Assembly: GCA_951406725.2 (NCBI GenBank)
Contig: OX597815.1
Span: 201,810,001-201,874,000 of the forward strand
Source of the DNA: Octopus vulgaris
Lineage: Eukaryota
DNA length: 64,000 bases
Direction of reading: 5' to 3'
In this document: one piece after another, positions 1 through 64,000 of the stretch
Layout of the letters: every line of letters starts with the position of its first letter
How positions within the stretch are numbered: the first letter of the stretch is position 1
Program-made: the position numbers and the translations under genes
The notes under the pieces: generated by a model
What the model saw: only the letters and a program-made list of their open reading frames with translations
Database searches by the model: none
What the model was told of the DNA's origin: nothing

Positions 1-846
1 AAAAATGCTATAACGATATAAACTTATAAAGAAATACCCGAAATATAAGTTCCATTGAGGCAAGTAAATGCAAAGAAACCGCTGTATTAAAAATTATCAT
101 CGCTTCTCTTAACAGCATAAACAATAATATTTCAAAAGAATTAGGTTAAGATATAATAGAATCCCATGCATCGCCAACATCAAGAGAAATATTAGACGTT
201 TGTTAGACGTATTTTTCACTGATTAAACGGGAAATAAACAAAACCTAACGGCAGACCAATCAATTTGGAAATAGCTTACAATTTTAAGCATCTTCCAATT
301 TATACCAAACACAATTCACAAAGTAGTGTGTATATAAGTGATACAGAATACTAATCCTTCTTTCAAACGATGTTGCTATACAGCCATGCTGTTATAAAAT
401 TTAAAATGTAAATTAAACATTTTAAATTGTAAATTACTTGCTAGCATGCTATTGTGAAGGATTGTGCAAAACTTAGAATGCAATGCGGACGAAATTTGCA
501 ACGTAGCACGCTCAATACAGTTCCAGAAAATCTGAGACCATGGTTACATTAGTAATAATGATAACAACAGCAACAACAACAACAACAACAACAGCAAGAA
601 CATCAACAGCACAGCAACAACAATAATAATAATGATTTTTCTGCCATTCTTTGCTAAGTGCGTCTTATCCATTCTTAACAATTTTTTCTCTCAATTTGAC
701 TCTCTCCATCTTCCTGCAATCTTGTTCGAAACCGTTCTCTTTCTGTTTAGAAAAAGGAACTGCCGCTGTTGCCGCTGTATTGTTTGACATAGTGGTAGCG
801 TTGGTAGTGTTGGTGGTGGTGTTGACGGTGTTGGAGGTAATAGATA

Positions 847-1077
847 AGGCGGCGAGCTGGCAGACACGTTAGTGCGCCGGCCGAAATGCTTAGCGGTATT
901 TCGTCTGCGTTACGTTGTGAGTTCAAATTCCGCCGAGGTCGACTTTGCCTTTCATCCTTTCGGGATCGATAAATTAAGTACTAGTTACGCACTGGAGTCG
1001 ATGTAATCGACTTAATACCTATGTCTGTCCTTGTTTGTCCCCTCTATGTTTAGCCGCTTGTGGGCAATACAGAAATA
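847..1077 (+). mobile_element. tRNA-derived SINE, family A (octopus-type)
   Basis: Head ggcggcgagctggcag with B-box-like gagttcaaattcc, body gtcgactttgcctttcatcc, A-rich tail; near-identical copies at 16301, 25959, 46648, 49850. Confidence 0.85.
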
Positions 1078-1329
1078 TGTATTGGGGGTAATAGGGGGGT
1101 CCTGCACTCGTCATTAAAAAGAATATTTCACTTGTTGTGCTACTGCTTCTGTTGTTGTTGTTGCTGGTAGTGGTGGTGCTGCTACTGCTGTCGTCTTTGC
1201 TTCGGTTCTTGACCACAGTAAATTGTTCTGAGGAAAAATATGCTAAAGCGGTTCTTAAAACAACTATACCTCCCTAGATGTGGGACCTCATATTGATATT
1301 TTGGTCTTAAAGTAACTCAGGTTCAACAG

Positions 1330-1945
1330 GGAAGAGAAGAACCGTGTGGCCAATCACTAGCCAGCCAATGCGCAAAGCTGACACAGACAGAATACAAGAG
1401 ACGCCATTATAACTTAGCGAGAATCGTTCATTGGGTGTTATCCGAAAGATAAAATCCAGCCTATGATATGGTTATAATCCACAAGGTGTTGCAGAAAATG
1501 ACTATACCATGATGTTATAAGACTTTATGTGACAAGGAAACTGAAATTTACAAACGAGATATTATTGTGATTAATGAAGGACACTAAACTGTTTATTTCT
1601 AGAGAAGGATATTCCATCTGACAGTAAGGTCTGTGAGAAAGATTTGAAGATTGAGAAGTACGAAGTACTAGCTATGTAGAAAATATACATTTATACAATA
1701 GAAGAGTCTGAGGTGTTCGCGGTTATTGTGGGTCGCTTGCTACTATAAGCAAAAGCATGGAAAACTATTTCTTTTAAATCAGGGATAACATCCGGGTGGG
1801 ATAGTTAAAGTAAACAGCACTCCTTGGAACTGCTAGAATACTTAGAAAAGTGCTTCAAAATTAAAGGTGCTATATCAGTCTACTGGTTGTGGACGTAAGG
1901 CTTACATATTAGACCACCAGCCACAAGTTTTGTGTGACAACCGGA
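1330..1945 (+). mobile_element. 3' fragment of R4/Dong-type non-LTR retrotransposon (zinc knuckle remnant plus restriction-like endonuclease), decayed
   Basis: Manual translation gives SQCAKLTQTEYKRRHYNLARIVHW and TALLGTARILRKVL, typical of the C-terminus of RLE-clade elements; stops and frameshifts present. Confidence 0.75.
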
Positions 1946-1954
1946 ATAAGAGTA

Positions 1955-2287
1955 ATAATGATGGACTCTCCAATAGAATACGATGTATGAGTGTTCAGTT
2001 TTTGCCAAATGACTGCTACATATGTTTTGTTTATAGTCAAACATTTTTGTTTATAGTGATCAAATGTATGTGCCGCACATTAGCTCATTCGTGCCATCAT
2101 ATCAACGTTATCTGAACAGGTTCACGGCGTAACACGAGTTGAATTGGCTGGTGTTGAATTGGCAGGTGTTGAATTGGCTGCAGAGCCACGTGAATAAATT
2201 GTTTTGCTCAAGAACACAACGCACCACCAGAAATTGAAACCGCGATCTTCTGATCGTGAGCGCAAAACCATAACGACCAAACCATTA
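1955..2287 (-). mobile_element. SINE family C, diverged
   Basis: Reverse tRNA-like head at ~2200-2287; body homologous to the + strand copy at 51626-51915. Confidence 0.6.
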
Positions 2288-2294
2288 TTTAAAC

Positions 2295-2295
<1 letters not shown>

Positions 2296-2354
<59 letters not shown>

Positions 2355-2377
2355 TAGTAGTAGTAGTAGAAGAAGTG

Positions 2378-2408
<31 letters not shown>

Positions 2409-2414
2409 AAGAAA

Positions 2415-2447
<33 letters not shown>

Positions 2448-2510
2448 CAGCAGCAGCAGCCGCAGCAGCAGCCGCAGCAGCAGCAGTAGTAGTAGTAGCA
2501 GCAGCAGCAT
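2296..2510. repeat. (GTA)n/(GCA)n microsatellite
   Basis: Direct reading. Confidence 0.97.
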
Positions 2511-2739
2511 GTCCGCCAACCTCTTTCTTCTTCCTCAAAAGTTAAGCTAGTAACCTTGTCTTGGCCAATTCCTAACAAAGATATCAGCGTGAACTCATAC
2601 AATGACAGCAAAAGGAGCGTTGATAACAACTGAGTTGTTACCATGGTTACAAAAGGTTGCCACAAGGTCAAAAACAGCAACAATATTAATGGTGAAAATG
2701 GTAATAATAGTGGTAATAATAATGATAGTGTTGGTGGTG

Positions 2740-2761
2740 GTAGTAGTAGTAGTAGTAGTAA

Positions 2762-2856
<95 letters not shown>

Positions 2857-2866
2857 ATAGTAGTAG
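2740..2866. repeat. (GTA)n/(TTA)n compound microsatellite
   Basis: Direct reading. Confidence 0.95.
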
Positions 2867-3099
2867 CCAACAGCAGCAACTACAAACACAGTGTGAGGAA
2901 CAATAACAATGATGAAAAGGACAGAGTTATCTAGCTAGTGAAGGTATCTCGGACAACGAAAAGGACAATAAAGACAGCCACAACCACATAAGTAAGAATA
3001 CAGTTTACAACATCATCAGCAATAATAAGCTTATTTAAGCAAACTAGTCTAGTGCCCAGCCAAATAACCATCCCTCGCCATTAAGTTTGAAATGAAAAA

Positions 3100-6000
3100 A
3101 AAAAAAAATGCAAGTCCAAGCCAAATCTAAATTATACCACATCGGTCATCGTGCGGGTTACCAAAGAGCGCGTCTCTGAGCGGGCAACCAATCTGAGGTC
3201 ATAAATTTAGCTTCTGGAAGAAAATCCTCATTAGATCGATCCGAAGAGGAATCAGAACCAAGAACTCAAGTCTGACCACGTCAGATCAAATACCAACTAG
3301 TAGTGTCAAATAAATTAGAAATATATGGACACACGCGTAATAAAAACGGGTTGTAACAGCATTTTAAACAGCACTAAATAAAATAGAAAGGAACATCACT
3401 AAGCAATGCTATAACGTCTGGAGAATCGAGGTCGGAGAAAACTTTCGCCCTTATATAAAATGAAACAAATTAGAAAATATACCCAGAGATTCCCCTGCGT
3501 AATCACAGATTCACTCCTGATGAAATAGGGTATATCAAAATTACCGTTTACACTAACTTGAATAATGACAGTGAAGAACGTGTAGTAGAAATTAACAAAA
3601 CGAACTCAGTATGGATTACTACCGTTAATAAACCACAGTATCAAGCCGATTATATGTCAGAGTACGGGGCGCACCAAAACATTAGATTCTTCACAAATTA
3701 GAAACCACTACGCGAGCTTCGTTTATAGAAGATAATATCGGCAAAAACCAATAGACAAAAGTGGTGTCATGCATGAATGCAGTATCTTTCAACCTACAGA
3801 ATATTAATGACAGAGAACAGCTTCCTAATTTCTGAAGGAACAAGTCTAGCCTATTCATAATAAAATATTTATGGTACTGTCCTGAAGCAAATCCTTGCGG
3901 AGTCTAAATGCGCCTTGACGTCATTAAATTACCTCGTATATGAAGTAACACCTGCATGTACTATGGGATTAGATATCAGGCTAAGAAATAAGACTTCCAA
4001 AGAGAATATGAAAAAAGAACACCAAAAGAAATGGAGAGAAAGAATAAACAAAGAAATAAAACTGCTTAGATGTGAATTGGCTACGTTAAAGCAATTATCT
4101 AAAGAGAACAATGTCAACACAATGTCAACAGAAGGCCAAGACACGATTACATATTAAATTACTCGAATGCAGTAATATACAAAGTAAAACACATATGTAG
4201 ATTAAGGCACACCGTATCCATAATTTTGATAAATGAAGTAACGTCTCTTGAAAGAAAATATTCAAAACGGATGAGATAAATTACAGAAATGTTAGGAAGA
4301 AAATAACAAAAATAAGAGATCTACCTGAAATGCGTGAGATAAAATCGTTGTGGAAAAATATATAGAGTAATAACAATTGCTTTGATTAAAATTCAAATGG
4401 ATCATAAGAGTGGAACAAAGAAAGCTGAATGCACAAGAACAGAATCGGGAAGACATTACCATCAAGGAACTGATAAAAGCCTCATCAAAGACTCAAAAAT
4501 TAAAATGCTGTGGCATGGTATGATACAACACTTTATGGTTGAATGCCCTGACATCACACAATCAATCTATTGAGATTGTTTCTAACATAATGAAAAATGC
4601 AGAAGAAACGCCATGGTGATTGACTCAAGAGTTTATCTATGTGATGCAGAGAAATTACGGATTTAAAACCCTGAAGAATTGAAGGGCAATTACGTACTTT
4701 ACTATCGCTTACAAATTATTGACAATAATTCTTACAGAGTGCACATACAAGTACGGCATTCTGGTTTTAGAGCAACCGTAGTAATTCTTATGACTGCAAA
4801 GATCAACTTCTGATTTATCGAATGATACATGAAAACTGCTCCACTAAAAGCCATCTTCTTACTTCAGCCTGGTTAGATTACTGCAAGACTTTCAATAGTG
4901 TCCCTCACCCGTGGATCGCAAAAACGCTAGAAGTGTACAAGTGATCACCAATTATCAAAGGTTTTCTTCGCCGAATGTAGGCATGTCATACACAAAATCG
5001 TACCTCAATCATAATAAAGGCAAAAGTACATCTGGCAGTATTATGATTAACCGAGGTATACACCAAGGAGGCTCATTGATACCATTCCGTTTTTGATTAG
5101 CAATCATATCTCTGGCATATGAATTGAACCATACACAATATCGAAACAAAATCTTTGATTGAAACATCTCATTATTATGGATGACCTCAAGCTAAATGTA
5201 AAAAAAAAACAGTAAAGATCTGAAGGGATTTCGAACAGCTGTAAATAGTGTTTATGACAATATCAATATGGAATTTGGCTTGGATTAGTGTACCTGAGCA
5301 ACGTTTAAACATGGAAAACTCATTTCTATAACGCCAACAAAATGACAACCCTAATATTGAAGAATTAGACAAGATGGAGCATACAAATATCTGGGAATAA
5401 ATTAAGGGAAAGGGAGCAAATACGGTACCAAGATGCAAAATAAAATCAAGGAAGAATATTATAGGAGAGTAAGATTGATCATTAGAATGGAACTGAATTC
5501 TCAGAATAAGATTGAAGCCATTAATTAACTTGCTGTCCCAGAGTCACTTTTTAATCATAATACAATTAACTGCAATGTAAATAAATTCCAATGCGTGGAC
5601 ACCAGAACGAGAAGACTAATGATGACAAAGAATTTGCAGCATCCAAAAATTGCTATTCATGCAGTCTATGGTCTTTGAAAAGAAGGTGGTAGAAACCTCA
5701 TCTATTTAGAATGATCTTAGAAGACCACCACAATAAGACTTATTTCTTACATCTCAAATAGCTACGATTGGATGATAACACTACTAAACCAACACGAAGG
5801 GAACAAAATTCAACATTCTGCAATTAGGGAGGCACAGAAGCATAAAGAACTAAAACTAAATGCAAATGATGATGCAAAATCTGCAATATCAACAAAAGAA
5901 GTAAAACACGATAAATAAAGATTATAAAGAAGTGGAAATGCTTATAAAGACTATAAAGTGGAAAAGCTTATAAAGACTATAAAGAAGTGGAAAAGCTTAT

Positions 6001-6350
6001 AAAGAAAGAGGAAGAGAAACCGTGGCATGCTTGTGTCCCAAACGAAGAAGGGAGACGGATATAGATATAGAAAGACCACATCAAAGCTGCCTATCTGCAA
6101 AAACAGAATGTTTTATAACGGCAGCTCAGGATCAATCTCTACTCACAACAAACTATCACGCAAGGGTTCTTCAAAATGGAGCTGACCGACAGGTAGACTG
6201 TATGGATAATGGTACTGAAATTACCTACATTATAGCTAGTTGCTTCAAACTTGCAATAACAGAGTACTAAATCAGTTATGACTGAATAGGGGAGTACCTA
6301 CATCGTACCAAATGCTATCGTCTTTATGACGTTTTCCTTCCTAAAAATTG
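3100..6350 (+). mobile_element. Near full-length, heavily decayed R4/Dong-clade non-LTR retrotransposon (RT pseudogene)
   Basis: RT motifs across frames: CKDQLLI (~4795), AWLDYCKTFNSVPHPWI (~4867), RGIHQGGSL (~5052), MDDLKL (~5177), MEFGLD, YKYLGI, KEYYRRVRLI, KTECFITAAQDQSLLTTNY, IIASCFKLAITEY; many stops; 5' boundary approximate. Confidence 0.88.
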
Positions 6351-6898
6351 AAACCAGTAACAGCGTGTAACGGAGTTACCATTCTATCTGTTGTCTAACG
6401 CAGCTTGAGGACATGTCCTCTTAGGGCTAAAGGAAACGTCAACAGTGTCCGCTCGAAAAAGAGCCATGTTAAAGTGGCTACGAATATTACATGTCAGTAC
6501 AACTACTGTGTTGATCTCTTAGAGGGATTTTAGAAATAACATGTTTACGTGTTGCAATATTAGTGACTGTATGATCACTTGAAATATATATATATTGCGT
6601 GCAGAATGAAGGTGCTAATATCTCAAGCAAACGAGATATCCAGTACTAGGTAGTGGCAGAAATAGCCCGAAACCTGGACTGGTCTTTCCGCGTACAAAAA
6701 GCTCTGCATGGTTGTATACGAATCTTGGGCATGTCTGAGTGACGGCAATTCTATGCCAAGAAAAATCCTCCAGATTTAGCAATTTCAGTGACTTCAAGGC
6801 TCGAGGAATTTCCTTATGCAACCCTAATATGCTATAAGGTATAACGCTTTTAGGGCTGAACATCGCGTTTTACTGCGTTAGCACTGCTCTTTACATAA

Positions 6899-7428
6899 TT
6901 TTGTTAAGGTTATTTCAACAGAAATTATAGCCAGCTCTGATTTTTGCTACAACGCTTTGTATCGAAATGTCAGATGTAAACAAACAATTAGAGCGGAGAC
7001 AAAATGGGTAACGAGTGTATACGGCATATTTCGTGGGGTTTTTCACCTTCATTAGCAACCATCTAACCCACTCTTCCCTCGGAACATATTGCTTATATAG
7101 CCACAGCATACAGCAGTGTAAAGTTACTGTATTTGCCAATTTACGTATTAAACGAATTCCTGGAATGCTCCAGGAATGCGGTTAATATCCAATAACTAAA
7201 CACCGCTGTATGCAGTGGCTATATAAGAAATGTGTTCAGAGGGGAGAGTGAGTTACATGGGTAATGATGAAGGGGGCGGGGCACACCCACACGAAATATG
7301 GCATATACACTCATTACCCATTTTTGCCTCTGATCTCATTGTTTGTCTATTTCTAACACCACGATGCGAAACGTTGTAGGAAAAATCCTGTGCTGGTTAC
7401 AATTTCTGTAGAAAGAACCTTAACAAAA
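6899..7428. repeat. ~530-bp imperfect foldback palindrome (MITE/foldback-like)
   Basis: Left arm ttgttaaggttatttcaacagaaattatagccag matches the reverse complement of ctggttacaatttctgtagaaagaaccttaacaa; centre attcctgga-atgc-tccaggaat at 7156-7177. Confidence 0.85.
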
Positions 7429-7444
7429 CAATTAGCAATTTCAC

Positions 7445-8260
7445 GTCAGAAATGTCTGGAAATAATCCCATCTGGTGCCACTCTTGCCAGCAAGTTACAC
7501 TAATTTGTAAGCCAATGCGGAAATTGTACAGACCTTATTGCTAGACTGGCAACTGATGATACCTTTCGACGCCAGGCATCCGACCACTGTCAACGCTTGA
7601 TCCGAGACAGCACCTCTGGTAAAGAGAGGAGCTGCGGAGAGGCTAATTTGAATGACTGCGACCACACTTCCTCAATGTGAAGGAAAACATGTACATGCTG
7701 CAATCACAGCATATGTCTTCAAATCATCGACCTCGGCATACACAATCCTCCATTCAGCGATTTATACCCCAAGCGGAAAAGTAAGTACTCAAGTCAAGAG
7801 AGACAGGAAATCAGGCCAGGTGATGATATATGGCGAAATGATGTAATATTTCACGACCTCTACCCAACTGTGCGAACGCTTTTCTCTTGGACCATTTCTG
7901 GGTGTCATTGGTGAACATGCAGGTCAAATTGTGAGATTTCATCGCTACATAGGAGTAGCGATGAAAACCAAAATCCGAGTAATCTAACTGGTCCTCGCAT
8001 GAAGCGTTGCACAACCCTTTTGAACAGAATATACCTGCCCTTCCTGATGCCGAAGTGCAAGCCCACTCACTTTTCTTCCTTCACGTTTGCTTTTCCCATT
8101 ACATTTTTCCCCGTAGAACAGCGCTTACCACGTTCGTATGGCTAACGTCAAACACTATGATTATATCGTTATCCACGAATATTGAGTTCACTCTTCCACA
8201 TCATAATTTGCGCAGGGTGTCACTCAGTGTCCTGTTTTGGTAATAGTGGCATATACACAG
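7445..8260 (-). mobile_element. Decayed mariner transposase relic
   Basis: Minus strand resembles EKxAQLG..ILHHxPYSPxL..DYYLFR..SLNG and a C-terminal KLV.xWQE....GDYF; broken by indels. Confidence 0.55.
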
Positions 8261-8673
8261 AAAAGTGGCAACAACCTGGATGGAATAAAAGCATGATAAT
8301 GAAAGATTCCAACATTAGACCATTAGGCAAACCAAACGTAATCGACATGACCAAATCAGATGTAAATGGCCCAAGATAAAGCAATTCCTGTAGATTCAGG
8401 CAGAGATGGCAGTGGTCCATTCTATTAGAAAGCATAATAATTCATCTAAATTTATAAGGAATCCATTCACAAACGCCAACCTCTTTCTTAAGATTTCAAT
8501 ATTATACAGAATTGTGGGCCAAATGTTATCAAGGTTCCTCCTCTTTGTTTTGGTTCTTTCTGAGCAATACTACGACTCCTCGACACCTAGAACCGCTGCT
8601 AGAGGATATACTTACGTGTCAAGATATTTTCAAAGTGTCTAGTAGGTAAGAAAAAAGCTTGTTGGTCATCATT

Positions 8674-8900
8674 TTAGCAAGGCGTATTGGCCTCCATATA
8701 GTGAGCTATTATACCTTGTAGTTGCACGTCTATTATAGGATTTCTGCAGTATTTTGCCTCTCTTCGCAAGAGTCGCAGAAAGCCATCGAAGTAGACATTG
8801 AAACTCGTCTTTCTCTCGGGCCTGTCACTCAAATCTAAATACCTAACAAAACGCTGTTGAAGATTTGCACTCATGTAATCGACTCAAGTAACGCGTCCAT
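8674..8900 (-). mobile_element. Possible BEL/Pao gag fragment
   Basis: FDGFLRLLRREAKYCRNPI resembles a BEL gag motif; short and unsupported by flanks. Confidence 0.3.
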
Positions 8901-9369
8901 TTCTGCCCATGGAAGATGGATTTTAAACGATCGTTGTCAATTACACTCATGCGAAATCTGAGATTAAAAAGAAAAATTGAAAGAAAAAATTGACGTAAGA
9001 GTGCAAGAACGACACCCTTTTGTTTCGACTTACTTGTATCACATCACAACTTGTAAAACACGTTAGGCATTATGAAATTATTTTGCTTGTCTAAACATAT
9101 CATAACCCATCACACGTACAAATATTTACGATTTAAAAGGGTAACTTCATGTTCATATTTTCAGAGGATTACTACTAACGTGGGCATTATATAAGAAAAT
9201 ACCGTCAATATTTCGACATAGATAATGCAAAATATTGGATATTATGTTCTACCAATTTATCATTTTAAAAAAGTAACCATTAGTAGTCTGAAATACTCGT
9301 TAAATCCGGCAAGTAATATTGGACAGAGATTGATAATAATTTTCAGGTAATATTCCATCAAATTTTTTA

Positions 9370-9373
<4 letters not shown>

Positions 9374-9433
<60 letters not shown>

Positions 9434-9442
9434 AGTGCGTGT
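9374..9442. repeat. (GT)n microsatellite
   Basis: Direct reading. Confidence 0.95.
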
Positions 9443-12166
9443 ACACATTAGTACTGCCTAAAGATTGAAATGGGTTATCGATGTTGAATGTTTTTTCAAA
9501 CGATTGGAAATTATTTCCTTAATGGTTAATGATCCTGATCAGATATAAATCTCATTGATTTGTTAAATCCTTTGAGATATTCATAAAAGCCAATTAACTA
9601 ACCTTGTGACATTGATATAGATGTGAGAAAATACTATCATAAACATGAATGATATGAAACGTTTGTGATTGCCTAAACTGTGGGCAATAAATATGTATTC
9701 GTACTTCATGTTTCATGGTTTGTCTAGGATTGTAGACAAATTTGACTAGAAAATATAAAATTAGGATACACATTACCTGAAAAATATATTCAGAAAATAT
9801 ACTGAGAAAATGATAAACAAAATAATTAGAGAAAGCAACGCACTTGTAACAGATTAATTGTCCAGACGATGGCGTAGCGTCTAGCGACAGATTAAATCTA
9901 ATGCTTTTATTGGAGTAATGTCATTATACTAATACAGGAGGATGCACGAACAAGTATCTGGGGTTCTGTTGCATAGTGGAAATAGTAAAATATGTTACCA
10001 TACATGAAAAGCGCGTAGTGTTTCGTTTACAAAAGTCATTATGTTATTTCGACCGCTTGTAACTGATGAACAAAGATGGTACGCTAGTTGTCCGTTCGCT
10101 ACGTTATACTCACTGCATCCGCACCACATTGGTTGATTATAAGCAAGCATTTAGTGAACTGCTCAGGCCTTGTCTTCAACATCGCGTATTTGATAGAGGC
10201 AAAGTGTGAAAAATGTTGAAGCATATACTATAAATGTTTTTGTTAAGCAAAGGTGAAATATTTTTGAAGTCAAGTGTCCGGGTAAAAGCTCACCGGAAAA
10301 GAGAACGACATAAATGCCGGTTGAGAAATGGCACACTACGGGGTCAGAACACAACACTCCAAAACAAAAACATGCGACATTTCCAACGCCGGTAGTTAAA
10401 GAAGTCAACAAGTAAATTGGCGCAGCGGTCTCACAGAAGCAGGCTGCCATGCTAACGTGTGTTGAAAAGTCTAAAGGTGAAGGTTTTCCCAGCAGTTGTA
10501 GATTTATTTCTGTATTTATTCTATGCTACGGAACCCGGGGTATGTTAACGTGAACCACCCTGTACTTTGGATAATTTATCTCCTTTTGTTCATCCAATAA
10601 ATACCTATCTAAAGAATTTAACAGAAATCCATGAAGCACATTACCGCTTTATTTTACACACATATACATGCATGCACATATATATGTCTGTGTGTGTGTA
10701 TGTGTGTGTGTATGCGTGTATTCATGCATATGCGTATGTGTGTAATTTGCAACGCGATGTATTAAAACAAAATTTGTATTTAAATTATATTTGCAACGTG
10801 TTTTCAAACGGATAGAAATGAAAGAGGGAGCTGGCGACATCGAATGCCATATACAATGATGCATTTCCAAATCTTACTGTTTACCCTTTATGGCTTCCTG
10901 GGGACTTCGGTATTTCTAAGTGTGCCAGATAACGCTTATCTTTTGGTTAGGTATACAACAGTCTTAGAAGACTTTTGAGATCCCAACGTTTTAAAATTCT
11001 GGAAACATGATTATTCAAGTCTACTATTGACACAAACTTCCGAAGCTGGCTGCGAGAGGGGCATTGTGGTCAAGAATAGATTGAGGTGAATAACAATTAG
11101 AAGGCTGTAACTAAATATTTCAAGTGCGTATTTGCTTCTCTGATATTTAACTACAACAATGTTTCCTTCTGTTTCATTATTATCACATGACATTCATTTT
11201 ATTAATTCTTCTAACGCTAACATTGATTATATCTAACATTTCTCTATCCCGTCTCCACACAAGAAAATAAAAGAATATACAAATGTATATGAACTTGTAA
11301 ACCCATATATACACATATATACATATATCTACACATATATAAGAAGAGAAGTTTCCTTCTATCGCAATGTTATCCAATGCGAATATAAATTATGAAATTA
11401 CAACACTGGCATTTATTTACATCAATATCGCAGTTTTTGCTCCCTTTTGACTTTACTGTATTTCTCATATAATCCCCGCCCCACAGACACACATTGGAAC
11501 TCTTCTTATCATCGACATAGTAACATCTTCCCTATCGCCGCTACCACATATATTATTATCTTACAATTGCTGTTGCCATCATGCTAATTACATTTGTGAC
11601 GTTGATACATGTTATTTTACAGCTTACTACAGCTATCTTCCATTTATATTTTGCTTCGCTTTTTCCTTTTATTTTTTTTTACATCAACGATAGCCCCAAT
11701 GTAAAACTGCATCATGATTACAAGTGCTGCAAGATAAAAACAGCATATACATCAAGAGTAAACAAAATGGAAAATAAAGATTAATATACAAGGTCCCTTG
11801 AAAGCAACAACAGAATAGTAGTATTAGCCAAGTCTAGTAATCAATGCCCACAGGCCTCACTGGCGTTGTAAATGCAGCAGCAAGTAAATGATAACATTCA
11901 AATATTCATCATCCAATGCGCAGTTGCGATTATGCTGCAAGGAGGTTCGATAAATATTGAACGGAACCACTGCAATAACAATTCTCAATATATGAATAAG
12001 ATACATTTTGTACGATTTCACCCTGTAATAGATCATAACCTCATGCATTTCTTCAACGATTTTTCTAGAATTTAACATGCGTTGAATCAATTTCTTTCTT
12101 TAGAATATTTTAAACACGGAAGAGGCCAATAGAGCCAATGAAATGTTCAATGTATTACATGTTTAC

Positions 12167-12931
<765 letters not shown>

Positions 12932-13487
12932 TTTGTTAGGGAGTCCAACTCGCTCTGCTTGGAGGCATTTCTACTGAACTGGGTGTCGGTAATCAATGAG
13001 TAAGGCGTATTTTGTATGAAGACCTGCATTTTCACCCGTACAAATTGGTCATTGGGCAACAGTTAAAGCCATGAGACTATGCATAGAGCAATGCAGGAGA
13101 GAGTGCAGCCCAAATTCCAAGAACGCTTTCAGAAATGCATTAATGAAACCGGATACAACATGAGCGATTGTGTTATCTACGCTTGATTTTGACAAATGGT
13201 AATTCGATACGTACACACTGACGTCAATAAAATTTGTTTGCAGCTAAAATTAATGATTTTGCGAATTTTTCAAAAATGACCGTTCTCTTTGACCCACCTT
13301 ATGCATATGTATGCATATAATTTATTTATGTTCATCAACATATAACATTGCATGTGTGTATATGCCTATATAAATACGTATAATTTATATGCATATGTAT
13401 GTATGTGTATATGTGTATGTGTGTATATGTATATATATATATATATATATTTAAATTATGTGTATAAGCAATGTAACTATGTTTTTT

Positions 13488-13684
13488 TTTTACTTGTTTC
13501 AGTCATTTGACTGCGGCCATGCTGGAGCACCGCCTTTAGTCGAGCAAATCGACCCCGGGACTTATTCTTCGTAAGCCCAGTACTTTATTCTATTGGTCTC
13601 TTTTGCCGAACCGCTAAGTGACGGGGACGGAAACACACCAGCATCGGTTGTCAAGCAATGCTAGGGTGACAAACAGACACACAA

Positions 13685-13723
<39 letters not shown>

Positions 13724-13888
13724 CATATATACGACAGGCTTCTTTCAGTTTCCGTCTACCAAATCCACTCACAAGGCATTGGTCAGCCCGGGGCTATAGC
13801 AGAAAACACTTGCCCAAGATGCCACGCAGTGGGACTGAACCCGGAACCATGTGGTTGGTTAGCAAGCTACTTACCACAGCCACTCCAG
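13488..13888 (-). mobile_element. tRNA-derived SINE, family B (internal CA/TA microsatellite)
   Basis: Head ggagtggctgtg..ggttccgggttcagtccc, tail ggtgctccagcatggccgcagtcaaatgactgaaacaagtaaaa; close copies at 37676 and 63065. Confidence 0.88.
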
Positions 13889-13901
13889 TTCTGTATATAT
13901 A

Positions 13902-15060
13902 CAGGGTGCGTAAGTCATTTGAGGACATACCATTTCGGGGTCATTGCTGCATTATTTGCTAACTCTGTATAATCTTCGTTTCAGAAAATAATACTAAACA
14001 AATGAAGAGGTAAGGCGTTGCTGTGGTTATAGAGGCTGAGTATAACGATTTAGAAATATCTCGATCTTTAAAAGTTGCCAGATCTTTCGTCTACAAAATT
14101 TGTAAGGAGTTAGAGATTGAAGATGGAAACGTATCGCCATTATCAAAACGTAAAAAAGTATTTTGAACTCTCTGAAATCATTAGAACACCTGAATGTATC
14201 CAGCAAGTTCAACACACCATTGATTACAATCCCAGAAAAATCCATAGGGTCAATTGAAAAAGATTTCCATGGGTCAGAAGAACAGGCAGAAATTTTGCCC
14301 ACGACGACGTCAGATATATGTCTAATATAATGAGGAAAGGTCAATTTGTCAGAAAAAGCAAAGGAAAATCACTATATAAGATCTAAGTGATCTAAGCAAA
14401 CTGAAAAGTGCAGCAGAAGATTATACTTGGCGTTTCTCAAACAAGAAAGACTTTAACCATGATCAAAATATTAACAGAAGAAATGAGACATGGTTATGTG
14501 CAGACCCTTCTGAAGTTCCAAGTGTTATGCATACATAGACAATTTTCTCCATCTGTCATGGTTCATGGGTTGTCAGCAATGAAGGACATGTTATGTCTCC
14601 ATACTTCTTTCCACAAGGCCTTAGATTTAACTCTGCCACCTACAAGGACGTCCTGGAAACTATCTAGACAGTCTATGCAATTGGAGGCACTATGTGTTTC
14701 AGTAAGACTCTACACTATGACACATGGCTCTGGTAACACAGGAACGGATGATTGAAAATGTTCATGATCCCATAATTCCTAAATTTTGCCCTCCTTATTC
14801 TCCAGATTTCAATCCATTGGACTATAACATGTGGAGGGTTGTTGAAATAGAGAGGTCAATGAACGCGCCCAGCGCACCAATAATTCTTTAAAAGCTGCCA
14901 TAATCAGAGTAATGTCCAAAATGAACCAGAACCACTTGATTCGAGCATATAGATGCTTTACATCTGATATAGAAGCAGTTGTAGAAGCTGAAGGTGATTT
15001 CATTGAATAACATTATAGAAAAGAAGGTTTATTTTTATGCGTCTAATATAATTACCAGAA
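13902..15060 (+). mobile_element. Decayed Tc1/mariner (DD37D/maT-like) DNA transposon
   Basis: TA then cagggtg terminus; LEISRSLKVARSFVYKICKELE HTH; PPYSPDFNPLDYNMWRVVE; C-terminal IEAVVEAEGDFIE*. Confidence 0.85.
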
Positions 15061-16300
15061 TTTATGCAACTGAGGTTTGCTATTATTCTTCCACGACTTC
15101 TTACATAAAACAAAACTGTGCTTTTATCGTTTAACCTAACTTATTAACGCAGAAATAGAAAATTATACGTGATCTACATCTCGTGAGCGCCCTTTCTTTC
15201 ATTTGAAATATTTTCAATACGACATTATATAGCCTTCCGTATGATGTTGGAACTAGAAGGTTGCTATTTTATTTCAAAACATTTGCTACACTTTATTTGA
15301 AGAGCGTATCTAAATGTTACAAAAACATTTGCAAATCATAAAAAAAATCATAAGGAATGTTTTATTTTGTTGCGGAGAATAGAGGCGGCAAACTACGTTG
15401 TGTAATGATGCTATCAATCCAATCAAACTTTGTAAAAATGCCTGTACATTGAATTTAAATTATTTTAATCCTTGAATATAATGTTTCAATCCTTCCTTTT
15501 TACAAGATATATATTGCCTTGACATCACATACACATATAAACACATATGCACGTACACGCGCGCGTGCGCACGCAGGTACACACAGATACTAGGAGACAC
15601 AGAAAAAATTCTGGATTTAAGTGTATTTGGAGAGAGCTAGTTGGAAACCCAAACTTCTCAGTTCTTTTACAGGACTTAGAAAAACTGTAGGACCACTGTA
15701 ATGAGTGGGTGAATTTGAGAGGAAGAATAATTAGCTGCACGCCCTGTTTTTTTTTAAAACCCAAATCAGGACGTTTTCAACATCCTCTCCTATGTGTGTG
15801 TTAGCATGCATGCAGAATGATGTAAACGGGAATAGGTTTATAACTATATAATCATAATCCTGTATTGAAAAACTGTGTCTTTTTAAACTTATGAAACTCC
15901 AGCGATTGTGTTAACAATAGGAACGATATTTTTCATGCCGTCATTTTACAAAATTCATATCTGCGGAAATAACGGATAAACTAATGGATACCTCATAATG
16001 CATTCCAGCGTTGATTTTTCAAATTTTTGATATATTGTAGACACTGGTTATATTTCGTGTGAAACTTGTCCATACTTACATTCTAAGTTCAAATTCAACG
16101 AGATCGATTTTGTTTTCGCCCTTTCGCCACTGATAAATTAAGTACCGGCTGAGTACTGAGTTGACATAATTCAACTTACACGCTCCTCAAAAGTGCTGAC
16201 CTTAACCAAATTTGAAACAAATGTTTAGAATGAAGTTCGACTTCGCCTTTTATCATCTCTTGGGCGATAGAATAAGTACCAGTCGAACACTGGAATATAT

Positions 16301-16532
16301 ATTTCTTTATTGCCCACAAATGGCTAAACATAGAAGGTACAAACAAGGACAGACAAACGGATTAAGTCGATTACATCGACCTCAGTGCGTAACTGGTATT
16401 TAATTTATCGACTCCGAAAGGATGAAAGATAAAGTCGACCTCGGCGGAATTTGAACTCAGAATGTACCGGCAGCCGAAATACCACAAAGCATTTCGCCCG
16501 GCGTGCTAACGTCTCTGCCAGCTCGCCGCCTT
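16301..16532 (-). mobile_element. SINE family A with 10-bp TSD, nested in an older family-A-like SINE (16230-16600)
   Basis: tggaatatat at 16291-16300 and 16535-16544; the flanks are the two halves of a diverged + strand SINE. Confidence 0.85.
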
Positions 16533-16960
16533 ATTGGAATATATGTCGTACATTTAGCCCCCTCCTAAAATTGTTGGTTTTGAGCAAAAATTTGAAATCT
16601 ATATCAAGTGTGAAGTTAATTACCACCTTTGTGTTTTTGTTTTATTTTTCTAAATGTGATTGCTCATTCAAACGCCAGTTGTCTCAAACTCTTTTACTAA
16701 ACCATCTTATTTTTACCAATTTGATAAATAGCGCAAGATCATACCTTGGCCAGAACACTCTTTTCACGACGCTGTTTGTGACTTTTATCATAATATATCT
16801 ATATTTATATCTATCAATCTGTTAATATGTATGGAGAGACATGCAACTAAACGTAGAGAGACATCACCACAGAGAATATAATTGTATTGTTACATGTTTT
16901 ACATAAGGCGAGAATGATTTCCTTTAGAGTAAACTGCAGCAAAGTTGCCTTTATTAAAAA

Positions 16961-17346
16961 CTAGCAGTATCGCCCGGCGTTGCTCAGGTTTGTAAGGGAA
17001 ATAACTATAAAGCATTTTTAGAGAGTTATAGCCAAAAAATAGCAAAAAAATGGAAAAAAAATGATGGTAAATTTTTTTTGAGAGTAAAAAAAGGTTGAGT
17101 TGCGTCCCCTAGACAGTCTGTGGTTTGTTTTTTTTTATTCTCGACCCCATGTCGAATTTATCGATTTTTTTCAGAACTGGGGGAACTTTTCAAAATTTTC
17201 GCTGCGTTAGTTTTGAATTATGACATTGGGCTATGTGTGTGTTTAGTTTCATCAGAATCGATTGAAAGCCGTGGCCAGAGTGAGGGTACAAGAAAACAGA
17301 CACACAGAAACACGCACAGACAAACTGCCGTTTATATAGAGAGAGA
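16961..17346 (-). mobile_element. Non-autonomous Helitron
   Basis: Minus strand starts TC(tctctatataa), ends in a GC-rich hairpin (cctgagcaacgccggg) then CTAG; inserted between A and T; related copy at 47598-47994. Confidence 0.8.
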
Positions 17347-18369
17347 TATGCCACTAAACTAAACTTTACACACACACACACACACACACACATAAACCCA
17401 TAACATGTGAGGAGGTATAACTGTTAAATATATATTCTTAACCACTTGTTATTTTTAGGGTTACTGCCGTTTCGCATTCTTTAACATCTAATAATGTTTT
17501 CAGTGTATAATAAACTACATCTTTGCACCAATATTCATCCTATGCTTTATATATTCACAATAAATGCAGATAAAAAAGGCTAGCTAATCAGATCATCAGG
17601 ACACCTTGGTTATATCAGTGATTCAACTCTACCTAAACGTACAAAATTTTCCTTTATATACGCAATGAACGGATGACCGATACGACACGAAATTAGACTC
17701 GGGTGGTCATTACAAAATAAGATGTAAATGATAAATATGTTTCGCGTCACATCAATTAAAATGGTTTATGGAATTAACCATCCTTAATGTAAATAAAAAC
17801 AAGATAGAGACAGAAGAGGTACTATCGTAGTTAAATTTAATTAAAAGCGTAGAATGTGTTCAGAAATACATATAAAAATATGATAAATTTAATATTAGAA
17901 ATATAATAAATTAGATGTAATACAAAAATATAACAATTAAAATATGGAAAAATAACAATTGGTTAAATAAAACATATTCACGTTTCACGCCTTCTGACAT
18001 TTGAATTTCGTTTTTTTTTTTTTGGTCCTGGTAAGATAATTTCATGGATTCGGTGAAATGGATTTCAGCTGCTTAGAACTCCGCATTATACTCCTTACTG
18101 CATTGCTGTGTGGTATGATACCCGGGTCCATTAGAGAAGTTTTCGCTAATAGTCATGAATCTATACAAATATATACTACAAATATATACTACAAATATAT
18201 ATTTTTTTTATTGCTTCTAACCTTACAGCAGTTAAGAACAACCATACCTTAGTCAGTCAGTGGAAGGACCTCACTACCTCATATGTTCTTAACATTTAAA
18301 TCCACATCTTTGTCGGTATATCTACCTTCTCAATAATGCTGCCACTTGATATGAACATTTTTGTATTAA

Positions 18370-18462
18370 TGGAAAATCTGATGAGTACTCAGCATCTTAA
18401 ATCTATTGTAACACTTACAACATTTAATAAAATGATGTAGTACGAAACGATCGTACCAAATT
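18370..18462 (+). ncRNA. Type I hammerhead ribozyme motif (Penelope pLTR-like)
   Basis: CTGATGA 18378-18384; stem II gtact/agtac; GAAA 18444-18447; palindromic stem III acgatcgt; GTA cleavage triplet; stem I imperfect; ~30 nt upstream of (TA)n. Confidence 0.65.
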
Positions 18463-18490
18463 ACCAGAGTCATTCTTGTTGCTTATTTTG

Positions 18491-18492
<2 letters not shown>

Positions 18493-18548
<56 letters not shown>

Positions 18549-18576
18549 CATGTATATATATGTATGTAAATATATT

Positions 18577-18612
<36 letters not shown>
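18493..18612. repeat. (TA)n microsatellite, interrupted
   Basis: Direct reading. Confidence 0.95.
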
Positions 18613-18616
<4 letters not shown>

Positions 18617-19599
18617 TGTTGTGTAACCTTTAACTTTAAAAGGAATATTGGGATTAGTAATATCTTTTATTGTCTTACAATTAATTATCCACATATTTCT
18701 ATATACTGTACCTCATTTAACTACCTATATCATCACAAAATATTTATTGTTACTCTATTTTATTTCGTATTTGTGCAACGAGAGCGAAATTGTAAGAAAA
18801 TGCAACTATAAAATAATCATTTAAGATATTAAAAATAAAATAGGTCATGCGGAGATTTAATGAAAGATTATTTTAATCGATATTGCCTATTTTTCCTTGC
18901 CCTTATAGTGCATGTAATGAAAGTGGTTTCACAAACCTTTTGCTTATAGAAAAAAGATTAAAAACACATTTTTTAAAAAAACATCAATCATATTGGCTTG
19001 TTTATTACTTTGTAAAATTTATCAGTGTTTCACAAAGGAATTAAAATATTCACTTAATTATCCTGTGTGTGTTATATCTTACATACACTCCCATAGCCAT
19101 ATTGTCTTTAATCCTCAATATTTCGATGTTGAAAGATGATAGATGTCTACGTTACCTAGAAGAACGTGAAATAAATCCCGTCTTAGAAGCATAAAAAATG
19201 CAGGGAATTACAGATGAAATTGTACACTACGGCGTGTATACATAACATATACATAATTTATACGCAACATACTGAAAGACATCACTATTAATGTAAAATG
19301 AGGATGGATTTTCTATATAATATAGCAAGTCATGAAGCGGCATGTCTTATGCTAGATATGATGGGATAAAACGTAACATGGTCTTGATACGAATCCGCAT
19401 ATAAGATTTAACTTATAATATGACGCTGACAGGCGCATGAACTAGGCAATTCTACGGAATATATAGAACATTTTGTATCTAAAAATTAATGAAATTCTTT
19501 TTTATCTGGTTTAAAGTGTGTTCAGCAATGGATTTTTATATGACATTTTACTATTCAATTGCTGTAGCATGGGCTTCTCCTTTATGCAGATATGTTGGT

Positions 19600-19642
19600 G
19601 TGTATGTATGTATATATGCATGTATGTATGTATGTATGTATG

Positions 19643-19717
<75 letters not shown>
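19600..19717. repeat. (TATG)n/(TA)n microsatellite
   Basis: Direct reading. Confidence 0.95.
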
Positions 19718-19719
<2 letters not shown>

Positions 19720-19885
19720 TGATGGCTTTTTGACAACATAATGCGGCAGTCCAAGGAAAGGGGAGAATGTTACTGTCATGTAGACCCAAGAAACAACGTT
19801 TCTAATTGGCTATGCGACACAAGCTTTCTGTGTCCTTAGGTTATCGTATAGGGGAGATAAGCACCTCCACCAATCAAACCAACAC

Positions 19886-19926
19886 TCAGAAACTAGTTTA
19901 AGGGTTATTGCACTTCATCAGTCTAG
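19886..19926 (-). ncRNA. Degenerate minimal hammerhead motif
   Basis: Minus strand aga-CTGATGA-agtgcaataaccct-TAAA-ctag-tt-tct; GAAA mutated to TAAA; palindromic aactagtt stem III; the flank runs into (TA)n at 19717. Confidence 0.45.
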
Positions 19927-20089
19927 CCTTGCTAGATGTTTTTGCCAATCTGTTGTTAAAAACTTATAGAATTTCAAGTGAAATACATTCACTGAACAAC
20001 AAAAATAGAAATATTACAGTTCTAAATCTCTCAGAGATAAAAAAAAAACATATATATAATATCAGATAATAAATTTATATATCAAAGAA

Positions 20090-21180
20090 TGCTTAAAATA
20101 AACCTTCACCTTCAACAGCTGCTTCTATTTGAGATCTAAATCAACTGCTCGAATCAAGTGGTCCTGGTTCATTTTGGACATACTCTGATTATGGCAGCTT
20201 TCAAAGGTTTTTTGGCATTATGGGCGTGTTCATTGACATCTGTCTCAACAACGCTCTACATGTAATAGCCTAATGGGTTGAGATCTGGGGAATTAGGAGG
20301 CCAAATGTTAGGGGTTATATGATCATGAAAATGTCCTGCCATCCTTTCCTGTGTTGCCAGAACCATGTGTGATAGTGCAAGTGTTAATGGCCTACCACTG
20401 TATACACATATGGGCGCCCACTGTATACACTCTCTAGACAGGGGTTAGCAATTGATTCCAGGACCTCATTATTAGCGACAAATTTAACTCTAAGACATTG
20501 TGGAAAGATGTAAGGTGGCATCTCATGTACATTGCTGATAAGCCATAAATCATGACAGCTGGAGAACACTTGGAATTTCCGAAGCGTATGCACATAACAT
20601 CTCTCTTTTCTTCAGTCACCTTGTTGATCATAGGCAAAGTTTTTCTCGTTGCATTTGTCTTCTGCTGCATATTTAAAGTTTGCTTAAAAAACATTTAGAT
20701 CTTGTGTAGTGATTTTCATTTCCTTTTTCTGAAAAATTGACCTTTCTTCATTATATTAGACATATATCAGACGTCGTCGCGGACAACATTTCTCACTGTT
20801 CCTTCTGACCCATGGAGATTTTTTGCAATTGACGTCATGGATTTTTCTGGGATTGTAATGAATGTTCTGTTGAACCTGCCGGATAAATTCAGGTGTTCTG
20901 ATTAGTTTAGAGAGTTTAGAGTGTTTTTTTTAATGTTTTGATACTGGCGATATGTTTCCATCATCAATATCTAACTCCTTACGAACTTTGTAGACGAAAG
21001 ATCAGGCAACTTTTTAAAAATCGGGATATTTCTAATTCGCTGTACTCAACCTTTACAATTACAACAGCATGCCTCCTAATAATACTGTGGGTCTGCCATT
21101 ATTATTTTCTCAAACAAAGATTATACATATTTAACAAATAATGAAGCAATTACACGAAAATAACATTCCTCAAATACCAC
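20090..21180 (-). mobile_element. Second copy of the DD37D/maT-like transposon, inverted relative to 13902-15060
   Basis: Reverse complement homologous along its length, e.g. WPPNSPDLNPLGYYM and IEAAVEGEG. Confidence 0.85.
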
Positions 21181-21188
21181 ACGCACAC

Positions 21189-21440
<252 letters not shown>

Positions 21441-21746
21441 GCATTTAGTCAGAAGATTATAAAAGTATAGATTCTGAATGTATGCTGACGTCATTGGATA
21501 CCAACATACAAGACAACCTTTGACTTATGTCTTTACCCCACGCACTCTCAAGATTTGTCAAAATTACTATACCATCCAAGAGCGGGGAAACACTGCTATT
21601 GATTTAGCGATATTGCTATTAAACATAAAGTCATGTATAATATATCAAACATAATCCCTAGATATGTGCAATGGCTTTATGTCTATATACGGTGAGGAAA
21701 CAAATCTACACATGAATATATTTTGTGTACTTAGGCTTGCATCCGC

Positions 21747-22035
<289 letters not shown>

Positions 22036-22526
22036 TATGTAAAATGTTATAGTATAAAAATTAAAGAAAATTATATATGTATGCAAAATAGTATATAAAT
22101 TTAAATAAAAGGAATGGTATTTAATTAAGTAAGGGAAGAATTATATAAATGATGGATAAGTTAATAAAATAAATATTAGTCGACCGTTGTAGATTAATCA
22201 TTTTCATTATCTTGCTAGTAGATCCAGTTCTGGAAATGTATGGATTCGTACCGTTCACATAATATTGTGTCACTTTTTAAAACAGCTATAGAAAAAGTTT
22301 GAAAAATCTCACCGTTATGATATGCTTCTTAAAAGGCTTACATGTGAACCTTTAGTCGTCAATATATAAAATGCTTTTTGCATCTGCCATTTCTTTTAGA
22401 GCTTTAAAGTTTATAATTTATTTGTACTGTTTTTATTTAAAAATCTTTCAACCTCATTATATTATACCGATAAAATATTTATACATCCATAATTCTCCAA
22501 GTTCTTCTTTTCCATCTTTATATCTC

Positions 22527-22896
22527 TTACATGTTTCAGTCATTAGAATGCGGCCACACAGGGGTATTTTTTTTTTTTTTTTGTTAAACGAATTTAATAT
22601 TTTTGAAAGCCCGGTGCTTATTCCATCAGGTTGGTTTAGCGAACCGCTACGTAAATGTGGAGTATACATACTAACACGTGTTGTGAATCAATGGTGGGAG
22701 ACAAACACAGTCACAAAGCCACACACATTTATATACGAGTGACTCCTTTCAGTTTCCGTCTATCAACTTGATTGATTTTGAAGGCTTTGGTCTTCCCGAA
22801 GCTATGATAGAAGATATTTGCCCAAGGTGCTAGTCGTAAGACAAGCCGGTACCATGTGTATGAGAAACAAACTTAATACCATACAGCCACGACTGT
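22527..22896 (-). mobile_element. SINE family B, diverged
   Basis: gtttcagtcattagaatgcggcc...ctttcagtttccgtcta...tgcccaaggtgc...acagccac. Confidence 0.7.
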
Positions 22897-23339
22897 AGAT
22901 ATATGTATGCGTGTAGTTTATATACGTGAATGTGTATTTATTATTCAGCATATTTGGAGTGCATATCAATACATCTTTCAATCATAATAAAAATCGACCA
23001 AGTCTTATTAAGTCACACTTGTTATATTACATTGTGTCATGTATATTAAATACGGTGGAAGTATATATGAAGAATGCAGGAGAAATTTTTAGACGATGGG
23101 GACTATTGTGCATACATAGCTACACACACTAACACGCGCACATATACGCTCGTGCGCGCACACACACACGGGCGCTTAGTGAACAGGCGTTGGCTATGGT
23201 CGCTCAAAAAGTTATATAAAAAGTTATATTGCTTTGGCAATATAAGAAACTTATCAGATCCCCGTTACTGAGTACATACTCACCTTGCTAGTTGAAGTAA
23301 GAATAGACTCTTGAGACACTGAAAAGAAATTCTTCAAGG

Positions 23340-23690
23340 TGACAACGCCTTCTAAAACATACGGAGTTAACAACAGGAAAAAAATGGTTTATTCAATCGC
23401 CAGAAAAGGTCGCCAGAAAAGGTCACAGAAAATGAGATAGCAACCATTCAATGGTATATGCCAACACACACCGATGGAGAAATTAAAGCCAATACGCCGG
23501 ATATAGTTGCCAGAGATCATCAACAAAAGATGCTTTCTAATCGATTTATTAATACTAACACATGACAACATTTCTCTAAAATAAATAGAGAATCTTTCAA
23601 AATACAAAGACCTGAAAATAGAGGTACCTTGAATGTGGATTATAAAAAAACAGAAAAATTCCTATCATAGTAGGTGCATTAGGTATGATA
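23340..23690 (+). mobile_element. R4/Dong-type restriction-like endonuclease fragment
   Basis: WYMPTHTDGEIKANTPDIVARD...SKYKDLKIEV...PIIVGALGMI (PD-D/ExK RLE motif). Confidence 0.8.
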
Positions 23691-24335
23691 TTTCCCGAAT
23701 ATGAGGTTGGTACCGCACTGAAAAGTGACTGAATGGAATAAATTCCAATCAGTTAATACGTGGGCGTTAGCATCACTTCGGTATGGAGAGGGAATTATAA
23801 AATTGCAAAAGAGAGAAATGAAGAAAATGGATATGAAGACCAGAAAAATGTTGAAAATACACGGAGCGATTTCAACCTATGTGATACCGATAGGCAGTAC
23901 TTGTCCAGAAGAAAGGGTAGGAGAGGTTTGGTCATTTGCCAGGACATTGTTGAATCTCGTGAAGGGGCACGGCCTTTCAAAACTGAAAATTATATAACTA
24001 AAGAAAAATTTAAAGAAGAAATGAACAAACAAAAATAGGAGAAAAAGCAGAGAAAAAATGTACGGCCAGTTTGCAAGAGATGTGAACGACAATACACATA
24101 GAGATGATCGGTGGTTATGGATGAGGAGGTGTGACCTGAAGATAGAGACAGAAGCACTCATATGCGCAGTTCAGGTGCAAGCGTGAAGGACCAATTATAC
24201 GAAGTTTAGAATCGACAGCGCTACCGATAGTGACTAATGCAGAATGTGTTGTGAGAGGGTTGAAATAGTATGGCACATCGTTAGAGAATGCCCGAAATTA
24301 GCACAACACGAATAGAAACGTAGCCATGAAAATGT
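23691..24335 (+). mobile_element. R4/Dong-type RT-thumb/CCHC fragment
   Basis: NKFQSVNTWALASLRYG, MDMKTRKML, KMYGQFARD, LKIETEALICAVQ, CRMCCERVEIVWHIVRECPKLAQ. Confidence 0.85.
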
Positions 24336-25958
24336 ATCAAATTCAAGAACCCAAAGCAACGATGGTGATGATGATGATGATGATGATGTTTTGGAGGAGG
24401 AGGATAATGTTTATTATATTGAGAGAATTGAAAGACATTTATATTGTAATTGTAGCAGAATTTGTGCCATTTTTATTTCATAATAATCGTAGAGAACGAG
24501 ATTATATCCGCGAGCGATTGACTACAATAAAAGAAGTACTTTAGCAAACACAATATTCTATATCTACTTGTTCACAACACTGGCAATCAATAGGAAGTTA
24601 TTAAATAACTCTAAAGGTCTAAATGCGAATTTAGAGCTTTAGCAGAAGGGAAGGCTGTAAAATGCTGCGTTAAAATATATAAACAGAACGTAGAGGTGCA
24701 AACTTACAATATATAATTGAACGTTGAGAAGCAGACTTGTCTTACTTGCTCTCATAACGTAAAATTACTCATAGTTACTTGAATATATTCAGTCTAATTT
24801 GTTGTTGCGATCCACTTACATTAAAACATGGACAATCAGTTTCATATATGCAACGCAAAATTTTGACATTGTCTGCGGTTTTTTTTTTTTATTGTTGTTT
24901 AATTAAAAGCATACGTATATAAGTTGGTTACTGCATAAATTGTGTCTGAAATTCAAAATCCATACTAATGTAATAAATATTAGACAAAACATAATTATAA
25001 ATAAAACAGTTACACAACATCTACTGAGACAATATGCGAAATGAGAAAGAGAAAACATACGGTAATACACAAATGAATAAAAAATAAACTGTAAATGAAT
25101 TGCGAACAAACACATTAATCACTTCCACAAAAGAGCAACAGAAAATATAATTAACTGAAACAGACGAATCAATAATTTTATGTTGTTTCATCATAACAAA
25201 TTATAATCATATATAGATGACCTATCAGATGACACGAACAAAATAAAGAACTGAGAAATCCAAATAATCACAGATGCAAAGAAGAACTGTCATTGCGATA
25301 AAATTAGTTGCACATAAATGAAAAAAAAATTAAAACTTCTGAGACGCTAATGAAGTTCTTTAAAAGGTGATTAAGAATGCGGTACATAGTTACATCTTAC
25401 TTAAGTTATTATCTATGAATGTATGACTATATGGAAAATTACAATTTACTAAAAAACTTATGTGGTCTCTGTTGCTGGAAGAAGGATAATTGGTTAAATA
25501 AAATCAAAAATAAAATGTAGAAATTTATCACCATTTTCCAGGAGATACTAGTATGTGAGTCTACACTAAAACAAAATACGAATTAAATGTATATCCACGA
25601 AGTATATACAATATGATTATAAAGGGAATTTTGTCTAAAATATACTATTACTGTTTGGAAAACTTAAAGGAACGCGATCAAGATTTTCTGATTTTAAAAT
25701 TGGTAGCAGTGATGCAGAAACGTAAATGTTTTATTGATTGAGAGTGAGGATAGTGTGTCATGAGATGCAGCTCGATGGCTATCGTTAGAATAGGGATGTA
25801 AAATAGAAGATTACAAGATTTCTACGACCAACAGTGTCGTTTCTTCTATATTTCCCAACTTTGTTTATGTACTGGTTTTCCATTCGTGTTAGCATTTGTA
25901 TTTTCGATGATGTCATAATTTTGTGCTGATTTCATATTGGACACACAATTCACATACC

Positions 25959-26539
25959 TTTTCTACTCTAGGCACAGGGCCCAACATTTTTGGGGAGGGA
26001 GCCAGTCGATTACATCGACCTCAGTTCGCAGCTGGTACTTAATTTATCGACCCCAAAAGGATGAAAGGCAAAGTCCACCACGGCGGAATTTGAGCTCAAA
26101 ACGTACCGGCAGACGAAATACTTATTTCTTTACTACCCACAAGCAGCTAAACCCAGAGAGGACAAAGAAGGACAGACAAACGGATTAAGTCGATTATATC
26201 GACCCCAGTGCGTAATTGGTACTTAGTTAATCGACTGCGAAAGGATGAAAGGCAAAGTCGACCTCTGTGCAATTTGAACTCAGAACGTACCGGCAGACGA
26301 AATACCTGTTTCTTTACTACCCACAAGGGGCTAAACACAGAGAGGACAAGCAAGGACAGACAAATGGATAATGTCGATAACATCGACCGCAGAGCGTAAC
26401 TGGTACTTATTTAATCGACCCCGAAAGGATGAAAGACAAAGTCGACCTCGGCGGAATTTGAACTCGGAACGTAGCGGCAGATGAAATACTGCTAATCATT
26501 TCGCCCGGCGTGCTAACGATTCTGCCAGTTCGCCGCCTT
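25959..26539 (-). mobile_element. Trimeric (head-to-tail) SINE family A
   Basis: One complete head at 26539 followed by three ~185-bp body units; possible TSD cacacaat at 25942 and 26540. Confidence 0.85.
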
Positions 26540-27257
26540 CACACAATGTACGTATTGAAGGTAGAACGATTTGTCGTTTGAGTACTGGACTCATGTTTAT
26601 AAGATTGTGGTTTCGAATCATGGTCCAAGCGACGTGTTATGTTCTTGAGTAAAATAGTTAACTTAACCTTGTTCCAGCACAATCAGCTTGGAAAAAGGAG
26701 TATTTCTGACATCCTGTCCAGTGCTGGGTAGGTTTATAGCATAGAAATATATATATATATATATACGGACGTATGACTGAATATGATACGGGAAATGACT
26801 TTATCATTTTAATTTATGTGAGATTAATTCTGAATAAGATAATTGATATATATTTTTTAGCCTCATATAGTTATATATTCTTCATTTCATAATTAATTCT
26901 AGATGAATTATTAGTTTTCCATACGTTAAGGTAGTTAACCCTAACGAATCTATAATTTTACACGGATATTCATCTGAACAAGTTAGTTTTGTCTGACTAA
27001 GAAAATGGGCACGAAGCATTTTGGAAAATATCGATAAATATCATACATGATTCCTTTTCAGAACTCTCGTAAAATTTGCATCCTTGTTGTAGGCCTGCAC
27101 ATAATAAACCAATGTGCTACAAATTGATTATTGACAGCATTTACAATAGACGGAAAAATAATCTAATAAAAGGGACTAATCTGAGTCTTTAATATACTTA
27201 GATATTCAATAGAGCATGGAGCACCATTGATGTGGCAATATAGCACGTGTAATAACA

Positions 27258-27271
27258 CTGATGATGATGAT

Positions 27272-27336
<65 letters not shown>

Positions 27337-27384
27337 CGACGACAATGATGATGATGATGATGATGATAAGGATGATGATGATGG

Positions 27385-27418
<34 letters not shown>

Positions 27419-27459
27419 GATGATGATTATGATGATGATGATAAGGATGATGATGATGG

Positions 27460-27491
<32 letters not shown>

Positions 27492-27533
27492 ATGATGATG
27501 ATGATGATAAGGATGATGATGATGATGATTATG

Positions 27534-27564
<31 letters not shown>

Positions 27565-27630
27565 CGATGATGATGGTGATGGTGATGATGAGGATGACGA
27601 CGATGATGATGATGATGATGATGGTGATGA
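27258..27630. repeat. (GAT)n compound microsatellite with higher-order GGT/AAG interruptions
   Basis: Direct reading; recurring gataag..ggtggtggt blocks. Confidence 0.95.
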
Positions 27631-28508
27631 AAAGGGGGAAGGAATAGGATATTGATGATGACAAGGAAAAGAAGGGGAGTAATAGGAGATTCTGACACCT
27701 TTGAAATAAATGGCTATATAAAAGATGTAGAAAATGACATGCCAATTTAATAATTCCGGCTGTTTCATTTATGTCTCATCATTCTTTTTTTTATGCATTT
27801 GTTTCTAGAAGAGCACGTTATTAAATCAATTCACTTAACATCAATTTCAGTTATATTCCAATAAAATGTTATCTTAAAATATTAACGGTAATACGGTCAA
27901 ATCAAATATTCACTAACCATTTATTTTTAAACAATCAATGGATATTCTAGGAAAATTCTGAACAGCAATGCAGCGTCATTCGCGCGTCAGTTTTGTGATA
28001 AAATATCGAATTTTTTAAGATCAATCTCTCCTTTCATTTATTAATTTTTTTTTGTACTATATACCAGAAAAAGAAACATAATTATATTCGAGGTTGTAGT
28101 TATTGCCTAATAAAATCTTCCAATTTTGAAGGGCATCTGATTATTATGAAAACCGCCATCGGTTTTGAACTAGCGTTGAAAATGACTGTACAAATATATC
28201 ACGATGAAAAAAAAAGAGAAATTATCATACAAACCGCGTGACAGCAATTAATACTAAAGTACATTCGAACTTTAGTTTTGATATGAAGAAATGGTTTTAC
28301 ATTTCTACATTCATCACCTTCTTTTTAGAACTCCATCTACATTCATGTATATTCTGCCTCCAGTCAGTCTTTAAAGAGAATTTATCTATGGGATTCCGCT
28401 TCATTTATATATTTACCAATACGTTACATAGAGTATAACCACTAATAGAATTAAACTGGAGATTCTGTTGAACTTATTATTAGAATATCATAAGTTATCA
28501 TATCAAAT

Positions 28509-28580
28509 GGCGGTGCCCCAGCATGGCCACAGCTCGTGAGCTGAAACTAGATGAAATGATAAAATGAAAAGTAAAATGAT
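28509..28580 (+). mobile_element. Solo 3' tail related to SINE family B or its partner LINE
   Basis: ggcggtgccccagcatggccacagc..tgaaactagatgaaatgataaaa matches the family B tail. Confidence 0.6.
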
Positions 28581-28739
28581 ACCAAATATTTACACGCGTT
28601 TCAGTAGCATATGCTATTACATTATGGAAATGATCATTGATAGGTGATTGTACAATCAACTAAGAACGCCAGTATTTCAGAAAATAGTAATTTGTTCTAT
28701 TCTTTAACGAATCAGCAGTTATATTCTGCTCACGTTCCT

Positions 28740-28855
28740 ACATACATACATACATAGAAACATACATACATACATACATACATACATACATACATACATA
28801 CATACATACATACATACATACATACATACATACATACATACATTCATACATACCT
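28740..28855. repeat. (CATA)n microsatellite
   Basis: Direct reading. Confidence 0.95.
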
Positions 28856-28899
28856 ATCTGGAAGCCAGCTGTTCAGCGGATGTCAACAGGGCTAAATAT

Positions 28900-29775
28900 C
28901 AGCGTGAAAGAAAATACCTACGCTGAACTATAGAGAAATTTGCACTTACTCTATCCAGATTACAAGTTCACTTTCATACCTGTGATTACTGGGAGACTGG
29001 GATATGTAGCACACTGCCTAAATACCAATGTAGAAAAATTAGGATTCTCAAAACCAGAGAGGAGAAATCTGATTCGAAGACCAAAGACTGATTCGAAGAC
29101 CAAAAACTGATTCGAAGACCAAAGACTGTTTGTAAGTGGTTCGCTACGACTGGAACCGAAAATTTTGACCTGGAAGATCGTGACCGTTCCGGCAGGCCTA
29201 CGGTCTGTCATAATGAACGAGTGGAAACTTTAATAAGAAAAAAATAAACCATGTCACTTACTGTTGGGCATCGCAGCTATTCTCCACGTATCTCAAGTGA
29301 GCGTTATGAAGCATTTAAGAGACGTTGTTATGTGAATCGCCACGATGATTGTATACTACATAAATTAAAATGAAAAAAATAGACCGCCTTTCCATTTGTG
29401 TTTCTCTGCTCAGACAAAACAAAACTGATCATGAGTGATGACAAATGTATTATTTACAATATAAAATGAAAATGGTCCTCGGGAGGGCGCGATGAACCGC
29501 CTTCGATCTCTCCAAAAGCTGCTCTGTAACCGAAGAAGGAGATGGTCTGTATCTGGTGGAATTAGAAGGGTATTGTGTATTATGAGCAAATTTCACAAGA
29601 TCAGACGTTAAATTCAAAGTATTATTATTTCCAATTAGACCGATTAAAGGAAGCAATTGATGATCAGAATTGGACAATCGAGATGATGTCGTCTTACATG
29701 AGGACAACATTATACTGCACATTACTTTGAAGACCAGGCAGAAATTGATGCAGCAACCGTACTCACCTGACACAT
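28900..29775 (+). mobile_element. Decayed Mos1-like mariner transposase
   Basis: EDRDRSGRP, MSDDKCIIYN, KKEMVCIWWN*KGIVYYE, NSKYYYFQLDRLKEAI, VVLHEDN, QPYSPD; internal 19-bp triple repeat at 29069-29128. Confidence 0.85.
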
Positions 29776-29778
29776 TAA

Positions 29779-29803
29779 TACATACATACATACATATACA
29801 CAA

Positions 29804-29854
<51 letters not shown>

Positions 29855-29986
29855 CATACATACATATATGCATACATACATACATGCATGCATACATACA
29901 TGCATGCATACATGCATGCATGCATACATGCATGCATACATACATGCATGCATACATACATACATACATACATACATACATACATA
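29779..29986. repeat. (CATA)/(CATG)/(TA) compound microsatellite
   Basis: Direct reading. Confidence 0.93.
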
Positions 29987-32099
29987 GGAGAAAGATCCAG
30001 GCTAAATGTGAAAATAGAAAGGCATACAAATATCCCATTTATATTACATGACAATCCTAGACTTCACAATTCCCTACACTCAGCCAAACAATGCCGCCCA
30101 ATTCTATATCAATCACCAAATCTCCAATGAATAATTAAAAGATCACAAATTATCAACAGTCAAATACAACCACCCTAACTCAAGTGATTCCTAACAAAGC
30201 GACATTCACATTTGAAAACGACACGTTGCATGTAACCAATTATGGAGACCTCCGTATGGGACATGCGAATTAATTAAGCAGAAGACAGCCAAAAGATTCG
30301 AGAAAGTGGATGAATTAAAAGTGAATAGCAAACATGAATCGGAAAACATAAAACCCCCATCTGCTATATCACATGCTCACAACGCAATGAAAACTACATT
30401 GGGAAGACAAGAAAGATACTGACCTGTCGTGTAAATGTGCATAAACAAAAAATTAGGGATTCATCATTTAAGAATGTCCTATGCAGTGAACATCAAGATA
30501 TCAGTGCCGGTAGGTAGGAGTGTTGTAATAGATATATACTAATCCTTGTCCAGAGAGGTTAGGCTGTAAAGACAAACAGAGAACGGATATATAAAGCAGA
30601 TTCGGACCTACAAGCTGGATAGTAAGGTGGAACTAATAAAGCGATTGTAAAAAGATAAAAGAAGTCCAATGTAGTAGTTGGTCAATTTTACAAGAGGGGT
30701 AGGGATACACGGGGCTGGCTTGGACTTATTAATGTTAGAAATAGATGCCATACTAGCAAACGAAATATTCAAGATTTGAAATTTAAAACTAAAGTTAATA
30801 AGTAATATAAACACGGAAAGTAAAAGGATAAAAAATAGATATGAAAAACAAAAATTAAAGTAAAATAATGTTAAAATTTGAATTTAAGTTCAGTGTATCT
30901 GTAGTGTTAATGAAGAAATGTTTCCCATGCGACCTGTGGAAGAACTTGAAAGACGAAGAGAAGCTGTGTATAAGGGTGAAGGCGCCGTGGTCTTTATTTA
31001 GTGACGGGGTAGGATTATTTATGTGGAAGTACCAAATAAATAGATGTTAGTTATAATCCGAAATGCTTGCATTTTTATGCTTAAAACTGTGGCTATGTGT
31101 TACTCCTTCCCGAATATCGTAGGATTTGTTTAGAGAAAGTTGTGCATGATAACTTTTAGCTTGGCGCATTAACTACAACCTCCCTTTTAAAAACAACTTA
31201 GGATTGTATATGCGATCTCTCTCACTTAATTTCTCTCTCTCTCTCTCCCTCTCCCTCTCCTAAAAAAATCTGAATAAGATGCCTGTTGGGACTGTAACCA
31301 GGTATGTTTGACAAAGAAAACGTTCAATCATATCCTCAAAAAAGACAATTTCGTTATTTGTTTCCTCTCACAAAACTCTGTTAAACACTATGGCACGTTG
31401 GTGACAATCTTGGTACAAATTTACTTGTATACTTTGATACTTTTGCCAAAATGTGTCCTTTCATTCAGAGAAACTTTTGGTTAGTTTTCGACAATGTTTC
31501 GTTTGAATATGTACGTGTAACTGTACTAATTTTGGCGTTCCTGTCAAATATGTGTTACGTGTAGTTTCATGAAATGTCATTTTACAAAGGTTTAGCACTT
31601 TATTTTCTGTAATAATCTTTTACATTTTTTTTCTTTTGAAAGTAGTTTTACATCGTTCATTGTAATTTGAATTGGGGTGATCTCTACAGAATACAATTTG
31701 ATATTAACAGGCAAAATAAAGAACAATTATTTTTAAATCCTCACGTTGCCTTTCACCGGCACACAATAATTATTCCAAATTATTCAATAGCAGCCCCTAT
31801 TTTAAATACTATACAAAATGTAAATTAGCTCCTTTAGTTACTCATAAAATTTCCTCGTAATTTTCAGCGTCCAATTTTTAAGTCGAGAGACACTTGAAAT
31901 GTTACAAGCAAATTATAATACATTTAAAAAAGGTACGAGGAATTAATTAATTTTAACTCGAAAACTCTAAGGACATAAATAAAAATTAACATCAAAATTA
32001 AGAAATAGAATTCTGTCTAATGCTGACCTTCTATTCAATTGTATGACTAATAGTCTAATTGTAACTTTCGAAATAAACATTCCGTCCATAGCATATTCT

Positions 32100-32700
32100 T
32101 TAAAACGTTGGAATTTACGCAAGCATGTTAAGTAATATATTGGATATGCAAGAATCACCGTTCGCTATGTTTTTACAAAAATAAAACATAAGTTTTAAGC
32201 ACATTTTTATAGGCAATCAATATTTTTTTCATCTGTCAACATTCGCATTTTAAAAAGCACGTTCTTTTTTCATGCATTTGCAACAAATTGCAATTGAAAA
32301 TCAATTCTGTGAGTTTAGTCTCGTTCCATATGGGATACAAAGAAGGAGAGTGTTGACGTAATATTGAATATGTGGACAACATTTCAATAACGCCAGTTGG
32401 TCAGCAAGAACGAGGTTCATTTTTAACCGAAATATGGTCGATATCTAGATGTAAAAAATCACTTCTGACACACGTTCTTTTACAATATCCTCTCCATATA
32501 CAGCACATATCGTCTTGTAAGTTTCGTCTACATTGATATTTATTATAAAAGTGCAATTGTATTTTCCCTCGACTGTCAAGTCATCTCAAGCAAAAAAAAA
32601 TCAAACTTTCGTTGCAAGTTCACAACTATGTTGAAATGCCAAGTATCTAAGGAGCACGTATGCACAACGAAGATACTGAAGCAAGCTGCTTATTAAAGAG
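32100..32700 (-). mobile_element. Mariner deletion relic (N-terminal HTH)
   Basis: NVDETYKTICAVYGEDIVKERVCQK..SVKNEPRS on the minus strand. Confidence 0.6.
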
Positions 32701-32715
32701 AATATACATGTATCA

Positions 32716-32788
<73 letters not shown>

Positions 32789-32789
32789 A

Positions 32790-32881
32790 CTTATAAATTT
32801 TAACCTTAAAGGTATTTTAAGATGCTGCCACATTTTTTGATGGAATTTTTTTCTGTAAAAAGACTTCATCCTATATTAGTA

Positions 32882-32884
<3 letters not shown>
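32790..32884 (+). mobile_element. Short 3'-end fragment of the (TA)n-embedded element family seen at 61408-61701
   Basis: ttaaccttaaaggtattttaagatgctgcc...cttcatcctatatt is homologous to the reverse complement of 61408-61490; (TA)n on both sides. Confidence 0.6.
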
Positions 32885-32917
<33 letters not shown>

Positions 32918-33924
32918 GTATTTATATATATATGTGTGTGTGTGTGTGTTTGTGTGTTTGCGCGTGTGTGTGTGTGTGAGTATTATATAACCATTTAATC
33001 AATTACCACAATATAATGAACAATGGAGAATTATACTTCTCCAAAATTCCATTATTAAATATTTTCCTTATATTGCTTTGTGACCAGCGACCCGTATTTC
33101 TGAGGAAAAGTGACCTAGTGTCCTTTGATATAGCAATTACGTGCATTACGTTCATTTATGCTAAAACAATTGCAATACGCATTCTTCTAAACCTTGCCAA
33201 TCCTCTGCAAATTTATTGAAGGTCTTAATCTCACAGGTAGTTGTAGCGGACTGAAAATATATACATGTGATATGCATACTGAGAGTATATTCCTGCTGAG
33301 GGGACAAAAACCTCAGGGTGAAGGACAGTAGAGATAGTAATGAAATATGATAGGTGAAGTGTTCGTCTTTCACTTCAACGTAGAATGAGCCTTTCGTGAA
33401 ACAGGTCACTTTATTACACTTAGTAGGCGAAAGAACCTTAAGGACATCAGCACGCATCCAAACCACTGACATGTTATGGTAAGTATATAATATGAGATAA
33501 ATGGACAGAATTAAACGAAATCGAAAAGAAAGAAAACATTAATATTGTTTCACTAAGGTTATTTAATCAGATCATGGCAAAATAGTTTTATGCTATGAAT
33601 ATTAGAATCCAATATTAATGGAAAATAATAAAGATAAACCCCGAAATTATTTTCCCTGAATTCAGGAAAGATATAACTGGGAGTTCATTCTCGCAGTTCG
33701 GGTTAATATATTAAAATTTGTAGGGATTGGAGTATGAAGAAAATACTTTAATAACATTTTTTGGAGAAATAGAATTCTTCGTTGTCCATTAATACTTCTT
33801 CATTATATACTTTCTATACTACATGAAATTCAATGAAGCGGACTCAGGATATATCTATCGAGTGAAGTACAGTTTAATTGGTCATCTCAAACGTGTTTGA
33901 ACTCGGTTAGCCGAATTGGATACA

Positions 33925-33978
<54 letters not shown>

Positions 33979-34035
33979 ATATATATATATATATATGAGT
34001 ATGTGTGTACATATAAATATATATATATAATACAT

Positions 34036-34406
34036 ATTGTGGCACTCCATCTGTTACGACGACCAGGGTTCCGGTCAACAGAATAGTCTGCTAGGGAAAT
34101 TAACGTGTAAGTGGTTGAGCACGACCCAAGACGTGTACTCTTAACGTTATTCTCGGGGAGATTCGGTGTGACACAGCGTATGACAAGTCTGGTCCTTGTG
34201 AAATACAGGTACAACAGAAAGAGGAAGAAAGAGTGATTGAAAGTTGTGGTGAAAGAGTACAAAAGGGTTCACCACCACCCTCTGCCGGACTCTCGTGGAG
34301 CTTTAGGTGTTTTCGCTCAATAAACACGAACACTGCCCGCTCTGGTAATCGAAACCGCGATCCCACGACCACCAGTCCGCTGCCCTAACCACTGGGCCAT
34401 TGCTCC
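34036..34406 (-). mobile_element. tRNA-derived SINE, family D, with RTE-like 3' tail
   Basis: Head tggcccagtggttagggcagcggac...ggtttcgatt; tail tcgtcgtaacagatggagtgcca. Confidence 0.75.
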
Positions 34407-34469
34407 ACCACATACACACACAGATGCACACACATACATACATGAGTGATAACAACTTACTCGAAGAAA

Positions 34470-34840
34470 CCCCACTTAGTCTCCATCACGGCCACAAAAC
34501 GACTCCGCTAGCGGATGCATGCATTGTTGATTGTTTTCCTGGGGTTTATTTTCGAACATCTTCTACATCATACTCACCACCTTGACCTTGGTAGTGCTGA
34601 CTGAGCGGTTGATGTCGTTCTCTACTGATCCTTCCACTCAATAATTAATAAGATTACAATCGGGGGAATCTGGACGCCAGGAATTGGAGCAGAAGCCGAC
34701 TATAACTTTTGACAGTTTGCAGAGGTAGGGCAAGAGGGCGAAACCTCCCGCCACGTATATAGCCATCCAACAGGAACAATTTCTAACCAGCGTCGACCAC
34801 TGTCTCCAGGCACTTCAAGTAGCTGTCTAACTGGAACCTA
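34470..34840 (-). mobile_element. Tc1/mariner (DD37D-like) transposase C-terminal relic
   Basis: YLKCLETVV..WLEIV...SWRPDSPDCNLINY...NACIR*RSRFVAVME. Confidence 0.65.
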
Positions 34841-37675
34841 TTGTCCTGTTTCTCAGCTTATGATTATTTTGACCTTTAAGTAATTTTGAAACTAGATTTA
34901 TTGATACGATATCTTATAGATTCATAAAATACTTAAACATGTTGTATAATTTATGAAATTTCAGCAAATCGCTGCTTCTGTATCAACGCAGCATCTCAAA
35001 AATGATGCTAATTTAAAAATTTTAAATGTGACAATATAAAAGAGTTTTGCAGGATGAATAGCATATAAAGAGATATCAATGAATAAGTACCACATTTCAA
35101 CTAATTGCAAATATCTGTCAACAATATTTGGAGTTAGTATGGAAAGTATAAAAGAATGATGACATCAGTCATAAAGCTATTAAAATAAGTTGAAACGTAT
35201 AGATTTCGCGTCGGAAAAATATATCACATCGTATTTATATGTATCTATATGTGATGTCATTTTGCTGGCCTATGGATTAAGAGTTATAATTACTACTTCA
35301 TCACTTTTAATAAATAAGTACATCGGTTATTATAATAACAGTGAAATAAAAAAATGCATGAAGCTTTCCCAATTGACATTTTGAGGAGAATGCATTTTGA
35401 TGGTTGGGTAATAAAATATAAAATTTGAAAATGAAACTTCAAAATATTGGAAACTTTTTTTCAGAAAATGGAAATATAAAATAACAAATTGCGGTTTTGA
35501 ACATTAATATTTTAAAAATATTTCCCTTTCATTTCACATGAAAATATTCAAAGCCAAATTTTAAAAATGAATATTGATTATTTTTCCAAAATAAATTCTT
35601 CCCTTTGAGGGGAAATTATCTTTTATATCAAAAGGAAGGCGGGGGAATACAAAGCTGTTATATCATCCTTCTCAATTCCAGACTCAAGCATTCAATTAAT
35701 ATAAAGGTGGCTCTCGATTAAATTAAAAACAATCATTTCCATCCTTTGGGAAATTCTTAGAAAACAGTGCAGAAAATTTGCAATGGTTAAATCATTGTTC
35801 ATTTTAAATGGAAATTTCTGACAATAGCTAATTAAGTGAATGCATTGATTGTGCCAGGTGGAAGGGAAATGAAACGTATGTGGGTATGTTAGTAGTATCA
35901 TTTAAGTTAACAATGATTTCGAACTTTTGCTATTAGATAAATGAAGAAAAAAATATAAATAAGATCATAATGTTAATGTTTTGATATTTCCATGCTTGAT
36001 GTCAACAACTAAATACATGATGCAAATTTCATCTCCGATAATATGCAGAGACACCTTTACATCTAGTATTAGAACAACGTCATTGGTTCACATGATTAAA
36101 TTCATATTAAAAATACTGACAAATAACATTTATTTTTAAAATGGAGATTTCAGGTCGCAACTTAGTTTTGGAATCCACCTAAAGATATCTCACACTGTTT
36201 AAATTGTTATTTTAATAAGGTATTTTGAATCAGTATAATATCATCGCATTTCAAAACGAGTGTTTATTTATATCATGTATACCATATCTACATATTTAAT
36301 AAAGTTTTGTTCCGTCGATATGGAACACTTTGTACGTGGTCAATGTATCAGTTTCAGAATGCTGCATATTTCCAAAGTTAAGTATTTCTTGTACACAATT
36401 GTTGATAGTTGGCGGCTTGGGGACGTAGAGAATATGGAATTACTTGTAGCGTTACAATTCATTTTAATGCTTTAGTTGTGTGGAAGCCATCGCTATCTTC
36501 AATTATTATTATCTGTATTATTTAGATTCTTAACGAGTCAATAATTCTGTGCAGATCTATTTATATTTATTTGGACTATGTGAAAGTTAGGACATGTTCA
36601 GGTTAATATTCCTTATTTTGGGATAACTTATCATAAAAAGAATTCAAATTCTGAGTTGATAGAAATCTCATTGTAAACGAGGTTACCTTCATTTTTAGTG
36701 TATTTGCCTCTCACTGTTAGATACTTAGCGAATCATATTCACGATTTCAACCTTTAACTCTACACTTTGTGTACTTTTGTGCACAATAAGATGTCTCAGA
36801 AGGGCTAATCACATCATTATTTGATCTAATCAATATGTTTCTTCGTGTTTTACCGTTTTAACGTTGTATTCCCCAAATTTCCTGTTGGACAGAGTTGTTA
36901 CTGAGGGGCAGTTTCAGACTGAGCTACGATCAATAAGCTCTAAACTGGACGCATAAGTATATCCAAGGCTCAAATGGAAAGGAATACATGCTTAATGATA
37001 TTTAATATTTAAACATATTATATAATCAGAGGTCTGTCACCGCAATGGGTGTAACTACATACGTATCTAATACGCAATACGCACCATAAGTGATGAGACC
37101 TAAAGAAACGATTATATCATGTCACTTGATTGAGCTTTCCCCTTCATTTCTATGAGTTGTTGCCCATATTTTTGCTTGCATTGTCTTTCAATTCATTATC
37201 TACCTTTAATGCATTTATATAGTTTATATTTGTTAATTTAAAATCAAGCACTATTCAAACTATGTCACGTTCTTTTCTCATTCCTTCCGTGTATATTAGG
37301 TTTCGGACACTTCTTTTCTTCACTATCGACCTTTACTTTTCTACTTTTACAAGCGCAACACTAAATCTTCAAACCATTAGATTTCTACATTGTTTGTTTG
37401 CATCTTTTTCTTCTTCCAATAGATTTGTTGCCCTATCCATTTTTTCCGTTAACGTATCCGTCTTTCTTCTGTTACCGTATCCATCTTTGTTCCACACACT
37501 CAGTAGCTCCGCTAAGGCTTCACAGAATTATTCAGGACACAGCAGCAACTAACATACAAAGCAGCATGCATTAAACAACAGAAACTTGTTGCAATGATCC
37601 TTTCTAGAAAATAATAAGTTTTAATTTCTGAATGAAACTATTCTAATACGGGAATAATTCCTTCAAGTAAACAAT

Positions 37676-38077
37676 GCAGAAGTGGCTGTGTGGTGAGTAG
37701 CTTGCTTACCAACCACATGGTTCCGGGTTCAGTCCCACTGCGTGGCACCTTGGGCAAGTGTCTTCTACTATAGCCTCAGGCCGACCAAAGCCTTGTGAGT
37801 GGATTTGGTAGACGGAAACTGAAAGAAGCCTGTCGTATATATGTATATATATATATGTGTGTGTTTGTGGTTCTGTGTTTGTCCCCCTAGCATTGCTTGA
37901 CAACCGATGCTGGTGTATTTATGTCCCCGTCACTTAGCGGTTCGGCAAAAGAACCCGATAGAATAAGTACTGGGCTTACAAAAAAATAAGTCCCGGGGTC
38001 GAGTTGCTCGATTAAAGGCGGTGCTCCAGCCTGGCTGCAGTCAAATGACTGAAACAACTAAAAGAGTAAAAAGAGTA
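37676..38077 (+). mobile_element. SINE family B
   Basis: Full head to tail, ending aaagagtaaaagagtaa. Confidence 0.9.
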
Positions 38078-39189
38078 ACGTGTTCTACGGTATTTTTAGA
38101 TAATCATATACTCTGAAGGAAATTGTATTTTTTTTTAAAGGACAATGACAGGTTTGTAGCGAACAGTCTGGCTAAAATTAATACATTATGTTTGAAACAT
38201 TTGCTGTATTAACTGAATTACACACACTCATGATGTCTAATTAATGAGAGCTGGTAGAAACATTTCATATTCCTGAAAGAGCTCTATTATGTTACCAAAA
38301 GAATAATGAACTGGCAGTGAAACTATTATTTTATTAAAAGTGTGTGCATAGTGTTTTATAGTTTCACATTTACATAAACGACGATTAGACGAGAGTAACA
38401 ATCTTTTGTTCCTTCATGCAGAAATGTAATCCCGTATATTATAAATTCAAAGCATATTATTGATATTGTAGCTGTTGCATGGTAAGTTAACTCCAGATCA
38501 TATTGATAGTTAGCGATTAACTTTAAAAAAGTCGCTTGTGTTTATTGAAAGTGTGCGTTTGTGGTCAGATAAACCAACTTATCGGCTGTGTTTATTCCAG
38601 CAGAATGTTAATCGGTTGCGGAATAGTAATTATAAAGACGAAACATTAAGTAGCATATGGACGTATGCACACTTGACAAAGAAGAGTGAGACCATGCACA
38701 TATTACAATGTGTGTTTGAAAGTGAAACGATGTTGTTTCATCTAGAATCGAATGTAAAAGCATAGCATCTGATCTGCATGAGTCAAATAAGTTGCCTTTC
38801 ATGGCATTGTTCGCTTAATTGTAGAATGCATAGAATAACGATAATTTATGTTACACAACATTATAGGCTTTATATGAAACCCTTCCCTAGAGTAGCATAG
38901 ACATATGATGAAATTCCTTTCAACAATAATGTAAACATACAATATAAACCTGCCGCAAGATACATCGATATTTTTCAATGATGGCCGTCCTTATGTTAGC
39001 AGTGCACTCTTTCAAGTTACTTTACTGGCAGATATCTATTTGTTTTAATGCATACCTAATATATTTGTTGAGTGATATCTGGACAATGAGTCCCAATCTC
39101 CGTAATACTGAGTATGTAGATACATAAATCTATAAAAAAATATACGGCCCCTCAGACTGTAATGTGATTGATTGAAACATTTTACACGT

Positions 39190-39251
39190 TATATATATGT
39201 GTGTATGTGTGTATATATTTATGTATGTATATATATATGTGTGTGTATGTA

Positions 39252-39290
<39 letters not shown>

Positions 39291-39291
39291 A

Positions 39292-39357
<66 letters not shown>

Positions 39358-39380
39358 CGTGTATACATATATATAAGTAT
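39190..39380. repeat. (TATC)/(TA)/(TG) compound microsatellite
   Basis: Direct reading. Confidence 0.93.
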
Positions 39381-39520
39381 ATAACTACATATTTTTCTCA
39401 CTCCGTTTCTCTTTCCTCCTCTCTCCATTTTCCCCTCTCAAACCTTTTACCGAGCGGCAAGATAATACACCTGCTTGTTGTTCCCTTACTTGTATTCGTC
39501 CATTGTTTCCTGTGAATTTG

Positions 39521-39559
<39 letters not shown>

Positions 39560-41143
39560 AAAAGAATGAAATTGCACAGTTTACATTGTTATAATATATT
39601 TCAAATGAAAGTATTGTTGTTCTCGGCCGGTTTCGCTTTCGTTAATCATGACATTAAAATTATTGTGATTTCATATTTTGTGAAGAAGATTCTAGTCTAT
39701 GTTCTTGTGTGAGAGTTTGTGAATGATCCAACAAGGAGAAAGATCTAAGCGGAGGTCATCGATGATAGTTATTACACGAGAAAGGGGAGGTAATTGCTAA
39801 TTTTGGGTGTGGCACAAATAAACATACAAAAACTTATGAGCTAAAATACTGAGATGAATTATGTAGAGTGATTGATACGAGATCATGAATTAAAATATAT
39901 ATACACAGACAAAATTTGTTTATGTGTTCATATTTAGGCGTTTTCTAAATTTTTAAATAAATTTTCCTTATTTAAATTATGTTGTACATAAAGTGTTTCT
40001 TTGTTGTGGTAGATGGGGAGAACTGAAAATTAGTTGGAGATTCCCTGTACATCTCTCTGTGTATTCATTCACAGGTATCTGTCTATAACTTTTGAAACGG
40101 CTCTGTTTCTTATGTAGTGTTGTTCTCCGCCTAACTGACATAGTTGTCTGTAGTATAAGACCAATTTCACTTGTGCATCTGCGAATTTAATAATAACTTG
40201 TTCAGGTTGTGGGCGCGTGTGTGTGCATGTATGTGTGTGTATGAGTGGAAACGTATTTGTCCGTGTTTGTCTTCAACCACTACTTAAGAAGCAGTGTTGC
40301 TGTGTTTATGTGCCCGTGAATTAACTGCGCCTTAAACAAGACTGATAGAATATGCACAAGGCTCTAAAAATAAACTCTTCGATCTATTCATTCGACTGAA
40401 ATTTTTCAATTCACTGCCTCACCACAAACCTCACGTGTGCGTATGCTCACATTTTTACGGATGCTTGTATGAGCAAGTGTACTCGCACCGTGCAGCTTAC
40501 TCGAGGGTGTTTATGCCTCCATATCTGTTAACGGTTATTTTGAATACTTTTCTTGCTGAATTGCGTGTTTGTTTCCCTTTTTGAAATCTGTGATTTCATT
40601 TTCGATCTTATATATAAATGAAGATATTTTCTCAGTCTGGTTGCTTCTCTTTCTACAAAACGGAAAGTTACATTGCAGAACAGTCATTTTAAATATTTGG
40701 ATTTATATATTTATCATCCGACGGGATACATGTGCACCACCGGATGCTCCGGAACTTGTTGAGTGCCCCCATCCCCACCCCATGAGGAATCGATGCTAGA
40801 TGTGTCGAAATGATTGTCGTGATTAATAATAAATTCTCCTATATTCCATCTATCATCTTACATTTGTCATATAAACATAAATTTCAGTAACACTAGTGGT
40901 TCATTGAGATGGGAATTTGTGTATTTTTTCGATAAACTGAGAAACGTCTTTCTATATTTCACGGTGGGCGACCAGGGTTGCCTGGAATGCGAATAAGAGT
41001 ACAAGAGTTAAGGAATGGAGTAGATAAGATCCGGACTACATATCTTCCCTGTGTTAACAAGTACCTTCTTGCGGTAATGTAAACTTTCATTCAATCAAGA
41101 CACCTACGGACTGACGAGTGTTCTGTGGTATACATACATACAT

Positions 41144-41227
<84 letters not shown>

Positions 41228-41322
41228 TATAATTAAGGGCTAAAGAGGGTTATTCTAAAGCCAAATACACTGTTTTATCCACTTATAATCCGCTTGTTAC
41301 AGGAAAATTGAAACTGAAAACG

Positions 41323-41374
<52 letters not shown>

Positions 41375-41379
<5 letters not shown>

Positions 41380-41618
41380 TTAATAAGGGTGAGAGAATTA
41401 GATACTAATTTAATAGTATATCTATTCTACACCAAGTGGCCTAGTGCTCCGAGAAACCTGGATTATTATAATATTTTATAATATATTATAATATTTTTAC
41501 AAAATAAATATAAGAGAGTGGTCACTATATGGCTCACTCTAGCACCAGTTGAAACCTTTTGGATTAACTGGTGCTAGAGTGTCGTCTTCTATATGTGACC
41601 ACTCTCTTATATTTATTT
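41375..41618. mobile_element. (TA)n-flanked element with terminal foldback (41502-41618)
   Basis: aaataaatataagagagtggtcac..ctctagcaccagtt pairs with aactggtgctagag..gtgaccactctcttatatttattt. Confidence 0.7.
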
Positions 41619-43549
41619 ATATATATATATATATATATACATAGGAGGGTCTCCCATACAGCCAGGAACGTAGATATAGTAGTATATACGCTCACACGCA
41701 AAAGCGCATAATTATATATGTGCGAGATTATGTTTATCTATACGTAAGTTGCTTTTGTGTGTGTGTTTGTGTGTGTGTATGTGCGTGTATATGTTTGTGT
41801 GTGTGTGTGTTTAGACTCAATAGAAGTAGAATATTCAATATCACGTTATTGACGAGACTAGCGGATGTTGTTATACATTGCTGTTTACACTGCGCTTTGA
41901 GTGATGCCATCCGGTTTATATCTCATACTCTCATCAGATGAGAATATTCCGTCGCACACTAATTTACAGATAAACTGATAGGATCAGTGTAAAAATTATG
42001 CCATTTGCTTGAGAGCACAACGCGCAACCCTGTTTGGGAATCGAACCTATAGTTTATCGGGTCCAACTTTACTGCAACGTTCTAACCATTAGGCCATGCG
42101 CCTTTGTGTATTCAATATCTGTCAAAATATTTTCTTTGGCATAACTCCTATACTTATTGGATCAATGTTTCAATAGAGCGTTGTCACTTTGCTTTCTGAA
42201 TTACATTAACGCCGGAATGAAATAGAAATTACATTATTTAAATGCCAAACCGAGAATGTTGCCTGCATATTAGAATATTACATGGCGGAAACTGGATCGT
42301 ACATTACATTAATTAACTTAGTTATTCTTTATTCAAATTTTACATAAAACCAACACGTATTTTGTCCTTTTGTCCTTTCTGACTTGATTAGAATAGATAC
42401 GAAAACCATCAAATGAGTTAATTGCAAACGTAGAATTTCGAAACAATCATCTATATACAAATTATTTGCGATGTGTATGCTTGACTTGCCATTGATATCA
42501 TAATTAGTAATTGCACGTGAAGTCGTAGAAATTTGACTGACATTTAAGCAACTGTTCCCTCATTAAATATTTTTATATTTATGTAGCAAAACAATTGCTC
42601 ATATATTCTATGCATGTATTACGTACAAATATTCCCATAATAATAAGAGTTAACTTAACGAAAGAAAGGGTTTATTTCAAGCTCATATTCATATCCCTTG
42701 AATTATGCAGGTAAATATTTAGATAAATCTGCTGCACCTATATGTATAAATATAAAATTTATGCTTCAGATACTTCCATGTCACTCCATTACATCAGTGC
42801 AATTTTCTTCACTTTATATATAAATCCCTATATTTGGTAACGTTTCCAAACTGCAAACAATCAATATATTTAATTCCATCTATTAATGATTACGATGGTT
42901 CAGGACGAATTTGTAGCATATTGTGGACATAAATTAAATCATTTCTTGCAAAATATTATTGAATAATCGTAAATTCTTAAACCTTTTGGGTAAATGCCTG
43001 AAAACGTTTTGTTCAATATTCGCCCTGATTGAACTGACTGATTCAATAGACTAAATATTTTGAAAGAAATTGTCAAACCTTTTCCAAATTATTTCTCAGA
43101 AATTATTAAGACACACAAATATTTAATACGAACTGAAATAACTAGTAACGGTTTCAAATTTTGGTAGAATACCGAAAGACTTGCGATAAAGATATGTCGA
43201 TTACACCGATACCAGTACTCCACTGCTATTTATTTTCTTGACCCGAAAACATGACTCGAAATTTCGACCTCTTCGAATTTGAACAAAGAACGTAACTTAA
43301 ACAATTATTAAAGTGAATGATAAATTCCATTGCTGCATTATTTTTCTGCTTTTATTATCTACTTTTGATTGTGTTCAAACTATTTTTGCTGCTGAGTTGT
43401 GGCTTAATATTTCTGATGTAGGAATGTCTAGCACAAAACTCATTTATATCACATGAAAAATTCTAGAATGCCAAATTCTAGTTTTCTCAAAATCACTTAC
43501 GAAATATTCAGAACTATCGCGCGTATATATATATACATATATATACATG

Positions 43550-43805
43550 TGGTGGCATGTGGTTTAGTGGTCAGTGTGTCAGCATCATGATCGTAAGATT
43601 GTGGTTTCGATTCCTGAACCGGGCGACGCGTTGTGTTCTTGAGCAAAACACTTCATTTCACGTTGCTCCAGTCCATTTAGCTAGCAAAAATAAGTAACGC
43701 TGCGATGGACTGGCGTCCCGTCCAGCTTGGGAAGATATTTGGCATTGAAACCGGGAACCCGGGACCATGAGTCTGGCTAGGATTTAAAATGGCGCATTTA
43801 CTTTA
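43550..43805 (+). mobile_element. tRNA-derived SINE with Meta/V-like conserved core
   Basis: A box tggtttagtgg, B box ggtttcgattcc, core ctgcgatggactggcgtcccgtccag...gaaaccggg. Confidence 0.75.
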
Positions 43806-43882
43806 TTATATATATATATATATATAGTTCGATTTGTTTTTGCTCCGCCTCTGTTCTGTTTTTGTTTTTCCAACGGATTTCC

Positions 43883-43976
43883 TATTTTCTTCCTGAAGAG
43901 AAAGACACAATATGGTCCCATTATTCCATCGGATTTTGGTAATTTGTGCCTTTCGAAACACGTGTAGAATGAAATA
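43883..43976 (+). ncRNA. Type I hammerhead ribozyme with intact core, inside a 208-bp (TA)n-flanked insert (43827-44034)
   Basis: Stem I tttcttc/gaatgaaa; CTGAAGA 43893-43899; stem II gaaagacacaa/ttgtgcctttc; GAAA 43955-43958; palindromic stem III acacgtgt; GTA cleavage after 43966. Confidence 0.82.
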
Positions 43977-44034
43977 AAACGATTTCTGTTCAATCTGCGT
44001 TCAGCTCCATTTCTTCAATTCACCAATAATGTTA

Positions 44035-44097
<63 letters not shown>

Positions 44098-44699
44098 TGT
44101 AAAAGTACAACAACTATCACACAGAACATATCGTAATATCTGCGTATGAGAGAATTCTATGTAATGTCTGCTATGGAACAAGGAGAAACGAAGACGTCCC
44201 TGATTTTTATTATCTATTGCTCTATATTACGGACACTCAACTTCAAAGTTGTATAAAATCATTGAAACGTTTTTGCATTTATGAAAAATGAGAGCGGCAA
44301 AATTCTGTGTTTATAAGGACATGAATATTTTCTACAAAGAGTTAGACACTTAGCGTAAGTTCAAGAAATAGGTAAATATACTTATGCTTTTACTTTTAAT
44401 CAAGAGGTATTTCATATTATTAAATGGAGCTTATAACTACATAACTCACAGAATTACCCACTGATTTAATGCATTGTTTGCGCAAGGAAACGCTTAGCGG
44501 TGATACATATTGTAGTACTTTTGTTATATTATAGTATATGGTATTTTTCTGCCGTATATATCTTGGTACTATCGAATGAAATTTTCAGTTTGCTTATCCA
44601 GAATAGTGTATTTGCGATATTAATTTTCTTAAACTTCTTCACAGAATGACTTGATACACAAAAGCACTCACACACAGACACACACACATATCATTTTAT

Positions 44700-44871
44700 T
44701 CGTTTATTTGTTTCAAGCATTTGGATGCGGCCATGCTTTGGTCGAACAAATCGATCTCAGGACATATTCTATCGGTCTCTTTTGCGTAACAGCTAAGTTA
44801 CGGGGACGTCAACACAACAACATCGATTGTCAAGGGATGGTGTGGGACAAACACAGACACAAATAAACGCA

Positions 44872-44942
<71 letters not shown>

Positions 44943-45047
44943 GACGTGCTTCATTCAGTTTCCGTCTACCAAGGACACTTGCCCAAAATGCCACGCAGTG
45001 GGACGGAACCCTGAACCAAGCTTCTTACCTCAGGGTCACTCATGCAC
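44700..45047 (-). mobile_element. SINE family B, deleted and diverged
   Basis: Homology to 13488-13888. Confidence 0.7.
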
Positions 45048-45061
45048 CGATATATATATAT

Positions 45062-46980
45062 ATTCTTCAACATGGGTAGAAATATAGGAAAAATAGAAGT
45101 TTGAAAATACACAGGGAATAGTTAAAATCTGTATTATTATTAGTTTAAAAGATTTAACCGGTTTCACAATTTACACTCATTTTCGATAAGTTGAAATAGA
45201 AAGATGGGGCTTATGTCGCAGCTGTCTTCTGACTTGTGTTTGAAGCTTACCCCCCTATTCTTATAGGGAGTTCGGTGGCTCAGATTAGTATACGTTTTGA
45301 ATAGAGGATCGACCCATTACTGGAACTGAAAATGTTTGGCTCCATAAGTTGAGACTAATTGACTGTAAATGTCCAAATAATAAATGCTCTGAATGTTTTC
45401 TGTCAAGTATGTATAGAGAATGAACACGTGATTAGAGTTTAGAACCTTTTGTACTTAACCCGCTACGTCCGTGCGTTAGTGTCACGTGACAGTATACTTA
45501 GCGCTTAAAAAGAAAGCTGATACGGTTAAATAAACATATTTCGTTACAATCAAGGCACTCCAATTTTACTCTGTCTGGTGTGAGAGTATAAAGGAGTCGC
45601 TTGTATGTGGTCCAGTGATTAACATTTAGGTTGTTAGCTATGTAGGTTCCTCACTTTAAGTGGCAGAATGAGTTTTGTGTGTGAATATTTATATTTGTAT
45701 GTACTCGGTTAAAGTTTGTTAAGATTCGGTTCGTACACTTGTATGAAAGTATTTCCTTTGTTTATCCGTGTTTCATCAGTGGTATTCACTGAACATAGGT
45801 AGAGTAGGAAGAGCTGGAATTTGGATGACTTTTTTTTTTTTGGCACATATGTCTATTTATTCACTCAATGCAATCTGTCTAGTACTAGGATCTCGCATTT
45901 GTTTTCGGTGAATGGTCAGCCGATTTTTTAAAGTAAGCTTTGCTCGACATATGTAATCATCATTACATCGCTAATATTTGATAGTTTACTACCATCCCCC
46001 TTGTTTTACAATTGTTTCTGGAGAGATTACATCTTTTCTTTGGTGGCAGCTTTCATTATTGTAAAAACAAATTACGAACATAGTAAATTCCTTTAAGAAC
46101 AGGTAAAGTGATTTTTAAGGTAAAAATCTGTCTTGCTTTGAAATTGTATGTTGTGTCTTCCATAAGCTTGATGAAAATCCTGGGACTGAGGCGACCACAC
46201 TTTTTCACTGTTGGTGTTGGAATTGTTAAACGTAATTTTGCACTTGTGAGAAATGTTTTAAGGGAATTTGATTGTATTTTACTTTTGATTATTTTGCGTA
46301 CTTCGAAAGCTTGTTTCATTTTGGGGGTTTCTTTTAGTAGTGTGATATTCTCGTGGATAACGTTACAAACCTCTGTTCCTCGGGTTGTGTGTTGTAATAA
46401 AGGGTAGAATATTAGATGTATCTGTAGAGGTTTTCGTTGGTTGTAGTTCTTAGGTATTTATTGTTTTGGCATATTTTATCCCGTTATCTGTTAATATTAA
46501 TGGATATTGTATTTTAAGTAGTATTGGTTTTAGTTCCTGGAGTCTTTCATTGCGCATCTCCGGTTTTAGACAAATGTGTAAATTCTTCTTGCTAGATTAA
46601 AGGGAATGTTATACTTTGTGCGTTTGGGATGGAATGACGAGAACAGAAAGGCGGCGAGCTGGCAGAAACGTTAGCACGCCGGGCGAAATGCTTTGTGGTA
46701 TTCCGTCCACCGCTGCGTTCTGAGTTCAAATTCCGCCGAGGTCGACTTTGCCTTTCATCCTTTCCGGGTCGATAAATTAAGTACCAGTTACGCACTGGGG
46801 TCGATCTAATCGACTTAATCCATTTGTCTGTCCTTGTTTGTCCCCTCTATGTTTAGCCCCTTGTGGGCAATTAAGAAATAAGAAAGTATTGTTTAGAATC
46901 TGCTTGTTTGTAGAGAATGTGTTGCAATGTTTTTATCGCATTTGTTGATTAGTATATCCAATAATAGTTGTTGAGTCACA
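45062..46980 (-). mobile_element. Decayed Penelope-like element (RT C-terminus, GIY-YIG endonuclease, 3' region ending at (TA)n)
   Basis: LPFITTHNPR; LTLKNRLTIHRKQMRDPSTRQIALSE..DICA; FIQVYEPNLN; degenerate hammerhead remnant gaaaccggtt at ~45155-45185; interrupted by a SINE at 46648. Confidence 0.75.
46648..46885 (+). mobile_element. SINE family A inserted in the Penelope-like element
   Basis: Near-identical to 847-1077. Confidence 0.9.
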
Positions 46981-46999
46981 TTTATTCACTCACTTTTGA

Positions 47000-48442
47000 T
47001 AAGACTATAATATTGTTATGTTACAAATATGCTACAAAAATAGAAATTAATGTGTAATTTTTTCTATGTTCGTAATTTGTTTTTACAATAACGAAAGCTG
47101 CCACCAAAGAAAAGATGTAATCTCTCCAGAAACAATTGTAAAACAAGGGGGATGGTAGTAAACCGAAGGCGAGAGTATCGAGAGAGACAGGAGATGGGTC
47201 TTTCTCAATATCAGCAAACGCATGCTTCAGCGCGACAATTAGAGTCTGAAGAGAGAAGGAAGATAAGACTTTCACAAGATCAGCAAATACATGCTGCGGC
47301 ACGACAGCTGGAGTCTCAATACAGACGGAAGATGAGACTTTCCCAAGATCAGCAAACGTGTGTTGCAGCACATCAAATGGAGTCTCAAGAGAGAATTGAA
47401 GTGAGACATTCCTAAGATCAGCAAAGGCCTGCTGCAGCACGTCAGACTGATGAAACCTTCCCAAAATTTCCAATTGAAACTAATGGCATGTGCGGCTCAG
47501 TCGGTAATGTAAGATTTCCATCACTACCAGCTCCTCTTCAACCTTTTATAGATCTTCTGGATGGCATTTCCATCAAGTCAAAGGATTTTATGAACAATGA
47601 GCAGTATCGCCCGGCGTTGCTCGGGTTTCTAAGGGAAATAACTATATAAGCATTTTTAGAGATGTAAAGTATAATAGCCATCTCAATATGGCTAAGCACA
47701 TAGGAGGCGGTGTTACTGTAGCTTTTTACGTTCTGAGATTTAATAATAAATTTTTAGAGAGTTACTTCCCTTATATATGCCAAAAATGCATTAAAAAATG
47801 GGAAAAAATTGATGGTAATTTTTTTTAAATCGTAGACTCATCGTAGACACGCGCTAATACCCAGAAGAGTTCGATATGAATCACGAATATAAGATACCCG
47901 GTTTTGGTTAAACTGCACCGCAAAATGTGGGAGTAGTTAGGAATCTAAATCGTAGGAGACAGACAGCACACAACCTCTCTTTTATATATAAAGATATTAG
48001 ACAATGCAATTCTGCTTTTAAAACGAAATCGTTTGATGCATCTAAGGAGATAGTTAAACATGGATTTACGCCAAGCTTCAAATTTCAAGGGCAAGTCTAT
48101 CACCTCATTGCTTTCCTGTTACCCACAAATGAACAACTACACTTCCTCTAAATTTACAACAATGTGTCGTGTTAGACGCAGCGCCGACTGCTGCAAAGGA
48201 GAGTATATCCACTCACAGCTTTTCGGTGCATTTAAAAATCACATAGCCGCTCACCCCCAATTTCCATGACCGGTTGGAGCCTGGAATATGTTAAACAGAG
48301 GCATGACATGTCGCTATCTCTAACTAGCAAATCTTTTACTCCACAAATGTTTTGTCGTCAATGCTGCACGTTCCCGTATCACCTATTTCAAAATATATAC
48401 TATGCCATTTTAATTCCGAGCAACGCCGGGTATCTCTGCTAG
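47000..48442 (+). mobile_element. Deleted Helitron retaining the N-terminal part of RepHel and its 3' end
   Basis: 23-aa repeats (LESEERRKIRLSQDQQIHAAARQ); GMCGSVGNVRFPSLP..SKDFMNN/IRQCNSAF..GFTPSFKFQGQVYHLIAFLLP; 3' hairpin ccgagcaacgccggg then CTAG at 48439-48442; 5' boundary approximate. Confidence 0.85.
47598..47994 (-). mobile_element. Non-autonomous Helitron nested in the RepHel coding sequence
   Basis: Same termini as 16961-17346; removing it restores the frame M-N-N-I-R-Q-C-N-S-A-F at an A|T site. Confidence 0.85.
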
Positions 48443-48463
48443 TACATATATATGCGGTTGTGC

Positions 48464-48515
<52 letters not shown>

Positions 48516-48587
48516 TTGTTGTTTCGCTTGTCCGCCTTTGTATCGTCTATCTTTCCGAAAGTTTTAATGTCTTCTATTGCGTTTGTG

Positions 48588-48633
<46 letters not shown>

Positions 48634-48704
48634 CATATATGCATATATACACACATACATGTACATGCCTACATATATATGTATATATATATGCATATAT
48701 GGGT

Positions 48705-49000
48705 ACAGGACGTCAAAAAATCTGTGAACAAAATGAGAAACGTGAACAAAAAACAAAACCTTGGAAAACGAAATGAAAGAAACAATGAAAGAAACAAATA
48801 GAGAGATGAGACGAGACAGCAACATAAAGAACATTCTGTTCATCAGTTGTCCCCTGTTCTATTTACTCCGCGTACTGAATTTAGGGACAAGACGTGACTT
48901 CGTTAAAACAGTCCTTCCTGCAAACATATTAAATACAATTTGGGATATTTTGTGGAGGTTTAAAGGGGTAATAAAAACAAGACAGTAAGAACAAAACAGT
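48705..49000 (-). repeat. Dispersed repeat with a CTGATGA motif, next to a TA-rich tract; second copy at 52455-52740
   Basis: Two diverged homologous copies in the window. Confidence 0.65.
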
Positions 49001-49849
49001 AAAAACAAGCGGTGGGTGATCTTAAGCCATAACAAGGTGAAGTGGTGAACGCTGGAAAAACGAGCTTTGAGAAGAGACAGGGAAAAGCACGTCTTGTCTT
49101 TAGAAAGTAAGTGGAAGAAAGAAAGATAGATAGCTGTTGGTCTCGTGTGAGCAACGTGAGAGTCAAGTGAGAGGGAGAGAGATGGAACGGTGAAGGGAAG
49201 ATTAGAATTAGAGAAAGGGTGGGAGAGAAAAATAGAAATGAAGAAGTACAAGATGAGGAAATATATATATCGGGTGGGTTGTATAGAGTATTTGAAGTGA
49301 CGTAAGGATATTGAATAGTAAGGAAAAGGAAGCAGTAAGAATTTTGGGTAATACTTTGTCAGCGCTTTCATTCATACAATGAGGATTTTTCAGAATAAAT
49401 TTTAGATACTTCCTTGGTGTTTACATATATGGAAAGGAAGACAGCTGAAACAGTAAAGAGGAAGCGAGGAAGCGAGAAAGGGGGGGAGAGAGAGAGACTA
49501 TGTATTACTTTTGGTGGTGCGGCCCGTGAACAGGTGGCTAATGACATTTCAAGATGTCAATTTTGGTTTTTTTAAAGAAAGGGCGAAAAAAGGCAGGAAG
49601 GAACATGGGAGGGAAAGAAAAAGAAAAAGAAGAAAATGAAAGTGATAAAGGAGTAAGACAGAGCGATGGGCTTCTTTTCAACTGTATTGAATTTATGTGA
49701 TCACTATTACGATTCAAGATGCTTATTTTTATTTAGTTATTGATTTTGTATGCATGTAACTTCCTATCTTTCTCTTTCTCTTTCTTCCTGTCTCTCTCTC
49801 TCTCTTCCTTTCTCTCTCTCTCTCAAAACCTTTTATTGAATCCTTTCCT

Positions 49850-50062
49850 TTTTTACTACGAGCACAAAATCTGAATTTCTGGTGGAGGAACAGAGTCGAT
49901 TACTTCGATCAAAGTGATATATTGGTACTTAATTTATCGACCCCGAAAGGCTAAAAGGCAAAGTCAACCTCACCAGAATTTGAACTCCCAACGTAAAAAT
50001 GCGATCGAAATACTGCTAAGCATTTGGTCCGGTATCCTAACGATTCTGCCAGCTTGCTGCTT
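49850..50062 (-). mobile_element. SINE family A, diverged
   Basis: ggtacttaatttatcgaccccgaaagg...aatttgaactc...ctgccagctt. Confidence 0.8.
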
Positions 50063-51625
50063 ATATTGAATTGTAAGTAAATTGTATTGAGTTACACTAT
50101 CGCATGCACATCAATATTACATATCGTTTACTGGCGTGTGAGTTTGCTGCGCCAAAATTATAGATGATAATACAAAGTAGGAGTAAGATAAATAGTTTTA
50201 TAACTTTATAATATCTTTTCCAAATCTTTGCCCCTCAGGATCTAATTCGAAATAAATAGAATGTTGGTCACTTATTTATCATCTCAGTACATTGTAACCC
50301 ATAATTTGATGTGCTTTAAAATCCTATGAAAAATATTTTTCATTTGAATTGTAAATTCTGAGAGGCAAATTCGTGTCATTTTAGAAGATAATATATCTTT
50401 TTTATTGTTTGTCAATTATAGAATTTATATGAGGCCTTGGAGATGTTTATAGAGAACACTTCTATTATTTATGTTCAAAGCTGACAGGTTGTATGATATC
50501 TTTAATGGATTATCGTAATTTTAAATTAAAGTCATTACTTTCCATCTCAGTTTGACAAAGCTTTTCTATATTTAGTAGAATTCTTTAGAAACAGTTAAAA
50601 GCTCCTTATATGACATTACTTCATAAATTGTGTCTAATCTAATGATTACGTTTGTTCACTTTTTGTAAGTGATGGGCGTTGAACTACTCTTTTTTTTAAA
50701 CCATTCATTTGTTTATAGGTTAATGGGCGCAAACGTGTTACCTAAGTGCATGAATCAGTCATAAGGAATATGACCTATATTCAGATTAATTATGCTACTC
50801 AAAATTAGGATCATATATATTTAAGAGCTGCATCACACGTCACAAAATATACTTTGTGTGACTGAACTGTCCATTCACGGAAGGAGCAAAATACTATCAG
50901 AGAAACAGCAGCAAAATAGAAGATATAACAATAAAGCTTGACTTACAGGTTTTCCAAACATTTTATTCGCGATAACCATCTGCGGTAGGAATTATTTACC
51001 ATTTGCTCACTTAATTAACAATCAATAGAAATGATATATATCGCATTGAGTTAAGGAAAATTTTATTCTTATCTGAATGGGACAAAAACAACGTTTTCAA
51101 TATACCTGCACTTTAGCAAATTTTCTTTCTCGCAAAAGCGGTTGTTTCATTCACAATATCCGACTATCCTGTCGTTCTATATGTAATTTATTTTTCCTCT
51201 TTCTTTTCTCCTGCATAAGACGTGCTTCCATTTCAGATGCTTTCATCGTAACATTTTTATATGTCAATGAGTGTATTTGCTATTAAAGCTAACGATACCA
51301 TTTCTTATTCTACTGCGTTTTTAGCATGTATTGTTGTAGGGTGAAATGGCAATTTACAACGTATTTGACCATGATTTATCATAACAGGACCCCGTAATCA
51401 CTGTAAATCAGCCAAAGAGCACATGCGTGAGCGTGTTTGCGTTTCTAAAACATTCGTTTCAAGTAGTTTGTAGTGTTTGTTATGAAATACACATACAATG
51501 AAATAGCAAATACAATCTCCATTTTTAAAACTAATACTGTTTTCTACGCTTCTAAACTAAATAGTTCCCATCGTGATTGAACTACAGTCTTCATCACCTT
51601 CCTCTTGAAATATTAGTATCATTAT

Positions 51626-51908
51626 TGTGAGGAAGCAAGGCCTAGTGTTTCGAGTCTTGCACGCATGATCGTGAGATTGTCGCTTTAAATCCTAAACCGG
51701 TTGATGCGGAGTCATCTTGCGTAATACACTGCAGCTGAAGAGCTTCTGCTGTCGCAGCGACACCTGACGTGTTGTGCATTTTACAATTGTTCGGGAAACA
51801 TCGATTTCATGAGGCGAGTTAGCTAACGTACGGCACAAACATTTGATCACTATATACAAATAATATCTGCAGGTCATTCGGCAAAAGCTGAAGGCTCATA
51901 CCTTCTTC

Positions 51909-51940
<32 letters not shown>
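51626..51940 (+). mobile_element. SINE family C with (TTA)n tail followed by (CTA)n
   Basis: Homologous to 1955-2287; tail microsatellite extends to 52008. Confidence 0.6.
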
Positions 51941-51946
51941 TATTAT

Positions 51947-52008
<62 letters not shown>

Positions 52009-52089
52009 TCTTTGTGTAGATATTTGTACCTAAATTATTTTCGCCACACTTAGCCTGCAAATATATGTTACGGTACATATATATTCTTT

Positions 52090-52270
52090 CATTTTTTAAT
52101 TTGTTTCAGTCATGTGGCAGATGCTATACTGGAGCTCCGCGTTTAGACGAGCAAATCGATCTCAGGACTTATAGTTTGTAAGCTCAGTACTAATTCTATC
52201 GGTCTCTTTGCCGAAACGCTAGGTTACGGTGAAGTAAACACACCAACATCGGTTGTCAAGCGATGGTGGG
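52090..52270 (-). mobile_element. SINE family B, 3' half
   Basis: ttgtttcagtcat...gagcaaatcgat...caccaacatcggttgtcaag. Confidence 0.7.
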
Positions 52271-52298
52271 TGGAGAAATAGATATACAATTACATATC

Positions 52299-52359
<61 letters not shown>

Positions 52360-52454
52360 AATTAAAAAATAAAATATATGCATACATACGTACATATATG
52401 TACGCACCTACATCTACATGTATATATGCATGCATATATAAATATATATATGTG

Positions 52455-52740
52455 AGTAAAGGACACCACAAATAAACGTAGAACTCAACGAGAAACGAAA
52501 ACGTAAAAACAAACGTGGAAACGGACTTTTTTTAACAACGAAAAAACAGAGTACAAGACAAACAACAAAAGGAAAATTCCCCTTCATCAGCTGTCCCTAG
52601 TTCGACTCTATGCGTGTTTCGAAGGTAAGGACAGAACACGACTCGTCGAACTAGCCCTTCCTGCGAAAGAATTAAATAAAATTCCTTTGCAAAGGGGTAA
52701 AAACAAGGAAAGAAAAAATATGACAAAAACAGGACGTATA
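52455..52740 (-). repeat. Second copy of the 48705 dispersed repeat
   Basis: ttcatcagctgtccc...ggacag...ccttcctgc shared. Confidence 0.65.
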
Positions 52741-52789
52741 TACACACACAAAAGAGAGTCAAATATACGTGCGTGTGTATATGTGTGTG

Positions 52790-54478
52790 TGTGGGGGGGG
52801 CGAGCGTATGTTCCTTATGCATTCCAAAGCGAATTGCCGATTTTGAGGTATGGGGTATCAAAAGATTCAGTAGGCTTTTGGCTACCAACTAAACTATATT
52901 TTCATTCATATATTCGCATTACAAAAGTTTATTGTTATTTTTCGTTTAGTCAATCTATCGTAAACGACAATTTATATCACCAGCACAACGTCGATGACGT
53001 CACAATTTCAATATGAGTGTGTTCGCGCGTTCGTTACCTACGTTTGGCCGATGGCTAACAAGTATATGTGTACGATGGTGTATGTGGTTGTCAGTATACA
53101 TACATTTTTGTGCCGACTGACACACAGGGACAGCGATAGGTTTAAGGTATGCGTTAATGTATGTGTGTGTTTGCGTGTGTGTGTGTTTGTGTGTATGTGT
53201 CTTTGTTTATACGTGTAACTTTTTTTGGAAGTTTCTTGGACTTTAAACGAACAACAACGTTCATTTTCAAGTACTACAAACATGGAGACTTGTCTGATTT
53301 CTCACCACTCACAATACTCGCAAATATTTCTGAAATAAATATTATTCTGGTTTGTATAACAAATTCCGAAAGTTGGCGAAGAAGAAAGCCTCAACGGCTC
53401 TTTCAATATAATTGCAGAAATTTTATTCCACTCCTAACCAGTTTCAATATAATTTTTAAGAGTCCTTCCAAGCTTCTTCACCACCGAGTATCTGCATCGA
53501 ACAATCTTTTTAGGGCGTTAGTCAGTATATATGCTACAGCCTATAACGTTACACACTTAAAAATATATATAGTAATGTCAAATTAATTTATATCTTGCTA
53601 CATACATCATTCAGCAAATATTTTAAATTAACGTTCACAAAAACAGCAACTTCCTTTCTATATACTTTGTTCACCGTTCGTTTCAAAATTATAAAATAAA
53701 TTATTTTTGTATGAAAAATTGAATTATACCTTCTGAATTTTCTTGGACTTTAACTCTCTTCGCCAATATATACAATCTTGAATTTTATAACATTTAGTAC
53801 ATATTCCAAATAAATGCTGACTTTCTGCACCTATATTGATTACATTTAAAAACGTTTGATAAATTGGTGACATTACATTTTGTTATAGCATAACTATGCC
53901 ACAGAAAGTATTTTTTTGTTTCTATATTGACTACATTTCGTTTCGCTTGAACTTCGTGTAGGCACGTTGTGCTGTTTTCAAAATTATCAATTCTATGAGT
54001 GTGTGTGTGTGTGTGTGTATGTGTGTGTGTGTGTGTGTGCGTGTGTGTGTGTGTTTCTGCGTTCCTTACATGTAGAACTGTATGTATTAAAATAAGGCAC
54101 AGTCAAGAAAATTGCATTAAAAGACCTCCACTTTTCTACATGTTATGAGGAAATACCGTAACACACACACACGCACTCACTCTCTCTCACACATGCACTC
54201 ACTCTCTCTCTCTCACACACAAATACACCCCACACCCACACCCAAAGGATTATGCATATGTGTTTATGGGTGAAGGTAAAGACTACGTACGCCCTATTTT
54301 TAGGGTGAGGGTTAGGCCGAAAACTGGTGATGTGCGTATTTTTGTCCTCCGCTATGTACATGTATATGGAAGATAATGTGTGTGAGAGAGAGGGAGAGAG
54401 GAAGAGAGAGCGTGCGTGCCACTTATACATGCAAACAAAATCATACATCACAATACTCACTTTCACTCAATCAGTCTT

Positions 54479-54543
<65 letters not shown>

Positions 54544-55648
54544 CCATTTCATATACACGTACATCTTACACTTTCTACTCTACTTTTACTTTCTCTCCTC
54601 ACTTGAAAGCAAATGTTACCTTTTCACTTTATCCTATCTTTCAATTTCTGATCTCTTCGAAGCATACAGAAATTAAAACAATTTACGGAAATTAACGAAC
54701 CATTATATGATCCCAGAAATATCGAGTTGACAACTTTGCTTCTTCAAACGAAAGAATGCCAGTAAATAACATCCTTTGATACACATACACACAATCTACG
54801 TTAAACCTTTGTGAGAATTATGTCATTTCTTGCAGTCTGCAGGCACACATTACAGCTAAATCCAATTGAAATGATCTTTTTCAATTGTATAATTTGCGAT
54901 TGTAATGGGTGTATTTGAAAACCTGATCTACGATATAAACGTAAAAAGAAGTTTACCTAGAAATCCTGTCCTCTATCTCTTCTTTCTAGCATGTCCGAGG
55001 TGACATTTCCGTCCCCCACTTATTTTTTTTTTTCCTAAATTTCTTCCGATTCCTATGTTTGCGATACAGGAGATTAGAATTTCACCAACATAACGCGGTC
55101 TCAAGATTTTAATTGTCTCCCTCTCCACACCATATTCATTTTTTACATGAAGAAAAACCAGAGTGTACGAGTCGTGAAGAATTTTACCTATCAACATATC
55201 TGGGCGAATGGTTGGTGAGGTGGGGGAAGGGGTTTTGTGTGTTTCTTTAAGAAAAATTAAATCATGAAAAATATATATATTTACATATTTCCCAAATTCG
55301 TAATCCCTATTTTTTTCTACGTAGATACAAAAAAAAAAAATTTTCAAAAAGTTACAAATTAAGAAATTGCGGTGGGATAGGAGGAAATTAAAATATTGAA
55401 AACGTGATTTCTGGACAAAATCAAATTAACCCACTTTTATACGATGAAACAAGGTGTTCCTTCTGATCTTTTCTGATTCTTCTTAAGAACAGAAAGCACT
55501 TTCATGCAAATTGCACCCTCGCTTTTCACTATTAAACAAACAATAACTTCCACTATTCCATGAACTATATATCAGCTGTGCATATTCTTTCCATAGACGA
55601 TGTGCTTGTAAGTCTTAACACCCGGGCAACGCCAGGATGAACTGCTAG
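52790..55648 (+). mobile_element. Probable ~2.9-kb non-autonomous Helitron
   Basis: 5' part homologous to 61725-62105 (ttgccgattttga..ggtatcaaaagattcagta..ctaccaactaaact); 3' hairpin cccgggcaacgccagg then CTAG at 55645-55648; continuity between the two ends is inferred. Confidence 0.5.
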
Positions 55649-55667
55649 TATATATATATATATATAT

Positions 55668-55831
55668 ACGACGGACTTCTTTCTGTTTCCATCTACCAAA
55701 TTCACTCGCAAGGCTTTGGTTGGCCCGATGCTATAGTACGAGACGCTTGCCTAAGCTGCCATGCTGCGGGACTGAAACGGGAACCATGTGGTTGGGAAGC
55801 AAGCTTCGTACCACACAGCCACTCCTGCGGC
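55668..55831 (-). mobile_element. SINE family B, 5' half
   Basis: cttctttctgtttccatctaccaaatt...accacacagccactcctgc. Confidence 0.75.
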
Positions 55832-56734
55832 TATATTTGTGTGTGTGTAGGTTTAAGTGTACAACAGGTAGAGGACGGTACTCAACACACTTGATAGGAG
55901 TTACATACTTATGAATTGTTTGAGTCAAACCGTCATTAAATAATATATACACATACATAAACATACATACAGACACACACATATACAGAGGCAGAGAGAT
56001 TAACAGCGCGAGTGAGACTGAGATAGAGAGAGAAAGACTTTGAATTTCAGCTTTTGTGGTAAAACTGCCATGGGAATTAATTGCTTCGAGTAGAAGTGCT
56101 TTTCGTGATGAGGTTTAAAAGTCAATGACATTGAATCTAGTGAACTTTTAAAATATTTGTCTAGTGCATTGTTTAAACAGGCATTGATGGAACTACTGTT
56201 CTTTCATAAAGTAAGTTTGTTTTTTCGTCTAATGATGTCTATACTGATTAAATCAAAATCAATTTCCTGGAATTTACCATTTCGCATTTGGCGCTTCTAA
56301 GTAGGTGTGACTATATGGTCATTCAATCTTATGCATGCCGTCGTAAATCTATTCTTCTATTCTTTTGTATTTGGTATATTTTGTATTCGGATTGTTCTGA
56401 TTGTATTTTATATTAAATTATATATATGGGCATTCCATTTTGGTTTAGTTATTCTGTCACAGAGTTTTGGTGGGTAACCATGTAGCGATCTCATATTTCA
56501 ATAAGTTTGGCTTTACAGAAGGTATTTCTTTTATAGATTTCAAATTTTACATTATATATCAAGTTGGTGATATTTGGTTTGAATATATCCAGATCTTTGA
56601 GCTTCAGTGTGCAACGATGTTTTCGTTGTTCGATAGTGTTCCATGTTCATTTGGTTTCTCTATTCCAGGGTAGTTCACGACCTGTTGCAAACAATTCCAA
56701 ACACCATACATATGCACACACAAACACCAATCTA

Positions 56735-56787
<53 letters not shown>

Positions 56788-56866
56788 TATATATATATGT
56801 ACATATATATATACATACATATGTATATATATATATATACATATGTATATATATATGTATACATAC

Positions 56867-56911
<45 letters not shown>

Positions 56912-56961
56912 GTGTGTGTATATATATATACATATATATATATATATGTATATATATATAT
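56735..56961. repeat. (TA)n-rich microsatellite
   Basis: Direct reading. Confidence 0.95.
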
Positions 56962-57860
56962 GGATTGAGCATCGACATCAAGAAGACTCACTTACTCTAC
57001 TAACCTCCTCCCAATGCCTGTGTTGACAACCCGCCATCGATTCGACTCGAAGGAATTCCACTGGAAAATGTGAACCATTTCTGTTACCTTGGGAGCCATC
57101 TGTCAGCAAAGTAGACCTCAGCAATGAAATCTAACACCGTCTGAAGTGTTCAGGAACAGCTTTCGGCAAGTTTCGAATAAGAGTTTTTGCTGATCGGGAC
57201 ATCCGAACCGAAACCAGACTCATGGTGTACAGGGCAGTCATTATTCCAAACCTCCTTTACGCATCCGAAACCTGGACCCCGTATAGTCACGACCTCAAAG
57301 CGCTCGAGAAATTTCACAAACGCTGTCTTCGGAAGATCAGCTGGGAAGACAGAAGAACAAACGTCAGCGTGCTACAAGAACCAAATATGACCAGCATCGA
57401 AGCCTATGTCATCAAAGGCCAACTAAGATGGAGCGGTCACGTGGTTAGAATGACTGACGAACGACTTCCCAAACAGATCTTCTACTCCCAACTCAAAGAC
57501 GGCAAGCGTACAAAAGGAGGCCAGAAGAAACGCTACAAGGACTCCCTAAAAACGAACCTCAAAAAGTGTGACATCGACTTCATTAACTGGGCGGAAACGG
57601 CAAAAAACAGACCACTCTGGAAAACCACCATCCATGAGGGAACGGCGACTTTCGAGTCGAAAAGGTCTGCAGAGCTGGAGGAGAAAAGACGACGACGGAA
57701 GGAGCGCCAACAACAACCACGTGTGACTTTCCCATCCGGCACTAGATGTCCGCACTGCGACCGATCTTTTCAAGCAAGAATTGGTCTTATCGGTCACCTA
57801 TGGACTCACCAGTAAATTTGCGCGAAGACCATCATCCTCGATCTTGAGGGATTGCCATCA
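56962..57860 (+). mobile_element. 5'-truncated RTE-clade LINE inserted in (TA)n
   Basis: [21 protein letters not shown], then a 197-aa open C-terminus; 3' end catcctcgatcttgagggattgccatca. Confidence 0.92.
57222..57815 (+). pseudogene. RTE ORF2 C-terminal region (RT thumb plus C2H2 finger)
   Basis: VYRAVIIPNLLYASETWT, LRWSGHVVRMTDERLPKQIFY, GGQKKRYKDSLK, CPHCDRSFQARIGLIGHLWTH. Confidence 0.92.
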
Positions 57861-58173
57861 TATATATATATATATATATGATGATGAAAAACACCCTCAT
57901 ATATATATATATATATATATATGAGACAAACACCCCCGGCTGCCGGAACTGCATCCAGGAACACCGTGTTTCTTATTTTGATAATCAGTGAATAAACTTC
58001 ACTGAATATAGATATATACAATTACGAAGTCGAGGCAAATATCACCAGCCGACCTATTTTTTTGGGGGAGTCGTTATTCTGGTGTGTTTGTTTTGAGTGC
58101 GTCATTGTGAAGAGGTTGTGAGTTCGAGTTCGTTGCTGGAGGACGTGGTGAATTTTATTTGGAGATTTTGAAA

Positions 58174-59247
58174 ATGCAAGACCAGACGTATGCGAGAGCA
58201 GCAGGCAGAGGCCTGGTTGCCAGTGAACTAGAAATGGAAGAAGTGGTAGTCGAGAAGAAGACTTTAGAAAAATATTTCGACAGTTTGAAGAGGGAGGGTG
58301 ACTGCGTGAGAGTCACACCGTCCGAAGAAGAAGAAAACAACGCGGAGAAACGTATGATAACATACAGGACATGGTGTGTGGCGTCAAGAAAAATAGAAGT
58401 AGCAAAGACGGAAGAAATAGAGAAATGTCTTCAAGGAATTGAGGGTGAACCTACCTTTTTCAACAGAGGAAGAAAGTATGCCACAGTGGTGGTACACTTT
58501 AAAAATGGAAATGAAGCAAGAAAGAATGCAACAAACATTCTGAAATCTGAAAGGTGGACTTTATTACCTAGTTACTGCGGAAAGAGGGCAGTCACAATAA
58601 GAATTAGTAGGATTTCGCCCGAACTTAACATGGAGAGGATATTAGCGGCAGTAGTTTTCAACTGCAAGGAAAGTGTGGAGGTGGTGAAGGTGGAAAAGTC
58701 AACAGAAGTTAAGTGGTGGGGATATGCGGTACAGGTTCTGGCACATATAACCGTGCCAGACCTATACAACGTCCCGGAGGAGTTGGTCTTCCCTGATGAG
58801 ACACGGCTTAAAGTCGTGGTAGAGGGAAGACCTCCAGTTTCTTATAATTGCAAATTAAGAGGCCACATAAAGGATGTGTGCCCGCTGGAGAAAACGATAA
58901 CACCGCAGGCTGTAACGAAGGAGTGGAAAGATACCTGTGTGGAGGAGGAAGAAGTGCAGGAGGAAACGAAAGCAGTGGAGAGGCAAACGGAGGAGCAGCT
59001 AATTGAGGATGTGGAAGAAGAACGTGCAAGTGCAGAGGATGAAAGAACAGAAGATAGGAATAGAACAAGGGTGGAATCACCACCGAATGTTCTAAAAAAG
59101 AAAGAAATCAAAAGCAAGATAACAGAAGAAAAAGAAGAGAGAACGTGCAAAGAAAAGGACGAACAGACAAAGACAGAGGTAAACCTAGAATGGAGAAAAA
59201 AAGTGAGAGAACAGTTGGATGCTGTAAAAAGGGAAAAAGACCTGTAG
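58174..59247 (+). CDS. L1/Tx1-type ORF1 (gag-like) nucleic-acid-binding protein: putative RRM-like region, zinc knuckle, Glu/Lys-rich coiled tail
   Basis: Longest ORF in the window (362 codons from 58159; first ATG 58174); N-terminal TYARAA; VVEGRPPV(S)YNCKLRGHIKDVCP is CX2CX4HX4C with the first Cys codon TGT changed to TCT. Confidence 0.72.
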   Translation: MQDQTYARAAGRGLVASELEMEEVVVEKKTLEKYFDSLKREGDCVRVTPSEEEENNAEKRMITYRTWCVASRKIEVAKTEEIEKCLQGIEGEPTFFNRGRKYATVVVHFKNGNEARKNATNILKSERWTLLPSYCGKRAVTIRISRISPELNMERILAAVVFNCKESVEVVKVEKSTEVKWWGYAVQVLAHITVPDLYNVPEELVFPDETRLKVVVEGRPPVSYNCKLRGHIKDVCPLEKTITPQAVTKEWKDTCVEEEEVQEETKAVERQTEEQLIEDVEEERASAEDERTEDRNRTRVESPPNVLKKKEIKSKITEEKEERTCKEKDEQTKTEVNLEWRKKVREQLDAVKREKDL

Positions 59248-59534
59248 GAAAATACCTGAAAGTATTCGTGTTGTACGTGAAAGACACAGAAGTGGAAAAA
59301 AGACTTGCAGGTAGGAAAGGATTGATTAGGGTTAAATTACACCCAAAACTGCATGATGACGATGTCAAAGGGGTAGTTGTAGATAAAGGAACATTTACTG
59401 AATTGAAAAGTATGTTTTATCAGGTTTATTTAACGTATTATGTATGTTATGACAATTTGCCAAATGTGATAGACCAGATGGAATTAACAAAGTACATTAC
59501 GGACGAACGTCCAACAGAACTGGAATTTATGTAA
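59145..59534 (+). CDS. Probable frameshifted C-terminal continuation of the ORF1-like protein; unknown domain
   Basis: Overlaps the end of ORF1 in the -1 frame; non-repetitive, protein-like sequence RPVGKYLKVFVLYVKDTEVEKRLAG... Confidence 0.45.
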   Translation: MQRKGRTDKDRGKPRMEKKSERTVGCCKKGKRPVGKYLKVFVLYVKDTEVEKRLAGRKGLIRVKLHPKLHDDDVKGVVVDKGTFTELKSMFYQVYLTYYVCYDNLPNVIDQMELTKYITDERPTELEFM

Positions 59535-59802
59535 TTGTAAAATTGTAACATTGTAAATTGTAAAATGTAAAATTTTATTTTGAACTGGAATATATGTAAT
59601 TGTAAAATTGTAAAATGTAAAATTGTATTTTAAACGGAACTGCGAGTTGGGGAGTTCGTAAGCCGTTCCATCTAACTCATTACACATAATTCATCTTTAT
59701 TTCATATTTTATTTTTTACTTTATGTACCCCATGTCCCGTCTTGTAATGTCCCCTCTGCATTCGGGCCATCGTGCACATAATAAAGATATAATATCACCA
59801 GC

Positions 59803-59878
59803 TGACCGGTGTCTGCTACTCTAGGCCGATGAAGGACAACGATCCTGAAACACGGTGTCCCTAGATGCAGTTCCGGCA
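59803..59878 (+). ncRNA. Type I hammerhead ribozyme, core variant CCGAUGA
   Basis: Stem I tctagg/cctaga extended by ctgc/gcag and ccgg/ccgg; CCGATGA 59826-59832; stem II agga/tcct; GAAA 59847-59850; stem III cac/gtg; GTC cleavage after 59859. Confidence 0.8.
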
Positions 59879-60094
59879 CCCGGGGGTGTTTGTCTCCCCT
59901 TCGTATATGTATATAAGGACACAGGGAAAAAAATGTGTCAAAGCTATCAGGAGGCGTTCGATGCTTCCTAGGGCTATACAGCGGTGGTGTACCCCCTACT
60001 GTCACGTTCTTGCTAGATTGACAGTATACACCCATTCTATCGCCCCACCACCGTACATGTCTCTACGAGAGATTTAGAAATTCAATATTTCTTA

Positions 60095-60146
60095 TTATAT
60101 ATGTATATATATATATATGTATATATATATATGTATATATGTTCAT

Positions 60147-60222
<76 letters not shown>

Positions 60223-60228
60223 TATATT
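60095..60228. repeat. (TA)n microsatellite
   Basis: Direct reading. Confidence 0.95.
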
Positions 60229-60450
60229 TAATCAATATAGGGTAGCAAAAAATTCAATAGAAATTTTTTCGCCACCAGCGGTCCAGTGAGAATGAGTAAA
60301 TAGTCGCAGACTATATATATATAAATTCAACAATATAAAGGAATGACCCTGGTAGGCCATTCGTCTCACTAGAAAGAGCAACCATACTCAAACCGCTAAA
60401 TAGTAGTAATTCAGAAATTAAAGGTAAATCAAAAACATTTACCTTAATCA

Positions 60451-60559
60451 TCCTTGGACAATGCATTGTTTCAACGTAATTTATGGCAAAACCAGCCTAA
60501 TTAAATTAAATTAAATTTAATCAAGTCAATCAACCATTGGTTCGTCTCATCGGCAAGGA
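60451..60559 (-). ncRNA. Type I hammerhead ribozyme (left arm of the palindrome)
   Basis: Minus strand: tccttg-CCGATGA-gacg...cgtt-GAAA-caatgcattg-TC-caagga; palindromic stem III. Confidence 0.72.
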
Positions 60560-60585
60560 AACCAGAAGATTTATTCCTCCTGGTT

Positions 60586-60694
60586 TCCTTGCCGATGAGA
60601 CGAACCAATGGTAGATTGACTTGATTAAATTAAATTTTATTTAATTAGGCTGGTTTTGCCATAAATTACGTTCAAACAATGCATTGTCCAAGGA
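60586..60694 (+). ncRNA. Type I hammerhead copy (right arm) with GAAA mutated to CAAA
   Basis: tccttg-CCGATGA-gacg...cgtt-CAAA-caatgcattg-TC-caagga. Confidence 0.6.
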
Positions 60695-60814
60695 TGATTA
60701 AGGTAAATGTTTTTGATTTACCTTTAATTTCTGAATTACTACTATTTAGCGGTTTGAGTATGGCTGCTCTTTCTAGTGAGACGAATGGCCTACCAGGGTT
60801 ATTCCTTTATATTG

Positions 60815-60873
<59 letters not shown>

Positions 60874-61233
60874 TACATATAAATATACGTACATATACAT
60901 ATATGTGTGAGTGCGTGTGTGTGTATTTGAATGAAGTGTTAAGGGGTATTTGTGCGCTGCAATATCAATTTCAGTATGTTTTACACTAGCATTAAAAATT
61001 TTCGAGATCCTATTGCACTTGTGAGAAAAGCAATGCTTCTGAAGAGAAGAAATATGTACATTCTTTAATTTCAATACCGTCAAATCCGATTACGGGTATG
61101 ATATGTACATCAATTCATAAATGCATACATCCATACACACACTTATGTGCTAGTATACATTATACATATATACGTTTACATACGTATGCATGTATGTATA
61201 TAGATATATGCCTATATACATAGGTAGAGAGAA

Positions 61234-61240
61234 AGATAGG

Positions 61241-61301
<61 letters not shown>
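61234..61301. repeat. (GATA)n microsatellite
   Basis: Direct reading. Confidence 0.95.
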
Positions 61302-61347
61302 GCACACAGGCTTGTACATCATGTACCAGCGTACAAAAAGTCACACG

Positions 61348-61407
<60 letters not shown>

Positions 61408-61408
<1 letters not shown>

Positions 61409-61701
61409 GATATGGGATAAAAATTCTCGAAAAAATGTTTATCAATGGCCAGCATATTAAAAAATACCTTTAATGGTTAAATTTCATAAACAACTTATAA
61501 ACAAGGGCCACAAAAAATTCTAATGCCAAATATGCTGAAATGTAGACTTATTCGTCAATAACCATATCATTTATCACTATAGGCACGTATCTCGAAAGAC
61601 ACGTGCCTATAGTGATAAATTATAAGGTTATTGACGAATAAGTCTACATTTCAGCATATTTGGCATTAGAATTTTTTCTTTTGCCCTTCTTTATAAGTTG
61701 T
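61408..61701. mobile_element. (TA)n-flanked element with a 212-bp foldback (61490-61701)
   Basis: acaacttataa...cactataggcacgtatct-cgaa-agacacgtgcctatagtg...ttataagttgt. Confidence 0.8.
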
Positions 61702-61724
61702 ATATATATATATATATATATTTA

Positions 61725-62105
61725 TATATAATAATAAAAGAGAGATTGTACGTGTGAGCGTGTGTTCCTTATACATTCCCACACCGAGTTGCCGATTTTG
61801 ATGTATGTGGTATCAAAAGATTCAGTACTATTTCCGCTACCAACTAAACTTTATTTTCATTGACATATTTCCATTACAACAATTTTAAATTATAATCTTT
61901 CCAGAACTCAACTATCTTAAGTATTTTATACGACGTCTACGACAATGACGTCACATTTTCTATATGAGCATGTACCTTAAAAGACACCCATCATTTCGAC
62001 AAACACCTTCACTCGCTCATTATATTTCTCCTTCTCTGTGTTTCTCTCTCTCTCGCACACACACACACACACACAGACGTTCATTTCATATACACGTACA
62101 TACGT
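61725..62105 (+). mobile_element. 5' part of a Helitron-like repeat
   Basis: Starts tatataataataaaag; homologous to 52800-53020 and 54460-54570. Confidence 0.5.
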
Positions 62106-63064
62106 GGTATTTTTACGGAATGACCGAGTGAAACGCAGAAAGAGGACAAGACAGAGAGACAAGAGAAAGAAAGAGAGACAGAAAACAAGTTTCTATAGAA
62201 GTTGAAATACGGATAGTGGCTGAGAGACAGAGGCTGGTGCTTCATGCCCTATGTATGTTCTATAGTTGAAATTGAAAGAAAGCCAGCACGAAATGGATAC
62301 TGTATAGGTAAAGGTGAAAGAAAGCGGCACAAATAGAGTGACAAAGCGGGAGGGAGGGGAACCCTGAGAACCCCAGAAATGAGGTCGTATCGTACAATTT
62401 TAAGGTCATTTTCACTTTCCTCCCATGTTGCACGCATGCATAGAAGTAGTCATTATCTTTCTCTTTCAATTTGTCATTTTAATGTACGGAGACCATCTGA
62501 TGTTAACACATTACAACTTCACTATAATTCCTTCTTTTGGAATTAAGAAAGGTATCCAAAAATAACTTCCTTTGGCACACACACATACATATACACACAC
62601 ACATACACACACACATACAAACACGCACGCATACACACACACACACGCACGCACGCACGCACAGTGAATTAAAGTTCTGTATGAATTATGTTACTTTTTG
62701 CAGCACCATTATCCTTCTAAAAGCTAGGTTAATCAAAACACTGGTTTTGGCATTAAACTTTTGAAACATGTCCTAACAAATTTTACCAAATATATACAAT
62801 TTATACCGAAATCCACGATGAAACACATCGTCTTGTTTTTGTATCGCTACCAGGGATGTCGGAAGAAATTTAAGTTAAAACCTTGTACGCTCTTGTAGAA
62901 GCTCAGGGAATTGAAAATGACATATAAGAGGCGTGAACTGGCATGTTGAAATGCATGTTTACGAGTTTCTGGTTAAATTGCGGTACGATTCTGGTTAAAT
63001 TGGTACGTTTCTGTTTTTGCCATTTCTGCCAATGGACCCCGAGAAAAATTCAGCAACTGGGACT

Positions 63065-63254
63065 TACTCTTTTACTCTTTTACTTGTTTCAGTCATTTGA
63101 CTGCAGCCATGCTGGAGCACCGCCTTTAGTCGAGCAAATCGACCCCGGAACTTATTCTTTGTAAGCCCAGTACTTGTTCTATCGGTCTCTTTTGCCGAAC
63201 CGCTAAGTGACCGGGACATAAACACACCAGCATCGCTTGTCAGGCAATGCTAGA

Positions 63255-63304
<50 letters not shown>

Positions 63305-63475
63305 CATATATACGGCAGGCTTCTTTCAGTTTCCGTCTACCAAATCCACTCACAAGGCATTGGTCGGCCCGGGGTTATAGCAGAAGACACTTGCCCAAGA
63401 TGCCACGCAGTGGGACTGAACCCGGAACCATGTGGTTGGTTAGTAAGCTACTTACCACACAGCCACTCCTGCGCC
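63065..63475 (-). mobile_element. SINE family B
   Basis: Near-identical to 13488-13888. Confidence 0.9.
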
Positions 63476-63629
63476 TATGTAAATCTTATAAATCTTTTTA
63501 ATAGACTTTACTTTCTTTTGCCGAAAAGTGAACGCTTTGGCCTTTTTGCCTGTTGCTGTTGTACCAATAGGACTGCAATGCTTGAAACAAAGTACACGTG
63601 TAAATGTATTGGCGTTTATTGAAAAGATA

Positions 63630-63995
63630 GCATATACTTTTGTAAATGGAATGCTAAGACAAAATGGAAGACGGTCAAAGCCAAAATTTTCAATACCTGA
63701 ATGGAATTTTTACGAGTTCACACTTGATGGTAAAGCACGTACAATGAATTCTATTGAAGGACGGCATAGAAGATTTAGTGTTTTAAGATCGAATTCAAAT
63801 ATATATAATGTTGTTGATGTTCTAAGACGTGAAGAACAAATCATCAAACAAGATTATCTCATCTTACCGTAGGAGCAAGCCCCAAGACGAAAAGTACTAA
63901 AGAAGCAAGAAGAGAGAAAATGATACTACAAGTTGTTACCCATTAGCAGAATCGATCAATGGAAGATTACCTTCGTAGTATTGTGCATAATCAGG
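63630..63995 (+). mobile_element. MULE-type transposase C-terminal fragment
   Basis: PKFSIPEWNFY...GKARTMNSIEGRHRRF...NIYNVVDVLRREEQ (RTNNxxEGWH motif) and DYLRSIVHN. Confidence 0.7.
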
Positions 63996-64000
63996 GTTCT

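Follow-up and report, generated by a model that had tools for sequence, protein, structure and literature searches.

Several kinds of mobile element are relevant to the locus described here. Ty3 and TRE5 insert at a fixed distance from small-RNA promoters by way of promoter-bound Pol III factors. Among the LINEs, the half-L1 elements (HAL1) are non-autonomous, carry ORF1 only and have been described from mammals, where the account in PMC5753468 derives them from L1. LINEs of the Tx1 clade, as treated in PMC4494074, go to repeats and snRNA genes (Tx1 in Tx1D, Keno in U2, and Tx1-Mar), form tandem insertions around the target-site duplication and, where they are target-specific, have been suggested to use upstream promoters. 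Keno and Utopia have one U2 site in common (PMC4640811). Thirteen recently active L1-Tx1 families are known from Octopus vulgaris (PMC13282606), and the families described below may already be catalogued in Repbase or Dfam. Animal non-LTR retrozymes, in the description of PMC7229834, are repeats of ~350-390 bp with a canonical type I hammerhead and no protein, for which an origin from Penelope-like elements has been proposed in a preprint (bioRxiv 10.64898/2026.07.22.740005); canonical metazoan hammerheads with a short helix II are said to work as dimers (PMC4209133), and newt satellite 2 is credited with an snRNA-type promoter inside a hammerhead repeat (cited in PMC2220036). The Penelope-like elements themselves are characterized by partial tandems, an inverted 5'-truncated copy, a tail and a bias toward (TA)n (as outlined in PMC8557442), and two RT start sites have been described for them (PMC11167929).

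In the 64,000-nucleotide stretch of Octopus vulgaris DNA analysed here (the window; all positions refer to it, and to its forward strand unless otherwise stated), the original prediction had singled out positions 57923-59904 as a candidate retroelement in which a gag/ORF1 gene is bracketed by hammerhead-derived inverted repeats. Comparison with other copies in the genome makes it highly probable that these are two nested elements and not one, namely an ORF1-only LINE inside a ~365-bp hammerhead retrozyme, with a site-specific insertion and a well supported anatomy. The key to this anatomy is a 17-bp direct repeat (58038-58054 and 59791-59807), which the original prediction had overlooked. The same nest recurs elsewhere, with the LINE at a fixed spot at the start of a very common hammerhead repeat, and relatives of the LINE occupy the equivalent spot in other ribozyme repeats and in U2 snRNA genes. 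Compared with its own genome, the unit gave at least 103 matches, at least 46 of them long, among the best 39 of 1242 candidates; our searches of this 2.8-Gb genome cover the best 40 candidates, with old or odd copies under-represented. Much of what had been noticed in the unit was confirmed: its flanks are TA-rich, an AATAAA is located at 59780, a type I hammerhead pattern occupies 59820-59865 (with the GUC at 59857-59859), and no RT or endonuclease was found among the ORFs of the unit. The right boundary at 59904 was wrong, since sequence common to other copies reaches ~60096 and is then followed by (TA)n.

The inner element (58055-59790) is a HAL1-like, non-autonomous LINE made of a T-rich 5' UTR, ORF1 and a 3' tail, as delimited by its long copies and by the junction tables. 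Its body of 1.74 kb is bracketed by the target-site duplications, both defined by junction comparison; the left copy, equivalent to positions -3 to +14 relative to the predicted start, frequently shows the variant of the donor. The coding region (58174-59534) comprises a predicted tandem RRM, a CCHC knuckle, a charged linker and a C-terminal domain, and is broken in the window copy. What had been described as a 362-codon ORF with an overlapping 129-codon continuation is really a single ORF of ~452 aa in the family, followed by the tail and the duplication, with no ORF2. Relative to the copy L002, one base is missing from the window copy at 59222/59223, and the resulting frameshift leaves a first piece of 357 aa counted from the first ATG (58174) and a second of 156 aa between stops (114 if counted from its own first ATG). 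The zinc knuckle reported at the outset is a true feature of the family, with CCHC in 12/12 aligned intact copies, but it is degenerate in the window copy (SYNCKLRGHIKDVC), where the first Cys has been replaced by Ser. The ORF1 family evolves under purifying selection: among 12 intact copies the median dN/dS is 0.12 over 57 pairs in the core (residues 60-240), and 0.26 over 56 pairs for the ORF as a whole.

Pfam detected nothing significant in the window ORFs and zf-CCHC at E 0.06 in an intact copy, and the L1 ORF1 domain was matched by neither; a sequence search against the PDB retrieved weak zinc-knuckle matches, and a protein search one named homologue only, named homologues being from octopods. 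The structure model (mean pLDDT 63.6, with 70-90 in the core) matches tandem-RRM proteins (best E 4e-4), and its neighbours in the atlas are CCHC and ZCCHC3-like clusters. Of the initial gag/ORF1 label, the second half can be kept: on the modelled fold, the family ORF is a LINE ORF1 and not a retroviral gag.

A 5.5-kb autonomous LINE, which encodes an ORF1 of its own and an APE-RT ORF2, adjoins some of the ORF1-only copies and has a similar tail; it is the candidate partner. The 3' tail of the window element (59746-59790), where the AATAAA is found, aligns with the tail of this LINE in two common blocks (score 44 vs. a maximum of 39 in 1000 shuffles). A genome search with the tail only, with a query free of target sequence, gave 189 candidates and returned 30 loci, of which 25 had the window tail, four another tail subfamily and one was fused (two rows were assigned by eye). 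All 25 loci with the window tail continue into a target start, 18 of them directly into the hammerhead repeat and seven into another element. These numbers bear on the idea that the nesting is a matter of chance, or that the ORF is the mere 5' half of a complete LINE, which we regard as extremely improbable. ORF1-only units are in some cases found immediately 5' of an RT-encoding LINE, as this idea would have it, but in such chains each of them has its own tail and its own duplication; moreover, in a quick tree built from 41 ORFs (with long branches) the window family groups as a separate clade of 24, and it is 22-29% identical to the ORF1s of APE-RT LINEs, that of the partner included. The chain units' own tails and duplications, together with the 25/25 target starts, refute it. 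An ORF1-only element inserted in a hammerhead repeat, one of the two readings first offered, was right, except that the nesting is not accidental: the insertion is site-specific and repeated.

The same ORF1-only family was found in two further hammerhead families. At L099, one such element, the 17-bp duplication is perfect and lies in a different hammerhead family, at a site only 8/17 identical to that of the window. The left duplication carries CCGACC in 13/14 junction rows vs. 5/46 empty rows (counts that include repeated loci), and at L004 and L290 the left head is unlike the local target. That the left duplication usually shows the donor's variant is expected if the RNA begins at a captured host start.

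The outer element is abundant without any ORF. The ORF-free monomer of ~365 bp gave 40/40 scored matches near full length at 94-100% (the best 40 of 2190 candidates), and in it the sequences found upstream of the ORF element and downstream, in the hammerhead segment, are contiguous. In the window, the upstream part of the monomer (57969-58037), a predicted snRNA-type promoter region, is the one located directly 5' of the hammerhead segment in empty monomers, and the downstream part (59808-60096, then (TA)n) shows two fixed ends, one near 60040 and the other near 60096. The 50-bp inverted end described from the start is real: 57923-57972, on the reverse strand, matches 59847-59896 at 47/50 (E 8e-16) and represents an inverted 5' arm made of a fragment of the hammerhead segment. 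Such arms appeared at 21/29 empty retrozyme loci. Their inner breakpoints are scattered, so that a start at the GAAA core, to which importance had been given, is nothing special; their outer ends coincide at one site in 16/21. Most right ends of the empty retrozymes lie at a second site, 56 nt beyond that one, where (TA)n usually follows, and the join of the inverted arm in the window copy uses a TTTC microhomology. By these comparisons the 57923-57972 arm belongs to the retrozyme, and a terminal repeat of the ORF element is excluded. Terminal inverted repeats of the DIRS or DNA-transposon type were rejected because the arm is variable and occurs also without the ORF. The partial tandem, the inverted 5' arm, the fixed tail ends and the (TA)n target are, to judge from the copies compared, a Penelope-like signature of the retrozyme.

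A search for an autonomous Penelope-like element bearing the retrozyme repeat (one GIY-YIG family; 30 loci, then 21 longer stretches) revealed no consistent link. At L281 (C10:101.157-101.162 Mb), an inverted hammerhead-repeat tail (99%) is joined to the left side of a truncated partner LINE, whose right end adjoins a Penelope-like RT/GIY-YIG ORF represented by its 3' half; the locus provides a lead to the autonomous partner of the retrozyme. Further observations concern neighbouring or related sequences. L247 and L319 (C2:153.86 Mb) contain a further hammerhead family, 70-82% identical to HH2/HH3, with an inverted arm and no promoter box (see below) within 100 nt. In the window itself, a foldback with TA flanks and 257-nt arms at 97% (60312-60833) may be another inverted-arm insertion, and the 3' end of another LINE (57135-57856), with a 226-aa frame that carries a C-terminal C2H2 finger (E 0.009), terminates at the TA tract that borders the unit on its left.

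The hammerhead (59820-59865) is of type I, with a CCGAUGA core, a 6-bp stem I, a 4-bp stem II and a short near-palindromic stem III. Across hammerhead families stems I and II vary in compensatory pairs; stem III is short and palindromic, or nearly so. Cleavage is predicted to take place after 59859, likely as a dimer. To call it well-folded was an overstatement: in the monomer the catalytic fold has -6.5 vs. -11.9 kcal/mol for the MFE structure, and is therefore not the MFE, and no Rfam hammerhead family matches it, either in the window (54000-64000, E up to 1) or, at the gathering score, in 14 loci. The support for the ribozyme comes from this covariation across families, rather than from Rfam or from the monomer MFE.

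The ORF2 of the partner LINE has RVT_1 (E 1e-29) and Exo_endo_phos (E 5e-11) by Pfam, and its closest relatives carry PF13966. From architecture and behaviour it likely belongs to the Tx1 clade, and no named reference Tx1 RT was among its protein-search matches. Of the 30 best partner tails, 20 lie at other hammerhead families, five at U2 starts (U2 by Rfam), four at a target start that leads into another element, and one elsewhere, i.e., 29/30 are at hammerhead or U2 starts or in chains on those. Ten more diverged copies were located at a relative of the window's hammerhead (seven), in another repeat (two) and at a partial start (one). In two U2 arrays with four full-length partner copies, U2 +1 to +14 is duplicated and is accompanied by a head from the start of a hammerhead family. 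The site that Keno and Utopia use in U2 is at about +37, further inside than that of the octopus LINE. The copies L275 and L284 are 5'-truncated partners that retain the upstream target, and L272 and L277 are two diverged ones in a further repeat.

With the partner at hand, a different interpretation of the nest can be weighed, in which the hammerhead repeat and ORF1 make up a single protein-coding retrozyme, propagated as one unit by Penelope-like machinery. This had been the first of the two readings offered, and we now consider it improbable. At L289 and L281 inverted retrozyme arms are joined to truncated LINE bodies, the tandem filled copies of L016 share a private variant, and 12/29 partner loci with long flanks have no upstream half of the target (some are flanked by a microsatellite or by an inverted retrozyme), all of which would suit a composite mobilized as a whole, later deletion being the alternative. 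Between flank distances and body distances there is a weak correlation (r 0.24, p 0.086, 13 loci, the deleted outlier L011 included), which leaves room for some co-descent. Yet empty monomers dominate, empty arms or monomers adjoin filled ones in six loci, and the nearest flank is an empty monomer in 13/13 filled loci, though empties outnumber filled copies there. The presence of the same ORF1-only family in the two other hammerhead families, the left heads at L004 and L290 and the fact that different LINE families occupy the same hammerhead-repeat site also argue against a single unit. Occasional co-mobilization of the LINE and retrozyme composite is plausible.

A second lineage, set apart by its 3' tail, was also seen. 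It forms chains in which ORF1-only units from several diverged families, up to 11 or more of them, follow one another head to tail (C3:20.07-20.09 Mb, C4:70.03-70.05 Mb, C8:56.78-56.79 Mb and C3:177.61 Mb; L031-L034, L039-L042, L084, L087-L089). The chains stop at a fixed sequence whose translation resembles a piece of a LINE ORF1, and one of them terminates in an APE-RT LINE. Seven close relatives of the window ORF that have this second tail nest within the window's clade, which suggests, as far as the tree goes, a switch of tail and target. At L128-L130 three copies with the second tail precede one more repeated target, which all three share, without Rfam match in two. A short interspersed repeat (L035, C20:16.65 Mb, downstream of a chain; also L282) ends with the second-lineage tail, and therefore likely uses the LINE of that lineage. 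It may resemble the tRNA-derived SINEs of octopus.

Upstream of the target, an ATCAGTG box (57984-57990) lies 57 nt before the predicted start at 58041, and an ATCAGT(G/C) box is found 57-61 nt upstream of +1 in 9/9 promoter types (U1, three U2 and five hammerhead). It was present in 15/15 U1 loci, and the three U2 promoter types are mutually unrelated. Around the box, identity between the U and the hammerhead types is 21-48%, and the chance of such a match is ~8e-4 per 5-nt slot. We read the box as the proximal sequence element (PSE) of an snRNA-type Pol II promoter. Once +1 is set by the box, the duplication spans -3 to +14 in every target, that is, U2 and four hammerhead families. No ATCAGTG box was found upstream of U6 in 14/15 loci, many of which may be pseudogenes, with a single mismatched occurrence at -49. 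Tandem U6-like genes at C1:139.42 Mb (L234-L238) have a variant 5' end and a TATA-like box, and no ATCAGTG box.

The best mechanism for insertion at snRNA-type starts, and one that we hold to be reasonably probable, would be promoter-guided targeting with capture of the promoter. The competing view is that sequence suffices, i.e., that the preference of the endonuclease, together with the pairing of read-through RNA (target start, hammerhead flank) with DNA, would direct the insertion, and that the promoter is a benefit and no guide. In line with this, LINE subfamilies mostly keep to one hammerhead family, the U2 site is 11/17 identical to that of HH3, and the off-target copy at L281 landed in a Penelope-like ORF at a near-cognate sequence. 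According to PMC4494074, it is mainly the endonuclease that determines the choice of target, and cotranscription with the target is a factor that can strengthen it. Along these lines, a blind prediction of a box at the target of L272 and L277 failed (none near -58 in 25/25 loci), and no LINE tails were detected in 15 U1 loci (one array, 1.5-kb flanks) in spite of the same box being present. The box failure, the U1 genes without tails and the L281 site favour a role for sequence. Against sequence as the only determinant, one and the same ORF1-only family keeps an identical geometry at sites that are only 8-9 of 17 alike, and within one LINE lineage the sites agree at only 6-13 of 17 positions (6/17 between HH1 and HH2). 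The union of the letters used in the targets is a motif that occurs five times in the 64-kb window (two of these occurrences probably belong to the element itself), or ~1 per 13-20 kb. Such a permitted motif is too common, and sequence alone is therefore too loose unless RNA pairing adds specificity. On balance we judge targeting by sequence alone rather unlikely.

The repeat hit in L272 and L277 (L291-L315; 983 candidates) consists of tandem and inverted pieces and contains a hammerhead-like core with a long helix II ~160 nt downstream of the LINE insertion site; Rfam returned no match for this target repeat.

Returning to promoter-guided targeting, the following course of events can be proposed. 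The ORF1-only LINE was likely inserted by the endonuclease and RT of the autonomous LINE, whose own targets are likely the starts of snRNA-type promoters, with capture of the promoter. The retrozyme would be transcribed from its snRNA-type Pol II promoter and spread into (TA)n by a Penelope-like RT. The partner enzymes would nick near the start, guided by promoter context and a short ATC-containing motif, and the inserted element would then be transcribed from the captured promoter, so that its RNA would open with the host's first ~14 nt. These host-derived ~14 nt would reappear at new sites as a donor-derived head, and every insertion would regenerate the target site and hence give rise to tandem chains. 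The ORF1 protein (tandem RRM and CCHC) may package its own RNA, which would explain the purifying selection on ORF1. The downstream hammerhead may cleave read-through RNA, and the Penelope-like machinery may occasionally copy LINE and retrozyme jointly. Carried to its full extent, this becomes a three-tier stack of parasites, in which a LINE, together with its ORF1-only satellites, is led to the starts of snRNA-type promoters by promoter-bound SNAPc; they evict retrozymes and U2 from the promoters that served these, queue in chains behind a single promoter, use the downstream hammerhead for 3' processing and at times ride the Penelope-like machinery of the retrozyme to other loci. We put this forward tentatively, as a possible but speculative scheme; if true, no earlier LINE would be known to be tethered to Pol II snRNA promoters.

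Each layer is of a known kind (HAL1, target-specific Tx1, animal retrozyme), and their combination a new variant; a LINE with ORF1-only satellites aimed at the promoter start of hammerhead retrozymes and U2 was not found in the literature searched, which comprised neither Repbase and Dfam nor subscription papers and supplements. The system is a natural setting in which to test how LINEs locate their targets and change them, with one lineage, sites that are 6-13 of 17 alike and a constant distance from the box, and the fossil heads record a switch of the LINE from a ribozyme repeat to U2. A young ORF1-only family under selection is also material for asking what ORF1 does in cis. If the targeting is promoter-tethered, it would represent a new route to site-specific insertion.

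Set against the systems described at the beginning, the octopus element resembles HAL1, as known from PMC5753468, in having ORF1 only, its own tail, a duplication and purifying selection. It is unlike HAL1 in being site-specific, in its RRM and CCHC ORF1, which is far from that of the partner, and in its octopod host; judged by sequence, it is an independent derivative that works like HAL1, without a Pfam match to the ORF1p of L1. The partner resembles the Tx1-clade LINEs of PMC4494074 in the APE-RT-zf ORF2 of its relatives, in its specificity for repeats and snRNA genes, in its tandem insertions around a duplication and in the proposed use of promoters located upstream. Unlike those known, it targets hammerhead retrozyme starts and U2 +14, and its lineage keeps a constant distance from a promoter box across targets that differ in sequence. 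The repeat is short, non-coding and has a predicted type I hammerhead per unit, as in the animal retrozymes outlined in PMC7229834; unlike them, it is found mostly as dispersed insertions of 1-2 units with inverted arms rather than as long arrays, and is parasitized by a dedicated LINE lineage. The finding of snRNA-type promoters in the hammerhead repeats of newts would thus extend, by sequence, to a mollusc. The two RT start sites described for Penelope-like elements (PMC11167929) match the two fixed retrozyme ends 56 nt apart. Unlike those elements, the octopus unit has neither RT nor GIY-YIG, and its hammerhead is of the canonical short-helix-II type, in the terms of PMC4209133 a further difference from Penelope-like elements. 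Finally, unlike the targets of Ty3 and TRE5, the octopus candidate is a Pol II snRNA promoter, to which the tethering would be hypothetical.

Follow-up and report, generated by a model that had tools for sequence, protein, structure and literature searches.

A hammerhead-bearing palindrome in an octopus genome, best read as two head-to-head 3' ends of a Penelope-like element

Introduction

Endonuclease-bearing (EN+) Penelope-like elements (PLEs) often carry an inverted, 5'-truncated copy of themselves and favour microsatellites as targets (Craig et al., 2021, PMC8557442). Pairs of pLTRs inverted head to head, with palindromes where they meet, have been described, and their authors attribute them to self-priming on an antisense template (Arkhipova et al., 2013, PMC3846280). 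In work with a purified PLE protein, both strands of AT-rich DNA were nicked and extended, and cleavage by the PLE hammerhead ribozyme proved protein-assisted and dispensable for insertion in vitro (PMC11167929).

Hydra-clade PLEs insert into (TA)n and carry type I hammerheads with a 4-bp palindromic stem III near the 3' end (PMC8557442, File S2). One of them comes from Octopus bimaculoides: Hydra-1_Obim bears its type I motif, whose stem III is a 4-bp palindrome, no more than about 100 nt from its end. In Penelope-13_HM, an inverted 5'-truncated copy places a hammerhead on both strands (PMC8557442). In Schistosoma, dual hammerheads lie on opposite strands 100–700 bp apart (Cervera and de la Pena, 2014, PMC4209133); dimer-type PLE hammerheads have also been reviewed (PMC6765202).

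Here we analyse a locus within a 64,000-nt window of the Octopus vulgaris genome (GCA_951406725.2, contig OX597815.1, positions 201,810,001 to 201,874,000); all coordinates below are those of the window. The locus had been predicted, from the letters alone, to be a half-kilobase palindrome made of two back-to-back hammerhead ribozymes and to represent a young inverted pLTR pair from a PLE.

Results

A near-perfect palindrome between TA tracts

An inverted-repeat search pairs 60312–60568 with 60577–60833 at 97% complementarity, with 8 nt between the arms and 13 nt of TA included in each, confirming the near-perfect inverted repeat between (TA)n tracts of the original prediction. Eight of the 257 positions are mismatched, seven of them within the 244-nt non-TA arms, and there are no indels. 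Among the inverted repeats listed in the window (pairs up to 3 kb apart), this one is the longest. The left arm abuts (TA)6 at its outer end and the right arm (TA)20, and no target-site duplication is discernible in the flanking TA tracts. Beyond the left run lies an 84-bp segment that has no second copy within the window (Table 1); EN+ PLE insertions are typified by a target-site duplication and an optional one-sided tail of 30–40 bp.

Several other signals in the palindrome were considered and set aside. Rfam matches at its centre are generic microRNA-hairpin scores, far below gathering thresholds. A 42-codon frame from the ATG at 60694 was rejected as coding, having no Pfam match and with most family changes non-synonymous or frameshifting, and the 47-nt GT...AG stretch at 60703–60749 was considered as a PLE intron and left unsupported. 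Hairpins were taken from a sigma-70 scan, the remainder of which is irrelevant to a eukaryote. We also observed that a 9-base word and a scrambled core-like heptamer at 60771–60790 echo the start of the hammerhead at 60592–60604, possibly a relic of an older tandem duplication.

The arm belongs to a multi-copy family with an asymmetric centre

Part of 60230–60820 was found in 20 of the 24 public sequencing runs listed (nine studies, four organisms), with a best share of 0.34 and none covering at least half. The runs listed with a part of this stretch include no RNA run, which says nothing on expression. The interval 60556–60824 was then aligned to contigs of four of the 24 runs listed (X1, X2, X5 and X8, from three organisms), and 391, 3, 147 and 272 contigs, respectively, fit it. 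The arm is thus a member of a multi-copy family. Exact-motif scans of metagenome contigs and viral contigs gave no match. The supplement that holds the published Octopus Naiad and Hydra consensuses, a file in which line breaks can hide matches, was scanned for five short motifs of the arm or the family, and none matched exactly.

Because contigs of the three larger runs (3, 2 and 4 contigs) align from 60565 and carry unrelated sequence upstream, the spacer is native element sequence. It follows that the right arm is 256 nt long and the left arm 240 nt, and that the family is not palindromic by default. The inverted repeat originally proposed thus holds for the arms, but the centre is asymmetric, with 60565–60580 native to the right arm. 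Family sequence upstream of the centre is known for 30 letters only. One X2 contig holds a solo single arm starting at 60569 beside (TA)n, and one X8 contig has a different opposite-strand joint, 60570/60662, with 53 letters on its short side. None of the contigs in the four aligned runs covers 60556–60564, and so none spans the junction of this locus itself; a contig can show that a sequence is present but not that it is absent, and the insertion may be a private one.

Two further observations concern the 3' part of the arm. In the three larger runs, the aligned depth of the stretch 60727–60790 exceeds that of the hammerhead core or of the 3' end by 15- to 100-fold, which suggests a much more abundant family that shares this module, although summed depth is not copy number. 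The 3'-terminal hairpin at 60783–60804 has a 3' strand that is altered yet still pairs in other subfamilies, as read from loose contig ends behind 60792.

Each arm carries a type I hammerhead with a C4 core

Each arm holds a type I hammerhead that faces outward, on the plus strand at 60586–60694 and on the minus strand at 60559–60451, as originally predicted. Both motifs have a 6-bp stem I, a 4-bp stem II, a self-complementary 12-nt stem III region and a GUC cleavage triplet. The motif is placed 131 nt from the end that joins (TA)n, a position like that of the hammerhead in Hydra-clade PLEs. Also as predicted, the minus copy has GAAA and the plus copy CAAA. The prediction missed two features common to both copies: the core reads CCGAUGA and so departs from the canonical CUGANGA, and a G.U wobble occupies 10.1–11.1. 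The GAAA, the A15.1–U16.1 pair, H17 and the three stems are present in the minus copy and in the family; the plus copy fails at G12, which is changed to C. What had been called a long loop II is a 66-nt stretch that folds as a hairpin extension of stem II and not as an open loop. By folding, stem III is worth 0 kcal/mol as a lone hairpin and -15.1 kcal/mol as a two-strand duplex.

Table 1. Features of the palindrome, its surroundings and the neighbouring element.
Feature	Position	Strand	Remarks
2-kb element with PLE-type ends	57923–59915		No room for an RT; possible extension to about 60095
Long (TA)n-rich microsatellite	60096–60227		Left of the insertion
84-bp unique segment	60228–60311		Two TA tracts around it; candidate host flank or one-sided PLE tail
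Short (TA)n run	60312–60324		Adjoins the outer (3') end of the left arm
Left arm	60325–60564	-	240-nt inverted copy of element positions 60581–60820
Left-arm changes	60345, 60381, 60532		Absent from the variants listed for aligned contigs
Left-arm type I hammerhead	60451–60559	-	CCGAUGA core (U4C at 60552), GAAA intact; predicted cleavage between 60457 and 60456
Centre	60565–60580	+	Native element sequence, single occurrence (contig alignments)
Right arm	60565–60820	+	256-nt 5'-truncated 3' end of the element
Right-arm type I hammerhead	60586–60694	+	Stem I 60586–60591/60689–60694; stem II 60599–60602/60669–60672
Right-arm hammerhead core	60592–60598	+	U4C at 60593; C in place of G12 at 60673; cleavage predicted after 60688
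Hairpin extension of stem II ("long loop II")	60603–60668	+	66 nt; more variable part of the motif in the family
Right-arm changes	60632, 60638, 60673		Differ from most aligned contigs; the left arm has the majority letter
Self-complementary stem III region	60676–60687	+	12 nt; dimer-type
3'-terminal hairpin	60783–60804	+	9 bp; mirror at 60362–60341
(TA)20 tract	60821–60860		Adjoins the 3' end of the right arm

A strict scanner, with thresholds set after the motif had been seen, reported two hammerheads in the window, namely the minus copy and another motif at 59820; 100 block-shuffled windows gave none. Rfam returned no match across the whole window at the gathering score, hence no hammerhead, and at E ≤ 10 none of its 75 matches within 57800–61800 was a hammerhead.

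The aligned contigs place these motifs in a family context. Position 60673 is G in 98–100% of the aligned depth and 60672 is C in 96–99% (X1, X5 and X8). Since the family accordingly has GAAA, the CAAA of the plus copy is a local mutation; since it has a G10.1–C11.1 pair, the G.U wobble, which the X2 contig also has, marks a subfamily. Across 60586–60602, which includes core position 4 (60593), and across 60674–60688, the alignments list no variant. A more diverged subfamily, seen in loose ends of three contigs each in X1 and X8, has the C4 core too, and a further relative has the canonical U4 core (one contig in X1, two in X8), so that C4 and U4 forms both exist. Aligned depth over the core is about one third of that over stem III, and the core halves of many copies are therefore unaligned, with position 4 unread.

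The original prediction expected homologues to conserve the core and stems. The invariant stretches just described agree with this. In stem I, the 3' strand varies at 60689 and 60692, and loose ends carry the complementary letters on the 5' strand; these two double-sided changes would be compensatory, but they stand on separate, unphased contigs. Polymorphic positions number 0 of 31 in the core and stems II and III against 9 of 66 in the extension, a borderline difference (Fisher p=0.054) that is open to alignment bias and makes the lower variability of the core and these stems suggestive only. We consider that the hammerhead of the parent family is probably a structurally maintained, dimer-type ribozyme with a C4 core, which is likely to be slow or protein-assisted.

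Origin of the palindrome

The most plausible reading of the palindrome is a head-to-head joint between two 3' ends, each 5'-truncated, of a PLE that targets (TA)n or of a non-autonomous derivative. We judge it likely that it stems from a single, fairly recent insertion of such an element, with a Hydra/Neptune-type end, into an octopod genome. The locus shares several traits of EN+ PLEs: a type I hammerhead in the terminal region (with a variant core), 5'-truncated and inverted copies, and a microsatellite or AT-rich target. The inverted pLTR pair of the original prediction is thus upheld in so far as 3' ends lie in (TA)n and the family, the solo copy and the second joint accord with it, and from these we infer PLE parentage.

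In the mechanism that we propose, the RT-endonuclease of the element would nick a (TA)n tract and copy the RNA from its 3' end, and copying would end about 256 nt further on, at a point 27 nt beyond the hammerhead core. The mirror half could then form if the cDNA end folded back on itself at 60565–60580, or if a second priming started from the other strand and two cDNA ends annealed at 60565–60580; at this palindrome the two routes cannot be told apart. Either would yield a head-to-head pair of 3' ends without an ORF. The first and last 4 nt of the centre pair at three of four positions around an 8-nt loop, which makes this pairing a candidate fold-back or annealing point; the microhomology is weak evidence because a 3-of-4 stem is available at 80 of 226 element positions (35% background).

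Outside the junction the arms differ at six positions, split 3:3 relative to the aligned contigs (Table 1). This split fits independent mutation after insertion, as in a real locus decaying neutrally. The divergence, 6/241 or 2.5%, suits the earlier description of the insertion as young: the repeat clock of PMC13282606 puts 2.5% at about 3.5 million years (1.3–7.5), which would be an underestimate if gene conversion acted between the arms.

Other origins were weighed against this insertion. An arm derived from a non-LTR retrozyme, that is, a tandem, ORF-less hammerhead repeat with a circular RNA, of which the palindrome would be an inverted stub, is unlikely. It would agree with the lack of any visible ORF and with the deep 60727–60790 segment, which suggests a larger non-coding family sharing the module; yet the locus has no head-to-tail repeat, no joint leading straight from the 3' end to the 5' part is listed among the aligned contigs, the 5' end of the solo copy abuts (TA)n and the family 3' end joins TA. 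As retrozymes have been proposed to be PLE derivatives (bioRxiv 10.64898/2026.07.22.740005), this explanation overlaps with the PLE one.

TA flanks suit some DNA transposons, and the window holds other palindromes free of hammerheads (6899–7428 and 61486–61705), both of which could point to a MITE-like fold-back DNA element that moves as a whole palindrome, with the hammerheads as passengers or chance occurrences. This is largely refuted, and we hold it to be highly improbable: the family runs through the centre into unrelated sequence and includes single arms and a different joint, and the hammerhead motif occurred in none of the 100 shuffles. Upstream continuation, the single-arm copy and the second joint together lead us to reject a MITE, and fit 5' truncation and inversion that occur repeatedly. 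Assemblies are known to have difficulty with inverted PLE structures (PMC8557442), and a fold-back chimera, or two copies joined in error, could have produced the palindrome in the library or the assembly. A chimera from one molecule gives identical arms, however, so the six substitutions, without indels and with three on each side, count against it; a comparable inversion joint also occurs in an independent run, and an artefact appears very improbable. That selection has retained the palindrome as a source of host dsRNA, as an ADAR substrate or siRNA hairpin, is extremely improbable. The stable predicted duplex described below would suit such a role, but the arm differences create mismatches and are evenly split, as neutral decay predicts, and no host gene was recognised nearby among ORFs of at least 120 aa, a threshold by which short exons would be missed.

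Predicted folding of the locus RNA

Equilibrium folding of the minus copy gives stem I a probability of 0.82–0.89 when the arm is folded by itself, and the value falls to 0 for transcripts that begin at 60596 or farther out; stem I is predicted to be lost from any transcript whose start lies some 20 nt or more inside the opposite arm. The hammerhead fold costs 3–4 kcal/mol relative to the free fold, with monomer probabilities of about 0.3 for stem II and 0.02 for stem III. Folding of the complete palindrome yields -401.6 kcal/mol, compared with roughly -24 to -27 kcal/mol for a hammerhead fold, and the predicted read-through duplex has uninterrupted runs of 90 bp (plus) and 126 bp (minus).

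Because each sense hammerhead is preceded in read-through RNA by its own complement, a duplex of about 240 bp is expected in place of the ribozymes. The locus is thus probably inert as a ribozyme, the plus copy lacking G12 as well, and the earlier designation as two hammerhead ribozymes, though right about the anatomy of both arms, is overstated: one copy has lost G12, both have U4C, and stem I is predicted to be lost in read-through RNA. The accompanying proposal that read-through RNA forms long dsRNA is thermodynamically sound, and depends on transcription. Such dsRNA would in principle be a good ADAR or Dicer substrate. Heavy A-to-I editing is a known trait of the animal group to which the host belongs. 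The X2 contig, which is another copy, has no A>G places; that X2 is RNA is a guess, and the contig is uninformative on editing.

A second C4 hammerhead and other repeats in the window

A second type I hammerhead, short-looped and also with a C4 core, lies at 59820–59865, 0.7 kb upstream of the palindrome, whose arm it does not resemble in sequence. That one and the same core change occurs in two unrelated families speaks for tolerance of C4 in this lineage. The motif lies at the end of a 2-kb element (57923–59915) with TA flanks, a 17-nt direct repeat (58038 and 59791) and, at 57923–57972, a 50-bp inverted copy of its own 3' part that starts at GAAA. Its ORF at 58174–59247 encodes a CCHC zinc knuckle, with a likely frameshift continuation to 59534; it has 301 relatives at E ≤ 0.001 and is ZCCHC3/ORF1-like by language-model features. 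The best relatives of this ORF, which lies 1.1 kb upstream of the palindrome, are from Octopus bimaculoides, O. sinensis, O. vulgaris and Argonauta (six of ten looked up). The element is possibly an undescribed non-autonomous one.

Further repeats were observed elsewhere in the window. At 61486–61705 there is a 220-bp palindrome (90%) with a TA tract at its right end and about 79 bp of unique sequence before a left TA tract, a layout that matches the flanks of the hammerhead palindrome; a loose scan found no hammerhead core in it. An old 530-bp palindrome (74%) at 6899–7428 likewise yielded no hammerhead core. At 45984–47163, inverted terminal repeats of 104 bp (98%) surround a broken minus-strand frame, interrupted at about 46648–46880 by a copy of a common SINE-like repeat; we take the frame to resemble a PLE RT thumb and endonuclease start, without Pfam support. 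The 3' part of a LINE, presumably RTE/Bov-B-like, lies between TA tracts at 56963–57860, and its ORF (57135–57815) ends in a C2H2 finger. Two decayed, oppositely oriented copies (75%) of a transposase-like element lie at 13906–14995 and 20102–21186, with peptide motifs that we assume to be Tc1/mariner-like. Finally, at 12273–12931 a 332-bp unit occurs twice in tandem (96% identity), and each copy begins within a TA run.

Discussion

The palindrome is ordinary retroelement debris of a described kind, and a clean record of a Penelope-type inversion, with one native centre and unequal arms that both end in (TA)n. Its modest novelty would be a family-level C4 hammerhead in an animal retroelement. 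If the C4 core with its long extension cleaves, with the help of dimerisation or protein, catalogues built on CUGANGA and short loops undercount animal hammerheads. The natural C4 and U4 sister versions within the family could be used to test the role of hammerheads in these elements.

A bolder proposal, which we regard as possible but rather doubtful, is that octopods harbour a lineage of (TA)n-targeting, PLE-mobilised elements with functional C4 hammerheads, including both the palindrome family and the element at 57923–59915. The head-to-head product would then mask both ribozymes, as an inherent off switch, and give rise to long dsRNA. If such a lineage exists, the 66-nt extension of stem II could provide a contact that compensates for C4, and the class would escape any search based on CUGANGA.

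In the literature we found no C4 hammerhead in an animal retroelement, bearing in mind that the published tables are descriptor-based and that Lunse et al., on dimeric PLE hammerheads, may list C4 or long-loop forms. The word "hammerhead" does not occur in the available part of the O. vulgaris repeat annotation.

Among known systems, the closest likeness in the available parts of the literature is to Hydra-clade PLEs, by hammerhead shape and (TA)n target only; membership of that clade, or of PLEs, is not established because no RT/GIY-YIG ORF has been linked to the arm. EN+ PLEs have a single ORF with a PLE-type RT and a GIY-YIG endonuclease, and Hydra-clade proteins carry the motifs RWK, DKT and CxCX5C and lack CCHH. 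All 34 rows of the hammerhead table of PMC8557442 have CUGA, and loop II measures 3–10 nt in its Hydra rows, whereas the palindrome has CCGA and a 66-nt extension; the table comes from a descriptor search and may therefore have been unable to list C4. The minimal metazoan PLE hammerheads described by Cervera and de la Pena (2014, PMC4209133) share the palindromic stem III and the predicted dimer with the motifs found here. The palindrome departs from them in its longer stem III (12 nt), its stem I of 6 bp, the lack of an extra base behind A9, the long extension of stem II and C4; every supplement row examined has U4. For the core change itself, a precedent is a viroid U4C hammerhead, whose activity in vitro was considerably lower while infectivity was kept (Ambros and Flores, 1998, cited in Perreault et al., 2011, PMC3088659); in the palindrome, by comparison, C4 appears common to copies of an animal repeat family from three organisms, in what is a predicted ribozyme.

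Animal non-LTR retrozymes (Cervera and de la Pena, 2020, PMC7229834) resemble the arm in being non-coding and AT-rich, in their type I hammerhead and in having mollusc examples, but they are head-to-tail tandems of 150–450 bp, whereas the palindrome is head-to-head. That orientation is shared with the inverted 5'-truncated pLTR insertions of EN+ PLEs (PMC3846280; PMC8557442), as are the unequal arms, a small palindrome at the junction, a microsatellite target and the termination of both copies at the 3' end of the element. The palindrome differs from the inversions described there in that both of its copies are too short for any ORF.
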